In this document: positions 1 to 19,401 of the stretch, in pieces | Layout: each line of letters opens with the position of its first letter | How positions within the stretch are numbered: position 1 is the stretch's first letter | The notes under the pieces: model-generated | What the model was told of the DNA's origin: nothing | Seen by the model: only the letters and a program-made list of their open reading frames with translations | The model's database searches: none | Program-made: the position numbers and the translations under genes | UHGV virus genome: UHGV-0140152 | Source: a virus | Length of the DNA: 19,401 nucleotides | Reading direction: 5' to 3' (one strand)

Positions 1-126
1 CTGGCTCCGCGTAAGATGCGCTTCGGCATCTCCGAAGGTATGGTGATGGCTGCTGGCCCCGGCGGGAAAGATATCTTCCTGTTAAGCCCGGATGCTGGTG
101 CTAAACCTGGCCACCAGGTTAAGTAA
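1..126 (+). CDS. metG: methionine--tRNA ligase, 3' end only (gene starts upstream of window)
   Basis: Frame-1 translation [41 protein letters not shown] then TAA at 124-126; matches the MetRS C-terminus as I remember it. Confidence 0.75.
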
Positions 127-147
127 TTAAGCAACCATTCTTCACAA

Positions 148-176
148 TGCCCGGCAACACGCTGGGCATTTTTATA
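148..176 (+). terminator. rho-independent terminator of metG
   Basis: Inverted repeat ATGCCC...GGGCAT followed by TTTTT directly after the metG stop. Confidence 0.7.
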
Positions 177-209
177 TAGACACAATCCCTTCTGACTTTA
201 ACAAACCCT

Positions 210-275
210 AAAACAATTTGTTTTCTGCCTTTTGTTAATTGAGATAATAAGCCACATAAGAAAACAAATTGTTTC
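210..275. promoter_or_regulatory. two AACAA-N-TTGTT palindromic operator-like sites upstream of the first island gene
   Basis: aaaacaatttgtttt (about 210-224) and aaaacaaattgttt (about 261-274). The same palindrome family recurs upstream of the genes starting at 2166, 2711, 3662, 7473 and 19365. Confidence 0.5.
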
Positions 276-287
276 GGAGTGGTTGAA

Positions 288-587
288 ATGTTGAACATTA
301 CCCAAGCCTACCAGGTGGCATTGATCAGTTCATCTCATACATCAGAGGAAGATGCTCGCCGATTCATGATCGCAAGCAATGAGCTGGATTGGGTTTCGCA
401 AATTGACGGCGGTTGTATTGTCCACGCCGGGTTACAGGATGATGTCTGGAAAGACGACTTGCGTCGATATGGTATATCCGAAGGCGCGATTGCTAACATT
501 CAGAAAGTACTTGATGTAGGCTTTGACTCTGTACATTTTGATTGTGGTGCGCCGGTCGTTGAAGGGCTTGAGTGCTGGAACTGGTAA
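288..587 (+). CDS. hypothetical protein (about 100 aa)
   Basis: Track ORF 279..587; ATG at 288 sits 8 nt after GGAG. The track start at 279 is a GTG alternative. No family recognised. Confidence 0.6.
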   Translation: MLNITQAYQVALISSSHTSEEDARRFMIASNELDWVSQIDGGCIVHAGLQDDVWKDDLRRYGISEGAIANIQKVLDVGFDSVHFDCGAPVVEGLECWNW

Positions 588-699
588 ATCTGCAAACAGA
601 TTCAAACCGTTGATAATGGCGGTCACAATTTGATTCTTTTCTATAAGAATCCGTTGATCGCCACTACTCCCCTTCCATATCTGCAATCACATCCTTAAA

Positions 700-1560
700 T
701 ATCAATAAGTTATAGTTGTTTATACAAACCAGAAAACAACTGAATAACAGATCAATGAAACCTCAACACTTTCACCCGATTTGGTCTAAAAAATTGACGT
801 TTTCACACATCACTTCTTATACCCGCAATTCTACGCAGCAGACAGCGCCACAGCGTCCAATTTTCACCACAGACGACTCAACACACTACCAACAAAAACA
901 CACGCTCAAAATCGCTCCCGTTGCGTTACACAACCATATAAACAACTTATTTTCAGGAATAACAAAACAACTAAATAACACATGCGCCATTCCCAAAAAC
1001 AACCAACCTCTTTATGGCAGGCTACCGAAAAGACCCACCTCTTCTTCCCAGGCTACCGGACAACCAACCTAACTTTCACAGGCAATACGAAAACATTCAT
1101 GCGCGCGATACCCACGACACGCCATTCCCCAAACAGCGAAGAAACACCAGAATCACTGAAACCCCAACGAAGCCTGTTACCGCAAGGATTCTCTCAATCC
1201 CAAAAGACACGAAACATAACAATCACGGGAAACGCCATTACCCAATACACGAATAACCACAAAAGCCTTTCACACACTCCAGACAAACAACTCAAACACA
1301 ATAACGAAAGGAATCGCCCACCTGCCATTACTCCATACACGGAGAAAAACAATCACCAAAACGACGAGAACACCCCATAGAAGAACCACCGCAAAACGAA
1401 CGAAACCATTTACACCGACAGAGAGAACAACACACCCAATTCACCAACAGAATTAGTCGCCGTATAGAACGTTCTGGAAGGAGTGAGCATTAACGTCCAT
1501 AGAGAGGTTGAGACAGATAAAACACGAAGAAAACACAACATGTATAGCGAAGAAGCCAGG
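700..1560 (+). other. about 850-bp non-coding tract, A+C-rich and G-poor on the plus strand
   Basis: Strong strand compositional skew. The only ORFs are overlapping low-complexity P/T/N/Q-rich frames with no RBS. Contains degenerate roughly 30-bp repeats starting caggctaccg (about 1017-1083). Confidence 0.6.
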
Positions 1561-1580
1561 TATGTATAAGTGGGGAGGGA

Positions 1581-1606
1581 AGGAGGGGTGTCGCCTCCTT
1601 TTTCGT
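1581..1606 (+). terminator. putative intrinsic terminator ending the AC-rich tract
   Basis: AGGAGG ggtgtcg CCTCCT hairpin followed by TTTTT. Confidence 0.5.
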
Positions 1607-1690
1607 ATTTATTCAACTCCTGATTTTATCCCCCGTAACACCCCTACGGTCAGCCTTCGGTCCATACAGGGGAAAGGCTGCATCCCGCTA

Positions 1691-1802
1691 CAGAAACGGC
1701 TGGATTGCCTTCGGGGAACGGCTGGAGGCTTTCAGGGAGACGGTCGAGTTGCCTTTGTGGGTTTCGGGAAAAGGCTCGATGCCGGTTCAGGAACGGCGGC
1801 GT
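1691..1802. repeat. iteron-like array, 5 degenerate copies of GRAACGGC at about 22-bp spacing
   Basis: cagaaacggctgg / gggaacggctgg / gagacggtcg / gaaaaggctcg / ggaacggcgg. The same core recurs four times at 7971-8085. Confidence 0.55.
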
Positions 1803-2165
1803 ACAGGTATAGCGAGAGGGAGAGTTGCGGCTACCCACCTGTAATGTGCGGGAAGAAGAGAGACGCTCACGTGCAGGTGAACTTACTTACCGCTGGATTC
1901 CCTCTGAATGCCCAGCTACAGCGTAATTGTGCCAGACAGTCAGCGGGTCACAATCGATTTCAGTAGGTTTTCGGGGAGAGGATTATTCTGTCCACCAGCC
2001 ACCTTCGGCCACTAAATCAGAATAATGTAAAAAGTGTACTCGGTACTGAACCTGAAAAATCACTGCCAAAACCACATTCACCGGAATAAAATCCTTTTTC
2101 GCCTTTGCGTTATTGCGATAATAACACCAACAAGAAAACAACGTGTTTAGGCAAAGGAGAAATAC

Positions 2166-2342
2166 ATGTACAGGCATCTGAATGTCAGTATCACCCTCGA
2201 TGACGTTATCCACTCTCAGGATGTAGCTGGTCGCGTGGTGACGCTCATCTCTGAAGGATACAGAGAAGGGATGTTTGATTTCCATATCGAGGACAACCCA
2301 ATGTCCGTCGCGTGGAACTGCACGACGTCAGAAACAAAGTGA
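2166..2342 (+). CDS. small hypothetical protein (58 aa, MYRHLNVSITLDDVIHSQ...)
   Basis: Not in the ORF track (too short). AAGGAG sits 7 nt upstream of ATG; the leader taacaccaacaagaaaacaa is shared with the gene at 7473; stop lies 10 nt before the next gene. Confidence 0.5.
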   Translation: MYRHLNVSITLDDVIHSQDVAGRVVTLISEGYREGMFDFHIEDNPMSVAWNCTTSETK

Positions 2343-2352
2343 GGGTGAATAG

Positions 2353-2571
2353 ATGATTAAGATGCCTGTGATGGTTGAGGTGTGGAACGTGGATTCCCTG
2401 GCCGAGTGCCTGGATGCAGTGGGGCCGGAGCTGTATCGCAAATTGTGGTCGTTCGTCCCGGCTGAAGGGGAATCACCCAAAGGGAAGGAGATCTGGCACC
2501 TGCTCAGTGAAGATGAACAGCGGGAGCTGGTGGACGCGGTACACATTGAGTTCCCGGACGACGAAGATTAA
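2353..2571 (+). CDS. small acidic hypothetical protein (72 aa)
   Basis: Track ORF; GAGGG RBS 7 nt upstream; acidic C-terminus EFPDDED; followed by a terminator. Confidence 0.6.
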   Translation: MIKMPVMVEVWNVDSLAECLDAVGPELYRKLWSFVPAEGESPKGKEIWHLLSEDEQRELVDAVHIEFPDDED

Positions 2572-2577
2572 GAGTGA

Positions 2578-2601
2578 GGCCACCAGCACGGTGGCTTTTT
2601 G
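2578..2601 (+). terminator. intrinsic terminator
   Basis: GCCACC agcac GGTGGC hairpin followed by TTTTT. Confidence 0.7.
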
Positions 2602-2710
2602 CTGTTTGCAACCTCCGGGGCAGCGCAGCGCCGTAACGCTATGCTTTGTAGCCTTTTTCTTACTGGTATTATTTACGCCATTGAGAAAACAAGTTGTTTA
2701 CGGAGTTGTG

Positions 2711-3025
2711 ATGAAAAAATCATTGGTTCTTGGTCTGGACAAAGACCAGAAGAGAAAAGAGAAGCCTGCACTGGTTGCTCAATTAACTTTGCTGGACATC
2801 GTTGCCAATGGAACCTCTATTCGTCTGTTCCGTGAAACAGCGGTGTCTTTCGATAAAAACACCTTTACTCGTTATGTAATGAATGTTCGTCGCCAGCGTG
2901 GAAAAGGCTGGGTGGCATTTCAAAGAATGTGGCCTGCACATCAGCTCGAGCTGGCTTTGATGGAAGTAAACCGCGTGGCCCAGCAAGAAATTCAGAGAGC
3001 ATCAGTGATGGCAACAGCCTGGTAA
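2711..3025 (+). CDS. hypothetical protein (104 aa, MKKSLVLGLDKDQKRKEK...)
   Basis: In-frame ATG inside track ORF 2375..3025, downstream of the 2578-2601 terminator; GGAG 5 nt upstream; AAACAAGTTGTTT palindrome at about 2686-2699. Confidence 0.6.
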   Translation: MKKSLVLGLDKDQKRKEKPALVAQLTLLDIVANGTSIRLFRETAVSFDKNTFTRYVMNVRRQRGKGWVAFQRMWPAHQLELALMEVNRVAQQEIQRASVMATAW

Positions 3026-3056
3026 TGTGCAAGTGGTAATTAGTCGACAGTACGAC

Positions 3057-3086
3057 AGCCCCGACGTCCTTACGGGGCTTTTTTGT
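3057..3086 (+). terminator. intrinsic terminator
   Basis: AGCCCCG ...CGGGGCT hairpin followed by TTTTTT. Confidence 0.75.
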
Positions 3087-3148
3087 ATTGTAAGCACATA
3101 CCTACGATCATAGAATAGAAAAATAACTAATACACTACGGAGAGTGAA

Positions 3149-3544
3149 ATGACCGTTAAACGCGAAAAACTGACAGTTGATGTTTACTATGCCTCTGAAA
3201 CCGCCGAAGGTAAGAATGTGGCAAAAATTACCGTTGTTACGTACAACACCGAAACTGGTGCCGAAGTACAGGCCAGTACGATCGTGCGTAAAGGTGATGC
3301 CTCCGGCGGCGAGTACGCGACTCAATACCAGTCCATTCTCGATGCAACTGACCCGCTGCTGCTGAAAATCGAGAACTACTTCCGCCAGGTTGATGAAGAG
3401 GTGTTTGAAACCATGATGAATATGGTTAATTCCGTATTCACCTCCAGCCTGAACACCCGCACTACCTGGATTGGTCAGTACGGTCTGCGTATTACCTCCG
3501 GCATTCCTGCTGACACCTTAATCCCTGAAAGCGTATTCGCTTAA
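3149..3544 (+). CDS. hypothetical protein (131 aa)
   Basis: Track ORF; GGAG RBS 7 nt upstream of ATG; own terminator downstream. Confidence 0.7.
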   Translation: MTVKREKLTVDVYYASETAEGKNVAKITVVTYNTETGAEVQASTIVRKGDASGGEYATQYQSILDATDPLLLKIENYFRQVDEEVFETMMNMVNSVFTSSLNTRTTWIGQYGLRITSGIPADTLIPESVFA

Positions 3545-3553
3545 TCCTCTTTA

Positions 3554-3582
3554 AATGGCGCGTAAACCTCGCCATTTTCTTA
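3554..3582 (+). terminator. intrinsic terminator
   Basis: AATGGCG cgtaaacct CGCCATT followed by TTCTT. Confidence 0.6.
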
Positions 3583-3661
3583 TACCCGATAATAATTTGT
3601 TTTCTACCTTATCTGATTTGTGAAAATGATTTCACTGAAGCAACTTAATAAGGAAAAAATC

Positions 3662-4036
3662 ATGGGACTTGATATCTACATCGAGACGCAGCCAAAAAAC
3701 GATCTGAATAACGATACATCCAGATGGCAGGTTGGCTACTTCCGCAAGTTCAATGCGCTTGTATCGTGGGTGGAGAATAACGTTGGTATGGTTGAGAACT
3801 GTGAACTTGTGGAGCTTAACCGTGAGCATTTGCTGAAGCTGAAAGCAGACCTGGATTGTCTCAATAAAGAAAATTGCAGTGAAATAATGCCCACAATGGA
3901 AGGATTCTTTTTCGGCAGTCAGGAGTACGACGACTTCTACTGGAGAGACGTGGATGAACTGAGAGAACTCACGGAACAGCTGATAGAGAATCACGATTTC
4001 GACAATAACAGACTGACGTTCTGCGCCTGGTGGTAA
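3662..4036 (+). CDS. hypothetical protein (124 aa, MGLDIYIETQPKND...)
   Basis: Track ORF 3620..4036; preferred start is the ATG at 3662, 7 nt after AAGGA. Preceded by the operator-like aataatttgttttct. Confidence 0.65.
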   Translation: MGLDIYIETQPKNDLNNDTSRWQVGYFRKFNALVSWVENNVGMVENCELVELNREHLLKLKADLDCLNKENCSEIMPTMEGFFFGSQEYDDFYWRDVDELRELTEQLIENHDFDNNRLTFCAWW

Positions 4037-4038
4037 AT

Positions 4039-4182
4039 ATGGGCGATTTCAAGAAAACCCTGAAGGAAAGAACCGAAATGGTCAGAAAGCAAAACGCCTC
4101 TTCTGTCATCAGATACGCAAGGCAGTTCAGCAAAAACAACAGACAGATTGAAGAGCAAATCAAATCAGTCATAGTCAGATAA
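4039..4182 (+). CDS. possible small basic protein (47 aa) coupled to the upstream gene
   Basis: ATG 2 nt after the upstream stop, open to TAA, followed immediately by a strong terminator. Weak RBS; not in the track. Confidence 0.25.
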   Translation: MGDFKKTLKERTEMVRKQNASSVIRYARQFSKNNRQIEEQIKSVIVR

Positions 4183-4187
4183 GAAAC

Positions 4188-4229
4188 AGCGCCAGAAAAG
4201 CCAACGGGAGCGATTCTGGCGCTTTTTTT
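4188..4229 (+). terminator. intrinsic terminator
   Basis: AGCGCCAGAA ...TTCTGGCGCT 10-bp stem followed by TTTTTTT. Confidence 0.8.
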
Positions 4230-4317
4230 GTTCTGGTGACAGGATTACTCCTGTCAGGGCTGTTTCTTTTGTTACAGACGCTATCATGAAGACAAAAAGA
4301 GAAGGAAGATCACTGAT

Positions 4318-4425
4318 AGGTCTGGGAGTTACTTCAGTTTTAAAAATGCCTGCTTCCGTATATATAAATAATAAGTAACTTAATAAATATATACGGAAGC
4401 AGGCACTGTTAAGACTCCAGAAGTG
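4318..4425. repeat. structured palindromic element, copy 1 (17-bp stem, conserved AT-rich 22-nt loop)
   Basis: CCTGCTTCCGTATATAT-aaataataagtaacttaataa-ATATATACGGAAGCAGG with flanking ggtctgggag. A near-identical copy lies at 19171-19267. Confidence 0.7.
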
Positions 4426-4656
4426 AGCAAAAATCAACCTAAAAAGACACTGAACTCACCAGAATAAACTTAACCAGCCAGTACAGGCGCTGAAGTCTTC
4501 CGTAGCAGGCATCAAAGGGAATTTCGTTAAGGTACTTCAGCATAGGGTGGATGGATATCAAACCGTATGTGTATTGCCTCTCGTTTGATGCCTCCTGAAG
4601 CACCTTTAAAAGTTTTTTAAAAGCGCTACAATGACTATCAGATAAGAGGAGGTTTT

Positions 4657-4908
4657 ATGAGCTATCAAATTCTGACGACGACAGCAGCCAGCATTACTGA
4701 GCTGAAAAGAAACCCTATGGGCACTGTAGCTGAAGGTGAGGGGGAGGCCGTCGCAATCCTGAACCGGAATGAACCCGCGTTTTACTGTGTCCCACCAGAA
4801 CTTTATGCCTACTATCGGGAACTCGCCGAGGACGCTGAACTTAACGCGATTGCAGATGAAAGAATGAAAGAACCGGACATTGTGAAGGTTAACCTGAATG
4901 ACCTATGA
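4657..4908 (+). CDS. stbD: type II antitoxin, Phd/YefM (StbD-like) family
   Basis: 83-aa protein MSYQILTTTAASITELKRNP... resembling StbD/Phd antitoxins; GAGGAGG RBS; overlaps the downstream RelE-like toxin gene. Confidence 0.8.
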   Translation: MSYQILTTTAASITELKRNPMGTVAEGEGEAVAILNRNEPAFYCVPPELYAYYRELAEDAELNAIADERMKEPDIVKVNLNDL

Positions 4909-5179
4909 GCTGGCATTTGAACGCAGGGCACTGAAAGAATGGCAGAAGCTCGGCCACACTGTTCGTGAACAATTCAAAAAGAAGCTGTCAGAGCGCCTGA
5001 AAAATCCACATGTCCCCGCAGCCAGGCTATATGGTCATACTGACCGTTACAAAATTAAGCTTCGCGCATCCGGTTACAGGCTCGTTTATCAGGTAATTGA
5101 TGAGAAGGTTGTTTTGCTTGTCATTGCTGTAGGAAAAAGGGAAAGCAGCGAAGTCTATCACACGGCTGATACTCGTTAG
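4898..5179 (+). CDS. stbE: type II toxin, RelE/StbE family mRNA interferase
   Basis: 93-aa protein with ...RALKEWQKLG..., ...YKIKLRASGYRLVYQVIDEKVV..., ...VGKRESSEVY..., closely matching E. coli RelE as I recall it. Classic coupled antitoxin-toxin arrangement. Confidence 0.85.
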   Translation: MTYELAFERRALKEWQKLGHTVREQFKKKLSERLKNPHVPAARLYGHTDRYKIKLRASGYRLVYQVIDEKVVLLVIAVGKRESSEVYHTADTR

Positions 5180-5204
5180 CAAAGTGCGCCTTATATCCTC
5201 GCCT

Positions 5205-5440
5205 GTTGACTAAATCTCATAATAACCTGAGGTCAATTTCTTCTGTTTGTGACCTCAGGTTAATTTCCTTTATTTATAACCTTAACTTATTAGGCTGCAT
5301 TTTATTCCGCGTCATCGCTTCATTATTTATGTATATGGCGACCTTATTTAATTACGCCCACCTGAACTTACTTCTTTTCCGCCTGTTTCATTCAGCGATA
5401 ATTAACGCATCGAAACGAAACTAAACGAAAGGAGTTAAAA
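5205..5440 (+). promoter_or_regulatory. cassette leader 1 (homologous to 6200-6342)
   Basis: 12-bp inverted repeats aacctgaggtca / tgacctcaggtt, conserved block cctgaacttacttcttttccgcctgtttcattcagcgat and a conserved RBS context. Confidence 0.55.
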
Positions 5441-6160
5441 ATGAGTGCGCGTCTTAAGAAGCTTATCAAAAAGCGTAAATCTCTTAAAGAACATGCAGAA
5501 TTGATAAATTTAATTGAAAAACGTTTTCCAGTCATTTCGGATATTGAGGACTTCTATTGGGTGGAGAAATGTAAAGTTTGGGATGGCATTGATGATGTAA
5601 AAGATGTGGATGATTTTGTCAGCAAGTACAACCCAGACATTAACTACAAACTAGCTGATGATTTTGCTGGCTCGTCTAAAGATGATCCGCTTCCTGATTG
5701 GTTTAACATTGATGATTATCCTAGTTGCATGTGTACCACCTACACCAACAAAGATTTTAGTAAAGCGTGGTTTGCTATTGCTTATGGCTGTTATTTCAAT
5801 AAGTCCGACGGAAGCAAAAGACCATATTTTCTCGCTGAAATAGACTTAACCAGCGGAGAGATTACAGTACACGAAAACCACAGGAATCTAATGAAGCTTG
5901 TTGATAGCGTTCGCGTACTGGATACAGACGCCCAGCAATTAACGAACAATGCATGGTTCGGACTTGATGGAGTAAAAGGGGGTATCGAACTGATAATGGG
6001 TCATCTTTTAAATGAATACTCGGACTGGTATCATCCGCCACACAATCCGCTTGAGTCATTTGACGATCCGCTTGAGCCATTTGACGATCCGCTGAAGGAC
6101 TACATCGATGAACCAATATATATGATGGAATCTTTTCAATTAGATATGATTCCAGCATGA
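5441..6160 (+). CDS. highly acidic hypothetical protein (239 aa); distant paralog of 8856..9503
   Basis: Track ORF; AAGGAG RBS. Shares ...DFSKAWF...FLAEIDLTSGEITV... and NPLESFDD with the minus-strand protein at 8856..9503. Confidence 0.75.
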   Translation: MSARLKKLIKKRKSLKEHAELINLIEKRFPVISDIEDFYWVEKCKVWDGIDDVKDVDDFVSKYNPDINYKLADDFAGSSKDDPLPDWFNIDDYPSCMCTTYTNKDFSKAWFAIAYGCYFNKSDGSKRPYFLAEIDLTSGEITVHENHRNLMKLVDSVRVLDTDAQQLTNNAWFGLDGVKGGIELIMGHLLNEYSDWYHPPHNPLESFDDPLEPFDDPLKDYIDEPIYMMESFQLDMIPA

Positions 6161-6165
6161 CAAAC

Positions 6166-6197
6166 GCCACCAGTTAACGCTGGTGGCTTCAAGTTTT
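6166..6197 (+). terminator. intrinsic terminator
   Basis: GCCACCAG ttaacg CTGGTGGC followed by TTCAAGTTTT. Confidence 0.65.
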
Positions 6198-6199
6198 GC

Positions 6200-6342
6200 T
6201 CTCATCACCTCAGGTCAAATTTCCTCGTTTGCAACCTCAGGTCAATTTAAGAATGATATCACCTGTATCCCTGAACTTACTTCTTTTCTGCCTGTTTCAT
6301 TCAGCGATGATTATTACATCGAAAACAAACGAGGAATTAAAA
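6200..6342 (+). promoter_or_regulatory. cassette leader 2 (homologous to 5205-5440)
   Basis: Two acctcaggtcaa repeats, conserved block cctgaacttacttcttttctgcctgtttcattcagcgat and GAGGA RBS. Confidence 0.55.
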
Positions 6343-7269
6343 ATGAAACCAGTATTTTTGGGGCGAATTGATATTAGTGAATTGTTTTCAGTTAGAGATG
6401 GGTTCCAATATGACTGTGATTGCCTTGAACTTAATGGTCTTGAACGTGAATACAGATTGGCTATTGTGAATGATGGTAAGAAGACATTTTCTGTCGAATG
6501 TTTTGAAAATACTTACTTTAAGCAGGTGTTGAGAATAAGACAGCATGTGGAGATGTCAATTCGGGAAAACATCAAAAATAAATGTGAGTTTCTTGTGGTT
6601 AAAAATGAAGCAGATGAAATAAACTTTGTTACGTTCACTGATAGTGGTCGATTGGCTATGCTGGAGCTATTTCAGCTGATCGTTTCTAATAACAGTATAA
6701 CAGAAGCCTTGAACAGTCTTTCAACTATAGTATCAAGAGAAAGAGAAAACACTGGCGCTTTAATTGTAGAGGAGCTAGATGGAATACTCGAGAAGATCAA
6801 GAATAAAGAGCTGATTATAGAATATGGCAAGGAAAGTAGGAAAAATAATTTACATTCAGCTTTTCACTCCCCATATGTTGAGCGTTTGAATGGTTTGGCT
6901 GCTTTTGTTAATTTGGACTTTAATAGATTTTTTAGTTCTTTTTTTACAGAGTGTGGGCTTGTTATTGTTGAGGTAAATAATGAGAACGATGTCCCCAAAA
7001 TTATAGTACATTCGATGCCTGATATATCTCTCAATGAAATTGGGGACAAACTGGAGAATTTATACGATGTAAAAAGCATGGAAGAACTCATAGAGTATCT
7101 GGCCATAAATGCGGTAGCCATGGCTGATAATGATGTGTTTGGGGTTGGTGCACTGCATGAAGGTTTTCTTGACGCCCTTGAGCTTTACGGGACTGCTCGC
7201 TGGTTTCTGTCAGGATTAGTGGATGATGCACCTTTACTCATCAATACAGATTATTTTTATTCCAGTTGA
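6343..7269 (+). CDS. hypothetical protein (308 aa)
   Basis: In-frame ATG within track ORF 6196..7269, placed after the conserved leader and GAGGA RBS. No family recognised. Confidence 0.7.
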   Translation: MKPVFLGRIDISELFSVRDGFQYDCDCLELNGLEREYRLAIVNDGKKTFSVECFENTYFKQVLRIRQHVEMSIRENIKNKCEFLVVKNEADEINFVTFTDSGRLAMLELFQLIVSNNSITEALNSLSTIVSRERENTGALIVEELDGILEKIKNKELIIEYGKESRKNNLHSAFHSPYVERLNGLAAFVNLDFNRFFSSFFTECGLVIVEVNNENDVPKIIVHSMPDISLNEIGDKLENLYDVKSMEELIEYLAINAVAMADNDVFGVGALHEGFLDALELYGTARWFLSGLVDDAPLLINTDYFYSS

Positions 7270-7275
7270 AAACAA

Positions 7276-7300
7276 GGCCACCACTGCTGGTGGCCTTAAA
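7276..7300 (+). terminator. putative terminator hairpin
   Basis: GGCCACCA ctgc TGGTGGCC hairpin; the T-tract is weak. Confidence 0.45.
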
Positions 7301-7472
7301 TGACCATCCTGTCTCCCGCAGGCTAAAAACACCAACCTCTTACCTCCAGGCAACCGACAAACCCACCTGTTCCCGTCCGGCTACCGCAACTTTCCACTTT
7401 GACGCCTTATTCGTACAACCATAATTAACACCAACAAGAGAACAATTTGTTATTTAGAATAAGGAATCAATC

Positions 7473-7955
7473 ATGAATTTTATCGCTACTGTAAACGCAC
7501 CCGCACATGGCAATATCGCTGTAACGTTCTCTGACACTGAAAAACGAGTACTTGGTGCATGGCGCGACAATGAGACGGTAGAACTGTCAGCACAAGAAAA
7601 ATGCATTATTGCACGCGACATCATTGGCAATCGTCGTTACTCGCGGGTATTTGAGAAAGCGTATGTGGTAAATTCTGGGTTCGGAACGTTCGTCTTTCCG
7701 GTGCGCTCCGGGCGATTCTGCCAGTCCAAGCTGATTGAGTTCGCTACGCAGATTTCTGTCTGGATTAAAACTCAATCGTCGTTCAAATTTTCCGACGATG
7801 AAGCAGTATCGCAGGGGATGCGGATCGCCAACAATGCAATTAAATGCAAAAACATTACGTATACCGCTGGCGTTGACACATGGAGACTGTTTTGCGCTAA
7901 CTTTATGCTGAATGTATACGCAAGCAACCGCATCCACATCCTTGATGGCGTGTAA
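7473..7955 (+). CDS. hypothetical protein (160 aa)
   Basis: Track ORF; AAGGAA RBS; leader shares taacaccaacaagagaacaatttgtt with the 2166 gene. Confidence 0.7.
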   Translation: MNFIATVNAPAHGNIAVTFSDTEKRVLGAWRDNETVELSAQEKCIIARDIIGNRRYSRVFEKAYVVNSGFGTFVFPVRSGRFCQSKLIEFATQISVWIKTQSSFKFSDDEAVSQGMRIANNAIKCKNITYTAGVDTWRLFCANFMLNVYASNRIHILDGV

Positions 7956-7970
7956 CTGAGAAGAGGGCCA

Positions 7971-8085
7971 GAAACGGCCCTTTCTCTATAGCCACCAGCT
8001 GCCGCAGGGAAATTTTCAGAAACGGCTAGGAACGCATTCATGAGCCGACGGGAAACGGCCAGGATTTTTTCGGGAAACGGCTACA
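7971..8085. repeat. iteron-like array, 4 copies of GAAACGGC
   Basis: GAAACGGC at about 7973, 8021, 8054 and 8076; the same core as the 1691-1802 array. The first copy sits in the loop of a GGGCC...GGCCC hairpin. Confidence 0.55.
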
Positions 8086-8207
8086 TTTGCCTTTATGTAG
8101 AAAAAACATCGGGAAGCTGGTGGAATCCAATCAGCGGTTGTCGGACAGGTGAGCGGGGAAAATCATTATGACTCTCGTCACCTGAGACATCCAGATTTCT
8201 TTCATAG

Positions 8208-8260
8208 CGTAATCACATACGTGATTAAGTGGTGTGATTATGTGAAAAATCACGCGCACA
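8208..8260. repeat. cluster of GTGATT/AATCAC inverted repeats
   Basis: TAATCAC-atac-GTGATTA and GTGATT-atgtgaaa-AATCAC within 50 bp, in a convergent intergenic region. Confidence 0.5.
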
Positions 8261-8429
8261 TAATACGCGAGCGGATACGGAACAAAACAAAATGCAGATT
8301 CGCGCCGACAAATAAACGCGGATCATAAAGCAAGACTAAAAGCCAATGATTAACTATGCGCTATAGCGCAATATAACGCATTTTAAGCGCGTTAATGTGT
8401 TAAGTAATGGGTATGTACTGGCAAGGATA

Positions 8430-8570
8430 TAAAAGCGCGTCCATGGCGTTATTTTGGCGCTTATTTTTATGTTGTTGGAGTGAGTTAAAGACAATAAAAA
8501 AGCGCCATCATTGGCGCGTTATGGTGGGAGTATTGGAAACGAAAAAAGCGCCCATAGTGGGCGCTCGATT
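8430..8570. repeat. tandem GC-stem hairpins of the GCGCC(C)A-N-TGGGCGC family
   Basis: gcgccatcattggcgc and gcgcccatagtgggcgc, each flanked by A/T runs; plausibly bidirectional terminators. Confidence 0.5.
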
Positions 8571-8801
8571 TTATTTATGTAAACTGATTTCAAATCCCAT
8601 TTCTACAAACGCTTTTAACATTAAAAATATATCAGCGTCGTTCACGTCTGCTTTTTTCCGCTCCTGGTCGCTCAATAAGTCAATTTTGCGCGTCGTTTCG
8701 TCTATAAGCTCGACTGCGCGCCCAGCGTAACCAGCGATCCCAGCGATGCGATTAACATAATATTCATTATGGACGTTAACGCCAGCGATTAAAATAATCA
8801 T
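8571..8801 (-). CDS. small hypothetical protein (76 aa)
   Basis: Track ORF; AAGGAG RBS on the minus strand immediately after the 8824-8841 hairpin. Confidence 0.6.
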   Translation of the reverse strand: MIILIAGVNVHNEYYVNRIAGIAGYAGRAVELIDETTRKIDLLSDQERKKADVNDADIFLMLKAFVEMGFEISLHK

Positions 8802-8823
8802 GCTTTAAAAACTCCTTTAAATG

Positions 8824-8841
8824 CGCCCATATTTGGGCGCA
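8824..8841. repeat. hairpin GCGCCCATATTTGGGCGC (identical copy at 9577-9594)
   Basis: Perfect 7-bp stem between the stop of 8856..9503 and the RBS of 8571..8801. Confidence 0.6.
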
Positions 8842-8855
8842 TGATTTATATGGTA

Positions 8856-9503
8856 TTATTCAAAATATGGAAATGCAGAATTTTCTTCATGATCTAATAC
8901 GAAAGTTTTTTCATTAATATAATTTGGCGCATTATCGCCAAATGATTCTAGTGGTTCGAGATGATTGAAATCATCTTTTTTAATAAAGTAGGATATATAA
9001 TAGATACCATCGTGTAAATCAGCCAAACCACACCAAATATAATAGCCAATAGGATAACATGCAGGACCACGATTCACATAAACTGTAATTTTTCCGCTTA
9101 ATAAATCCATCTCAGCAAAAAAAGCTAATCCGCTTTTTTCCTCTTCTCCTTCTTTTTCTCTGATTTTTCCGTTTAGAACGTCAGCACTTTGAATAAACCA
9201 CGCTCTAGTAAAATCCGCGTTAACATATGTAGCAAATTCGCCAAAGTCGCAATTTTTGCGCAAGTTGGGTAAATCCTCGATTAAATCGAGATTGATATTT
9301 AATTGCGCTGTATTTTCAGCAATAATTAGCTCTGCTTTCGTTAATTCCGTGTTATTAAATTCTGGCTTTTTTTCTGGTAATTTGTGCACTACTTCTTTGA
9401 TTTTGTCAGCGAATTTAATTTTTGATTTAATCAATGGAAGACGAGATTCAGCCATCTCTACGAAAGCAGAGATAAAAGATTCGCAAACAGTAAAAGTTTT
9501 CAT
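8856..9503 (-). CDS. hypothetical protein (215 aa); distant paralog of 5441..6160
   Basis: Track ORF; GAGGAA RBS. Shares ...DFTRAWF...FFAEMDLLSGKITV... and EPLESFGD with 5441..6160. Confidence 0.75.
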   Translation of the reverse strand: MKTFTVCESFISAFVEMAESRLPLIKSKIKFADKIKEVVHKLPEKKPEFNNTELTKAELIIAENTAQLNINLDLIEDLPNLRKNCDFGEFATYVNADFTRAWFIQSADVLNGKIREKEGEEEKSGLAFFAEMDLLSGKITVYVNRGPACYPIGYYIWCGLADLHDGIYYISYFIKKDDFNHLEPLESFGDNAPNYINEKTFVLDHEENSAFPYFE

Positions 9504-9536
9504 ATTAAATTCCTCAATTAAAATCTGAACCAGATG

Positions 9537-9594
9537 AATAAAGCTAATATTAGCTTTATTCCGAGTTTTATCTCATGCGCCCATATTTGGGCGC
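9537..9594. repeat. perfect 24-bp palindrome plus second copy of the GCGCCCATATTTGGGCGC hairpin
   Basis: AATAAAGCTAATATTAGCTTTATT (9537-9560) and gcgcccatatttgggcgc (9577-9594), between the genes at 9608..10258 and 8856..9503. Confidence 0.6.
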
Positions 9595-9607
9595 TTGATT
9601 CCATTAA

Positions 9608-10258
9608 TTACGCTTTAAAAGCATCAGCTAGATAATTGTAGAAATCTTTTTTAATGAAGCGATATTGTTGAGTACCAGCTTTGGCGCTTCCCATTCCTTT
9701 GACTTTCTCAACAAGTCCGAGACGTTCGCAAAGATTGATTAGCTGGTTAGCTTGAGTATAGCCAGCGTCTAAGCGTAAATCATTTGCTCGCTTAACTTCA
9801 TTCATTAAATCAAAAACAGCGCCATTAGTAAAAACTTCTACTTCGTCTTTGATCATGTGAACAAGTGCAAACACGCGTGATCCGCTCATATCGTCTTTGG
9901 AGTACTCGCATTTACCAGCTTTGATAGATTTAACCAGATAAACTAATTTTTCCAGTGAGTAACTGTTAGTCATCGCTTCGCGGAAAAACACTTCTGGTGC
10001 TTGTTTGCTTGCTTTAATCGCAAAGTAAAACACAGCAGACAATTTTTCGTCGTTAACAGCAGACAAAATGTTATTAGAGAAATATTTTAACTTTGTAGAA
10101 GCAGCGCGAAGATTATCTTTATCGTTTTTGGTCAGCGCGCCAGTGCTATTAAGAAGTTCATTCTTTTGCCCCAAGTCGTTAGCTTTTGCACCCAGCTCAG
10201 CAGCAACAATATTAGCAGCTTCAACGATGTTTTTTTTAGATAATATAATGTTGGTCAT
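9608..10258 (-). CDS. hypothetical protein (216 aa)
   Basis: Track ORF; AGGA RBS about 9 nt upstream on the minus strand. No family recognised. Confidence 0.7.
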   Translation of the reverse strand: MTNIILSKKNIVEAANIVAAELGAKANDLGQKNELLNSTGALTKNDKDNLRAASTKLKYFSNNILSAVNDEKLSAVFYFAIKASKQAPEVFFREAMTNSYSLEKLVYLVKSIKAGKCEYSKDDMSGSRVFALVHMIKDEVEVFTNGAVFDLMNEVKRANDLRLDAGYTQANQLINLCERLGLVEKVKGMGSAKAGTQQYRFIKKDFYNYLADAFKA

Positions 10259-10512
10259 GATTTCAATCCTTAGATCAAATTAGAAAATTTATTTCGTTCT
10301 ATCGTTAGCGTGTTCGCTTTCGACGAGTTCAATTATCGATACGCAAAAAAAGATTGCAAGTGTTTTTTCTTAGTTTTTTACAGGGACGAAAGTCCTAGAA
10401 ATAAAAGCGAGATCGTCGAAGGTGTTCCCTAAATAAATAATCTACTCCGGCTTTTAACCTTATATATTTATACGGAGTGGAATAGGGGGTATTAAATGAA
10501 TGGCGTGTAAAA

Positions 10513-10538
10513 TAATAACCGGACTTAGCCGGTTATTA
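10513..10538 (-). terminator. putative terminator of the minus-strand block
   Basis: TAATAACCGG acttag CCGGTTATTA 10-bp stem just past the stop of 10550..11113, with a T-rich run following on the minus strand. Confidence 0.5.
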
Positions 10539-10549
10539 CCCTTATAGAT

Positions 10550-11113
10550 TTAAAATGGAAGGATTCGGTCAACCCAATCGAAGAGAACAATCATTCTTGC
10601 ATGTTCCCTGATTTTCATCGTCACCTGACAAGCATCAACGCCTAACGACACTCCCTCTATTTCACGGCCATCCGCCATGTAGACCCTTATAGATCTGCCG
10701 TTTTGATGAGCTTTGCGACATATCTTAAAAAAGTCACGACGTGATGGCTGGTTGTTCACGTAGTCAGGATGTACGGTAAGCCTGTCCGCAAAGTCCCCAT
10801 CTACTTCTGGAGGTATAATCGTTTCTATAGAGCTAACTTTCCCAAGAGGAAGACGAACTCGACGCTCTTTGCTTCTTGGAACGGGTGATAGATCAAGTTT
10901 GTTGCGTGATGGTAGTGTTCCCTGTACATACATGTTGAATACCTGTCCATCTTCCATCGTGACTTTTACAGGAACAGAGTGTGCCCTCCAGAACATCAAG
11001 GTATGTTCCACATTAGAATAGTCTCGCGGCCATACTTCAGCCGGTATGCCGTATGTAATATCTTTCGTCGTCATATCATTATAAAGTGGTTGGCAATATG
11101 TCCATTGTACCAT
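10550..11113 (-). CDS. hypothetical protein (187 aa; possibly 174 aa from an internal ATG at about 11074)
   Basis: Track ORF. The 11113 start overlaps the lipoprotein gene by 35 nt; the alternative ATG lies a few nt after the lipoprotein stop. No clear RBS for either. Confidence 0.55.
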   Translation of the reverse strand: MVQWTYCQPLYNDMTTKDITYGIPAEVWPRDYSNVEHTLMFWRAHSVPVKVTMEDGQVFNMYVQGTLPSRNKLDLSPVPRSKERRVRLPLGKVSSIETIIPPEVDGDFADRLTVHPDYVNNQPSRRDFFKICRKAHQNGRSIRVYMADGREIEGVSLGVDACQVTMKIREHARMIVLFDWVDRILPF

Positions 11114-11498
11114 CCCAGGTAGTGAAAACCCGATATGTTTTCGAGTCGCCCTGCTTTAGCTTTATTTCTCGTTCCATCCTGGAGGGGTTAAATGCGCAAA
11201 GACCTGAACTTTCAATTGATGTCCCAACGATCCACTCTCCTTCGTTAAGGTAGAAAGTTGCTTTTTCACCAGGTTCTAGCTTTGCAACCGTTTCTCCATT
11301 GATGAAAATGGAAGCGTTACATGCAGAACCAACCAGCCCTTTGTCTCGAACTATTGTTAAACTAGACTCATGTGGTGTTTGATATTTAAATATTCTGCTT
11401 TGAGGTGCATCCTTTGCCTTTGAAACAGATATAGACGAAGACGAACATCCAATTAGTGATGTGGTTAGTGTTAGAATAATTAGGTTTGTTACTTTCAT
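11079..11498 (-). CDS. putative lipoprotein (139 aa)
   Basis: N-terminus MKVTNLIILTLTTSLIGCSSS has a hydrophobic core and an L-I-G-C lipobox, indicating a signal peptidase II substrate. Confidence 0.7.
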   Translation of the reverse strand: MKVTNLIILTLTTSLIGCSSSSISVSKAKDAPQSRIFKYQTPHESSLTIVRDKGLVGSACNASIFINGETVAKLEPGEKATFYLNEGEWIVGTSIESSGLCAFNPSRMEREIKLKQGDSKTYRVFTTWDGTMDILPTTL

Positions 11499-11514
11499 AT
11501 TTGTCTGACTATGA

Positions 11515-12066
11515 TTAATAGTTAACTTGGGTTCTGTTGTAAATGTCTATTAAGAAATCGTCCTGCTTTATGTTTTTACAGGTTTTGTCGAAGGTTAATT
11601 CACCTGATAATATGCAGGCGTTGTATTTTTCGATAAAAATATTTAATGCCTGCCAATTTTTGAAAAGAAAAGAGAAACCATATGACGACTCGCTGCCGTT
11701 TATCAACCCTCGTGCGCTGGGATATTTGTATAAATTTGAATGTAGCTCTAATTTACCAGGGGCAACGTCGCCACAGGAATTCATAATGACGAACATTTTG
11801 GATATATCAAAAGGATAAAAAACTATGCCGCAATTTGTCCTGTTGCCTTTAATATCCTTCACGTAAATATAGTGCTCGTAACAATCTTTACGCGAGGCAT
11901 TTAACCTGTATTGTATTAGTTTGTGCTCTCCTTTTTGAGAGGGTATTAGGTATCGTGTACGCTTGTCTAAGCAGGATTTCGTCTTTGTACGGTATTGCGA
12001 CATACTGCTCTTTATTTCCGCTGCACTTAGAAAGTTCTCATTAAAAGGCAAATGTCCCATTTGCAC
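11515..12066 (-). CDS. hypothetical protein (183 aa) homologous to the N-terminal domain of the HNH protein at 12312..13292
   Basis: GGAGG RBS 5 nt upstream. ...YGFSFLFKNWQALNIFIEKYNACILSGEL aligns with ...LGYSFAFKNRLSIEMFLITLIDYIDSGKI of the HNH protein. No nuclease motif. Confidence 0.7.
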   Translation of the reverse strand: MQMGHLPFNENFLSAAEIKSSMSQYRTKTKSCLDKRTRYLIPSQKGEHKLIQYRLNASRKDCYEHYIYVKDIKGNRTNCGIVFYPFDISKMFVIMNSCGDVAPGKLELHSNLYKYPSARGLINGSESSYGFSFLFKNWQALNIFIEKYNACILSGELTFDKTCKNIKQDDFLIDIYNRTQVNY

Positions 12067-12152
12067 CTCCGGTTCTTAAGCATAGATAAGCCTACAAAAT
12101 TAATTCAGTCGATCAAGATCTTTTTTCAGCCGGAAGTTTATGTATCAAGAAG

Positions 12153-12168
12153 TGTGATCAAGTTCACA
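12153..12168. promoter_or_regulatory. perfect CRP-consensus-like palindrome TGTGA-N6-TCACA, about 95 bp upstream of 11515..12066
   Basis: tgtgatcaagttcaca inside a roughly 110-bp segment homologous to 13293-13415. Confidence 0.45.
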
Positions 12169-12311
12169 TACTGCTTTGCCAGAAGAATACCATATGCAAA
12201 ACATTCTATTGCTGTTAAAATTTAATCGTTCAGACATAAGGAAGCCCTATACCCTCGACAAATCTTTCTGGTATTGTCGAGGGCATGTTTCACATTTATA
12301 GGTAGATAGCG

Positions 12312-13292
12312 TTAATTGGTGTTTTTGTTCTTCTCTTTTTTGCTAATTTCATCACATGTAAGGTTCATTATGTCTATGTTTTCTTGCTTTTGAAGGTTGC
12401 CGACAATTTTTTTGCGCAATTCATAAAATCGCTCGCGTGGTATAGCTTCCTTGTTGCCGTTGATGTGAAGTATTGCGTGACAGCTAGGGCAGACGGCAAT
12501 CAGATCTGTTTTTGGGTTCACGCTTCGTGCATCTTCGCCTTGTGAAAGTGGGACGATGTGGTGAGCGTGTAGCAGCGTTTTCGTTTCTTTGCCGTCAATT
12601 TCCTTGCCGTATATTTCCGACATCGTTCTGCAACATAATTGACACCTGTAGTCTGCGTTTGCCAGAACGTCATTCCTTAACCCGGATACGCGGCTACGAT
12701 GTTGCGACTGGATTAATCTTGTTTCGCCCTCTATATATTCCTCAACTTCTTCTTTCTGGAGGTCGTAGCTGATTTCTTCTTGAGTCGGATGGACTTTTTT
12801 GTATAGAAGATCAAGATATTTAATGTCCTCTGTTATATATTTGGAATCCTCTAGCGAGGATATTTTTCCTGAGTCTATGTAGTCAATTAATGTAATAAGG
12901 AACATCTCTATCGATAGCCTGTTTTTAAAGGCAAACGAATATCCAAGATGTCTTCTATCTCCTGAATGAATTGGCGTCCAATGAGATTTCTCAATTTTTT
13001 GTGGTGTTACGCAGATACCTTTGCCGATATTGTTTACATGTTCCAATAATTGATAAACAGAATTAATGCGGTAAGCATGTGTTACTAAAGAATTTATTTT
13101 TCTTGTGCCGACGGAGGATTTTGTCATAACAACATGATGAGATATTTGTTTTTTTAAAATCAAATCATACGATGTAGCTTTTTGGTTTTCGCCTTTGTCG
13201 GTTTTTTTTATTAAATTTAGTTTTTTATTAGAGGCTATTTTCTCTATTTCTTCTCTAACTTCTTTTATCGTCATGTAAGTTTCTTTTGTCAT
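12312..13292 (-). CDS. HNH endonuclease, McrA-like C-terminal domain with an unrecognised N-terminal domain (326 aa)
   Basis: C-terminus YRCQLCC...LLHAHHIVPLSQGEDARSVNPKTDLIAVCPSCHAILH is an HNH motif with two Cys pairs, arranged like McrA. AT-rich gene. Confidence 0.8.
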   Translation of the reverse strand: MTKETYMTIKEVREEIEKIASNKKLNLIKKTDKGENQKATSYDLILKKQISHHVVMTKSSVGTRKINSLVTHAYRINSVYQLLEHVNNIGKGICVTPQKIEKSHWTPIHSGDRRHLGYSFAFKNRLSIEMFLITLIDYIDSGKISSLEDSKYITEDIKYLDLLYKKVHPTQEEISYDLQKEEVEEYIEGETRLIQSQHRSRVSGLRNDVLANADYRCQLCCRTMSEIYGKEIDGKETKTLLHAHHIVPLSQGEDARSVNPKTDLIAVCPSCHAILHINGNKEAIPRERFYELRKKIVGNLQKQENIDIMNLTCDEISKKEKNKNTN

Positions 13293-13390
13293 TATAATTC
13301 GACCTACTGGAATATCTTGATTTAAGAGGCTACAAATATCGTTCAGCCAATCAAGAAATTTTTTCAGCCGGAGGTTTGTACTTCAAAAAA

Positions 13391-13406
13391 TGTGATGAAT
13401 GTCACA
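13391..13406. promoter_or_regulatory. perfect CRP-consensus-like palindrome TGTGA-N6-TCACA, about 105 bp upstream of the HNH gene
   Basis: tgtgatgaatgtcaca within the duplicated promoter segment; on the minus strand it is followed by TTTTTT. Confidence 0.45.
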
Positions 13407-13431
13407 TGCAGGTGCGCTCATACACCTGCAT
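13404..13431 (-). terminator. hairpin after the stop of 13440..14006; likely terminator of the helicase operon
   Basis: CATGCAGGTG cgctcata CACCTGCATG, a perfect 10-bp stem, 9 nt past the stop codon. Confidence 0.5.
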
Positions 13432-13439
13432 GTAGACTA

Positions 13440-14006
13440 TTAATCATTCAATAATCTATATTTGCTTTTGATTAAATCTTCACCTTTTCTGGTGAACACA
13501 AAACCAAATTGCGATTTTTTGTTCAGTCGAAGAACTCTGTTATCCAGTGCATCGGTTGACGGAATTAGTGTCTGATCATCTATCCAATTTAGTAGCGTAA
13601 GAAAGTTCAGCAACCTCAACGTTGTTGTGCGAAGCTCTTTCGATATATTTTCAATGCTGGCAATTCGTCTTTCTTTTTTCTTTGGCGTTTCGATTAACTT
13701 CGCTTGAGAGGTGGACAATGAATAGATATTTTCATTGTCCTCATCAAACAACAGATGTTGGGTAAGTTTGCTAAAAAAACCTCGTGCGGATTCGCTTGAT
13801 AACACTCCCTCTTTATTCATATCATTAGTTATTCTGTACAAGAGTGGACCGTACTTCATTTCAGGATAACGTTGATAAAAGTTAAGTAATTCAAAAGCAG
13901 CATTAGCACCAACAAGAAAATCAGAAGGATCGCTGACCTTCCAGAAAGAATGATTTTTCTTAGCGCCTGTGGTGTCAACAAATGATAATTCTTTTAAACA
14001 ACTCAT
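13440..14006 (-). CDS. hypothetical protein (189 aa, MSCLKELSFVDTTGAKK...)
   Basis: Track ORF 13440..14039; preferred start is the ATG at 14006, 6 nt after AAGGAG. No family recognised. Confidence 0.7.
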   Translation of the reverse strand: MSCLKELSFVDTTGAKKNHSFWKVSDPSDFLVGANAAFELLNFYQRYPEMKYGPLLYRITNDMNKEGVLSSESARGFFSKLTQHLLFDEDNENIYSLSTSQAKLIETPKKKERRIASIENISKELRTTTLRLLNFLTLLNWIDDQTLIPSTDALDNRVLRLNKKSQFGFVFTRKGEDLIKSKYRLLND

Positions 14007-14071
14007 GATGTACTCCTTTCTAACAAGTGAGCACATCATAGAATTGGTGGATAGGGGGTAAATATGGAACG

Positions 14072-14350
14072 TTACGGCAACCTGCTCAGTATTTCCTCCA
14101 GATCTTCTTTGGTCATATTAGAGTTCTCATAAATACGCATAATTTTCTCACGAGTCTTAGCAGAGACTCCAACGGCAGATGAAACTTTGTCAAATTCAGC
14201 CATTGTCATTGTCTCCAGAATGGCATTGATAACTTCAGCCTTAGACATTTTGATATTTTTTTCTTTTAGTTTCACTTGAAACTTTCCAAGTTTGTCATTG
14301 GCCTTATCCGACAATGACACCTGACAATAAGTTGTTTTCTTTTCGCTCAT
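14072..14350 (-). CDS. small putative ribbon-helix-helix DNA-binding protein (92 aa)
   Basis: N-terminal strand-helix-helix pattern (TTYCQVSLSDKANDKLGKF...MSKAEVINAILETM); start is 2 nt after the helicase stop, suggesting translational coupling. Confidence 0.55.
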   Translation of the reverse strand: MSEKKTTYCQVSLSDKANDKLGKFQVKLKEKNIKMSKAEVINAILETMTMAEFDKVSSAVGVSAKTREKIMRIYENSNMTKEDLEEILSRLP

Positions 14351-14352
14351 AA

Positions 14353-15912
14353 CTAATCTCGTTTCAGAACTCCAAAATCGAATGTGCCATCAATTGGCAA
14401 TACACCTTCTGCAAAGCCAGGTGTGGTGTCGATGATGTGTTTTCGCTCATAAGAGTGAGACAACAGGTATTTGTTGCTAATGTCAATGAAATCAGTGATA
14501 AAACACACGTTTGCCTGATTTTTTTTTGCTCGTAAGCCACGACCGACACGCTGTCTCATTTCAACTTCTGCTTTCCCACCACCAGCAAGAATGACCGCGC
14601 CCACGCTTGGCACATCAACACCGACATCCAGAATAGTCGAGCCTATTAAAACATCTATTTCGCCAGACGCTAAACTGTTCAGCTTTGCTTGCCTTGTCGT
14701 CTGGTTCGATTCCCCATAGATGAAGTCAACTCTAAGGCCGGACTCTTTCATCATCTCCATCAGGATTTGCCCGTGGCGTTTAAGACGAACCAGAGTCATG
14801 CAGTTGAGAGAATGTTGCTTATAGAGCAATGCTTCTCGTACTATGGCCTCGTTTCGTCCCAAATTATACACGATCCCCAACTGATAAGCTTTTTGGTAGG
14901 CAGTGCTCATACCTACCCTAAAATTGAGGTGTTTGTTGGCAAGTTCTGCCTTGATTCTGACCTCGTCTGGTTTGTAGGCAACTTTATGATAAAGGAAATA
15001 TGGCTTTGCCAGAATACCTCTATCAATCAGGTATTTTTCTGTAACTTTAATTTCAATTCGCCCGGCCACAGCCATCAGACGCATGTTGGCTTCTGTAGAA
15101 GCCTTCATGAACGGCGTTGCCGTAAGCGCCAGGCGATAGTCTGCGTTCGTACATAATCTGGCAATGTCATAGAAATTAGAGCCTGAAGACTCATGCGCCT
15201 CTTCCAGAATAAGAAGAGAGACACTTGAAAGGAAGCGCTTCACTAACTCCTGACGTTTGAGGTGGTAGCTCTTCTTATCTGGTGTTGCATCGCGTGGTGG
15301 TTCTTCGAGGAAACTTGCAATAGTTTGAACTGTAGCGACGTTGATATGTCGTGATACCTGAAACTCACCCGAGCCAATGATTCCAACCTTTTGGTCTTTT
15401 AACCACGGTTCGCCATTTTTGGCGCGGTAGTCGATGGATCTCTGGAAGTTTTCGGCCATCTGAAACATCAGAACAGATCGGGTTGTTAAAAATAATGTCA
15501 TTCGACCGATACGTGCAGCTGCTTTGCAGGCAACGTTAGATTTCCCACCACCAGTAGCGATCTGCGCAATCATCATTCCCTCGCGAACCAGTGTTTCCAC
15601 AGTCTGATCCTGATACGCATAATCAGGATTGTATGGGAATGGGTTAACCGCCGGATTTGGCTTTCCAAGCGCCGGGGCTTTGTCTTTGCGGATATGAACA
15701 CATTTGATGCCCGCCTTGTTCAAGTTCGCCGCTACAGGCTTGGCAAAGCCAGCAGGGAACGAGTTTTTACTCCAGTGGAACATCGTGCTTGTGCCCTTCC
15801 AGTCGCCAGTGTCGACTTCGTAGCTCAACATCTGTTGCACCAGTTGCTTTACCTTGTCATCTGCGCCAGAAATAAGCGCATTTACTGCGTTAGATACAAT
15901 CCGAACAGTCAT
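14353..15912 (-). CDS. SF2 DEAD/DEAH-box helicase (519 aa)
   Basis: Walker A ATGGGKS, motif II LILEEAH (DEAH variant), motif III LTATP, motif VI QRVGRGLR. About 110-aa N-terminal extension of unknown function. Confidence 0.85.
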   Translation of the reverse strand: MTVRIVSNAVNALISGADDKVKQLVQQMLSYEVDTGDWKGTSTMFHWSKNSFPAGFAKPVAANLNKAGIKCVHIRKDKAPALGKPNPAVNPFPYNPDYAYQDQTVETLVREGMMIAQIATGGGKSNVACKAAARIGRMTLFLTTRSVLMFQMAENFQRSIDYRAKNGEPWLKDQKVGIIGSGEFQVSRHINVATVQTIASFLEEPPRDATPDKKSYHLKRQELVKRFLSSVSLLILEEAHESSGSNFYDIARLCTNADYRLALTATPFMKASTEANMRLMAVAGRIEIKVTEKYLIDRGILAKPYFLYHKVAYKPDEVRIKAELANKHLNFRVGMSTAYQKAYQLGIVYNLGRNEAIVREALLYKQHSLNCMTLVRLKRHGQILMEMMKESGLRVDFIYGESNQTTRQAKLNSLASGEIDVLIGSTILDVGVDVPSVGAVILAGGGKAEVEMRQRVGRGLRAKKNQANVCFITDFIDISNKYLLSHSYERKHIIDTTPGFAEGVLPIDGTFDFGVLKRD

Positions 15913-15976
15913 AAACCTCTTTCCTTAGTGCCTTTTGTATGTTATTTGGCTATTATAATAAGTAAGCAATTACTTA
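15913..15976. promoter_or_regulatory. compact divergent promoter region with palindromic operator
   Basis: Self-complementary tattataata containing TATAAT on both strands, followed by the palindrome TAAGTAA-gcaa-TTACTTA at about 15959-15976. Confidence 0.5.
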
Positions 15977-16675
15977 GTGGATTGTAGCAATAAAATGGAT
16001 GTAAAAATTACGATTTTGCAGGTTGATGTTGCCAACCTTCGCCCGAATACCTGGAACACCAATTCGGTTGGTGCGCAGAATTTTGAAAAACTGAAAGGTT
16101 CTATCGAAAAATTAGGCTTTTTTAAACCAATTTTGGCTCGTGAAATTGAAGATGGATTTTTTGAAATCCTCGGTGGCGAACATCGCTGGCGTGCCGCTAT
16201 TGAGCAAGGAATTTCAACGGTTCCAGTGCTTTCTGTGGGCAAAATTAGCGATGTCGTAGCTAAACAGATGTCACTGGTGGACAACGAGCGATATGGTGAA
16301 GACGACCAAATCGCATTGCAACGCTTCATTGAAGAAATTCAGTCAGAACTTGACTATCAACTGTCTGAAATCGCCCCGTATGACGACGAAATCTCGATGG
16401 TTTTAGCAAAAGAGGCGGCAATCGACCTTGAAGCACTGGAGGCGTTGTCTCGTGGTAGTGATGAGCCTGTCGATACCGACAAACGAGAGAAAACCGAACG
16501 TGTGGGGGCGGAACATCAGACCATGCGCTTCAAAGTAACTTTCGATGCGTCAGATCGTGTTGCAGAAACCATAAAAAACATCATCAAAGAGCAGGCTATT
16601 AACACCGGTAATGAAATGGAGAACGCTGGTGAGGCTCTGGTGTGGCTGGTCGACTACTACAAGGAGCGTATGTAA
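15977..16675 (+). CDS. ParB/Srx-like N-terminal domain protein (about 226-232 aa)
   Basis: ParB-box-like motif ILGGEHRWRAAIEQG. The track start at 15977 is GTG; an alternative ATG lies at 15995; no strong RBS for either. Confidence 0.7.
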   Translation: MDCSNKMDVKITILQVDVANLRPNTWNTNSVGAQNFEKLKGSIEKLGFFKPILAREIEDGFFEILGGEHRWRAAIEQGISTVPVLSVGKISDVVAKQMSLVDNERYGEDDQIALQRFIEEIQSELDYQLSEIAPYDDEISMVLAKEAAIDLEALEALSRGSDEPVDTDKREKTERVGAEHQTMRFKVTFDASDRVAETIKNIIKEQAINTGNEMENAGEALVWLVDYYKERM

Positions 16676-17343
16676 TGACCAAAAAGTTTGAAATCGTATA
16701 TCGCGACCCGGCAGATCTTATTCCCTATGAGATGAATGCCAAAAAGCATGATGAACAGCAGATCCGAGATCTGGCCGCAGCCATTAAAAAGCGCGGATTT
16801 GACCAGCCAATTACGGTCGATAAGAACGACGTAATTATTACTGGCCACGGCCGCCGTGAGGCTGCAATTTTTGCTGGACTTGAGCGCGTACCGGTTATTG
16901 TTCGCGATGATCTCAGTGATGACGAGGTTCGTGCGAAGCGCCTTGAAGATAACCGACTTGCCAGCATTGATTACGATGCAATTAAGCTACAGAAAGAGCT
17001 TGAGTCGCTTGTTCTGGACGATATCGAGGTTTTCGGCTTTGAAGAGCGTGAGTTGAATGTTCTCGTTGGCAGCATGACAGAAGAAATGGACACCGACTCG
17101 CTAGTTATCGATCTGGGCGAAGAAACTAAACGACAGAAGGATGAACACACCGAGATCAGTCGTGAAGTTGCAGCGGAAGAAGTACGTGTTGTCGACGTAT
17201 TGGGCTTTAAAACGCTCCCTGCTGGCTCTGCCATTGTTGTTGGTGATTTGCTTGCCCACATGGAAGAAATGACGAGAGAAAGCGGGGTAGACGCATTTGT
17301 GGCATATGCGGAGAAGATCTCTTCCGGGGAGATGGCTGCATGA
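16675..17343 (+). CDS. second ParB/Srx-like domain protein (222 aa)
   Basis: Motif IITGHGRREAAIFAG. Preferred start is the ATG at 16675 within track ORF 16642..17343, 8 nt after AAGGAG and overlapping the upstream stop by 1 nt. Acidic C-terminal half. Confidence 0.75.
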   Translation: MTKKFEIVYRDPADLIPYEMNAKKHDEQQIRDLAAAIKKRGFDQPITVDKNDVIITGHGRREAAIFAGLERVPVIVRDDLSDDEVRAKRLEDNRLASIDYDAIKLQKELESLVLDDIEVFGFEERELNVLVGSMTEEMDTDSLVIDLGEETKRQKDEHTEISREVAAEEVRVVDVLGFKTLPAGSAIVVGDLLAHMEEMTRESGVDAFVAYAEKISSGEMAA

Positions 17344-18005
17344 GCAAATACATCATCAACGTATCGTTTCAGACACGCGTAAATAAAACCACGCGCACGT
17401 TGGAAATCGCTGAGTCGTTCGGGCTTGGCCTGGACGAAAAAGAGTGGACGCTTTACGACAATCTGGAGCTGGAAGTGAAGCAGGGCGATGTGGTGTACAT
17501 CACCGGCCAATCCGGTTCAGGTAAATCCGTTGTGTTGCGCGAGCTGCAACGCCAGATGAAGGATGAAGGGCTTTCTGTAGCTTCTATTGATGACTTTACC
17601 TTCGATAATGAGGTTAACGTCATTGACCAACTGGGCAAAACTACCAGTGATGCGCTTGGGTTGTTATCTATGGCAGGTCTGAACGATGCATATCTGTTTG
17701 TTCGCAAGCCTTCTGAAATGTCAGACGGTCAGAAATATCGTCTCAAGATTGCCAAACTGATTGAGTCAGGCGCTAAAGTGTGGGCTGCTGACGAGTTCGG
17801 TGCTGTTCTCGATCGTGTAACCGCTCAGGTTGTGGCATCTAACCTCCAGCGTGCCGCTCGAAAGGTTGGTGCGACGGTAATGGTGGCGACGACTCACGAA
17901 GACTTGAAGAACGCGCTGCGCCCGGATATGCAGATCACCAAGCACTACAAAGAACGCGTGAAGGTGGAGTATCACAATGGTAGTCATGATGAGGCTCATT
18001 CATGA
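17340..18005 (+). CDS. stand-alone ABC-type ATPase, nucleotide-binding domain only (221 aa)
   Basis: Walker A GQSGSGKS, signature-like SDGQKYR, Walker B plus D-loop VWAADEFGAVLD, H-loop ATTHE. No permease gene nearby; start overlaps the upstream stop. Confidence 0.8.
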   Translation: MSKYIINVSFQTRVNKTTRTLEIAESFGLGLDEKEWTLYDNLELEVKQGDVVYITGQSGSGKSVVLRELQRQMKDEGLSVASIDDFTFDNEVNVIDQLGKTTSDALGLLSMAGLNDAYLFVRKPSEMSDGQKYRLKIAKLIESGAKVWAADEFGAVLDRVTAQVVASNLQRAARKVGATVMVATTHEDLKNALRPDMQITKHYKERVKVEYHNGSHDEAHS

Positions 18006-18892
18006 CGGACATCATCATTAAACGCTACCGCCCTGAAGAGTTTCCGCGTCATCTGGACTTTCTGGAGCGAATGACAGTCACAAAGGGAACTGTAGAGGAC
18101 TGGCACGCTCTTAAGTCGCTTCACTACAAAACAGACGGCAAACCTTTCGCGCCAACTTACTATCGCTGCGAACTTGACGACCGTCTGGTGGGCGTCGTGG
18201 TTATGGCTTACCCGAAACTACTGCTGGCACCTCGCCACCGCATGTTTCCTAAGTTGAAACCAACCACCAATACCACCGTGGCTAACCAGTACTGGGGTCG
18301 GTACGTGAATAACAACTTTGCGGTGATCAGTCGCTCAGTTGTGGATACTCAGTATCGTGGCGTAGGCGTCTCTTATCGAATGATTAACCTGGTTAGCAGG
18401 ATGCATGACCGGCCAATCATTGAGATCCAGTCCTCGATGAGCAAATACAATCCCTTCGCCATGAAAGCAGGGTTTAAGTTCATCCGCCCTGAGCGACCGA
18501 AGAGCTATGAAAGTGCACTGCGTGTTTTCCAGCGTCATTTTCGCTCCGACCCGGGTGATAACGAGGCGATCGTCAAAGAGTTGTTCGCAATGAGCGAGTC
18601 ACGTCGTCGCCGTGCACTGCGTGATATGGTGGCGGACTACCACAAGAACAGTTCCCTGGCAAAAGCTGGGCGGAATCGTGGCACGACGATTCAGGACATT
18701 GCCGACAGTCTGGTGGACGAGGCCAGCATTGTGAAGCTGCTCAAGGACATTCACAACCTGAGCTTTACGTCTCCGCTGTATGGTGTGTACCGAAACCCTG
18801 ACTTTGGTCGTCGACTGCCTGACACGCTGCCACTGCTGGCATTCGACAAACAACCTTTGGATAAACCGTTAGAAATTGCTTTACCGGCATAA
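18002..18892 (+). CDS. GNAT-like acyltransferase-fold protein with C-terminal extension (296 aa)
   Basis: Motif-A-like AVISRSVVDTQYRGVGVSYRMINLV and motif-B-like YNPFAMKAGFKFI; start overlaps the ABC ATPase stop. Confidence 0.55.
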   Translation: MTDIIIKRYRPEEFPRHLDFLERMTVTKGTVEDWHALKSLHYKTDGKPFAPTYYRCELDDRLVGVVVMAYPKLLLAPRHRMFPKLKPTTNTTVANQYWGRYVNNNFAVISRSVVDTQYRGVGVSYRMINLVSRMHDRPIIEIQSSMSKYNPFAMKAGFKFIRPERPKSYESALRVFQRHFRSDPGDNEAIVKELFAMSESRRRRALRDMVADYHKNSSLAKAGRNRGTTIQDIADSLVDEASIVKLLKDIHNLSFTSPLYGVYRNPDFGRRLPDTLPLLAFDKQPLDKPLEIALPA

Positions 18893-18901
18893 GGATTTGC
18901 C

Positions 18902-19168
18902 ATGACGTTAACCGACAAACAAAAGGACATAATCAAAACGCTCAATCTCGGTTATGAGCGAGGTCATCTACTTGATCTGGACGAATTGCTTGAAGTTTTG
19001 CCGTACAAGACAACCAAGCAAAGTATCCAGTTCTCAATTCGCGCTCTGATAAAAAAGGGGCTGGTGGAGAAAGGGCATACGCGTCAACGCAGTGACAATC
19101 GCTATCACCGCCGGACTCTTGGGTTAACCACTTTAGGTCGAGCCAAAGCGAAGTTACTGGTGATGTAA
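18902..19168 (+). CDS. small basic protein, possible winged-helix DNA-binding regulator (88 aa)
   Basis: Track ORF; start 9 nt after the upstream stop; HTH-like segment TTKQSIQFSIRALIKKGLVEKG; last gene of the operon. Confidence 0.5.
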   Translation: MTLTDKQKDIIKTLNLGYERGHLLDLDELLEVLPYKTTKQSIQFSIRALIKKGLVEKGHTRQRSDNRYHRRTLGLTTLGRAKAKLLVM

Positions 19169-19170
19169 TC

Positions 19171-19267
19171 GGTCTGGGAGCTTATTTAAAGACCTGCTTC
19201 TGTATATATAAATAATAAGTAACTTAATAAATATATACGGAAGCAGGCTTAATAAGACATGCCCAGA
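19171..19267. repeat. structured palindromic element, copy 2
   Basis: ggtctgggag ... CCTGCTTCTGTATATAT-aaataataagtaacttaataa-ATATATACGGAAGCAGG. One C-to-T change in the left arm would keep a G-U pair in RNA. Confidence 0.7.
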
Positions 19268-19282
19268 TTCAATTAAACACAC

Positions 19283-19345
19283 CAGTAAACAAGTTGGTTA
19301 ATAGATGCAGTAAACAAGTTGTTTTAGAGCGCATGGACGCGCTCT
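19283..19345 (+). promoter_or_regulatory. direct repeats and operator-like palindromes upstream of the next gene
   Basis: cagtaaacaagttg twice; the second copy forms AAACAAGTTGTTT, identical to the palindrome at about 2686-2699. Followed by the hairpin AGAGCGC-atggac-GCGCTCT. Confidence 0.45.
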
Positions 19346-19364
19346 ATGTGTTTTAGAGGGATCT

Positions 19365-19401
19365 ATGACTGTCGAAAAAGACGAGGTGAAAACTCGCCTG
19401 A
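19365..19401 (+). CDS. 5' end of a gene running off the window (MTVEKDEVKTRL...)
   Basis: ATG 6 nt after GAGGG, open to the window end. Only 12 codons visible. Confidence 0.4.
   Translation, partial: MTVEKDEVKTRL

Follow-up and report, generated by a model that had tools for sequence, protein, structure and literature searches.

In T4-type phages, ORFans are flanked by terminators known as promoter-early stem-loops (PeSLs), at which insertions and deletions arise through recombination (Arbiol et al. 2010, PMC2839356; Comeau et al. 2014, PMC4122927). PeSLs are the closest analogue of the hairpins described here, which follow the gene p216 in the tail of an operon of an SSU5-like phage-plasmid. 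In both cases the stem-loops are repeated and intergenic, with a stop codon on one side and the following Shine-Dalgarno sequence on the other, and serve as terminators or attenuators, a role that is predicted from sequence at the present locus. Both flank ORFans and mark events of insertion, deletion and replacement between related phages, and for both the proposed mechanism is recombination between copies. However, PeSLs are composite elements with a strong sigma-70 early promoter, and none was predicted at the present hairpins; they amount to about 50 per genome over hyperplastic regions, in contrast to 3-4 copies in one operon tail; and they belong to T4-type myoviruses rather than to a temperate siphovirus phage-plasmid.

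Other systems share part of these features. Morons are accessory genes of temperate phages, both lambdoid and other, and the classical ones carry a promoter of their own, with expression while the prophage is repressed. The inserted gene of the present locus (orf215) is likewise an accessory gene with its own predicted terminator, placed between two core genes, but it has no predicted promoter. Intrinsic terminators share with the hairpins a GC-rich stem of 6-8 bp, a loop of 3-4 nt and, at the two distal hairpins (T2 and T3), a U6 tract; the two identical 18-mers differ from them in lacking a U-tract and having a UTR or RBS behind. Integron attC sites are also hairpin repeats at the 3' end of promoter-less cassettes, which all point the same way behind a shared promoter. 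In contrast to the imperfect attC structures of 57-141 nt, the present hairpin is a perfect stem-loop of 18 nt, without R''/L''/L'/R' boxes and without GTTRRRY in its flanks (AATCA[A/T] and AT...); the eight ORFs scanned included no integron integrase, and the cassettes were not seen elsewhere. REP/BIME sequences are high-copy and dispersed, whereas the present hairpins occur at a single locus.

Inversion of hairpin loops is known, among others, from plastid non-coding hairpins. In rRNA hairpins it occurs by template switching (Moerman et al. 2022, PMC8794818), and the present hairpins resemble these in carrying reverse-complement loops on otherwise identical hairpins, although here they are predicted terminators of phage-plasmids.

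Gene gain and loss between hairpins belongs to the kinds of genome shuffling already known from phages and does not constitute a new system. Enterobacteriaceae commonly carry SSU5-like phage-plasmids, and since resistance and other cargo are spread by phage-plasmids, the way in which these elements take up accessory genes has practical interest. The locus would be a compact, natural case in which copies of a short terminator hairpin bound the accessory genes that are added, swapped or deleted. Gene exchange would resemble that of T4-type phages, except that the phage is temperate and plasmid-like and the promoter component is missing. It also yields a clear data set of hairpin-loop inversions.

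The window and its genes

The window (the whole stretch of 19,401 nt that was analysed) is a contig from a metagenome and belongs to an SSU5/pHCM2/pLF82-like phage-plasmid. The hairpin region was matched by 679 plasmids in PLSDB, and for most relatives the query coverage was 71%, split in two pieces. No tRNAs were found, and the whole window gave 0 Rfam matches at gathering thresholds; the best sub-threshold match in 8380-9700 reached 23 bits, against a threshold of 56.

The p216 gene (9608..10258, minus strand), the first of the hairpin-punctuated series, is an SSU5-like core gene of phrog_1513, a family of unknown function (PHROG match, E = 3e-111), with 102 homologues in Enterobacteriaceae phage-plasmids. 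Its AF2 model (pLDDT 79.9) showed a weakly winged-helix-like C-terminus, and the best fold match was not significant (E = 0.09). A consensus scan found one candidate sigma-70 promoter upstream of p216 (10332..10359, minus strand; TTGCAA, 16 nt, GATAAT), which was the sole minus-strand promoter-like site between the hairpins and a FljA-like gene for an RNA-binding repressor (10550-11113); the same scan found none in 8802-9607. At the other end of the series, p76 (8571..8801, minus strand) is a small conserved gene of phrog_1585 (PHROG match, E = 4e-39). It is optional, being present in some relatives only and elsewhere swapped for a 67-aa gene (phrog_6145), joined with this gene, duplicated or absent.

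Located between p216 and p76 is orf215 (8856..9503, minus strand), an ORFan of 215 aa that is the cargo of an insertion. It had no Pfam, PHROG or PADLOC match, and a search of 1.84 billion representatives gave no remote homologues. Its homologues form its own cluster only, which comes from a small number of SSU5-like elements of E. coli and E. albertii and always from the p216 locus; none of 5,426 complete E. coli RefSeq genomes matched its cassette. No recombination intermediate was found, and no donor either, because the gene is known at the p216 locus only. The dN/dS of orf215 against its relatives was 0.83-1.13, the gene was frameshifted in one of them (L052), and its single-sequence AF2 model was unusable (pLDDT 40.7). 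An origin of orf215 as a diverged p216 duplicate was rejected (BLASTP E = 0.1 over 10 residues; hhalign probability 0.7%); resemblances between the two comprise similar lengths, a common FIKKD.FN.L motif and a 30-nt repeat at 80% identity.

Hairpins of the p216 operon tail

The sequence GCGCCCATATTTGGGCGC was found exactly at 8823-8840 and 9577-9594, with no further sites in the 19.4-kb window at up to 3 mismatches and a chance expectation of 0.01 matches (200 shuffles). The original prediction of an identical 18-bp hairpin after two consecutive minus-strand genes was correct for the presence of both exact copies, but had placed one of them a base off, at 8824-8841 instead of 8823-8840. The conserved flanks that it described are part of a 26-nt direct repeat, ATGCGCCCATATTTGGGCGC[A/T]TGATT, at 8821-8846 and 9575-9600, with 25/26 identical positions and a period of 754 bp.

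The upstream copy, H1 (9575..9600, minus strand; stem-loop 9577-9594), has a 7-bp GC-rich stem and a 4-nt loop, and lies 13 nt past the p216 stop codon. Its predicted RNA stability is -16.2 kcal/mol (z = -4.7 against shuffles) and its tail on the transcribed strand, AUGAGAUAAAAC, is without a U-tract. The downstream copy, H1' (8821..8846, minus strand; stem-loop 8823-8840), located at the 3' end of the inserted orf215, has a stem that can be extended to 9 bp at 8821-8842 and a predicted stability of -15.9 kcal/mol; behind it comes AUUUAAAGGAG, the p76 RBS, which is only a weak U-tract. The native tails of the hairpins are AUGAGAU, AUUUAAAGG and UUUUUUCG. The first 18-mer lies between a stop codon (9608-9610) and the motif GAGGAA (9510-9515), and the second between a stop codon (8856-8858) and the motif AAGGAG (8812-8817). 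The placement of each hairpin between a stop codon and the next RBS, as originally claimed, is therefore right for the two 18-mers, but not for the hairpins at 8502-8565, which are the last in the series and have no gene after them.

These distal hairpins are two predicted terminators. T2 (8536..8565, minus strand; stem-loop 8547-8565) consists of the stem-loop AGCGCCCACUAUGGGCGCU followed by UUUUUCGUUUC on the transcribed strand; its core, GCGCCCATAGTGGGCGC at 8548-8564, has the same stem as H1 and H1', its stability is -15.5 kcal/mol, and a T5-T7 tail is kept in relatives. T3 (8496..8517, minus strand; stem-loop 8502-8517) consists of the stem-loop GCGCCAAUGAUGGCGC followed by U6 (8496-8501), with a stability of -10.7 kcal/mol. 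The window contains three copies of the GCGCCCA type, and T3 is a GCGCCA variant (GCGCCATCATTGGCGC at 8502-8517). T2 and T3 are found within a diverged 46-nt tandem repeat (8476-8506 and 8522-8552), and U6 tracts trail both of them, a few nt past the stop codon of the last gene, so that they look like canonical tandem intrinsic terminators. The z-scores of all four hairpins, taken as minus-strand RNA, ranged from -4.7 to -2.8 against shuffles. Related hairpins had been reported to pile up at 8430-8570; two good ones are present (8502-8517 and 8548-8564), but a third candidate (8430..8465, minus strand) was no better than shuffled sequence (-7.0 kcal/mol, z = -1.1; 25/200 shuffles folded equally well).

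The 5' UTR of the inserted gene (9504..9576, minus strand) contains the GAGGAA motif as its RBS, a small second hairpin and the perfect AT-rich 24-bp palindrome AATAAAGCTAATATTAGCTTTATT, which was exact and unique at 9537-9560, as first described. This palindrome folds as an 11-bp AU stem; it is a part of the orf215 5' UTR that is loosely conserved (one mismatch among E. coli relatives, two in E. albertii) and shows no link to the hairpin system. The evidence for a conserved operator was too thin, with three lineages only and 0, 1 and 2 mismatches.

Layout of the locus in related elements

The locus was compared in 41 and a further 80 IMG/VR sequences, which together gave 87 non-redundant loci. 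Cyrano has its p216 and p76 homologues next to each other, separated by one hairpin, and it is exactly here that orf215 and a second hairpin are found in the window, in seven E. albertii plasmids and in a few E. coli contigs. Plasmid p3RM15116 of E. albertii RM15116 is arranged in the same way as the window. Alignments with Cyrano (L001), E. albertii (L002) and E. coli (L046) delimited a 754-bp segment (8841..9594, minus strand) that is missing from Cyrano/pLF82-type relatives and comprises the 5' UTR, orf215 and one hairpin copy. The repeat allows the insertion boundaries to be set at any point of the hairpin.

The GCGCCCA-loop-TGGGCGC hairpin was nearly always found 3' of p216 in the 87 non-redundant relatives. 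The layouts that follow p216 include a gene-free one, with a hairpin with T6 and a second terminator; a hairpin, the 67-aa gene and a hairpin with T6; the same arrangement with p76 in place of the 67-aa gene; two p76 paralogues with a hairpin behind each (L127 and L079, a p76b-hairpin-p76a array in the former); and one with a distant 67-aa variant. Perfect 44-nt terminator units were found as three tandem repeats in L106, and two modules were joined without a hairpin between them in L003 and L063. Insertions begin directly past one hairpin and finish with the next, and the modules keep their own sequence up to the hairpin, beyond which comes the next RBS or a T-run; at least five different arrangements have boundaries that match the hairpin exactly, down to the nucleotide. 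Cassette boundaries were among the roles offered by the original prediction, which called for a comparison with homologous loci. The comparative data strongly favour this role, with orf215 and one hairpin inserted relative to Cyrano/pLF82 and several other layouts bounded by the same hairpin.

In relatives without a downstream gene the p216 hairpin carries a T6 tract, and the mean leading T-run was 2 for hairpins with a gene behind, compared with 5.4 for the others. A function as terminators or attenuators, also proposed at the outset, agrees with the GC-rich stems and U6 of T2 and T3 and with the T6 of the gene-free relatives; the two 18-mers themselves are without a U-tract.

The p216 gene of the window is a mosaic, in which nt 51-500 have 98-100% identity to the L005 type and nt 501-651 have 94% identity to the E. 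coli L046 type. The one allelic breakpoint mapped in this lineage is inside p216, ~150 nt upstream of the stop codon (near 9758). The hairpin was accordingly not supported as the allelic recombination breakpoint here, and exchange is therefore not confined to hairpins.

Conservation and distribution of the hairpin

The stem was 95-100% conserved in 87 unique loci, at p216 identities of 47-100%, and showed no compensatory changes, while flanks and loops varied. An invariant stem without covariation would not be expected for a purely structural terminator; in a control hairpin family from the same loci the GC core was likewise invariant. The loops occur as exact reverse complements (CTA/TAG, TCA/TGA, TAA/TTA, AATA/TATT, TTGT/ACAA and ATGA/TCAT), and among close relatives loop inversions outnumbered all other loop changes combined. 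The E. coli relatives have CTA, the family-typical loop, in the upstream copy and AATA in the downstream one, and both copies have the same loop in the window (AATA/AATA) and in E. albertii (TATT/TATT). This loop exchange sits within flanks that are otherwise 92-94% identical, indicating that the hairpin copies exchange sequence with each other.

In the 108-kb Cyrano genome the hairpin family has three copies, all at the p216 locus. From IMG/VR, 79 of the 80 matches fetched with a 19-mer were the p216 locus, and the exact 18-mer had one unrelated match. A genome-wide search for the 18-mer, which had been put forward as a check, stayed at chance level outside the p216 locus, with 12 matches in 596 Gb of genomes, all in unrelated taxa, against ~17 estimated by chance. 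A dispersed mobile repeat (REP, MITE or attC-like) was therefore ruled out, since the family is found at one locus only and the 18-mer at chance level.

Probable gene gain and loss between hairpin copies

The observed hairpin repeats are probably copies of one transcription-terminator stem-loop at the operon end of an SSU5-like phage-plasmid. We consider it likely that this local family of intrinsic-terminator stem-loops (GCGCCCA, 3-4 nt loop, TGGGCGC) punctuates the 3' end of the operon, and that accessory genes are gained and lost between its copies. The operon tail would be composed of RBS-ORF-hairpin modules, with p216 first, zero to two optional small genes after it and two U-tract terminators last. 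With its own hairpin copy, orf215 would have been placed between p216 and p76, leaving identical hairpins 754 bp apart. The 17-26 nt of identity between hairpin copies, together with the common TTT/AAGGAG linker, could provide short homology at which recombination or replication slippage would add, delete or swap modules. The same exchange would homogenise the hairpin copies, as is suggested because the upstream copy in the window has the cassette-type loop. No sign of a dedicated recombinase was found at the locus.

Transcription would begin upstream of p216. The internal hairpins, which have lost most of the U-tract, would let RNA polymerase pass and could be weak attenuators and probably 3' protective stem-loops, and the last two hairpins would end transcription. 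Since expression of the downstream genes needs read-through, the two 18-mers would be leaky at best, and orf215 appears dependent on read-through from p216. We infer termination, read-through and RNA stabilisation at the hairpins from their sequence, and recombination at the hairpin from the indel boundaries.

Alternative explanations

The hairpins could instead be signals for transcription or RNA stability only, alike by common descent or tandem duplication and with no part in gene gain and loss, which we regard as rather unlikely. The coincidence of indel boundaries would then arise because insertions that respect gene boundaries survive. Such a role agrees with the canonical terminator sequences of the distal copies, with the resemblance of T2 and T3 to a diverged tandem duplication, with the mapped breakpoint within p216, away from the hairpin, and with one arrangement that has no hairpin between two modules. 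However, it does not account well for the nucleotide-exact boundaries of at least five arrangements or for the loops swapped between copies inside 92-94% identical flanks, and the 44-nt units of L106 and the L127 array are expected of unequal exchange between copies; a GCCACC...GGTGGC hairpin family has the same pattern. It is improbable that the exact stem is kept because the hairpin is the target of a dedicated capture mechanism, either cleavage by an SbcCD-like nuclease of the element with UvsX/RecA-type repair, or recognition by p216. If this were true, the p216 operon tail would be a small integrase-free cassette array sampling ORFans, and the same logic would hold at other hairpin families in the accessory region.

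The invariance of the stem at p216 identities of 47-100%, without covariation and with varying loops and flanks, could also reflect a sequence-specific RNA or DNA element recognised by p216 or the FljA-like protein, which would control translation or stability of the gene with its RBS 6-10 nt downstream. The hairpin is 3' of p216 in nearly all relatives, with the RBS directly 3' of it, and the two candidate proteins are the weakly winged-helix-like p216 and the product of 10550-11113. We hold this to be quite improbable, as no fold match reached significance (best E = 0.09), the free flipping of the loop is at odds with its usual place in a specific RNA recognition site, the same hairpin has the sequence of a plain terminator with T6 where there is no downstream gene, and the control family is equally invariant in its GC core. 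Processing of the internal hairpins by RNase III or RNase E, splitting the polycistronic RNA into separately stable mRNAs, would suit stable intercistronic stem-loops between stop codon and RBS, and RNase III could also act on the AU-rich 11-bp stem that the palindrome forms, but a stem of 7-9 bp is short for this enzyme and there was no Rfam match; processing, which is compatible with terminator copies that bound gained and lost genes, is very unlikely. Identical hairpins around a single promoter-less ORFan, with alternative cassettes in one orientation, also recall dedicated site-specific or transposase-type systems that mobilise the gene between them (integron attC, REP/RAYT or IS200/IS605-type ends). 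To these we give hardly any credence: the perfect 18-nt stem-loop has no R/L boxes, GTTRRRY core or extrahelical bases; no integrase, RAYT or TnpA was matched in the eight ORFs scanned (7473-13292), where the sole nuclease was an HNH gene ~3 kb from the locus, and the only integrase of Cyrano is ~58 kb away from the locus; the family is restricted to one locus, with the 18-mer at chance level; and orf215 was found in no other context.

Other hairpin families

The GCCACC...GGTGGC family, which is unrelated to the p216-tail hairpins, brackets another presence/absence gene in the window. A further hairpin family, AGGCGTCC...GGACGCCT, was observed in Cyrano.

Genes and hairpins of the p216 operon

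The window is an ENA metagenome contig from the SSU5/pHCM2/pLF82 phage-plasmid group, and matches to this region were found in Escherichia phage Cyrano (= pLF82), CMS-2020a, Klebsiella phage-plasmids and 679 PLSDB plasmids. Three minus-strand genes are located here: p216 (9608-10258, phrog_1513), orf215 (8856-9503), with no match in Pfam, PHROGs or PADLOC, and p76 (8571-8801, phrog_1585). The sole minus-strand promoter-like site near them lies upstream of p216 (10332-10359), none was found between the three genes, and the Shine-Dalgarno sequence of each downstream gene follows the preceding hairpin at a short distance, from which we infer that p216, orf215 and p76 probably form one transcription unit. 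The AF2 model of p216 is all-helical (pLDDT 79.9), and its C-terminal ~90 residues resemble winged-helix DNA-binding domains (PadR/LmrR, MarR and the ORC winged-helix), with a Foldseek E value of only ~0.1.

Two exact copies of the 18-mer GCGCCCATATTTGGGCGC were found in the window, at 9577-9594, as originally predicted, and at 8823-8840, one base off the predicted start; 0.01 matches were expected by shuffling, with up to three mismatches. The conserved flanks that had been described around the 18-mers correspond to a 26-nt direct repeat (8821-8846 and 9575-9600) with 25/26 identical positions and a period of 754 bp. Downstream of these copies are two hairpins with related stems, GCGCCCATAGTGGGCGC (8548-8564) and GCGCCATCATTGGCGC (8502-8517). 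When folded as minus-strand RNA, the four hairpins gave -16.2, -15.9, -15.5 and -10.7 kcal/mol, all far below shuffled controls. The original prediction of a hairpin pile-up at 8430-8570 holds for the two related hairpins and fails for 8430-8465, which folded no better than shuffles. The two putative terminal terminators sit inside a diverged 46-nt tandem repeat (8476-8506 and 8522-8552).

The second hairpin copy and the orf215 insertion

Cyrano has its p216 and p76 homologues side by side, with one hairpin between them (GGAATCTG-GCGCCCACTATGGGCGC-TTTTAAGGAGCTTAATCATG). Compared with Cyrano, the window retains the native left flank before the upstream hairpin copy and the native p76 RBS after the downstream copy, and contains an extra 754 bp comprising a 5' UTR, orf215 and one hairpin. 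The second hairpin copy is thus a mark of the orf215 insertion. Seven E. albertii plasmids and a few E. coli contigs share this insertion, in every case at the same locus; it was detected in none of the phage records and in none of 5,426 complete E. coli genomes. The E. coli relatives carry the family-typical CTA loop in the upstream hairpin and an AATA loop in the downstream hairpin only, which indicates that the AATA hairpin is the copy travelling with orf215. Both copies have AATA loops in the window and the reverse complement, TATT, in E. albertii, indicating that the hairpin copies exchange sequence.

No donor context for orf215 was found, and a search of 1.84 billion representative proteins returned only members of its own cluster, which makes orf215 a true ORFan. 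The dN/dS against relatives was 0.83-1.13 for orf215, 0.15-0.5 for p76 and 0.17 for p216, and orf215 is frameshifted in one E. coli plasmid (CP164746); this gene is either decaying or fast-evolving. A 30-nt repeat of 80% identity (8959-8988 and 9630-9659) encodes FIKKD(D)FN(H/Y)L in each of orf215 and p216; beyond this motif the two proteins are unrelated (BLASTP E = 0.1, hhalign probability 0.7%).

The predicted 24-bp palindrome (9537-9560) is indeed perfect, occurs only once and lies within the 73-nt 5' UTR of orf215, where it could form an 11-bp AU stem. Only three lineages could be compared: the version in the E. coli relatives contains a single mismatch, which RNA would still pair as G-U, and the E. 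albertii version contains two. The palindrome stands apart from the repeated hairpins.

Hairpin-bounded modules in related elements

Related loci were fetched from IMG/VR through p216 (n = 41) and through the 19-mer AGCGCCCACTATGGGCGCT (n = 80), and together with other fetched loci they yielded 87 non-redundant versions. Several layouts were found after p216: a hairpin with T6 and a second terminator, without a gene; a hairpin, a 67-aa gene (phrog_6145) and a hairpin with T6; a hairpin, p76 and a hairpin with T6; the 67-aa gene joined directly to p76, with no intervening hairpin; two p76 paralogues with a hairpin after each (L127 and L079); a distant variant of the 67-aa gene, where p216 is only 57% identical; and a 44-nt terminator unit present three times (L106), where p216 is 50% identical. 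In L106, a distant relative, these three units are perfect and stand in tandem; therefore, terminator units duplicate by slippage.

Each module has its own sequence up to the hairpin, which is followed on its 3' side by either the next RBS (TTTAAAGGAG, TTTTAAGGAG or TAGTTTTAAGGA) or a T-run (TTTTTTCG). The mean leading T-run was 2 where a gene comes after the hairpin, versus 5.4 for the remaining hairpins. RBS-ORF-hairpin modules could be gained and lost through exchange between hairpin copies, and internal hairpins would be tolerated only once termination is inefficient. The module boundaries and the T-run pattern are as expected under such exchange, and the T-run difference also fits the tolerance of inefficient internal copies.

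Two other hairpin families were found, one in the window and one in Cyrano. In the window, GCCACC...GGTGGC hairpins lie immediately 3' to three ORFs on the plus strand (2579-2595, 6166-6187 and 7277-7294), and an E. coli relative (L046) lacks the ~1.1-kb gene between the last two (window 6196-7269); at its junction (5207-5228) the left flank of one hairpin runs straight into a hairpin of the other type. This indel follows the same hairpin-bounded logic as the orf215 locus. In Cyrano another local family, AGGCGTCC...GGACGCCT, occurs after three neighbouring genes, for SSB, RecA-like and stomatin-like proteins (53807-53832, 57410-57429 and 58549-58568 in the record). Given both families, locally repeated terminators around optional genes look like a general feature of this element.

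Proposed recombination at the hairpins, and exchange in coding sequence

Synonymous divergence between the window and the E. coli relative was ~0.09-0.11 in orf215 and p76 and 1.08 in p216. The p216 gene is mosaic: over its last 150 nt it shares 94% identity with the E. coli/E. albertii allele, and over nt 51-500 it shares 98-100% with the L005 allele (protein cluster P0004, whose name refers to Cronobacter malonaticus). The changeover falls close to nt 500 of p216 (about position 9758 of the window) and not at the hairpin. Because this allelic breakpoint is inside p216, homologous exchange in the SSU5-like family also uses coding sequence. A putative role of the hairpin in recombination is supported by the presence/absence boundaries, which in relatives coincide with the hairpin, in agreement with the cassette-boundary option of the original prediction, and not by the breakpoint in p216.

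The 7+7 stem positions are 95-100% conserved in the 87 unique loci, across p216 identities of 47-100%, and showed no compensatory changes; only one or two copies with a mismatch and a few distant loci lacking the hairpin depart from this. The flanks are far more variable. Invariance of the stem might point to sequence-specific recognition; little weight is given to it since another hairpin family found in these loci, whose outer pairs covary, also keeps an invariant GC core. Loops are very often exact reverse complements of each other (CTA in 131 versus TAG in 19; also TCA/TGA, TAA/TTA and AATA/TATT; and TTGT/ACAA, ATGA/TCAT and TTGA/TCAA in the GCGCCA hairpin). Among hairpin pairs with 60-nt flanks at least 95% identical on both sides, the loop was the same in 368, exactly inverted in 87 and otherwise different in 51, which suggests frequent loop inversion in otherwise identical hairpins through intra-hairpin template switching, a process described previously (PMC8794818).

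Comparison with known systems

Readings of the hairpins as attC-, REP- or IS-type repeats would place them in a dispersed or mobile class, and several results argue against them. In the complete Cyrano genome (108 kb) the family occurs three times, all at the p216 locus, and the other 33 strong hairpins have different sequences; likewise, 79 of the 80 IMG/VR matches fetched with the 19-mer were this locus. The genome-wide search proposed for the exact 18-mer returned only chance-level matches outside the locus: one viral match, unrelated, and 12 matches in 596 Gb of genomes, each single-copy and all in unrelated taxa, versus roughly 17 estimated by chance. No Rfam family matched, and no integrase or transposase was found among eight neighbouring ORFs.

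The closest described system is the promoter-early stem-loop (PeSL) of T4-type phages, in which stem-loop terminators, placed after a stop codon and ahead of the following RBS, border ORFans and mediate indels (PMC2839356, PMC4122927). The window hairpins share the stem-loop, its position and the indel boundaries. However, they lack a promoter, the defining part of a PeSL, and unlike PeSLs they are not dispersed, and therefore are not PeSLs in the strict sense. From their sequence context they are best described as putative intrinsic-terminator stem-loops reused as module linkers in the tail of a phage-plasmid operon, with exchange at the hairpins as a plausible mechanism. No description of terminator hairpins as module linkers in SSU5-like elements was found in the literature searched. 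The hairpin finding is real and gives no indication of a new kind of system.

Neighbouring features

Upstream of p216, on the same strand, is a gene for an FljA-like protein (10550-11113; Pfam Flag1_repress, E = 1e-70); FljA is known to repress phase-1 flagellin. The N-terminal region of a 326-aa HNH endonuclease (12312-13292) is a weak match to phrog_31250, to which the neighbouring 183-aa ORF (11515-12066) also belongs; here the window differs from Cyrano, where a lipoprotein gene occupies the other strand. Four GAAACGGC-containing repeats (7968-8081), GTGATTA direct repeats (8221-8244) and several inverted repeats lie in the non-coding gap 7956-8430, between the convergent genes 7473-7955 (plus) and 8571-8801 (minus), which was read only up to the weak hairpin at 8430. 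The repeats in this gap may bind proteins, for example as iterons or as a centromere-like site.

Follow-up and report, generated by a model that had tools for sequence, protein, structure and literature searches.

Gene A lies at positions 8856..9503, on the minus strand, of a 19,401-nucleotide stretch of the virus genome UHGV-0140152 (the window, meaning this whole stretch), and translation of its open reading frame gives an acidic orphan protein of 215 aa with a pI of 4.8. Gene B (5441..6160, plus strand) encodes another acidic orphan protein (239 aa, pI 4.6) with recognizably similar motifs. The locus raises the questions of whether the two proteins are truly related, what kind of genetic unit carries them, and what they might do for the element in which they reside.

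Paralogy and predicted structure of A and B

A and B are real paralogs, with similarity far above chance. BLASTP aligns residues 91 to 204 of A with residues 99 to 230 of B at 27% identity over 138 residues and with a significant E value (8e-8), and their Smith-Waterman score of 101 compares with 33.4 ± 5.0 for 2000 shuffles (maximum, 56; z = 13.6). When every open frame of 80 codons or more in the window was compared, scores above 45 linked A to B only and B to A only. MAFFT aligns the two proteins collinearly over their full length, with 43 to 46 invariant columns. The original prediction had called them distant paralogs, encoded on opposite strands about 3 kb apart (2.7 kb as measured), that share two core motifs and a C-terminal motif and are otherwise divergent, as the 27% identity confirms; it is borne out on each of these points.

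The first core motif, DF[ST][KR]AWF, reads DFTRAWF in A (residues 97 to 103; nucleotides 9195..9215, minus strand) and, in the alignment, DFSKAWF in B (residues 105 to 111; nucleotides 5753-5773, plus strand), and the underlying DNA forms an inverted repeat in which 19 of 21 positions are identical. The second, F[LF]AE[IM]DL[TL]SG[EK]ITV, is FFAEMDLLSGKITV in A (residues 128 to 141; nucleotides 9081..9122, minus strand), on predicted beta-strands at residues 126 to 133 and 139 to 143, and FLAEIDLTSGEITV in B (residues 130 to 143; nucleotides 5828-5869, plus strand). Near the C terminus, PLESF[DG]D takes the form PLESFGD in A (residues 184 to 190; nucleotides 8934..8954, minus strand), in an acidic linker before the last predicted beta-strand. 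B has PLESFDD (residues 203 to 209) followed by a duplicated PLEPFDD (residues 210 to 216), encoded by a 21-bp in-frame tandem duplication (6045..6093, plus strand; TRF and alignment) that is missing from all 13 of the 13 other B alleles aligned. PLESFDD was also considered as a clamp-binding or SSB-tail-like linear motif and was dropped because it matched the consensus sequences of such motifs poorly. Each gene is preceded by a Shine-Dalgarno sequence, GAGGA at 9511-9515 for A and AAGGAG at 5429-5434 for B.

Database searches show A and B to be the two branches of a very small orphan family that is confined to the SSU5-like phage-plasmids of Escherichia. Neither protein falls into a family in Pfam, PHROGs, NCBIfam, or PADLOC at strict thresholds, and lenient thresholds recovered nothing in Pfam or PHROGs. 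Pfam-A hmmscan, run to an E value of ≤0.1 for A and B and of ≤10 over five family members, detected no catalytic domain. Searches of 5.8 billion clustered proteins, one of them with a joint A+B profile, returned close orthologs only; phmmer against 1.84 billion representatives recovered A fragments and nothing else; and a profile search of PDB sequences gave no match. When 6574 ORFs taken from 64 SSU5-like sources were searched locally with hmmsearch, no third branch emerged. We found no transmembrane or signal features in either sequence. All database names are "hypothetical protein," and a literature search found no papers naming the RefSeq accessions. The original prediction had offered no family name, and all profile and sequence searches likewise came back without a known family; the pair is a true orphan, which is why no family name can be given. 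As a protein family it is previously undescribed and has no detectable relatives, whereas the accessory cassette, or moron, is well known as a kind.

AlphaFold2 models built from a five-sequence alignment are of moderate confidence (A, pLDDT 58 and pTM 0.59; B, pLDDT 60.5 and pTM 0.68). They predict a common topology of N-terminal helices, a 4- to 6-stranded antiparallel sheet, a long helix, an acidic linker, and a last conserved strand. Both core motifs fall on the predicted sheet and PLESF falls in the low-confidence acidic linker, which in A, at PLESFGD, is probably flexible. With its beta-sheet core, the predicted fold matches no solved structure in these moderate-confidence models. Because the models are only moderate, "no fold match" and "non-enzymatic" are weak negatives.

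Cassette slots on an SSU5-like phage-plasmid

The window represents the accessory arm of an SSU5-like Escherichia phage-plasmid. It is 92 to 94% identical to Escherichia phages Cyrano, CMS-2020a, and PhiR41_1 and 84% identical to Salmonella phage SSU5, and it also matches hundreds of ∼110-kb non-mobilizable plasmids of E. coli, Klebsiella, Salmonella, and Yersinia. Conserved landmarks on its right side include a UvsW-like DEAD-box helicase, two ParB-like genes, and ABC ATPases, and metG lies to the left of the window in relatives; A and B are thus carried on an SSU5-like replicon and flanked by backbone genes (metG, UvsW-like helicase, ParB). Plus-strand genes run in the order ParD, ParE, B, a 308-aa acidic ORF, and a 160-aa gene, minus-strand genes in the order FljA-like gene, 216-aa gene, A, and 76-aa gene, and the two sets converge on 7955-8571. 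No tRNA or Rfam family was found in the window. The SSU5 supergroup has 35 persistent versus 815 cloud gene families, and its plasmid-side genes are the variable ones (Pfeifer et al. 2021, PMC7969092). A and B resemble these cloud genes in being rare and in lying on the variable plasmid-side arm of an SSU5-like element, but "cloud" denotes a frequency class and not a function, and the A/B family itself is undescribed.

A and B each form a cassette of one gene, which occupies a fixed slot of its own in the accessory arm. Homology breakpoints, as revealed by pairwise blastn between the window and ten relatives, recur at 5371/5372, 6187, 6270/6280, 7274, 8821/8846, 9577, and 10552 and coincide with cassette edges. 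The cassettes are gained, lost, and exchanged by recombination at short common sequences.

The A slot lies between the 216-aa gene (phrog_1513) and the 76-aa gene (phrog_1585) and has at each end a copy of a 26-nt direct repeat that forms a putative hairpin on the minus strand: the upstream copy 1, GCGCCCAAATATGGGCGC, at 9575..9600 and the downstream copy 2 at 8821..8846 (dG, −15.9 kcal/mol). The copies are 96% identical and 754 nt apart, start to start. Loci without A have a single hairpin copy, and the gap between the 216-aa and 76-aa genes measures 47 to 84 bp without A and 802 to 806 bp with it. This second slot is empty (47 to 84 bp) in 12 loci; 6 others have a 67- to 82-aa gene there, and 7, as well as the window, have A. 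Of the 10 loci compared, 9 have a breakpoint at 9577, and other breakpoints lie at 8821/8846. Between the window and an E. albertii plasmid (L001), dS is 0.07 in A versus 1.05 in the adjoining 216-aa gene, so that a recombination junction lies at the hairpin. An AT-rich perfect palindrome with an 11-bp stem (9536..9561, minus strand) lies within the cassette, downstream of hairpin copy 1 and upstream of the start codon of A.

The hairpins flanking A have no T-runs, and it is from gene order together with these short intergenic hairpins that the operon structure is inferred. A transcription unit comprising the 216-aa gene, A, and the 76-aa gene likely starts at a promoter-like site upstream of the 216-aa gene (TTGCAA-16-GATAAT; 10332..10359, minus strand; picked up only by a consensus scan) and ends at a terminator at 8546-8566. 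Expression of A probably depends on this promoter-like site.

B occupies, or is absent from, a slot upstream of the 160-aa gene (phrog_1641) across loci. Its cassette opens with a conserved leader of ∼200 nt (5222..5421, plus strand) made up of block D2 (5222-5266), with two ACCTnAGGT palindromes 27 bp apart, and block D1 (5361-5421). Both blocks are repeated upstream of the 308-aa gene (6204-6248 and 6270-6330), and D1 occurs again at 7384-7444, upstream of the 160-aa gene. The cassette closes with a terminator-like hairpin, GCCACCAG..CTGGTGGC (6166..6187, plus strand; dG, −16.9), and a homologous hairpin at 7274-7301 follows the 308-aa gene and closes the next cassette. Breakpoints of the B cassette lie in the leader repeats (5371/5372 and 6270/6280) and at the hairpins (6187 and 7274). 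A consensus scan found no sigma-70 consensus promoter in the B leader. B adjoins the ParDE maintenance module.

Exchangeable phage cassettes bounded by stem-loops are known, for example the PeSL-flanked cassettes of T4-like phages. The A and B units are similar to these in having short hairpin or leader sequences at both ends of single genes, coincident with breakpoints, and differ from them in phage group and in the repeat sequences. The hairpins at the A and B edges look like transcript-end or processing hairpins reused as patches of homology, and no dedicated recombinase is implied.

Both genes are rare, and most SSU5-like elements lack them. In a set of 5426 complete E. coli genomes, the backbone is present in 362, B in 1, and A in 0. 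A was found, always in the same slot, in seven E. albertii plasmids (62 to 64 kb) and a handful of E. coli contigs, and its orthologs are 85 to 87% identical. B is somewhat commoner (171 index blocks of the collection); its orthologs, of 232 aa and 83 to 98% identity, occur in SSU5-like elements and again always in the same slot. A tblastn search of plasmids recovered the seven E. albertii copies of A and one B, a pattern scan of IMG/VR recovered one B copy (L064), and a pattern scan of JGI metagenomes gave no match to either gene. In 27 of 27 related loci with A (8 loci) or B (19 loci) the other gene is absent, and the two have been seen together only in the window. The earlier picture of diversified paralogs within one island, which is this accessory arm, is accurate for the window and fails as a rule, since A and B do not co-occur in the other loci examined. 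The E. albertii plasmids consist of replication genes, accessory genes, and IS elements and have no annotated virion genes; intact A is kept in these virion-less, non-mobilizable elements, a defective derivative. One A allele (P0003) is frameshifted, and A is therefore dispensable.

Evolutionary rate and composition

Nei-Gojobori estimates, based on few alleles (three of A and three groups of B), gave high dN/dS ratios for both genes: 1.13 for A between the window and E. albertii (38.5 nonsynonymous and 8.5 synonymous changes), 0.83 for A between the window and E. coli allele L005, and 0.85 and 0.67 for B against two other allele groups. Neighboring genes at similar dS have ratios of 0.15 to 0.36 (Fisher p of about 0.015 to 0.02 for the contrast with A and B). 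Within A, replacements are concentrated in the C-terminal third (residues 146 to 215), where pN is 0.13 to 0.14 versus 0.04 elsewhere at equal pS (p = 1e-4); the ratio there reaches 1.7 to 2.0, on synonymous changes too few to prove positive selection. We rejected the possibility that this excess marks an older, recombined segment, because pS is the same in the C terminus as in the rest of the gene. The variable residues were not significantly clustered on one face of the long helix (p = 0.2 to 0.4), nor were positions common to A and B significantly depleted of within-branch variation (p = 0.37).

The overall pattern shows a predicted beta-sheet core, with its two motifs, that is conserved in both proteins, and fast amino acid change elsewhere (in A, in the predicted C-terminal helix and tail). 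With so few alleles, dN/dS near 1 is also compatible with relaxed constraint, and the two cannot be told apart on these ratios. We argue that A probably retains a function, from motif conservation at 27% identity and from an ORF kept open: motifs and collinearity kept at such identity imply long purifying selection, and the neutral probability that the 215-codon ORF would stay open after 46 substitutions in 33%-GC DNA is about 0.07. The raised dN/dS would fit a conflict-type role for A and B.

Both proteins are acidic, with D+E contents of 16.7% in A (net charge, −13; pI 4.82) and 18.8% in B (net charge, −19; pI 4.57), and both have acidic tails (A residues 181 to 215, net charge −7; B residues 181 to 239, net charge −13). 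Two other window proteins are of like acidity, the 308-aa ORF (D+E, 16.6%) and ParD (18%), so that the original description of B as extremely D/E-rich was overstated. A has the lowest GC content of the window genes (33%; GC3, 25%), and B stands at 39.6%, compared to 43% for the whole window and 45 to 52% for backbone genes.

Candidate roles in phage-plasmid conflict

The explanation that we place first, tentatively and with considerable doubt, is that A and B are non-enzymatic binding proteins, inhibitors of the anti-defense type acting in conflict between the phage-plasmid and its host. Under this explanation, both would be cytoplasmic, non-enzymatic binders built on the conserved beta-sheet core as a scaffold, with contacts to a partner protein made by the variable helix and acidic tail at the C terminus. 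The partner would most likely be a protein of the host or of a rival element that the phage-plasmid must neutralize, and A and B may have different targets or different target alleles. We counted in its favor the paralogy, the fixed slots, the rarity, the fast evolution, the net negative charge, the lack of transmembrane or signal features, and the lack of a catalytic domain; counted against it were the frameshift in A allele P0003 and the failure of the variable residues to cluster on one helical face. Anti-defense at the time of entry would be of little use in the E. albertii plasmids, because these are virion-less and non-mobilizable.

The nearest rival to the anti-defense explanation, which we consider unlikely, is that A and B are morons of the resident state, expressed from the plasmid-prophage to protect the lysogen (by exclusion of phages or plasmids, or as a single-protein defense or decoy) and of no help in invasion. 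Phage morons, a concept of Juhala and Hendrix, are single accessory genes that bring a promoter and a terminator of their own and lie between conserved genes of temperate phages. A and B are like them in being present or absent at a fixed site, inserted between genes that are adjacent in related genomes, and in a base composition that differs from the surroundings (A, 33% GC; B, 39.6%; window, 43%), low GC being typical of morons. B further lies next to ParDE, preceded by a separate leader in which operator-like palindromes occur and followed by a terminator hairpin, but no sigma-70 consensus promoter was found in that leader, and A, unlike a moron, has no leader of its own and sits inside an operon between two hairpin copies without a T-run. 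The moron-like layout of B fits resident-state and anti-defense roles alike. Retention of intact A in the virion-less E. albertii plasmids also speaks for a resident-state role, and fast evolution is likewise expected of defense specificity determinants, but neither protein has a PADLOC match, and the effector features that commonly mark exclusion and abortive-infection proteins (a membrane segment, nuclease, NTPase, or other such domain) are missing from both. No gene of known function was found among the other occupants of both slots and the operon partners. In phage Cyrano, CYRAN_109, which occupies the same slot as B (slot 1), belongs to the lysogeny-expressed genes, at 6-fold above background, which counts for a resident-state role; against it, the lysogeny-expressed set does not include the 216-aa and 76-aa genes that share the operon of A (PMC9928086).

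Drift is less probable still: A and B could be decaying or functionless passenger ORFs evolving neutrally in a recombination hotspot, as dN/dS of about 1, their extreme rarity, their absence from most SSU5-like elements, and one frameshifted A allele would allow. Such passengers would not be expected to keep motifs and full-length collinearity at 27% identity, a beta-sheet core that evolves 3 to 4 times more slowly than the C terminus at equal pS, an A ORF of 215 codons still open after 46 substitutions (neutral probability, about 0.07), or strong Shine-Dalgarno sequences on both genes. The original prediction had leaned toward two named classes, neither of which holds up well. Anti-restriction proteins such as Ocr and ArdA mimic DNA and titrate type I restriction enzymes; like A and B, they are small, acidic, mobile-element-borne, and possibly fast-evolving, and the net negative charge and acidic tails of A and B would suit such a role. 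However, no Pfam family, including Ocr, ArdA, and KlcA/ArdB, matches A or B at an E value of ≤10, and neither sequence nor fold resembles these proteins, as far as moderate models can tell. Ocr (T7 gp0.3) is roughly 29% D+E and all-helical, whereas A and B, at 17 to 19% D+E and pI 4.6 to 4.8, are much less acidic, do not exceed two unrelated neighbors in the window, and are predicted to be alpha/beta proteins whose acidic stretches fall in low-confidence linkers and not on a rigid surface. With acidity this moderate and a predicted beta-sheet core lacking a structure match, we regard DNA mimicry as very unlikely. The other class, immunity proteins of a polymorphic toxin system, is the least credible of all and is essentially refuted by context. 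A and B share with immunity families the character of small diversified paralogs, and a ParE toxin gene lies upstream of B, but that ParE is paired with its own ParD, and B occurs without ParDE in six loci (L003, L011, and L013-L016). No large toxin, Rhs, CdiA, T6SS, or colicin gene is present in the window or the 27 related loci; there is no Imm-family Pfam match and no SUKH or similar domain; and A and B are each a single-gene cassette of a phage-plasmid with no cognate toxin nearby.

Clinical E. coli, Shigella, Salmonella, and Klebsiella commonly carry SSU5-like phage-plasmids, in which few anti-defense genes have been recognized so far (bioRxiv 10.1101/2025.09.12.675607). The main yield of this work is that the paralogy of A and B is real and that the DNA-mimic and immunity labels are unsupported; both genes are rare, dispensable accessory cassettes. 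A fuller version of the anti-defense explanation, which we offer as speculation and consider improbable in all its parts together, is that A and B represent a structurally new family of fast-evolving anti-defense or anti-competitor inhibitors, shuffled as plug-in cassettes at slots defined by hairpins and leaders, with the window carrying two specificities and with the core as scaffold and the hypervariable C-terminal helix and PLESF acidic tail as the recognition module. If A and B do inhibit a host defense or a rival element, they would add a new fold and a new family to the anti-defense catalogue, and the two cassette slots would be places to mine for more such genes.

Paired palindromes and cassettes around B

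The 9-bp palindrome ACCTnAGGT occurs twice, at a spacing of 27 bp, in the leader of B, the gene for a 239-aa acidic orphan protein, and twice, at the same spacing, in that of the 308-aa gene downstream of it (5225-5233 and 5252-5260, within 5222-5266, for B; 6207-6215 and 6234-6242, within 6204-6248, for the 308-aa gene). Scanning both strands for this motif with at most one mismatch gave 10 matches versus 2.5 expected, and 8 of the 10 correspond to the four leader sites. The paired sites look like operators of a dimeric regulator; the two in the B leader can also form a 13-bp hairpin (dG, -21.6).

The 308-aa open reading frame (ORF) (6343-7269, plus strand) encodes a further acidic orphan (pI 4.6) and constitutes its own cassette, with a leader and terminator design matching that of B and a presence or absence independent of B. 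It starts at the ATG at 6343 (Shine-Dalgarno, GAGGA), the TTG at 6196 in the ORF list being wrong, and differs between the window and the related locus L017 by nine nonsynonymous changes and one synonymous change. Directly upstream of the B cassette lies a Phd/YefM-like antitoxin and ParE toxin pair (4657-5179, plus strand), which is variably present among relatives. The window allele of B itself contains an in-frame tandem duplication of 21 bp (6045-6093) that adds PLEPFDD behind PLESFDD and is missing in all 13 of the other aligned B alleles; this suggests that the acidic PLESF segment is a linker tolerant of length change.

Allele replacement and the HNH slot

For two neighboring minus-strand genes, the window alleles differ strongly from those of elements that are otherwise >90% identical around them: the 216-aa phrog_1513 gene (9608-10258; protein identity, 74%) and the FljA-like regulator (10550-11113; protein identity, 65 to 71%), both with dS above 1. 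Homology junctions fall at 9577 and 10552, and alleles have therefore been replaced at the cassette edges. The helicase and the FljA-like block enclose a further slot of variable content. In the window it holds the gene for a 326-aa HNH endonuclease domain protein (12312-13292, minus strand); in relatives it holds a lipoprotein-like gene of 266 aa on the plus strand, an HNH gene of 377 aa, or genes for products of 117 to 191 aa.

Gene-poor and convergent regions

No convincing gene was found in a G-depleted tract of ~700 nt (~740-1450; 12% G, 39% A, 32% C), a ~70-nt piece of which (994-1064) is repeated at 7324-7390, upstream of the 160-aa gene. A G-rich stretch follows (1560-1990), holding a 22-nt tandem repeat (1695-1743), and the corresponding position in relatives is a ~1.5-kb gap without genes. 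This region, which has no Rfam match, could be a long leader, a noncoding RNA, or an origin-like region. Where two transcription units converge (7955-8571), dense GC-rich GCGCC..GGCGC hairpins are followed by T-runs on both strands, and 16 terminator-like sites occur within 4000-11000 versus 6.8 expected. The 107-aa ORF in this junction (8407..8730; pI 10.6) is probably spurious.

A alleles and their carriers

The allele of A, the gene for the 215-aa acidic orphan protein, on P0003 (a 112-kb Escherichia coli plasmid; XIW73912.1) is frameshifted past residue ~128 to give a 134-aa product, so at least one element can dispense with A. Plasmids of 62 to 64 kb from Escherichia albertii (such as NZ_CP034165.1, 63.8 kb; L001/L065) are SSU5-like derivatives. 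Their gene content covers replication, partition, and accessory functions along with IS110 and IS911 copies, and virion genes are absent from their annotation, yet they keep an intact A gene.

Follow-up and report, generated by a model that had tools for sequence, protein, structure and literature searches.

The variable slot at positions 11515–13440 of an SSU5-supergroup phage-plasmid of E. coli was found to hold two stacked cassettes, each with its own diverged copy of a slot-specific promoter. One cassette encodes a 326-aa protein in which an orphan N-terminal domain is fused to a McrA-type HNH nuclease domain, and the other encodes a stand-alone paralogue of this domain. With a probability of roughly 0.45, we read the former as a targeting-domain/HNH nuclease cassette, which would be directed at foreign DNA and expressed from a CRP-type promoter, the free paralogue being a separate unit. 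The orphan domain would be an autonomous binding (target-recognition) module, and in the fusion it would guide or gate the HNH cut in foreign DNA that enters while the element persists as a plasmid. Type IV-like restriction would result, or else rival phages and phage-plasmids would be excluded. The promoter is predicted to be a sigma-70 promoter in which an UP-like A-tract accompanies a good −35 and a weak −10, and a host CRP site near −78.5 would let expression rise with cAMP. From such sequence comparisons, a defence role of the cassette is plausible, with the modification-dependent (type IV) or abortive-infection role of the initial annotation as a candidate. This reading is favored by a moron-like anatomy, in which both cassettes come with a promoter of their own, a terminator hairpin, and a GC content that deviates, and by the finding that reader-domain/HNH fusions work as type IV enzymes (PMC11037411).

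The identity of the element was obtained by megablast of the window, i.e., the whole 19,401-nucleotide stretch of UHGV virus genome UHGV-0140152, which gave matches to the Escherichia phages Cyrano, PhiR41_1, and CMS-2020a, to phage SSU5, and to hundreds of non-mobilizable plasmids of ~110 kb each. The slot is bordered by helicase-side genes on one side and by the lipoprotein and FljA-like genes on the other (Table 1). Its GC content is 0.372 compared with 0.465 for the helicase and 0.45–0.50 for the ParB/ABC genes, which bears out the AT-richness pointed out in the initial annotation; the adjacent 199-aa and 92-aa genes are as AT-rich as the slot. An inverted repeat flanking the slot (11511–11529/13429–13447) was put down to chance or to the context of stop codons (ATTAAT cores). 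No description of the HNH gene or of the slot was found in the SSU5 phage-plasmid literature.

Table 1. Features located in and around the variable slot (positions refer to the window; a dot marks features given without strand).
Feature	Position	Strand	Basis or detail
FljA-like repressor of phase-1 flagellin, last gene of probable operon	10550–11113	−	Pfam Flag1_repress, 1.3e-70
139-aa lipoprotein (lipobox LIGC), probable operon partner	11079–11498	−	phrog_890, 7.5e-51
Stand-alone N-domain paralogue, subtype B, 181 aa	11515–12060	−	BLASTP, shuffle test, phrog_31250
Promoter copy 2, before 181-aa gene	12089–12169	−	Direct repeat and promoter comparison; −10 TAGGCT 12094–12089; −35 TTGATC 12116–12111; TCCGGCTGAAAAAA 12134–12121; palindrome 12153–12168
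Perfect CRP-type palindrome TGTGATCAAGTTCACA	12153–12168	.	22-mer 12150–12171, 17/22 of CRP consensus
Hairpin with 13-bp stem, probable terminator downstream of HNH gene	12249–12286	.	Inverted repeat I4; −22 kcal/mol, z = −3.3
HNH protein gene, 326 aa	12312–13292	−	ORF translation
Linker and McrA-type HNH/CxxC...CxxC zinc-finger nuclease domain, residues 170–326	12312–12785	−	Pfam HNH, 6ghc, PHROG
Orphan N-domain, subtype A, residues 1–169 of HNH protein	12786–13292	−	phrog_31250, 1.1e-4; GC 0.316
Promoter copy 1, before HNH gene	13327–13407	−	Direct repeat D1; −10 TAGCCT 13332–13327; −35 TTGATT 13354–13349; TCCGGCTGAAAAAA 13372–13359; palindrome 13391–13406
Perfect CRP-type palindrome TGTGATGAATGTCACA	13391–13406	.	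22-mer 13388–13409, 16/22 of CRP consensus
Conserved hairpin right after stop codon of 188/199-aa gene	13401–13437	−	−24.9 kcal/mol, z = −4.9

The 326-aa protein matched Pfam HNH (PF01844, E = 1.3e-4) with 22.5 bits against a cut-off of 21.4, and its best PDB match was the HNH part of EcoKMcrA (6ghc, E = 0.0044). PHROG HNH families also matched the nuclease domain, down to 3.9e-9. The motif C217-x2-C220, H244-H245, N259/D263, C268-x2-C271-H272, and H276 is intact, and H244-H245, N259/D263, H272, and H276 align with the VHHVIPLS...CPNCHRELH of McrA. The McrA-type motif noted earlier is confirmed, with the catalytic His pair, structural Asn/Asp, and distal His that mark the McrA-like subgroup of HNH (beta-beta-alpha-Me) nucleases. 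The catalytic motif is invariant in 6/6 fusion clusters, whose identities range over 69–100%, and the two zinc CxxC pairs (C217-Q-L-C220 and C268-P-S-C271) occur in all fusions. Within PADLOC-DB v2, the protein had no full-length match to a system protein and only partial matches in the HNH region, which were mREase_IV (E = 3.3e-4, covering 47 residues) and PDLC04132 (1.6e-5); the lack of any PADLOC system match other than in the HNH motif counts against the proposed defence reading. A role of the HNH protein as a terminase-associated packaging nuclease was rejected, since the gene is not beside the terminase and is missing from most relatives.

The remainder of the protein had been described as some 230 N-terminal residues matching nothing recognizable. 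The absence of matches was reproduced in Pfam, NCBIfam, PADLOC, and PDB by single sequence or profile, but the length was not, as the domain comprises only ~169 residues, and residues 170–215 belong to a conserved linker, which accompanies the HNH domain. More specifically, no match was obtained in Pfam for any of 19 family members, in PADLOC for the free domain proteins, or in PDB at E ≤ 10 by single sequence or by two profiles (A3 and A9). A weak match of the N-domain to the TagE/M23 peptidase (PDB, E = 0.04) and one to eL20 (E = 0.09) were dismissed as chance. It had also been proposed to look for a modified-base reader; sequence and profile searches of PDB and Pfam detected no homology to the McrA N-domain, SRA, SBD, PUA/EVE/YTH, or winged-helix readers. 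Candidates for GIY-YIG, PD-(D/E)xK, and GxSxG-type motifs were seen by eye in single subtypes only and were rejected, none being conserved across them. No set of acidic or basic residues is invariant across all domain subtypes, which speaks against the proposed reading. AlphaFold2 models of the 326-aa and 181-aa proteins, for which the alignment consisted of the two window sequences, gave pLDDT values of 36.6 and 38.0, and such low-confidence N-domain models (37 and 38 in round numbers) also weigh against the proposed reading.

The sole match of the N-domain was phrog_31250, an unannotated family. When 1.84 billion representatives were searched exhaustively with HMMER, 5 orphan-family proteins were obtained, and a profile search gave 15 clusters, all located on SSU5-like contigs of ~105–111 kb from Escherichia, Salmonella, Klebsiella, and Cronobacter; nothing was confirmed on scanning IMG/VR with profile A3. 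The family amounts to ~20 clusters among billions of proteins and is confined to SSU5-type elements. As judged from these searches, it is an undescribed protein family without relatives outside such elements. Stand-alone proteins are the majority form, and HNH fusions are rare. The N-domain of the window protein is 36% identical to that of the fusion P0009, whereas their C-terminal parts are 97% identical; the corresponding values for P0008 and P0010 are 20% and 91%. The breakpoint between the two modules lies at 12785/12786 in the DNA, i.e., in the linker. Within the HNH gene, the GC content is 0.316 in the N-domain part and 0.432 in the HNH part. Linker and HNH DNA are 96% identical to the CP027369 allele, and the subtype-A N-domain DNA has no similarity to the L001 allele, though both flanks match. 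These alignments indicate that domain subtypes and HNH subtypes of the fusions are reassorted exactly at the linker.

A duplicated upstream segment of roughly 110 bp, containing a perfect palindrome of the CRP consensus, had been assigned to both genes. Two homologous copies are indeed present, but they extend over 81 nt and are 77% identical (12089–12169 versus 13327–13407). The palindrome-to-−35 spacing is identical in both, and the promoter motif occurs nowhere else in the window. The palindromes upstream of the two genes are perfect and are the only TGTGA-N6-TCACA sites in the window, even when one mismatch is allowed, while ~0.02 would be expected from composition. Their scores against the CRP consensus were obtained with AAATGTGATCTAGATCACATTT, for which an intact TGTGA/TCACA core was required. 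Nine promoter copies from three genera (Escherichia, Klebsiella, and Cronobacter) could be compared, in which GTGA-N6-TCAC, TCCGGCT, the A-tract, TTGAT, and GTAGNCT are invariant and indels are absent, while the N6 spacer varies. The palindrome is perfect in 7 of the 9 copies, and the Klebsiella core matches the CRP consensus at 15/16 positions. In CP027369 (109.6 kb), the single perfect site of the whole plasmid lies upstream of the HNH gene. This footprinting strengthens the CRP assignment made at first sight, and the cassette is probably under CRP control.

It is rather unlikely that the palindrome is instead part of the 3′-end structure of the upstream gene, or the operator of another, possibly element-encoded, regulator. 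Such a view would account for the left half-site of the palindrome of copy 1, which overlaps the 3′ arm of the hairpin at 13401–13437 and pairs inside it, with compensatory changes at five pairs in Klebsiella and Cronobacter, and for the T-runs that follow the palindrome in most copies; the sharing of this half-site with a conserved hairpin counts likewise against the preferred reading. However, the copies that have no hairpin (window copy 2, L007, and L008) retain the palindrome, which by itself folds weakly, and GTGA/TCAC stays invariant while spacer and flanks vary. The palindrome centre was placed at ~−78.5 from the predicted −10 and a start 7 nt downstream, with the same spacing in all copies. 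Productive CRP positions include −41.5, −61.5, −71.5, and −82.5, the last three being the canonical class I phases. The predicted off-phase centre is a further point against CRP control as proposed here, and the invariant TCCGGCT, an extra element between palindrome and A-tract, suggests another factor. Against these stand the consensus matches of 16–17/22 for the 22-mers and of the Klebsiella core, and the palindrome is not a repeated element-specific operator because only one such site exists in the 109.6-kb element. Promoters of sigma-54, sigma-32, sigma-E, and sigma-28 were also compared by eye with the conserved block, and none fits the correct strand across the genera. The 188/199-aa neighbour was considered as a sigma factor and rejected, as its NCBIfam sigma match (E = 0.015) is too weak and both L007 and L008 lack the gene while retaining the promoter. 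The region of the other hairpin, at 12249–12286, is homologous in L001 and L003, and in other alleles this hairpin is shared with a convergent 267-aa gene.

Downstream of the second promoter, the lipoprotein gene lies 17 nt behind the 181-aa gene, and the same order is observed in L002, L007, and L008. The 181-aa gene is the probable head of an operon with the lipoprotein and the FljA-like repressor. It might be argued from this arrangement that the main role of the family is not defence: the ~190-aa domain protein would serve a CRP-timed lysogenic-conversion operon as an accessory or regulatory factor, the operon running from domain protein to exported protein to FljA-like flagellin repressor, and the HNH fusion would have arisen as a rare by-product of evolution. 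A tightly spaced series of domain gene, small lipoprotein or secreted-protein gene, and FljA-like gene is found repeatedly in elements of E. coli, Klebsiella, and Cronobacter, stand-alone forms dominate, and host flagellar genes are themselves CRP-activated. We nevertheless regard this reading as doubtful. All catalytic and zinc ligands are kept in the six fusion clusters, which indicates selection for nuclease activity, and conflict systems typically show such a reshuffling of domain subtypes with nuclease subtypes.

The slot is occupied differently among relatives: some have only the HNH gene, some only the free domain, and others a deletion remnant of 32 codons or unrelated proteins that are exported. 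CP027369 has the HNH gene without a free-domain gene, and the converse was observed in CP126951, two IMG/VR contigs (L007 and L008), PhiR41_1, and Klebsiella and Cronobacter plasmids. The two genes were seen paired only on the window contig and on two further contigs, and this pairing looks like two alleles of one slot that were stacked by recombination at the shared promoter. The HNH fusion was present in 2 of 5426 complete E. coli genomes, a rarity that speaks against the proposed defence reading. An in-frame 32-codon remnant remains in many plasmids, and P0013, a 43-aa frameshift fragment, is another sign of loss; the rare fusions are often deleted, and their repeated loss also speaks against that reading. 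No known defence genes were found in the other sampled slot alleles, which carry lipoproteins or secreted proteins, a further point against it.

Such a distribution would also be produced by a selfish, free-standing homing endonuclease, whose HNH protein would cut the HNH-less allele of related phage-plasmids near the slot and spread by recombinational repair, with the N-domain as its sequence-specific DNA-binding module. The gene is sporadic at one fixed intergenic slot among close relatives, its degenerate and deleted copies are those that a homing cycle predicts, it is AT-rich with its own promoter, and the part presumed to confer specificity has been exchanged between alleles. Homing is nonetheless unlikely. 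An N-terminal binding domain followed by a C-terminal McrA-type HNH is the order of type IV enzymes and not that of I-HmuI-like homing HNH proteins. The flank at 13327–14399 is 88.4–88.8% identical to HNH-positive and HNH-negative relatives alike, and no haplotype shared by the HNH-positive alleles was seen. Moreover, the host-CRP-type promoter is conserved in nuclease-less members too, and a homing gene has no need of one.

The small gene starts at ATG 12060 behind a GGAGGT Shine–Dalgarno sequence, in agreement with gene calls, and encodes 181 aa; the 183 aa initially given correspond to an ORF from GTG 12066. Its homology to the fused N-domain, which was claimed together with that length, was retained: BLASTP gave E = 1e-6 with 22% identity over 167 aa, and both window proteins match phrog_31250 (1.3e-80 for the 181-aa and 1.1e-4 for the 326-aa protein). 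The Smith–Waterman score was 96, compared with 30.7 ± 5.0 in 2000 shuffles (z = 13), so that the alignment is well above random expectation. The 188/199-aa neighbour was rejected as a further paralogue (hhalign probability 0.2%). The dN/dS of the 181-aa gene against orthologues is 0.17–0.28, which denotes purifying selection and indicates that the free form is functional.

The free copy had been taken for a decoy or regulatory paralog of the window nuclease, and more generally free N-domain proteins could be decoys, inhibitors, or immunity factors for HNH fusions, including the nucleases of rivals, acting through target competition or oligomer poisoning. Free subtype-B proteins are 47–59% identical to the N-domains of the Klebsiella fusions P0010 and P0011 (71–82% for P0006) and stop exactly at the domain boundary, they are under the purifying selection described above, and free and fused genes have the promoter in common. 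We consider this distinctly improbable, and for the window pair it was not upheld: in most elements each type of gene occurs without the other, the window free copy (subtype B) shares only 21–24% identity with the subtype-A domain of the fusion beside it, and subtype C, the commonest, exists only in the free form, stand-alone proteins being the majority. HNH and free domain do not co-occur obligately, as the members of a toxin–antitoxin or immunity pair would. We infer that the free paralogue beside the HNH gene is a separate cassette and not an obligate partner. Still less probable is an inter-element warfare private to SSU5-type phage-plasmids, in which the orphan domain would be the specificity module, HNH-armed alleles would cut recognized rival phage-plasmids or phages, the alleles without a nuclease, which are far commoner, would act as “disarmed” immunity or competitor proteins, shielding the carrier through occupation of the same target, and subtypes would turn over by cassette exchange at the shared CRP-timed promoter.

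Clinical Escherichia, Shigella, Salmonella, and Klebsiella widely harbour SSU5-type phage-plasmids, of whose accessory slots little has been charted. If the orphan domain is a reader of DNA or of its modification, it would represent a new reader fold for type IV-like enzymes and possibly a new tool. If the promoter is truly CRP-dependent, the expression of nuclease, lipoprotein, and flagellin repressor would be tied to the carbon status of the host.

Among known systems, the targeting-domain/HNH nuclease proposed here resembles EcoKMcrA and the type IV enzymes with a reader domain and HNH (wH-HNH and PUA-wH-HNH; PMC11037411) in being a single polypeptide that begins with a putative recognition domain and ends in a McrA-type HNH with two CxxC pairs as zinc ligands; among solved structures, the HNH of McrA is the best match. 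Location on a mobile element is another common feature. In contrast to those enzymes, the window N-domain has no similarity detectable in PDB or Pfam to the McrA N-domain, SRA, PUA, EVE, YTH, or winged-helix readers, and the orphan domain mostly exists without any nuclease. Shedu proteins are described as immune nucleases consisting of one protein, in which the nuclease core is conserved and the N-terminal sensor domains are swapped (bioRxiv 10.1101/2023.08.10.552793). The joining of a conserved nuclease module to divergent, exchangeable N-terminal domains is similar, whereas the nuclease fold differs (HNH here) with no sequence relation, and here one small domain family is limited to one phage-plasmid lineage. 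Free-standing phage homing endonucleases (T4 Seg/Mob and I-HmuI-type HNH) are nuclease genes that likewise occur sporadically between other genes, and relatives have decayed copies of them. In domain order and HNH subtype, however, the window protein resembles McrA, no co-conversion signal was found in the flanks, and nuclease-less members fill the same slot. The predicted promoter is comparable to CRP-dependent class I/III promoters of Enterobacteria in its perfect TGTGA-N6-TCACA core, weak −10, A-tract upstream of −35, and rigid spacing conserved across genera, and differs from them by its predicted centre, off the standard phases at −78.5, and by the extra TCCGGCT. Finally, like prophage morons, the cassettes bring a promoter and a terminator hairpin of their own, deviate in base composition, and are polymorphic for presence or absence at a fixed slot, but they differ in that the two have diverged copies of one conserved CRP-site promoter, which appears to act as a recombination joint.

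On sequence evidence, the slot encodes an exchangeable orphan domain joined to a McrA-type nuclease with an intact motif; the domain also appears to function alone. The 326-aa product carries the HNH/McrA-type sequence quoted in the initial annotation and scored above the Pfam HNH threshold. Its best relative of solved structure was the HNH part of EcoKMcrA, and a weak PADLOC match (mREase_IV) and several PHROG matches to "HNH endonuclease" were also obtained. The motif is complete, with two CxxC pairs, the HH pair, and the distal histidines, including the catalytic His expected from the initial annotation, and these residues are invariant in 6/6 fusion proteins found. Residues 1–169 gave no match in Pfam, NCBIfam, PADLOC, or PDB; approximately 230 residues had been described as unrecognised, which holds as far as residue 169 and not beyond. 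The GC content is 0.316 in the N-domain part of the gene vs 0.432 in the HNH part. Two AlphaFold runs without homologue sequences gave uninformative models (pLDDT 37–38). An exhaustive HMMER search with a two-sequence profile over 1.84 billion representative proteins returned five proteins, and a profile search over 5.8 billion clusters returned 15 clusters. All family members are located on SSU5-like contigs of ~105–111 kb from Escherichia, Salmonella, Klebsiella, and Cronobacter. Most of the family is stand-alone (177–201 aa), with 159 members in a single cluster, and HNH fusions form five clusters (P0007–P0011). Subtypes A and A' were found only fused (window protein, P0007, P0008, P0009), subtype B both fused (P0010, P0011) and free (P0001–P0006), and subtypes C (P0014–P0020) and D (P0012) only free.

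The adjacent free-domain gene (subtype B) is best started at the ATG of position 12060, which makes the protein 181 aa long instead of the 183 aa first assigned. Its proposed homology to the N-domain was borne out above random expectation by BLASTP (E = 1e-6), Smith–Waterman alignment (z = 13, 2000 shuffles), and a match of both proteins to phrog_31250, indicating a true paralogue. Multiple alignment gave a common core of V-x-P...E and G-[FY]-S-F-x-F-K. The free subtype-B genes exhibited a low dN/dS of 0.17–0.28, which indicates functional genes rather than debris, with synonymous divergence far above that of the backbone. Domain and nuclease have been reassorted among the fusions. The identities for N-domain and C-terminal part were 36% and 97% between the window protein and P0009, 20% and 91% between P0008 and P0010, and 64% and 69% between the window protein and P0008. 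Starting at the terminator and including the HNH domain, the window DNA is 96% identical to plasmid CP027369 as far as position 12785. It is unalignable over 12786–13326 and returns to 89% identity at the promoter and beyond, which places the swap exactly at the linker. Free P0006 shares more identity (82%) with fused P0011 than with any other free form, indicating that fusion or truncation happened more than once. Compared with CP126951, the window contains an extra 1157 bp, which holds the HNH gene with its 5'UTR and the terminator region. Since this segment is flanked by the two promoter copies, the apparent duplication represents two diverged alleles of one slot promoter, and a recent tandem duplication was rejected. 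The HNH cassette thus seems to have been stacked upstream of the free-domain cassette, joining the two alleles.

The window, ENA metagenome contig ERZ1749178 NODE_923, is a member of the SSU5 supergroup of phage-plasmids. It aligned over 59–70% of its length at 92–94% identity with Escherichia phages Cyrano, PhiR41_1, and CMS-2020a, and in the same range with many non-mobilizable Escherichia plasmids of ~110 kb; Salmonella phage SSU5 and Klebsiella elements gave more distant alignments. One side of the slot is bordered by the ParB/helicase cluster together with two small genes encoding 92 and 188/199 aa, and the other by the genes for a lipoprotein and an FljA-like "repressor of phase-1 flagellin". 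Its GC content is 0.372 vs 0.45–0.50 in the helicase, ParB, and ABC genes, in agreement with the AT-richness noted initially, and the two small genes to its right are AT-rich as well. In CP027369, the slot encodes an HNH protein of 377 aa whose N-domain differs, alongside a convergent 267-aa lipoprotein-like gene, and lacks the free domain gene. In CP126951 and two IMG/VR contigs, the free domain gene occupies the slot without the HNH gene and precedes the lipoprotein and FljA-like genes. Dozens of Escherichia plasmids apparently share the same in-frame remnant, with 32 codons of the 377-aa gene left (MRQFIKTCDLRNIVDDIACDE/ISKKEKNKNAN), generated by deletion between two GCATGTGATGAAA (ACDE-coding) microhomologies with retention of promoter and terminator. 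PhiR41_1 and Klebsiella and Cronobacter plasmids have a more distant free member (191–201 aa) with the gene for a small secreted protein behind it. The pEC881_2 slot contains an unrelated 197-aa secreted protein with a different promoter, and SSU5 itself contains no domain-family member. Both genes together occur only in the window contig and two further contigs; the pair was found in 0 complete E. coli genomes, only 2/5426 of which have the intact HNH allele.

The upstream segment is indeed duplicated with perfect palindromes, as first described, its length being 81 nt (77% identity between copies) instead of approximately 110 bp. Each copy has one TGTGA-N6-TCACA, and the window contains no others. 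Nine promoter copies were aligned, namely two from the window, four from relatives' loci (L001, L002, L007, L008), and those of PhiR41_1, Klebsiella pNH25.3, and Cronobacter pCsaCS931a, which gave zero indels from the palindrome to the −10. Invariant among them, across three genera, was GTGA-N6-TCAC, together with TCCGGCT followed by an A-tract, TTGAT (−35), and GTAGNCT, a weak −10 (TAGGCT or TAGCCT) 16 nt after the −35. The A-tract following TCCGGCT resembles a UP-element proximal subsite; for the TCCGGCT element itself, factor assignment was attempted and none was found. The palindrome is perfect in 7/9 copies with a freely varying N6 spacer, the Klebsiella core is identical to the CRP consensus core at 15/16 positions, and the window 22-mers match the consensus at 16/22 and 17/22. 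In CP027369, a complete 109.6-kb plasmid, the slot-promoter palindrome is the sole perfect site, which argues against a reiterated element-specific operator. The palindrome centre is at −78.5 from the predicted start, not a canonical class I position. A non-CRP role of the palindrome is the clearly less probable alternative; a functional CRP site is likely, and the CRP-type promoter of the slot is conserved across three genera. A strong, conserved hairpin immediately follows the 188/199-aa gene, beginning behind its stop codon, with five compensatory pairs in Klebsiella and Cronobacter and no adjacent U-run. Its 3' arm overlaps the left CRP-type half-site of the upstream promoter copy, so that CRP binding and termination or RNA-end formation may affect one another; promoter copies without the hairpin still keep the palindrome.

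Coordinates of features in the window and, where indicated, in relatives' loci (L)
Feature	Position	Strand	Remarks
HNH gene	12312-13292	-	326 aa
Free-domain gene	11515-12060	-	181 aa
Promoter copies	12089-12169; 13327-13407		
Extra segment relative to CP126951	12170-13326		1157 bp
Probable terminator hairpin	12249-12286		
TCCGGCT element	12128-12134; 13366-13372	-	7 nt; between palindrome and A-tract; 9/9 copies
Hairpin	13401-13437	-	-24.9 kcal/mol, z = -4.9
Domain-exported protein-FljA-like gene order	10550-12060	-	L012 3315-5806; L014 2507-4067; L015 2666-4049
32-codon HNH-gene remnant	L003 (CP028430) 3208-3330		
Toxin-antitoxin pair	4657-5179	+	83-aa Phd/YefM-like antitoxin (weak, 1.7e-3), then overlapping 93-aa ParE toxin (PF05016, 8.6e-13)
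239-aa and 357-aa ORFs	5441-7269	+	
215-aa ORF	8856-9503	-	
216-aa ORF	9608-10258		phrog_1513
188/199-aa protein	13440-14039	-	phrog_13473, function unknown
19-nt inverted repeat	11511-11529; 13429-13447		

Several further features surround the slot. The 239- and 357-aa ORFs, which adjoin each other directly after the ParE pair in a strongly AT-rich stretch (GC ~0.35–0.36), gave no match in Pfam, PHROG, or PADLOC and form a second island of orphan accessory genes. A 215-aa ORF lies where the window is richest in AT (GC 0.33), and PHROG, Pfam, and PADLOC searches with it gave no match; the 216-aa ORF beside it belongs to a conserved family of unknown function. The 188/199-aa gene is variably present, being missing in L007, L008, SSU5, and pEC881_2, and its weak sigma-factor-like NCBIfam match (E = 0.015) was judged insignificant. 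An imperfect inverted repeat (84% complementary) brackets the two-cassette block almost exactly, which may be chance because both arms contain stop-codon/ATTAAT contexts.

The observations of the initial annotation were hence confirmed and its interpretation partly supported. We infer that the 326-aa protein is a nuclease combining a reader or targeting domain with HNH, built on an undescribed, lineage-restricted domain family. The orphan domain would act as a binding module, directing the nuclease to foreign DNA or gating its action on it during the plasmid state, and cassette expression would rise under cAMP-CRP. The cassettes are moron-like, with their own promoter, a probable terminator hairpin, and deviant GC. 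Alternatively, the HNH gene might be a selfish homing endonuclease. The domain family might also have a role outside defence that is linked to the lipoprotein/FljA-like operon: an orphan-domain protein, a small lipoprotein or secreted protein, and an FljA-like flagellin repressor recur in this order behind the CRP-type promoter, and their tight spacing points to a single operon. Because CRP activates the flagellar genes of the host, control of a flagellin repressor by that signal would make sense. The free form had been proposed as a decoy or regulator of the nuclease, and it might also have an immunity role; the paralogy stands, and the decoy idea is weakened since the HNH and free-domain genes are found apart from each other and differ in subtype.

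For the nuclease with a candidate reader or targeting domain, the closest precedent is given by the combinatorial reader-domain/HNH type IV enzymes (PMC11037411), which the window protein resembles in joining such a domain to HNH. This architecture is already known; the orphan domain family is new.

Follow-up and report, generated by a model that had tools for sequence, protein, structure and literature searches.

UvsW of phage T4 and D10 of phage T5 are branch-migration helicases of recombination-dependent replication, and UvsW.1 has been proposed as a DNA-binding partner (PMC5180179, PMC7824862). In T4, UvsW works late, when replication depends on recombination, and D10 is a homolog of UvsW and XPB that carries out branch migration (PMC5180179). 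T4 also provides precedent for the burial of a Shine-Dalgarno (SD) sequence and AUG within a helix, in genes e, 49, soc and I-TevI (PMC3014915). A literature search on the helicase of SSU5 phage-plasmids found no paper.

Here we analysed a helicase locus in a 19,401-nucleotide stretch of viral DNA (hereafter the window). The original prediction, made from the sequence alone, had described three open reading frames as an operon of an SF2 helicase, a small RHH-like protein and a third protein; all three are present, on the minus strand (Table 1). We consider it likely that the first two genes form a conserved phage cassette for DNA processing, followed by a translationally gated, lineage-restricted accessory gene, on an SSU5-like phage-plasmid.

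Table 1. Features of the helicase locus, with positions in the window
Feature	Position	Strand	Evidence
UvsW-family SF2 helicase gene, 519 aa (assigned by sequence)	14353..15912	-	ORF, Pfam, PHROG, hhalign
92-aa small partner gene	14072..14350	-	ORF, junction, PHROG 1466, co-occurrence
188-aa accessory gene, orphan family PHROG 13473	13440..14006	-	start codon and RBS, PHROG
Predicted hairpin over SD sequence and start codon of the third gene	13999..14045	-	fold, compensatory changes
Sigma-70-like promoter match, weak and hypothetical	14035..14062	-	consensus scan
Intrinsic-terminator-like hairpin closing the unit	13385..13445	-	fold compared with shuffles
Divergent control region between helicase gene and first ParB-like gene	15913..15994	.	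conservation, TATAAT, inverted repeat

Element and layout of the locus

DNA comparison identified the window as an SSU5-like phage-plasmid: it shares 93-94% DNA identity with ~110-kb E. coli plasmids and with the phages Cyrano, CMS-2020a and PhiR41_1, and ~77% with SSU5. In all relatives examined, the helicase gene and a ParB-ParB-ABC-terminase block lie back-to-back. In SSU5, Cyrano and ANB28, two ParB-like genes, the ABC gene, a gene for a ~300-aa protein and, further along, the terminase gene all point away from the helicase gene, and the same divergent layout recurred in 7/7 metagenomic or genomic contigs, whose helicases are 46-59% identical. A small ORF lies 3' of the helicase gene in most distant phages and phage contigs with this layout, and the cassette was also found beside packaging genes in Nickievirus hairong and in an element inside a chromosome-scale (4.2 Mb) record. 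The control region between the helicase gene and the first ParB-like gene is unusually conserved: mean column identity across the window, SSU5, Cyrano and Klebsiella p4727 is ~84% in the control region, whereas SSU5 and Klebsiella show just ~75-77% identity across the region as a whole. Within it are a TATAAT and, at 15960-15975, the inverted repeat AAGTAA-N4-TTACTT. Scans for Rfam families and tRNAs in the window gave no match, and neither UvsX nor UvsY was seen in it.

In SSU5, genes for a DnaB-like helicase, primase, ligase and polymerase are located at 34-50 kb, while the UvsW-type helicase gene is located at 98-99.7 kb and adjoins ParB-like genes and the terminase gene. A replication module of the mobile element, which had been named as the alternative to a defence role, is closer in spirit to what we propose, insofar as a replication or recombination helper is meant, but does not hold literally: the SSU5 replisome genes lie ~50 kb away. 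Compared with the Cyrano and pEC332 orthologs, dN/dS was 0.07 for the helicase gene, 0.06 for the 92-aa gene and 0.15-0.17 for the third gene, demonstrating that all three are under purifying selection.

The helicase

The helicase translation contains motifs I (QIATGGGKS), II (LILEEAHE), III (LTATP) and VI (QRVGRGLR), in agreement with the full SF2 set originally noted, and the Pfam models ResIII (1.4e-14), DEAD (5e-14) and Helicase_C (6e-13) each matched it above their cut-offs. PHROG 16, 'DNA helicase', matched at 1e-92, and a phmmer search of PDB sequences returned XPBII (1.6e-11), Rad25 (7e-8) and UvsW 2oca (8e-8). When a 31-sequence helicase family was compared with T4 UvsW by hhalign, the two matched with Prob 99.5 and E 1e-22 over 421 aligned columns; the match spans helicase residues 15-479, and within it residues 15-75 align to residues 15-93 of T4 UvsW. 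Residues ~1-95 (about 15628-15912) are UvsW_N-like and residues ~99-490 correspond to two RecA-like lobes. The Pfam UvsW_N model (PF21241) was matched by two homologs of the helicase that are 48-50% identical at 99% coverage, P0091 and P0097 (34.2 and 29.1 bits; cut-off 25.3). Because the N-terminus of the window helicase itself gave no direct match to this model, its membership is assigned by profile and transitivity. Judged by its sequence, the helicase belongs to the T4 UvsW family, N-terminal domain included, with a motor of the XPB/UvsW type, and the ~110-aa N-terminal extension previously called uncharacterised corresponds to UvsW_N by hhalign and, through the homologs, by Pfam. The helicase of phage hairong is 564 aa long; a helicase-partner fusion was considered for it and rejected, since an insertion within lobe 1 accounts for the extra length.

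The 92-aa partner

The ATG of the 92-aa gene lies 2 nt past the helicase TAG, confirming the tight junction behind the earlier call of translational coupling. Among plasmid records of the SSU5 supergroup, 824 contain the helicase gene and 825 the 92-aa gene, the two being distributed alike over taxa, and both were present in 12/12 SSU5-like phages. Both are core genes of the SSU5 supergroup and are inherited about 1:1.

The 92-aa protein matches PHROG 1466 (unknown function); Pfam, PADLOC and NCBIfam searches gave no match, and no Pfam RHH family was found at E<=10 in four orthologs. In ANB28 and in five further loci (L010, L011, L012, L014 and L015), the helicase gene is followed by a small ORF of comparable pattern; in another (L013), such an ORF is the second one downstream. 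Comparison of the small-protein profiles of the SSU5 group and this distant group gave P 0.0022, so that homology between the two is suggested marginally. Phage hairong has no small ORF after the helicase gene, and B1VFA has an unrelated 61-aa ORF. The merged profile matched CopG with a score of 21.1 (P 6.5e-4; 100 shuffles reached 16.1 at most), with both subgroups aligning to the same CopG residues, and did not match Arc or Mnt. An AF2 monomer model of low confidence (pLDDT 51.1) left residues 1-13 unstructured and placed helices at residues 15-30 and 37-47, an arrangement that an RHH fold would allow. Foldseek searches against the PDB with this model and that of the 188-aa protein returned nothing below E = 0.8, and the low confidence of both models is attributed to shallow alignments. 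The profile data point, weakly but consistently, to a CopG/RHH-like N-terminal segment of ~45 aa, with a helical C-terminal half, and the RHH-like label holds as a description. Homology to UvsW.1 was considered separately, by comparing the 92-aa family with the last 99 aa encoded by the T4 uvsW reading frame, and rejected at the sequence level (hhalign E 0.33).

The third gene and its hairpins

The longest reading of the third ORF is 13440..14039 (199 aa). Since AAAGGAG lies 7 nt upstream of the ATG at 14006 and both the annotated orthologs and PHROG 13473 are 188 aa long, the true start is almost certainly this ATG; the earlier size of 189 aa was essentially right. The 188-aa protein matched PHROG 13473 at 4e-109 and, as before, could not be placed further, with no match in Pfam, NCBIfam, PADLOC or the PDB. 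The best match of the family profile among PDB sequences, a NADase C-terminus (E 0.05), was taken as noise, and the AF2 model was of low confidence (pLDDT 39.8). Exhaustive HMMER searching of 1.84 billion representatives returned 11 matches to the family. A 217-aa homolog in Xenorhabdus (E 2.8e-14) occupies the same position. Two conserved domains (residues ~4-85 and ~118-183) flank a variable K/E-rich linker, and the C-terminal one looks winged-helix-like by pattern. A KilAC/antirepressor identity for the C-terminus was tried and rejected: there was no similarity to P22 Ant, none of the antirepressor families in Pfam and PHROG matched nine members of the family, and a weak HTH_45 match (E 0.076) was the sole trace in this check. 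In all loci examined, the gene comes immediately after the 92-aa gene, but it was found in just 179 of ~825 plasmid records (about 22%) and 4/12 phages. Thus, co-occurrence holds for the first two genes and fails for the third, and the three genes are not conserved as a unit, an outcome that the original prediction had itself listed as refuting it.

Genes 2 and 3 are separated by a 65-nt spacer with a hairpin. Its 5' arm AUGAUGUGCUC (14039-14029) is predicted to pair with the 3' arm GAGUACAUCAU (14015-14005), which would bury the third gene's start codon (14006-14004) and its SD sequence, AAGGAG (14018-14013). The folding energy is -24.3 kcal/mol (z -6.0). Of 10 lineages, 9 have an equivalent hairpin (dG between -13 and -29 kcal/mol, z between -6 and -8), and in Pectobacterium it is built from arms of wholly different sequence. 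In 7 aligned sequences, 94.6% of cells were paired compared to 20-46% in slid controls, with compensatory changes (CG<->GC) at 2 pairs. The 3' arm always coincides with the SD sequence and AUG, and the stem reaches into codons 2-3. The repeat could in part reflect a palindromic DNA operator; however, the coincidence with SD and AUG and the compensatory changes in a stem extending into codons 2-3 are what would be expected of an RNA structure rather than an operator. The comparative evidence thus indicates a conserved RNA hairpin that sequesters the SD sequence and AUG of the third gene, a feature beyond the original prediction.

A sigma-70-like match (TTTACC, 16-nt spacer, TATGAT; 9/12) overlaps the 5' arm of this hairpin with its -10 element. 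The same consensus scan found 16 sites in the region against 9.5 expected, and no equivalent match was present in Enterobacter L017 or Pectobacterium L020. The promoter is therefore weak, hypothetical and not conserved; a transcript starting ~7 nt past it would give an mRNA without the anti-SD arm. At the other end of the gene, the strong closing hairpin described originally was confirmed: a core stem at 13404-13433 is followed by a U6 run (13385-13390), and the extended fold of -26.6 kcal/mol (z -5.8) was equalled by 0/200 shuffles. In Enterobacter L017, a 13-bp terminator-like hairpin of different sequence follows the orthologous gene.

Expression in Cyrano lysogens

RNA levels were available from a lysogen, grown in LB, of Cyrano, a phage 93% identical to the window. 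They were 46 for the helicase gene, 114 for the 92-aa gene, 9 for the 188-aa gene and 5 for ParB, which equals the floor. The 92-aa ortholog is 12x above background, whereas the 188-aa ortholog CYRAN_116 lies ~13-fold below the 92-aa gene, at background level, and the ParB-ParB-ABC-terminase block is silent while the helicase and 92-aa genes are transcribed. The low CYRAN_116 level fits with a hairpin gating the third gene. Of the proposed three-gene operon, what stands is the pair of genes 1 and 2, tightly joined and both expressed; the third gene is set apart by the hairpin-containing spacer and by its background RNA level. The Cyrano authors listed CYRAN_117 as a moron, and expression in the lysogen is a pattern also seen for prophage 'moron' or defence genes.

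Alternative explanations

Helicase-plus-partner layouts recur in anti-phage systems, and the three genes might be a novel anti-phage (superinfection-exclusion) system of the phage-plasmid, in which sensing or unwinding of invading DNA would fall to the helicase, and the roles of regulator and effector to the RHH-like and 188-aa proteins. Transcription of the first two genes in the lysogen, with CYRAN_117 scored as a moron, and the patchy distribution and faster evolution of the third gene would be consistent with this, as would the identity of the best PADLOC (PADLOC-DB v2) and NCBIfam matches of the helicase, PbeA (1e-23) and dnd_restrict_1 (4e-16), which are helicases of phosphorothioate-linked restriction systems. 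However, these matches are limited to the generic SF2 core and fall far under the curated cut-offs (59 vs 600 bits), and PADLOC found 0 families for the 92-aa and 188-aa proteins, so that the check for known defence systems matched none. Furthermore, the helicase is homologous to UvsW in its N-terminal domain too, the first two genes are core genes syntenic with the packaging block rather than residents of variable islands, the third gene alone being variable, and the putative effector is missing from 78% of elements and unexpressed in lysogens. In the text consulted on a DefenseFinder screen that covered 1227 SSU5-group contigs, the systems named are different ones and do not include the helicase cassette (10.1101/2025.09.12.675607). 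Because of the UvsW family, the core, ~1:1 inheritance of two genes, the recurring layout, the PADLOC result and the variability of the third gene, the anti-phage reading is unsupported, and so is a single defence system of three genes; we regard it as highly improbable. A broader lysogeny-phase role for the helicase and its RHH-like partner, in exclusion or sensing of incoming DNA or in lysis-lysogeny control, with the 188-aa orphan as a conditionally translated effector or antirepressor, appears very unlikely; if true, it would represent a new helicase-linked, translationally gated module specific to phage-plasmids.

Genes 2 and 3 could alternatively form an immunity-I-type switch like P22 mnt/arc-ant, in which the RHH protein, produced in the lysogen, would repress an antirepressor-like or lytic-switch gene downstream, with the inverted repeat as operator. 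The RHH-like N-terminus of the 92-aa protein, the winged-helix-like pattern at the 188-aa C-terminus and the lysogen RNA levels, high for gene 2 and at background for gene 3, are compatible with such a switch. So is the 11-12 bp perfect inverted repeat over the -10-like hexamer and the gene 3 RBS, whose arms change symmetrically where the 92-aa protein is only ~55% identical. Yet elements without gene 3 (~78%) keep the 92-aa gene beside the helicase gene, the 188-aa family resembles neither P22 Ant nor any antirepressor PHROG or Pfam family, and the 3' arm falls on SD and AUG with compensatory changes to codons 2-3, as for an RNA structure. We therefore judge this switch distinctly unlikely. 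That the helicase/92-aa pair serves mainly the plasmid lifestyle, through fork restart or R-loop clearing on a ~110-kb low-copy episome, is compatible with the two-gene-cassette explanation but, as a reading of its own, rather unlikely: the pair is transcribed when the element is a plasmid and its lytic genes are silent, and UvsW-type enzymes unwind R-loops and regress forks, but the same cassette is present in relatives without evidence of plasmid maintenance, e.g. Nickievirus hairong, and in the element within the chromosome-scale record, and the SSU5 replisome genes are located elsewhere.

Discussion

In the two-gene-cassette explanation that we prefer, the helicase is most likely a dsDNA translocase acting on branched DNA, by homology with T4 UvsW and T5 D10. 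Its expected activities would be fork regression, branch migration of Holliday junctions and D-loops and removal of R-loops, and it would support recombination-dependent replication, fork restart and the formation of packageable concatemers. The 92-aa protein, at the position of T4 UvsW.1, may be a small DNA-binding partner or a regulator of the cassette. As the SD sequence and AUG of the third gene are predicted to be locked in the hairpin, read-through transcripts from the cassette should go untranslated, and expression of the gene probably requires a particular condition, be it the lytic phase, a transcript start inside the hairpin or a trans-acting factor. Such a conditional switch would resemble those of T4 genes e, 49, soc and I-TevI.

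These findings are modest in novelty and do not overturn current understanding. They remove a false lead, in that a helicase-plus-partners layout that looked like a defence candidate is more plausibly a core DNA-processing cassette, and this in a very widespread group of phage-plasmids that includes pHCM2 of S. Typhi and pMT1 of Y. pestis. They also suggest that the UvsW family extends into temperate siphovirus phage-plasmids, with an RHH-like small partner where T4 has UvsW.1. Transcription of the cassette in the lysogen prompts one to ask how a branch-migration helicase would serve a low-copy episome, and with the covarying RBS-sequestering hairpin on an orphan accessory gene, translational gating can be put to a direct test outside T4.

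Like T4 UvsW, the window helicase is phage-encoded and, by profile, combines UvsW_N with two RecA-like lobes, and in both phages a small ORF lies immediately 3' of the helicase gene. However, identity is only ~23%, with a profile match over ~420 columns, and the 92-aa protein shares the position of UvsW.1 without detectable similarity to it, being RHH-like instead. The host element here is a temperate siphovirus phage-plasmid, and whereas T4 UvsW is a late-phase enzyme (PMC5180179), a cassette of the window type is transcribed in the Cyrano lysogen. By sequence, T5 D10 and archaeal XPB/Rad25 are the closest solved or characterised relatives of the helicase, the likeness to D10 being taken from PMC5180179; the resemblance to XPB/Rad25 is confined to the motor domains, and the window helicase lacks the XPB damage-recognition domain and the TFIIH context. 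The beta-alpha-alpha pattern of the 92-aa protein, VSLS..KL..F...MSKAEVINAILE, aligns with CopG residues 5-39, and like P22 Mnt the protein is small and lysogen-expressed. In contrast to CopG, Arc and Mnt, it has a 5-residue insertion in helix A and a helical C-terminal extension of ~45 aa, and its gene is linked to that of a helicase instead of an antirepressor gene or a locus for plasmid copy control. The third gene shares with T4 e, 49, soc and I-TevI an SD sequence and AUG in a predicted stable helix downstream of a transcribed unit, whereas the promoter inside the 5' arm, as in gene e-type gating, is represented here by a weak and unconserved sigma-70-like match. Finally, Pbe, Hachiman, Gabija, DISARM, Druantia, Zorya and Dpd combine an SF2 helicase with accessory genes, as this locus does; yet the match to Pbe and other helicase defence systems is one of helicase cores and not of partners, and the pair described here belongs to the phage core and keeps its synteny, unlike a cargo island.

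Gene layout and family assignment of the helicase

Three consecutive ORFs of 519, 92 and ~188 aa were present on the minus strand, with only 2 nt between the TAG of the helicase gene and the ATG of the 92-aa gene, and a hairpin closed the unit. For gene 3, the ATG at 14006, giving a product of 188 aa, is the most likely start, because AAAGGAG lies 7 nt upstream and the annotated orthologs as well as PHROG 13473 are 188 aa long. Compared with the orthologs of phage Cyrano (pLF82), a close SSU5-like relative, and of E. coli pEC332, dN/dS was 0.07 for the helicase, 0.06 for the 92-aa gene and 0.15-0.17 for the 188-aa gene; by this measure, purifying selection acts on each of the three genes. Together with the ORFs, the helicase motifs and the closing hairpin, this confirmed the arrangement described in the original prediction.

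Coordinates of genes and predicted elements in the window
Feature	Position	Strand	Details
Gene 1, SF2 helicase	14353..15912	-	519 aa, ORF reading
Gene 2, small partner	14072..14350	-	92 aa, ORF reading
Gene 3, longest reading	13440..14039	-	199 aa ORF
Closing hairpin, core	13404-13433	-	fold -26.6 kcal/mol, z -5.8, then U6
Gene 3 leader hairpin, arms	14039-14029, 14015-14005		fold -24.3 kcal/mol, z -6.0
Sigma-70-like promoter match	14062-14035		weak
Helicase/ParB-like intergenic region	15913-15994		82 bp
Candidate operator	15960-15975		AAGTAA-N4-TTACTT
ParB_N/ABC-type ATPase block	15977-19168	+	
Protein with C-terminal HNH nuclease	12312-13292	-	326 aa
Neighbour of HNH gene	11515-12066	-	183 aa
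Cargo-region protein	10550-11113	-	187 aa
Strand-composition anomaly	500-1500		GC skew -0.33, AT skew +0.29

The SF2 motifs of the helicase were readable in its translation as predicted (I, QIATGGGKS; II, LILEEAHE; III, LTATP; VI, QRVGRGLR), and Pfam placed ResIII/DEAD at residues 99-268 and Helicase_C at residues 364-462. A family alignment of the helicase (A5, 31 sequences) matched T4 UvsW over residues 15-479 of the window protein, N-terminal domain included (Prob 99.5%, E 1e-22), and PF21241 (UvsW_N) scored above threshold in two full-length homologs 48-50% identical to the helicase. Thus, the N-terminal extension of ~110 aa, previously called uncharacterised, corresponds to the UvsW N-terminal domain. 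The nearest solved structures by sequence were archaeal XPBII, Rad25 and UvsW itself, and PHROG 16 ('DNA helicase') matched at 1e-92. Homology searches show the predicted helicase to belong to the UvsW family; it adds a new member to this known family, and its Cyrano ortholog is already annotated 'UvsW helicase'.

Genomic context and distribution of the helicase pair

The region shared 93-94% identity with phages Cyrano, CMS-2020a and PhiR41_1 and with non-mobilizable E. coli plasmids of ~110 kb. With Salmonella phage SSU5 and Klebsiella phage-plasmids, identity was ~77%. Judged by these values, the window is part of a phage-plasmid of the SSU5 supergroup, which is described in PMC7969092. Across 13440-16675, synonymous divergence from Cyrano and pEC332 rose from 0.02-0.06 on the ParB side to 0.12-0.15 in the helicase gene and ~0.5 in the 92-aa and 188-aa genes, a jump that indicates a recombination boundary close to where the helicase gene ends.

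The helicase gene was always divergent from a block for two ParB-like proteins, an ABC ATPase, a ~300-aa and a ~88-aa protein, which runs on into terminase and portal genes. The same arrangement was present in SSU5, Cyrano and pEC332, in Pseudomonas Nickievirus hairong, Stenotrophomonas phage ANB28 and Rhizobium phage B1VFA, and in 7/7 metagenomic or genomic contigs with helicases 46-59% identical. The DnaB-like helicase, primase, ligase and DNA polymerase of SSU5 lie ~50 kb away; the helicase is therefore not part of the replication module proper, the alternative that had originally been considered. The 92-aa gene occurred in 825 plasmid records, compared to 824 for the helicase, with equal per-genus counts in most genera, and in 12/12 SSU5-like phage records. 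Small ORFs of 91-105 aa also followed the helicase in ANB28 and in the relatives' loci L010, L011, L012, L014 and L015, the equivalent in L013 being the second ORF downstream, and the gap in the distant relatives was 2-43 nt. These comparisons show the helicase and its putative small partner to be a core, syntenic pair.

The block itself (two ParB_N-domain proteins, a soluble ABC-type ATPase and the ~296-aa and ~88-aa proteins) was also found in relatives' loci L002-L006 and L010-L015, and sits directly upstream of terminase in every relative examined. Its ~296-aa protein belongs to PHROG 886, and the Cyrano annotation describes it as the acetyltransferase portion of an MK0520-like ABC-ATPase fusion. 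The block was transcriptionally silent in the Cyrano lysogen and may be related to packaging or DNA modification. The intergenic DNA separating the helicase gene from the first ParB-like gene was more conserved in the SSU5, Klebsiella and E. coli lineages than the DNA of the surrounding genes, and holds a TATAAT and the inverted repeat listed as a candidate operator.

Expression in the Cyrano lysogen

RNA-seq of the Cyrano-bearing E. coli strain LF82 in LB (PMC9928086 Table 1 and S1 Table) covers orthologs with protein identities of 98% (helicase), 93.5% (92-aa) and 86% (188-aa). The values were 46 for CYRAN_118 (helicase), 114 for CYRAN_117 (92-aa protein; 12x local background, listed as 'moron'), 9, equal to background, for CYRAN_116 (188-aa protein) and 5, the floor, for the ParB-like gene CYRAN_119, and this ranking was unchanged in the other four conditions (PMC9928086). 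Thus, the helicase and 92-aa genes are transcribed in the plasmid state of this close relative, and the third gene is not co-expressed with them, which fits the hairpin in the 65-nt spacer preceding gene 3 and argues against a simple three-gene operon. The operon originally proposed holds only in part.

The 92-aa protein

The small proteins have in common a basic N-terminus followed by a short strand, helix A and, as helix B, the type (S/T)xxEV(I/V)NAxxE, together with the C-terminal motif (M/L)(T/D)xx(Q/D)(L/I)ExxL; homology between SSU5-type and distant members was only marginal (hhalign P 0.0022). Their merged profile aligned to residues 5-39 of CopG (sequence verified against PDB 2cpg) with a score of 21.1 (P 6.5e-4), exceeding all 100 shuffled controls, and these residues were also the ones to which each subgroup aligned. 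The 92-aa protein had no match to Pfam RHH models, Arc or Mnt, and its AF2 model was of low confidence; the RHH-like character predicted for it, favoured by the CopG alignment, is therefore at most plausible. Its divergence across lineages is 5-6 times that of the helicase (dN 0.31-0.33 vs 0.05-0.07).

Gene 3, its leader hairpin and the flanking cargo

Gene 3 was patchily distributed, being present in 179 plasmid records (~22%) and 4/12 phages. It lay directly 3' of the 92-aa gene at every locus examined, and a Xenorhabdus homolog of 217 aa occupied the same slot, which in SSU5 is filled by a lipoprotein gene and in non-enterobacterial relatives by cell-wall hydrolase-like genes (a sequence pattern only) or others. 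Only 11 family members emerged when 1.84 billion representatives were searched exhaustively with a profile; in their alignment, two conserved domains flank a variable, charged linker. The protein had originally been left unplaced, and this did not change: Pfam, NCBIfam, PADLOC, PHROG-function and PDB gave no assignment, and its AF2 model was unusable.

In the spacer 5' of gene 3, the arm AUGAUGUGCUC pairs with GAGUACAUCAU, and the predicted stem buries the SD and AUG of gene 3. An equivalent hairpin was found in 9/10 lineages examined. In Klebsiella, Enterobacter and Cronobacter it carries a compensatory G:C to C:G swap and reaches codons 2-3 with more compensatory pairs, and in Pectobacterium the arms are wholly different (UUAUUAUUCC / GGAAUAAUAA) at the same position. 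Across seven aligned sequences, 94.6% of cells were paired compared to 20-46% in slid controls, 2 pairs had double changes, and the covariation score was 0.164 vs 0.118 for shuffles (9/500 shuffles reached it). These alignments show the predicted hairpin to be conserved. We infer that it would gate translation of gene 3. The -10 of the sigma-70-like promoter match, which was not conserved in relatives, overlaps the 5' arm, and an mRNA starting there would be without the anti-SD strand.

Homology of the closest E. coli plasmids to the window ended at about 13320, which gives the HNH gene the appearance of having been inserted into mosaic cargo. The 326-aa HNH protein and its 183-aa neighbour have a common N-terminal domain (motifs GYSFAFKN, YGFSFLFKNW), and Klebsiella p4727 carries a 204-aa relative of the latter without the HNH gene. 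In distant relatives, Tad2-like, Acb2/Tad1-hairpin (anti-Thoeris/anti-CBASS sponge) and DHFR genes lay no more than a few kb from the helicase cassette (L011, 3437-3727; L012, 9999-10238; L015, 9381-9842); in this phage clade, the region 3' of the cassette thus seems to serve as a zone for accessory or anti-defence cargo. The 187-aa protein, located downstream in the cargo region, has orthologs in p4727; neighbouring regulators in relatives (including L014, 9342-9866) are annotated as transcriptional repressor or FljA-like 'repressor of phase-1 flagellin', and these phage-plasmids may thus carry a host-directed regulator. The strand-composition anomaly at 500-1500 is strong and coincides with a stretch that has only short overlapping ORFs.

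Discussion

Our data are best accommodated by a model in which the helicase would act on branched DNA to support replication and recombination of the phage or episome, with the 92-aa protein possibly acting as its DNA-binding partner or regulator; a role of the helicase mainly in the plasmid phase is compatible with this model. That the three genes form an anti-phage defence system, as originally favoured, is now highly improbable: PADLOC returned only a generic PbeA core match for the helicase and none for its partners, the helicase pair belongs to the core and not to the cargo, and the 188-aa protein, which would be the effector, is missing from most elements and silent in lysogens. Nor are the genes conserved as a unit, since ~78% of elements keep gene 2 but lack gene 3. 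The same figure weighs against genes 2 and 3 forming an Mnt/Arc-Ant-like switch, which would account for gene 2 being on with gene 3 at background and for the inverted repeat at the gene 3 leader; however, the 188-aa protein lacks any similarity to antirepressors and the hairpin covaries as an RNA would, and we consider such a switch unlikely.

What is modestly new beside the helicase is the conserved, putatively RHH-like partner, the expression of the cassette in lysogeny and a covarying RBS hairpin predicted to gate an orphan gene, findings of interest to phage-plasmid specialists and unsurprising in kind. The helicase shares its family with T4 UvsW and its homolog T5 D10, branch-migration and fork-regression enzymes that serve recombination-dependent replication (PMC5180179). 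The 92-aa protein is unrelated in sequence to the T4 UvsW.1 region, the product of which was termed 'its potential DNA-binding partner' for UvsW (PMC7824862). The proposed gating of gene 3 resembles that of T4 genes e, 49, soc and I-TevI, which provide a precedent for such translational control (PMC3014915).

Follow-up and report, generated by a model that had tools for sequence, protein, structure and literature searches.

The perfect 18-bp palindrome between the divergent helicase and ParB operons of the virus genome UHGV-0140152 looks, from its sequence and distribution, like one copy of a dispersed operator-like family, and since about 20 such copies are spread over a genome it is not a switch private to these two operons. 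On balance, we consider it probable that the palindrome is the operator of a dimeric regulator encoded by the phage-plasmid itself, which would recognize this family of ~20 sites and, here, repress the ParB promoter; the likeliest binder would be an 88-aa winged-helix protein (wHTH). The window, below, is the whole 19,401-nt stretch that was analyzed. The 18-bp site, at ~20 per genome and present in matching positions from enteric to 60%-GC environmental relatives, defines a regulon and marks likely promoters, and the motif family points to candidates for the regulator, the winged-helix protein first. To our knowledge, almost nothing is known about how SSU5-type elements switch between plasmid life and phage production, and the searchable literature yielded no account of this motif family or its regulon in these phage-plasmids.

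Judged by sequence identity, the window is part of an SSU5/pHCM2-type phage-plasmid. Phage Cyrano and E. coli plasmids of ~108 kb share ~96% identity with it. A 6-kb segment around the gap matched ~228 E. coli plasmids at 95–97% identity, all of them plasmid records and none chromosomal (the best 15 of these ~228 matches are records of 106–117 kb). Among phages, Cyrano and PhiR41_1 matched these 6 kb at 95–97% and Salmonella phage SSU5 at ~83%; for Klebsiella phage-plasmids the figure was ~79%. S. Typhi pHCM2 and Y. pestis pMT1 are relatives as well, and SSU5-type phage-plasmids comprise many resistance-carrying plasmids of E. coli and Klebsiella. Leftward from the gap lie the helicase gene, the first of its operon, with its minus-strand ATG ending at 15912, and then a 92-aa gene; rightward, ParB1 and ParB2 are followed by genes for an ABC-type ATPase, a 296-aa protein and the 88-aa protein, after which come a large hairpin and then terS, terL, portal and capsid genes:

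14072–14350, leftward: 92-aa ORF of the helicase operon, initially called "RHH" (phrog_1466, function unknown)
14353–15912, minus strand: DEAD/DEAH-box (UvsW-like) helicase (Pfam ResIII/DEAD/Helicase_C; same annotation in relatives)
15995–16675, plus strand: ParB1, a protein with a ParB N-terminal domain (Pfam ParB_N), counted from its likeliest true start, ATG 15995
16675–17343, plus strand: ParB2, a ParB N-domain paralogue of ParB1 (Pfam)
17340–18005, plus strand: ABC-type ATPase
18002–18892, plus strand: 296-aa protein, recorded in relatives as an ABC-type ATPase fused to an acetyltransferase domain
18902–19168, plus strand: wHTH, the 88-aa MarR-like winged-helix protein (phrog_900) that closes the ParB operon

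Both features named in the initial annotation, the self-complementary 10-mer and the 7-4-7 palindrome, were confirmed from the sequence. Its description of the gap as a compact divergent control region also holds, with a −10 block usable on either strand combined with an operator-like palindrome:

15916–15926, minus strand: Shine-Dalgarno region of the helicase gene, AAGGAAAGAGG, as read from the sequence; its TTTCCTT block is invariant in all aligned relatives
15928–15933, plus strand: predicted weak −35, GTGCCT, of the ParB promoter, 17 bp upstream of TATTAT
15951–15960, both strands: self-complementary 10-mer TATTATAATA, the symmetric −10 block
15951–15956 and 15954–15959, plus strand: −10 TATTAT and overlapping TATAAT, within TATTATAATA
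15957–15952, minus strand: −10 TATAAT, within TATTATAATA
15959–15976, both strands: palindrome TAAGTAA-GCAA-TTACTTA, a perfect 7-4-7 dyad of 18 bp
15981–15989, minus strand: candidate extended −10, TGCTACAAT (TGnTACAAT), in the helicase direction, with a predicted start at ~15974 in the right arm of the palindrome

The gap had been given as ~65 bp, with the palindrome directly before the ParB gene. This length is right if ParB starts at GTG 15977, where PGAP places it immediately 3' of the palindrome. Comparative data favor ATG 15995 over this GTG, so that the gap most likely measures 82 bp (15913–15994) and the likeliest start codon lies 18 nt past the palindrome end. The codon at the position of GTG 15977 is GTA, ATT or ATA in loci L016, L049 and L056, and in Klebsiella-type relatives a 1-nt insertion shifts it out of frame with ATG 15995, which is invariant. 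The variable positions between the two codons showed no codon pattern, and no Shine-Dalgarno sequence was found between the palindrome and ATG 15995. An upstream GTG or ATG as the ParB start was rejected, as the codon is not kept or is out of frame in relatives, and the comparison in this way corrects the annotated ParB start codon to ATG 15995.

The gap was more conserved than the adjoining coding DNA in an alignment that reached down to relatives 66% identical overall. Among 42 distinct gap variants, drawn from 94 loci, the left arm TAAGTAA(G) was nearly invariant. In E. coli-type variants the spacer varied (GTGA in most, then GCAA, GCAG, GTAG and GTAA) and the arms were mostly kept, the exact GCAA spacer occurring in this window alone among the 42. 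Yersinia, Salmonella, Enterobacter and Klebsiella types carry TAAGTA-AG-TACTTA (6-2-6) in the gap, and Cronobacter carries TAAGTAATTACTTA (7-0-7). The (TAAG) copy number ranged from 1 to 4 among Klebsiella lineages, and the right arm was degenerate in some lineages. The 7-4-7 and 7-0-7/6-2-6 spacings thus swap at orthologous positions in enteric lineages. This interchange counts against the operator model, as a rigid dimer should not tolerate it.

The same motif recurred across the genome. TAAGT-N(0-14)-ACTTA occurred 13 times in the full Cyrano genome against 1.2 expected, and a search for TAAGTA-N2/N6-TACTTA with at most one mismatch gave ~20 sites in Cyrano and ~24 in the Klebsiella plasmid pFF979_1. 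Nearly all of these sites are intergenic, in genomes in which intergenic DNA makes up 13%. In intergenic DNA, TAAGTA ranked first among its 60 permutations (27 occurrences compared to a median of 5), and an unbiased count of palindromic words returned the TAAGTA motif and AAACAA-N-TTGTTT as the two dominant dispersed palindromes of both genomes. When the two site lists were set against each other by position, at least 16 sites fell in corresponding gene gaps of Cyrano and pFF979_1, the DNA of which is only ~66–67% identical around the gap. The matching sites include those before the major tail gene, before tail gene L, after the primase gene, between CobT and CobS, before ThyX and within the 3' end of the portal gene; several family sites lie 13–18 nt from a start codon. 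No fixed-distance flanking signals were detected around the enteric sites (information content below 0.4 bits).

A profile-free HMMER search with wHTH found 268 remote homologues, and 80 viral loci, many of them on contigs of ~105–113 kb, were retrieved with a sub-alignment of these. The GC content of the distant viral loci was mostly 41–63%. Their dominant palindrome is TAAGTCA-N4-TGACTTA, which has the 7-4-7 geometry of the window's site and differs from it only at half-site position 6; locus L109 has 11 copies in 20 kb, compared to 0.02 expected. Altogether, 58 distant loci held 206 distinct palindrome sites. The divergent helicase/ParB arrangement was present in 51 distant loci, and the helicase/ParB gap contained a strict palindrome in 33 of them and a degenerate copy in many of the others. 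The half-site TAAGT(A/C)A is therefore kept out to distant relatives. Because these share both the gap and the geometry, we regard the window's site as an ancient, conserved member of the family and 7-4-7 as its ancestral form. The ParB2, ATPase and 296-aa genes, together with helicase and wHTH, were kept in 32–34 of the 34 long distant loci. The two operons had been suggested to form one functional unit, and the conservation of the divergent pair favors such a functional link.

A simple consensus scan of the gap for sigma-70 promoters and terminators returned neither, so the promoter assignments in the gap rest on conservation and are given here as predictions. GTGCC of the putative −35 was invariant in close relatives, and its distant counterpart is TTGCCA, followed after 17 bp by TAAAGT or TATAGT and then by the palindrome. 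On the minus strand, the hexamer in the symmetric block was kept in all aligned lineages as TATAAT, TATTCT, TAGAAT or CAGAAT. TTGTAnCA, the plus-strand image of TGnTACAAT, was invariant in the gap alignment, and the TG, the TA and the final T of TGnTACAAT were kept in further gap variants. Two conserved minus-strand −10-type elements, TATAAT (15957–15952) and TGnTACAAT (15989–15981), accordingly flank the palindrome.

Two registers relative to promoter-like hexamers were preferred by the family. In the first, found at 14 of 40 enteric and 28 of 206 distant sites, the last base of a −10-like hexamer is the first T of the palindrome; at a further 18 sites the hexamer stands two bases more upstream. 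Part of this register could stem from a longer form of the motif, GATAAGTA, the flanking GAT of which contributes to the register. In the second, a TTGACA-like −35 begins 3 nt before the palindrome end, centering the site at about −41.5 (33 distant sites). The palindrome upstream of terS in distant relatives follows this second register, on near-consensus TTGACA-17-TATAGT promoters. Two preferred registers against sigma-70-like hexamers fit a family of transcription-factor binding sites. At sites centered near −41.5, a bound protein could activate rather than repress.

The ParB-side promoter appears to follow the first register. As the site abuts the ParB-side −10 inside the symmetric block, a bound protein should repress the ParB–wHTH operon. 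In the mechanism we propose, a dimeric DNA-binding regulator of the phage-plasmid would bind the 18-bp palindrome, one of ~20 intergenic sites, within a compact bidirectional promoter. The rightward ParB promoter would consist of GTGCCT, 17 bp and TATTAT/TATAAT, ending on the first base of the palindrome, so that a bound dimer would cover about −7 to +11 and could block initiation of the ParB1–ParB2–ATPase–wHTH operon. The leftward helicase promoter would use TGnTACAAT (15989–15981) and/or TATAAT (15957–15952) and would escape repression in the plasmid state. If the binder is wHTH, the product of the last gene of the ParB operon and in our view the most likely one, the site in the gap would be a negative-feedback operator within a wider regulon. 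From the two hexamers in the symmetric block, starts are predicted at ~15963 (rightward) and ~15945 (leftward), ~18 bp apart; a literature search found no transcription start-site maps for pHCM2 or SSU5-type elements.

Expression of the two operons could be compared in an RNA-seq dataset of Cyrano in LF82 lysogens (PMC9928086, S1 table), given as average normalized read counts; the reference counts used here are from overnight LB cultures, and the prophage median of 9.8 was taken as background. The helicase gene had 46 counts (~4.7-fold background) and the 92-aa gene 114 (~12-fold), compared to 5, the floor value, for ParB1 and 8–9.5 for ParB2, the ATPase, the 296-aa gene and wHTH (PMC9928086). 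The same pattern, helicase on and ParB off, was seen in five conditions (PMC9928086). With the helicase operon on and the ParB operon at the floor, the two are not co-expressed in the lysogen, which speaks against the earlier proposal that one repressor co-regulates both. In the plasmid state the helicase operon is transcribed, whereas the ParB operon resembles the silent late genes; despite ~80 bp of common control DNA, the two are regulated differently.

The kinds of element found here, namely a promoter-overlapping operator, dispersed operators of a global regulator and a bidirectional promoter, are already known. As with the operators of P1 C1 and of RK2 KorA/KorB, a short site occurs ~20 times in promoter-proximal intergenic DNA, here of a ~100-kb phage-plasmid, its position relative to the core promoter elements varies, and one copy adjoins the operon of the candidate regulator itself. 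The operators of P1 C1 are asymmetric 17-mers, whereas the site here is a dyad with two interchangeable spacings, and the conservation of its sequence reaches far deeper than that of most immunity operators.

In the bidirectional promoters with a shared symmetric −10 described by Warman, Grainger and colleagues, the commonest spacing of the two starts is 18 bp, with 10 or 23 bp also seen (PMC12825309). TATTATAATA likewise yields −10 hexamers on both strands with a predicted spacing of ~18 bp, and the same −10 overlap recurs as ATTATAGT in a subgroup of the distant relatives. Unlike those promoters (PMC12825309), the gap has a second conserved minus-strand element, TGnTACAAT, across the palindrome, and in the Cyrano lysogen only the leftward direction is active.

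Among the candidate binders, wHTH is the best on structural modeling and conservation. Its AlphaFold2 model (pLDDT 82) has a helix-helix-helix-wing-helix topology, and Foldseek matched it to 2pg4, MepR, ZitR, AdcR and MarR with TM scores of 0.7–0.75; no Pfam match was found. The protein is 78% identical in pFF979_1. A homologous-protein search run beside HMMER returned close relatives only, and the putative recognition helix TTKxSxQFSxRAL is strongly conserved in the 268 distant homologues. The MarR-like fold, this conservation, the recognition helix and the position of the gene at the end of the operon 3' of the site together make wHTH the leading candidate. In all loci examined, it was the sole evident sequence-specific DNA binder besides the small terminase to accompany the motif, a co-occurrence that is partly by construction because all distant loci were fetched via the wHTH gene. 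Six wHTH-bearing loci had no detectable copy of the motif, and comparison of wHTH residues with A-type or C-type half-sites gave no clear co-variation.

The wHTH model shares its helix-helix-helix-wing fold with the MarR-family repressors MarR, MepR, ZitR and AdcR. Dimers of the MarR type contact half-sites with centers 11 bp apart, one helical turn, and the half-site centers of the 7-4-7 palindrome are also 11 bp apart. Unlike the ~140-aa MarR proteins, wHTH has only 88 aa, without the N- and C-terminal dimerization helices. A further parallel is RinA of staphylococcal phages, a late-gene activator encoded just upstream of terS (PMC3152322): the wHTH gene is likewise the last before terS, and distant relatives carry the palindrome over a promoter just upstream of terS, centered at about −41.5. 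However, wHTH has no sequence similarity to RinA, and the terS promoters of the distant relatives are already near consensus, so that repression fits these better than activation.

The lysogen data bear on this assignment as well. The mRNA of wHTH was at 7.8 compared to the background of 9.8 in overnight LB lysogens, and in other conditions it lay roughly 5- to 50-fold under that of the CI-like repressor (PMC9928086). With wHTH mRNA this low, assigning the site to wHTH leaves the silence of ParB in the lysogen without an evident cause, which counts against wHTH as the binder.

The main alternative to wHTH as the binder is the CI-like lysogeny repressor, with the sites forming an immunity regulon of the P1 C1 type that shuts lytic promoters including that of ParB; we think this unlikely, though less so than any of the explanations that follow. 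ParB and most genes 3' of the sites are silent in lysogens, in which CYRAN_45, the CI-like gene, stands at 96 (PMC9928086). Repeats related to the motif adjoin the CI-like gene in both genomes: GGTAAG-TG-CTTACC with additional GGTAAG/CTTACC half-sites in Cyrano, and two tandem copies of TTTTAGTAAGTAAyCACATA in pFF979_1. Dispersed operators would be expected in a 108-kb genome with many promoters, and P1 C1 is a precedent for them. Immunity repressors and their operators, however, usually diverge fast, and the half-site here is nearly unchanged across a clade with core proteins only 35–55% identical. The CI-like proteins of Cyrano and pFF979_1 are 48% identical over 81 residues, even though both genomes carry the same motif, and the immunity palindrome of Cyrano is in another register, its center 2 bp nearer the TAAG. 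In addition, CYRAN_34, just 3' of a perfect site, was expressed at 4.5-fold background in the lysogen (PMC9928086).

The ParB proteins offer two further explanations. In the first, which we consider doubtful and slightly less likely than an immunity regulon, the ~20 palindromes would be address marks read by wHTH or by one of the ParB paralogues; the bound protein would bring in CTP-type ParB clamps and the ATPase, and all of these would together silence, insulate or compact the 100-kb genome. The system, deeply conserved and so far without a description, would consist of the helicase and the module ParB1–ParB2–ABC ATPase–acetyltransferase-like protein–wHTH, always just upstream of terS, and the copy before the ParB operon would be its own feedback point; it could be likened to a KorB or ParB-SMC system acting on a virus. 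In the second, a shade less probable again, the sites would be parS-like or KorB-OB-like loading sites, from ~20 of which the ParBs themselves spread or slide with the ATPase as partner, silencing or organizing the genome.

Direct loading of ParB is in keeping with the two ParB N-domain paralogues directly 3' of the site, with their GxxRxxA-type motifs (GEHRWRAA and GHGRREAA), both paralogues being kept alongside the palindrome in every distant locus. KorB is itself a ParB-family protein, its class I operators lie ~39–40 bp upstream of start sites, and many distant sites are similarly centered at about −41.5; dispersed centromere sites are found in N15. ParB1 aligns with Spo0J (1vz0) through the helix-turn-helix, but that segment, PYDDEISMVLAKE, is acidic and has no basic recognition residues, so that by sequence comparison the region appears degenerate. 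Pfam detects only the N-terminal domain, ParB_N, in both paralogues. The plasmid's own ParA gene is preceded by AAACAA-N-TTGTTT and not by the TAAGTA motif, and both ParB genes stay silent in lysogens (PMC9928086).

An RNA reading, in which the palindrome would form a small hairpin in the ParB or helicase 5' leader and affect stability, translation or processing, is in our judgment very improbable. The arms in the window pair perfectly around a GNRA-type loop, GCAA (in most E. coli relatives GTGA); several family sites stand within 13–18 nt of a start codon, and G-U pairing on the plus strand could accommodate some of the mismatched copies. The hairpin has low stability, however (−4.6 or −3.7 kcal/mol), and shuffles of the whole gap fold at least as well (z = +0.7); the common 6-2-6 and 7-0-7 forms leave no sensible loop, and no T-run follows the stem. 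Arm mismatches were uncompensated in every case, with no compensatory double change in the 42 gap variants and ~250 sites. Together, the uncompensated imperfect copies and the weak hairpin indicate that base identity rather than pairing has been selected, which points to a protein-binding DNA site.

We give still less credence to the model of the initial annotation, in which one repressor, the "RHH" protein, would co-regulate both divergent operons from a private operator. The site does lie between both operons, the 92-aa gene stands at 12-fold background in lysogens (PMC9928086), and the N-terminal pattern of its product, as read from the sequence, is compatible with a ribbon-helix-helix fold. 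Against this model, the palindrome is dispersed in ~20 copies per genome, and lysogen expression of the two operons differs ~10-fold or more (PMC9928086). The 92-aa protein has no Pfam RHH match, and its single-sequence model is of low confidence (pLDDT 56). No homologue was detected in pFF979_1 or in any of the 34 long distant loci, which carry the palindrome in the corresponding gap. Absence of the gene from these motif-bearing relatives largely refutes the private-operator model and, on comparative grounds, effectively excludes the 92-aa protein as the binder.

To gauge the palindrome and the 10-mer, the 82-bp gap was also shuffled at matched composition. Perfect inverted repeats with a spacer of 0–8 and arms of at least 7 nt arose in 7.3% of shuffles (p ~0.07) and self-complementary 10-mers in 13.7% (p ~0.14), so that each is within chance when taken alone; the palindrome is above chance because it is conserved and recurrent. 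That it has no function of its own and is a by-product of AT-rich promoter sequence and slippage in the (TAAG)n tract could draw on this p value, on the 1 to 4 (TAAG) copies in Klebsiella-type relatives and on the degenerate right arms of some lineages, but is scarcely credible given the genome-wide excess, the synteny of the sites and the 11 compared to 0.02 expected copies in 60%-GC relatives.

Several other candidates were considered and set aside. A direct repeat (TTCCTTAGTG/TTACTTAGTG) and an 8-nt inverted repeat (TACAATCC/GGATTGTA) in the gap were dismissed as chance, being unconserved in relatives, and a MotA-box-like reading of the minus-strand TTGCTTAC was rejected because it is located in the variable spacer. 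Look-alike sites of host factors (the RcsB box, which is TAAGAAT-ATTCTTA, NarL heptamers and the TyrR box) were mismatched at conserved positions or in orientation. A Roseobacter phage-plasmid proved to be an unrelated element of 42 kb.

Separately, a 61-nt hairpin at 19188–19248 has TAAGT-A-ACTTA at its tip, and a further copy lies at 4344–4404. It is linked to the palindrome family only through a common 11-mer, ATAATAAGTAA. The hairpin is stable (−26.9 kcal/mol, z = −8.1) and is kept in relatives with a variable central base.

The helicase and ParB1 genes flank the gap that holds the dispersed palindrome TAAGTAA-GCAA-TTACTTA (15959-15976) and belong to a module that is not peculiar to this phage-plasmid:
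14353-19168: helicase gene, and ParB1, ParB2, ABC ATPase, 296-aa protein and winged-helix (wHTH) genes; distant viral loci compared: L095-L174

Of 34 long loci from distant viruses, with GC contents of 34 to 63%, 32-34 contained the module genes, and terS lies directly downstream of the module. Neither ParB paralogue seems to have a normal helix-turn-helix.

Within the gap, the left arm of the palindrome (15959-15966) is a short (TAAG)n tract, which has one to four units in Klebsiella-type relatives (at the same position in loci L006, L079, L081 and L082). The unit number shifts the spacing from the promoter-like -10 block to the downstream conserved block in multiples of 4 bp. These differences may represent slippage-driven variation in promoter or operator geometry. 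The ParB1 start is annotated at GTG 15977, and PGAP uses the same codon in relatives; comparative sequence data favour ATG 15995, and the GTG assignment is probably wrong. No recognisable Shine-Dalgarno sequence precedes ATG 15995 (region 15977-15997).

Sequences that are related to the dispersed palindrome, or share a stretch with it, were found at two further kinds of site:
Cyrano 42574-42826 (L010) and pFF979_1 41353-41440 (L012): gap adjoining the CI-like repressor gene
4344-4404 and 19188-19248: 61-nt hairpin, with a third copy at Cyrano ~31157-31215

The gap in Cyrano, a close relative, contains GGTAAG-TG-CTTACC and additional half-sites, and that in the distant plasmid pFF979_1 contains two tandem copies of TTTTAGTAAGTAAyCACATA; both are kin to the dispersed palindrome, not identical to it. 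The hairpin (18-bp stem, -26.9 kcal/mol, z -8.1) carries TAAGT-N-ACTTA at its tip and has the 11-mer ATAATAAGTAA in common with the helicase/ParB1 site. Relatives keep the hairpin 3' of the wHTH gene, and the SSU5 and Cyrano GenBank records are linearised within or immediately beside it. The element might act as a terminator or processing site, or be connected with packaging.

A second palindrome is also dispersed:
211-223, 262-274, 940-952, 2136-2148, 2687-2699, 19287-19299 and 19312-19324: AAACAA-N-TTGTTT

In Cyrano it occurs 18 times when at most one mismatch is allowed. The typical copy is 11-40 nt 5' of a start codon, with a GATAAT-type -10 hexamer a few bases upstream, and both terS and the ParA gene of the plasmid have copies in front of them. 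This palindrome looks like the operator of another global regulator, distinct from that of the TAAGTA family.

The ORF that the initial annotation called RHH is expressed at 12x background in lysogens, among the top-expressed Cyrano prophage genes:
14072-14350, minus strand: 92-aa protein gene, phrog_1466

Its product was not found in pFF979_1 or the distant relatives, and is confined to the lineage.

Elsewhere, the stretch 8800-13400 differs from the closest E. coli plasmids, and direct repeats occur both there and on the left side of the window:
12312-13292, minus strand: 326-aa HNH-domain protein gene, among other genes of 8800-13400
12089-12169 and 13327-13407: 81-nt direct repeats (77% identical) flanking the HNH gene
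996-1083, 5225-5266, 6207-6248, 7325-7390, 5361-5421 and 6270-6330: short direct repeats of several families

The 8800-13400 stretch could represent a variable cassette of accessory or defence genes. The repeats on the left side resemble promoter or regulatory modules present in several copies. Among them are four copies of ACCTCAGGTCAATTT, units of ~30 nt similar to AAAACAACCAACCTCTT...CAGGCTACCG, and a 61-nt repeat that recurs 5' of three genes.

Follow-up and report, generated by a model that had tools for sequence, protein, structure and literature searches.

A nested palindrome family at three fixed sites of SSU5-like phage-plasmids, and its possible role as a terminator or insulator before terS

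What does a large nested palindrome do directly in front of terS, the first gene of the virion block, and can a single substitution in its stem tell whether it acts as RNA or as DNA? The question is raised by the right end of the window (the whole stretch of 19,401 nucleotides analysed here, from UHGV virus genome UHGV-0140152), which belongs to an SSU5-like phage-plasmid. A segment of 302 bases enclosing this palindrome matches 486 plasmids, mostly non-mobilizable ones of about 110 kb from Escherichia and Klebsiella, and also phage records including Cyrano, PhiR41_1 and pJN2-26. A sequence-only reading had described positions 19171-19267 as the second copy of a structured palindrome, and these coordinates do enclose a full nested palindrome, whose core is 95% identical to that of the first copy. 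The features needed for the discussion are the following.

19171-19267, + strand: nested palindrome, site-A copy, with orthologues in 29 aligned terS-anchored sequences
19173-19178, + strand: outer left arm TCTGGG, partner of 19262-19267; in the alignment these pairs are either conserved or G·U
19193-19209, + strand: inner left arm CCTGCTTCTGTATATAT, a 17-bp arm that holds T19201
19210-19230, + strand: A+T-only centre of 21 nt, with a small apical stem UAAG/CUUA inside it
19231-19247, + strand: inner right arm ATATATACGGAAGCAGG, a 17-bp arm with G19239 opposite T19201
19262-19267, + strand: outer right arm CCCAGA, partner of TCTGGG
18902-19168, + strand: 88-aa gene, named DNA-binding protein in related phage records; stop codon at 19166-19168
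19287-19299 and 19312-19324, + strand: motif AAACAAGTTGKTT, present twice in the stretch from the palindrome to terS
19325-19356, + strand: small terminator-like hairpin TAGAGCGC-ATGGAC-GCGCTCTA followed by TGTGTTTTAG, directly 5' of the terS ribosome-binding site
19366-19401, + strand: start of terS, first gene of the virion/late block, running off the end of the window
4320-4420, + strand: copy 1 ('W1'), inner arms 4349-4365 and 4387-4403, at a fourth, non-standard site

The terS-proximal palindrome has the layout GGTCTGGGAGCTTATTTAAAGA-CCTGCTTCTGTATATAT-21 nt of A+T-ATATATACGGAAGCAGG-CTTAATAAGACATGCCCAGA; it begins 3 nt past the end of the 88-aa gene, and about 100 nt lie between it and terS. 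Its stem, 17 bp plus 4-6 bp at the apex, is long and nearly perfect, and the + strand RNA folds at -41.8 kcal/mol (z = -8.6, with none of 200 shuffles as good). The corresponding values are -38.8 kcal/mol (z = -6.7) for the - strand RNA and -22.2 kcal/mol (z = -6.6) for the DNA. Since the - strand RNA is weaker by only about 3 kcal/mol, a single wobble costs the opposite strand little. The site-A copies are the most stable and most extended of the family (mean -52 kcal/mol). As a G+C-rich, stable hairpin on the sense strand downstream of a gene, the terS-proximal copy has the first attribute of a terminator; the second, a U-rich tract directly 3' of the stem, is absent, the 9 nt past the right arm being CTTAATAAG with three T.

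To place this copy in its family, 172 copies were collected by a pattern scan of IMG/VR and by protein-anchored retrieval and were assigned to sites by the homology of their flanks; a GTDB scan with terS yielded five loci only. All but one of the copies (171 of 172) occupy three orthologous sites, the exception being copy 1 of the window:

Site A: between the 88-aa gene and terS
Site BD: directly 3' of a Dam-type methylase gene, with variants B and D
Site CE: after the gene upstream of SSU5_038, helicase and primase

SSU5 carries three copies, at 33458, 78304 and 103263, and so does PhiR41_1, at 13435, 45582 and 75115. At all three sites of SSU5 the element starts a few bases past the stop codon of a + strand gene; at the CE site of Cyrano the gap between stop codon and element is 24 nt. 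At the three paralogous sites in Salmonella, Escherichia, Klebsiella, Yersinia and Kluyvera, both the arms and the A+T centre have kept their sequence, and the arms are clearly under purifying selection relative to the diverging flanks. The centre consists of A and T only and measures 21-35 nt across the family. In the CE copy the left flank is highly variable, and the palindrome and the right flank are constant. Neither dispersed copies nor target duplications were found among the 172 collected copies, which thus do not show the many non-orthologous positions of a mobile repeat. Searching the whole window against Rfam gave nothing at the gathering threshold, only generic miRNA-like hairpins scoring 15-24 bits against thresholds of 55-211, and no description of the element was found in the literature on SSU5 concerning cos, palindrome, termini, transcriptome or terminator. 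The palindrome family is therefore real, conserved and, apparently, previously undescribed.

Copy 1, whose palindrome spans 4336-4416, resembles the site-A copy closely: its core at 4344-4404 is 95% identical to the site-A core over 61 nt (repeat family D8; inverted repeat I1), its RNA folds at -44.7 kcal/mol (z = -8.7), and it too has no + strand U-tract (three T among the 9 nt past the right arm). The loop variant ACTTAATAAAT is common to the two copies of the window and recurs in an E. albertii plasmid, again in copy 1; ACTTAATAA is missing from the remaining 28 aligned orthologues of site A, most of which read ACTTATTAA. With such a private variant in both, the two copies of the window must have exchanged sequence recently. 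In the family as a whole sites A and CE have loop variants that go with the lineage, a sign of concerted evolution; variants of one arm turn up again in the opposite arm at another site, and one arm often drifts alone with its partner unchanged. Relative to PhiR41_1 the window has a cargo insertion of 3.1 kb (4140-7273), and copy 1 lies close to the left edge of it. This insertion also contains a canonical terminator (4206-4226) and a ParE-family toxin gene with a small upstream partner (4657-5179), a toxin-antitoxin part that is common to many unrelated plasmids; two further proteins of the insertion had no match in Pfam.

Within the arms the two copies differ only at C4357 of copy 1, which is T19201 at site A, the right arms being identical. 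As the sequence-only reading had pointed out, T19201 opposite G19239 gives a G·U pair in the + strand RNA and leaves an extruded DNA hairpin mismatched at this place; in the - strand RNA it is A·C. The further step of that reading, from this substitution to a function as plus-strand RNA, holds only in part. Homologues show this pair, stem position 9, in each of four states (C-G, T·G, T-A and C×A), so that one C to T change cannot show the level at which the element acts. The T·G state is found in 12 of 29 unique terS-anchored sequences and is the commonest one in the E. coli and Klebsiella lineages at all three sites; at site A it is thus an old and widespread state, not private to the window copy. 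At site A the SSU5/Salmonella lineage typically has C-G, the compensated T-A is present at every site, and C×A occurs in the SSU5-type BD variant and in the CE copy of PhiR41_1. What does make a function as + strand RNA plausible is the G·U excess of the whole family, together with the U-tracts and the drop in RNA-seq signal considered below, the case being weakest for the site-A copy because it has no U-tract.

The excess emerges from a tally of departures from the consensus at the 14 outer stem pairs, made on protein-anchored sets, for which the sites had been re-sampled via the neighbouring proteins terS, SSU5_038 and Dam as a precaution against ascertainment bias:

G·U on the + strand: 11 variant types, 65 cells
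A·C (equal to G·U on the - strand): 5 variant types, 12 cells
Compensated Watson-Crick pairs: 8 variant types, 20 cells
Mismatches: 10 variant types, 17 cells

In the unpaired downstream flanks wobble-type transitions of the + and - kinds are balanced (26:23 and 38:27), so mutational bias is not the cause of the G·U excess. Among 30 distinct arm haplotypes 95.2% of the cells are paired, and slid controls collapse. As to compensatory substitutions in homologues, the picture is mixed. On the one hand, five pairs have changed on both sides, a number reached by none of 500 shuffles, and the covariation score is 0.146 against 0.127±0.011; on the other hand, some mismatches have become fixed throughout large clades. 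Two stem positions of site A are of this uncompensated kind: position 6, with T to A in 13 sequences of E. coli and T to G in 24 of Klebsiella, and position 8, with C×A in 12 of Klebsiella; for this site alone the covariation term of RNAalifold is only -0.56, with three pairs showing double changes. Moreover, template switching within quasipalindromes can copy one arm from the other and thereby mimic compensation in the DNA even where RNA is not under selection. Two other measures were tried and abandoned. The asymmetry of folding energy, considered as a strand test, had a mixed outcome between sites A, BD and CE: at site A the + strand folds better in 29 of 38 sequences, CE is mixed, and in the SSU5-type (D-type) BD variant the - strand is the more stable one by 12-19 kcal/mol. 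The spacers that separate the outer from the inner arms were checked for site-specific compensation; their complementarity scored 16.1 for self, 14.8 across sites and 11.1 after shuffling, and most of it reflects the outer motif that the sites have in common. We conclude that a lone G·U in a DNA palindrome is not evidence of RNA function, and that the informative test is the family-wide asymmetry of G·U versus A·C with the flanks as a control.

The sister sites give more direct indications of termination. The T content of the 9 nt past the right arm is as follows.

Site CE, U-tract: mean 5.5 T; 24 of 28 flanks with at least 5 T
Site BD, U-tract: mean 4.9 T; 7 of 11 flanks with at least 5 T
Site A, tail: mean 2.9 T; none of 17 distinct flanks with at least 5 T

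At BD and CE the mirror count of A 5' of the left arm is lower than the count of T 3' of the right arm, which means that the U-tract belongs to the + strand only. The two BD variants, E. coli-type and SSU5-type, have unrelated flanks and a T-run in both. A hairpin followed by a U-tract on the sense strand, as in a terminator, is therefore present at BD and CE. The transcript data concern Cyrano in E. coli LF82, where the par-region genes CYRAN_28, CYRAN_29 and CYRAN_30 have RNA-seq values of 50, 89 and 55 and CYRAN_31 has 6.2 (PMC9928086, S1 table); at gene level expression thus drops about 9-fold across CE (55 to 6.2 FPKM-type units), and in macrophage samples it falls from a log2 of about 10 to about 3-4, that is by about 7 log2 units, likewise at gene level (PMC9928086). 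In the 194-nt CE spacer of Cyrano the palindrome is directly followed by TCTTTTAAAG, with the run TCTTTT, and no other strong or terminator-like hairpin was found in this spacer. The gene-level values indicate, if indirectly, that transcripts end at the CE element. Across site A, from CYRAN_123 to CYRAN_1, the drop is about 2-4-fold, between values near the floor and confounded by the small downstream terminator (PMC9928086).

More distant relatives, whose Dam proteins are 59-63% identical, have a large hairpin right after the Dam gene, with the arms and the outer repeat rewritten yet complementary. The BD hairpin of one of them (L360) has the arms GCCTTGCTCCCATA/TATGGGAGCAAGGC and folds at -51 kcal/mol, and a second (L362) is similar. 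A double compensation, CCTGCGTCTG/CAGACGCAGG, is seen in locus L305. A strict two-arm pattern with arms of the L360 type found only the BD copy in the distant genome, a 14-mer scan of that genome being swamped by chance matches, and these arms had no match in the plasmid collection. In a further group (L351-L358, at about 1340-1440) only the right half of the Dam-site palindrome is left (…ATATACAGAGCCAGGC), and a canonical 13-bp hairpin followed by CTTTTGT adjoins the surviving half; it looks like a functional replacement of the decayed palindrome.

The small hairpin between the site-A palindrome and terS (GAGCGC...GCGCTC, then a T-run) has orthologues with the stems GAGCAC/GTGCTC, GAGCAT/GTGCTC and GAGTGC/GCGCTC, that is with compensatory and G·U changes. 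Its place just before terS implies that late-gene transcription must read through it. The direct repeat GTTTTAGAG flanks this hairpin, and RNAfold also allows an alternative, G·U-rich pairing that covers part of the terS ribosome-binding region. Among the small neighbouring proteins, including the 88-aa one, none had a match in Pfam. Just 5' of the 88-aa gene and terS, at 15977-18892, there is a gene cluster, also kept in SSU5, which encodes two adjacent ParB_N-domain proteins, an ABC-type ATPase and a 296-aa protein that had no Pfam match.

Several other repeats of the window deserve mention in their own right. The palindromic 13-nt motif AAACAAnTTGTTT occurs in 11 copies in the window (starting at 211, 262, 940, 2136, 2687, 3590, 7440, 13087, 14325, 19287 and 19312) and in 23-30 copies per genome; in SSU5 many of them lie a few tens of nucleotides 5' of start codons, and the motif is a candidate operator or phage-specific promoter element. 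Several + strand genes are preceded by direct repeats of 61 nt (5361-5421, 6270-6330 and 7384-7444), and at 996-1083 and 7325-7390 there are tandem units, each about 30 nt long (AAAACAACCAACCTC…GGCTACCG); both have the appearance of leader or regulatory segments that recur within the early region. An 81-nt direct repeat with 77% identity (12089-12169 and 13327-13407) lies upstream of two - strand genes. Finally, the hairpins at 8821-8846 and 9575-9600 (GCGCCCATATTTGGGCGC) are near-identical (96%), and each is located just 3' of a - strand ORF (215 and 216 aa), so that reuse of terminator-like hairpins is seen elsewhere in the genome as well.

Taken as a whole, this family of palindromes, each about 100 nt long, most resembles intrinsic terminators or insulator hairpins that recur at operon boundaries, and it also has features of repeated intergenic palindromes. 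For the terS copy we suppose, tentatively and at somewhat less than even confidence, that as a member of this three-site family it acts as a stable + strand stem-loop which ends or insulates upstream transcription. According to this proposal, a very stable stem-loop would form in the + strand transcript and would end, or insulate, the upstream transcription unit, so that read-through from genes active in the plasmid state would be kept out of the lytic and late operons. At BD and CE the hairpin with its U-tract would have the form of an intrinsic terminator. At site A the palindrome would probably be a pause signal or a barrier defining the 3' end, acting jointly with the small terminator that follows 60 nt further on (19325-19356). 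The anatomy, the conservation, the strand-specific U-tracts, the G·U excess and the fall in expression at one sister site are observations; that the terS copy itself ends or insulates transcription is an inference, and since this copy has no U-tract, we do not class it as a canonical terminator.

Among the other explanations, the one that comes nearest in our estimate, though we consider it rather unlikely, is a site acting at the level of DNA, either protein-bound or extruded as a cruciform, which would serve as a lytic origin or unwinding element, an entry point for priming or recombination, or a topological or partition accessory, the T-runs being secondary. Such a site would account for arm sequences that are near-invariant at three paralogous positions in every lineage sampled amid divergent flanks, for the two nested two-fold symmetric repeats around a pure A+T centre of 21-35 bp, for one copy directly 5' of the helicase-primase genes and another directly 5' of terS, for the covariation of loop variants between sites within a lineage, for arms that often drift singly, and for a DNA hairpin that is itself highly non-random (z = -6.6). 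It is less easily reconciled with the hairpin of the distant relatives, which is there despite different arm sequences, and neither U-tracts on the + strand only, nor G·U in excess of A·C, nor a canonical terminator taking the palindrome's place would be expected of a purely DNA-level site; nor was a candidate binding protein found, the small neighbours being without Pfam matches. At the level of RNA, a processing or regulated site may be envisaged by analogy, in which RNase III would cut the interrupted duplex of about 25 bp or a phage factor would block termination in the lytic cycle. The length and near-perfection of the stem would suit it, conservation in excess of structure suggests specific recognition, the terS copies lack a U-tract and yet are the most stable and extended, and the separate small terminator before terS implies that signals are read through late in the cycle; the family has, however, no counterpart in Rfam, where the generic hairpin matches stay far under threshold, and we regard this variant as quite unlikely.

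Still another possibility is that the palindrome is a repeat with no dedicated function, kept and homogenised by gene conversion or template switching and marking the recombination joints of modules and cargo. Copy 1 near the edge of the cargo insertion, the CE copy with its variable left flank beside a constant palindrome and right flank, the loop variant ACTTAATAAAT private to the two window copies, and the arm variants that recur in the opposite arm at another site are all in its favour, but a repeat without function would hardly keep the same three positions in Salmonella, Escherichia, Klebsiella, Yersinia and Kluyvera, produce no dispersed copies, and have arms under purifying selection relative to the flanks; we hold this to be very improbable. 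Least probable of all, to the point of being almost negligible, is a packaging signal, a cos or pac site adjoining terS. The idea draws on the position of the element immediately 5' of terS and on the GenBank records of SSU5 (JQ965645) and Cyrano (OV696614), both linearised inside the loop of the terS palindrome. A packaging site should be single-copy, and there are three or four copies per genome; distant terS relatives (L209 and L210) have direct repeats and a terminator 5' of terS and no palindrome. TerL matches Terminase_6N and Terminase_3, and its nearest characterised relatives belong to Jersey-like, T5-like and cluster-D-type phages, which we take not to be classical cos phages. The Cyrano paper reports no determination of termini, and contigs (L066, L262 and L279) also start inside the CE copy, so that the record ends are better explained by assembly breaks at a multi-copy repeat. 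On these four grounds (copy number, TerL type, contig breaks in CE copies and the lack of reported work on Cyrano termini) a cos site in particular was rejected. Public records and contigs of this group are often linearised inside the palindromes, probably through an artefact that the multi-copy repeat or the hairpin causes in assembly, and such breaks could be mistaken for physical genome ends.

Comparison with known systems helps to delimit the preferred reading, that of a terminator or insulator. Like intrinsic (Rho-independent) terminators, the element has a G+C-rich stem base just past a stop codon in the sense orientation, a U-tract at BD and CE and a transcript drop at CE; it differs from them in its 17-bp stem with an A+T top of 21-35 nt, much larger than usual, in the reuse of one sequence at three sites with conservation across genera, and in the site-A copy without a U-tract. 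The REP/BIME and ERIC elements of enterobacteria and the Correia elements of Neisseria are transcribed within mRNAs and can end, stabilise or process transcripts. They are likewise multi-copy imperfect nested palindromes, but ours is confined to three orthologous sites plus one extra in a single phage-plasmid family, and no sequence similarity between it and REP/BIME, ERIC or Correia elements was found. The RNase III sites of phage T7 and the sib site of lambda represent several sequence-related long hairpins between genes of co-oriented phage operons; the palindromes share this arrangement, with the difference that two of their three sites look like terminators. In the PR'-tR' region of lambda (6S RNA), a terminator lies just 5' of the first late or packaging gene, and it is the hairpin at 19325-19356 that fits this pattern, whereas the large palindrome is without a lambda counterpart and neither a Q-like factor nor a late promoter was identified here. 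Herpes simplex oriS and oriL are A+T-centred palindromes with inverted initiator boxes, present in several copies per genome. The inverted G+C-containing boxes around a pure A+T centre and the multiple copies are common to both, but the strand-specific U-tracts and the G·U excess of our palindrome point to RNA. With cos and pac sites it shares the position beside terS, and it differs in being multi-copy, in having a TerL that is not of the cos type, and in record ends that assembly breaks explain.

The sequence of the palindrome is conserved well beyond what a terminator needs, and a sequence-specific reader, either a protein acting on DNA or RNA or a processing enzyme, may therefore exist. 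This leads to a more speculative proposal, which we regard as unlikely though worth stating: rather than passive terminators, the palindromes would be cis sites of specific sequence, which a factor of the phage-plasmid reads in RNA or in extruded DNA and which serve as switch points between the programmes of the plasmid and the lytic state. It is conceivable that they are regulated terminators overridden on induction; equally conceivable are hairpin or cruciform sites at which the phage-plasmid's own SbcCD-like nuclease and RecA-like recombinase, or its helicase-primase, start lytic replication. Either version, if true, would account for the conservation of the sequence itself, and not of its pairing alone, at the three boundaries between modules.

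Clinical Enterobacteriaceae commonly harbour phage-plasmids of the SSU5 type, and resistance genes are often among the cargo of phage-plasmids. How they silence their lytic genes while the plasmid and cargo genes are expressed is not well understood. Three strong hairpins situated at the boundaries of the virion, replication and early/cargo blocks offer concrete and testable candidates for the insulator elements of such a system.
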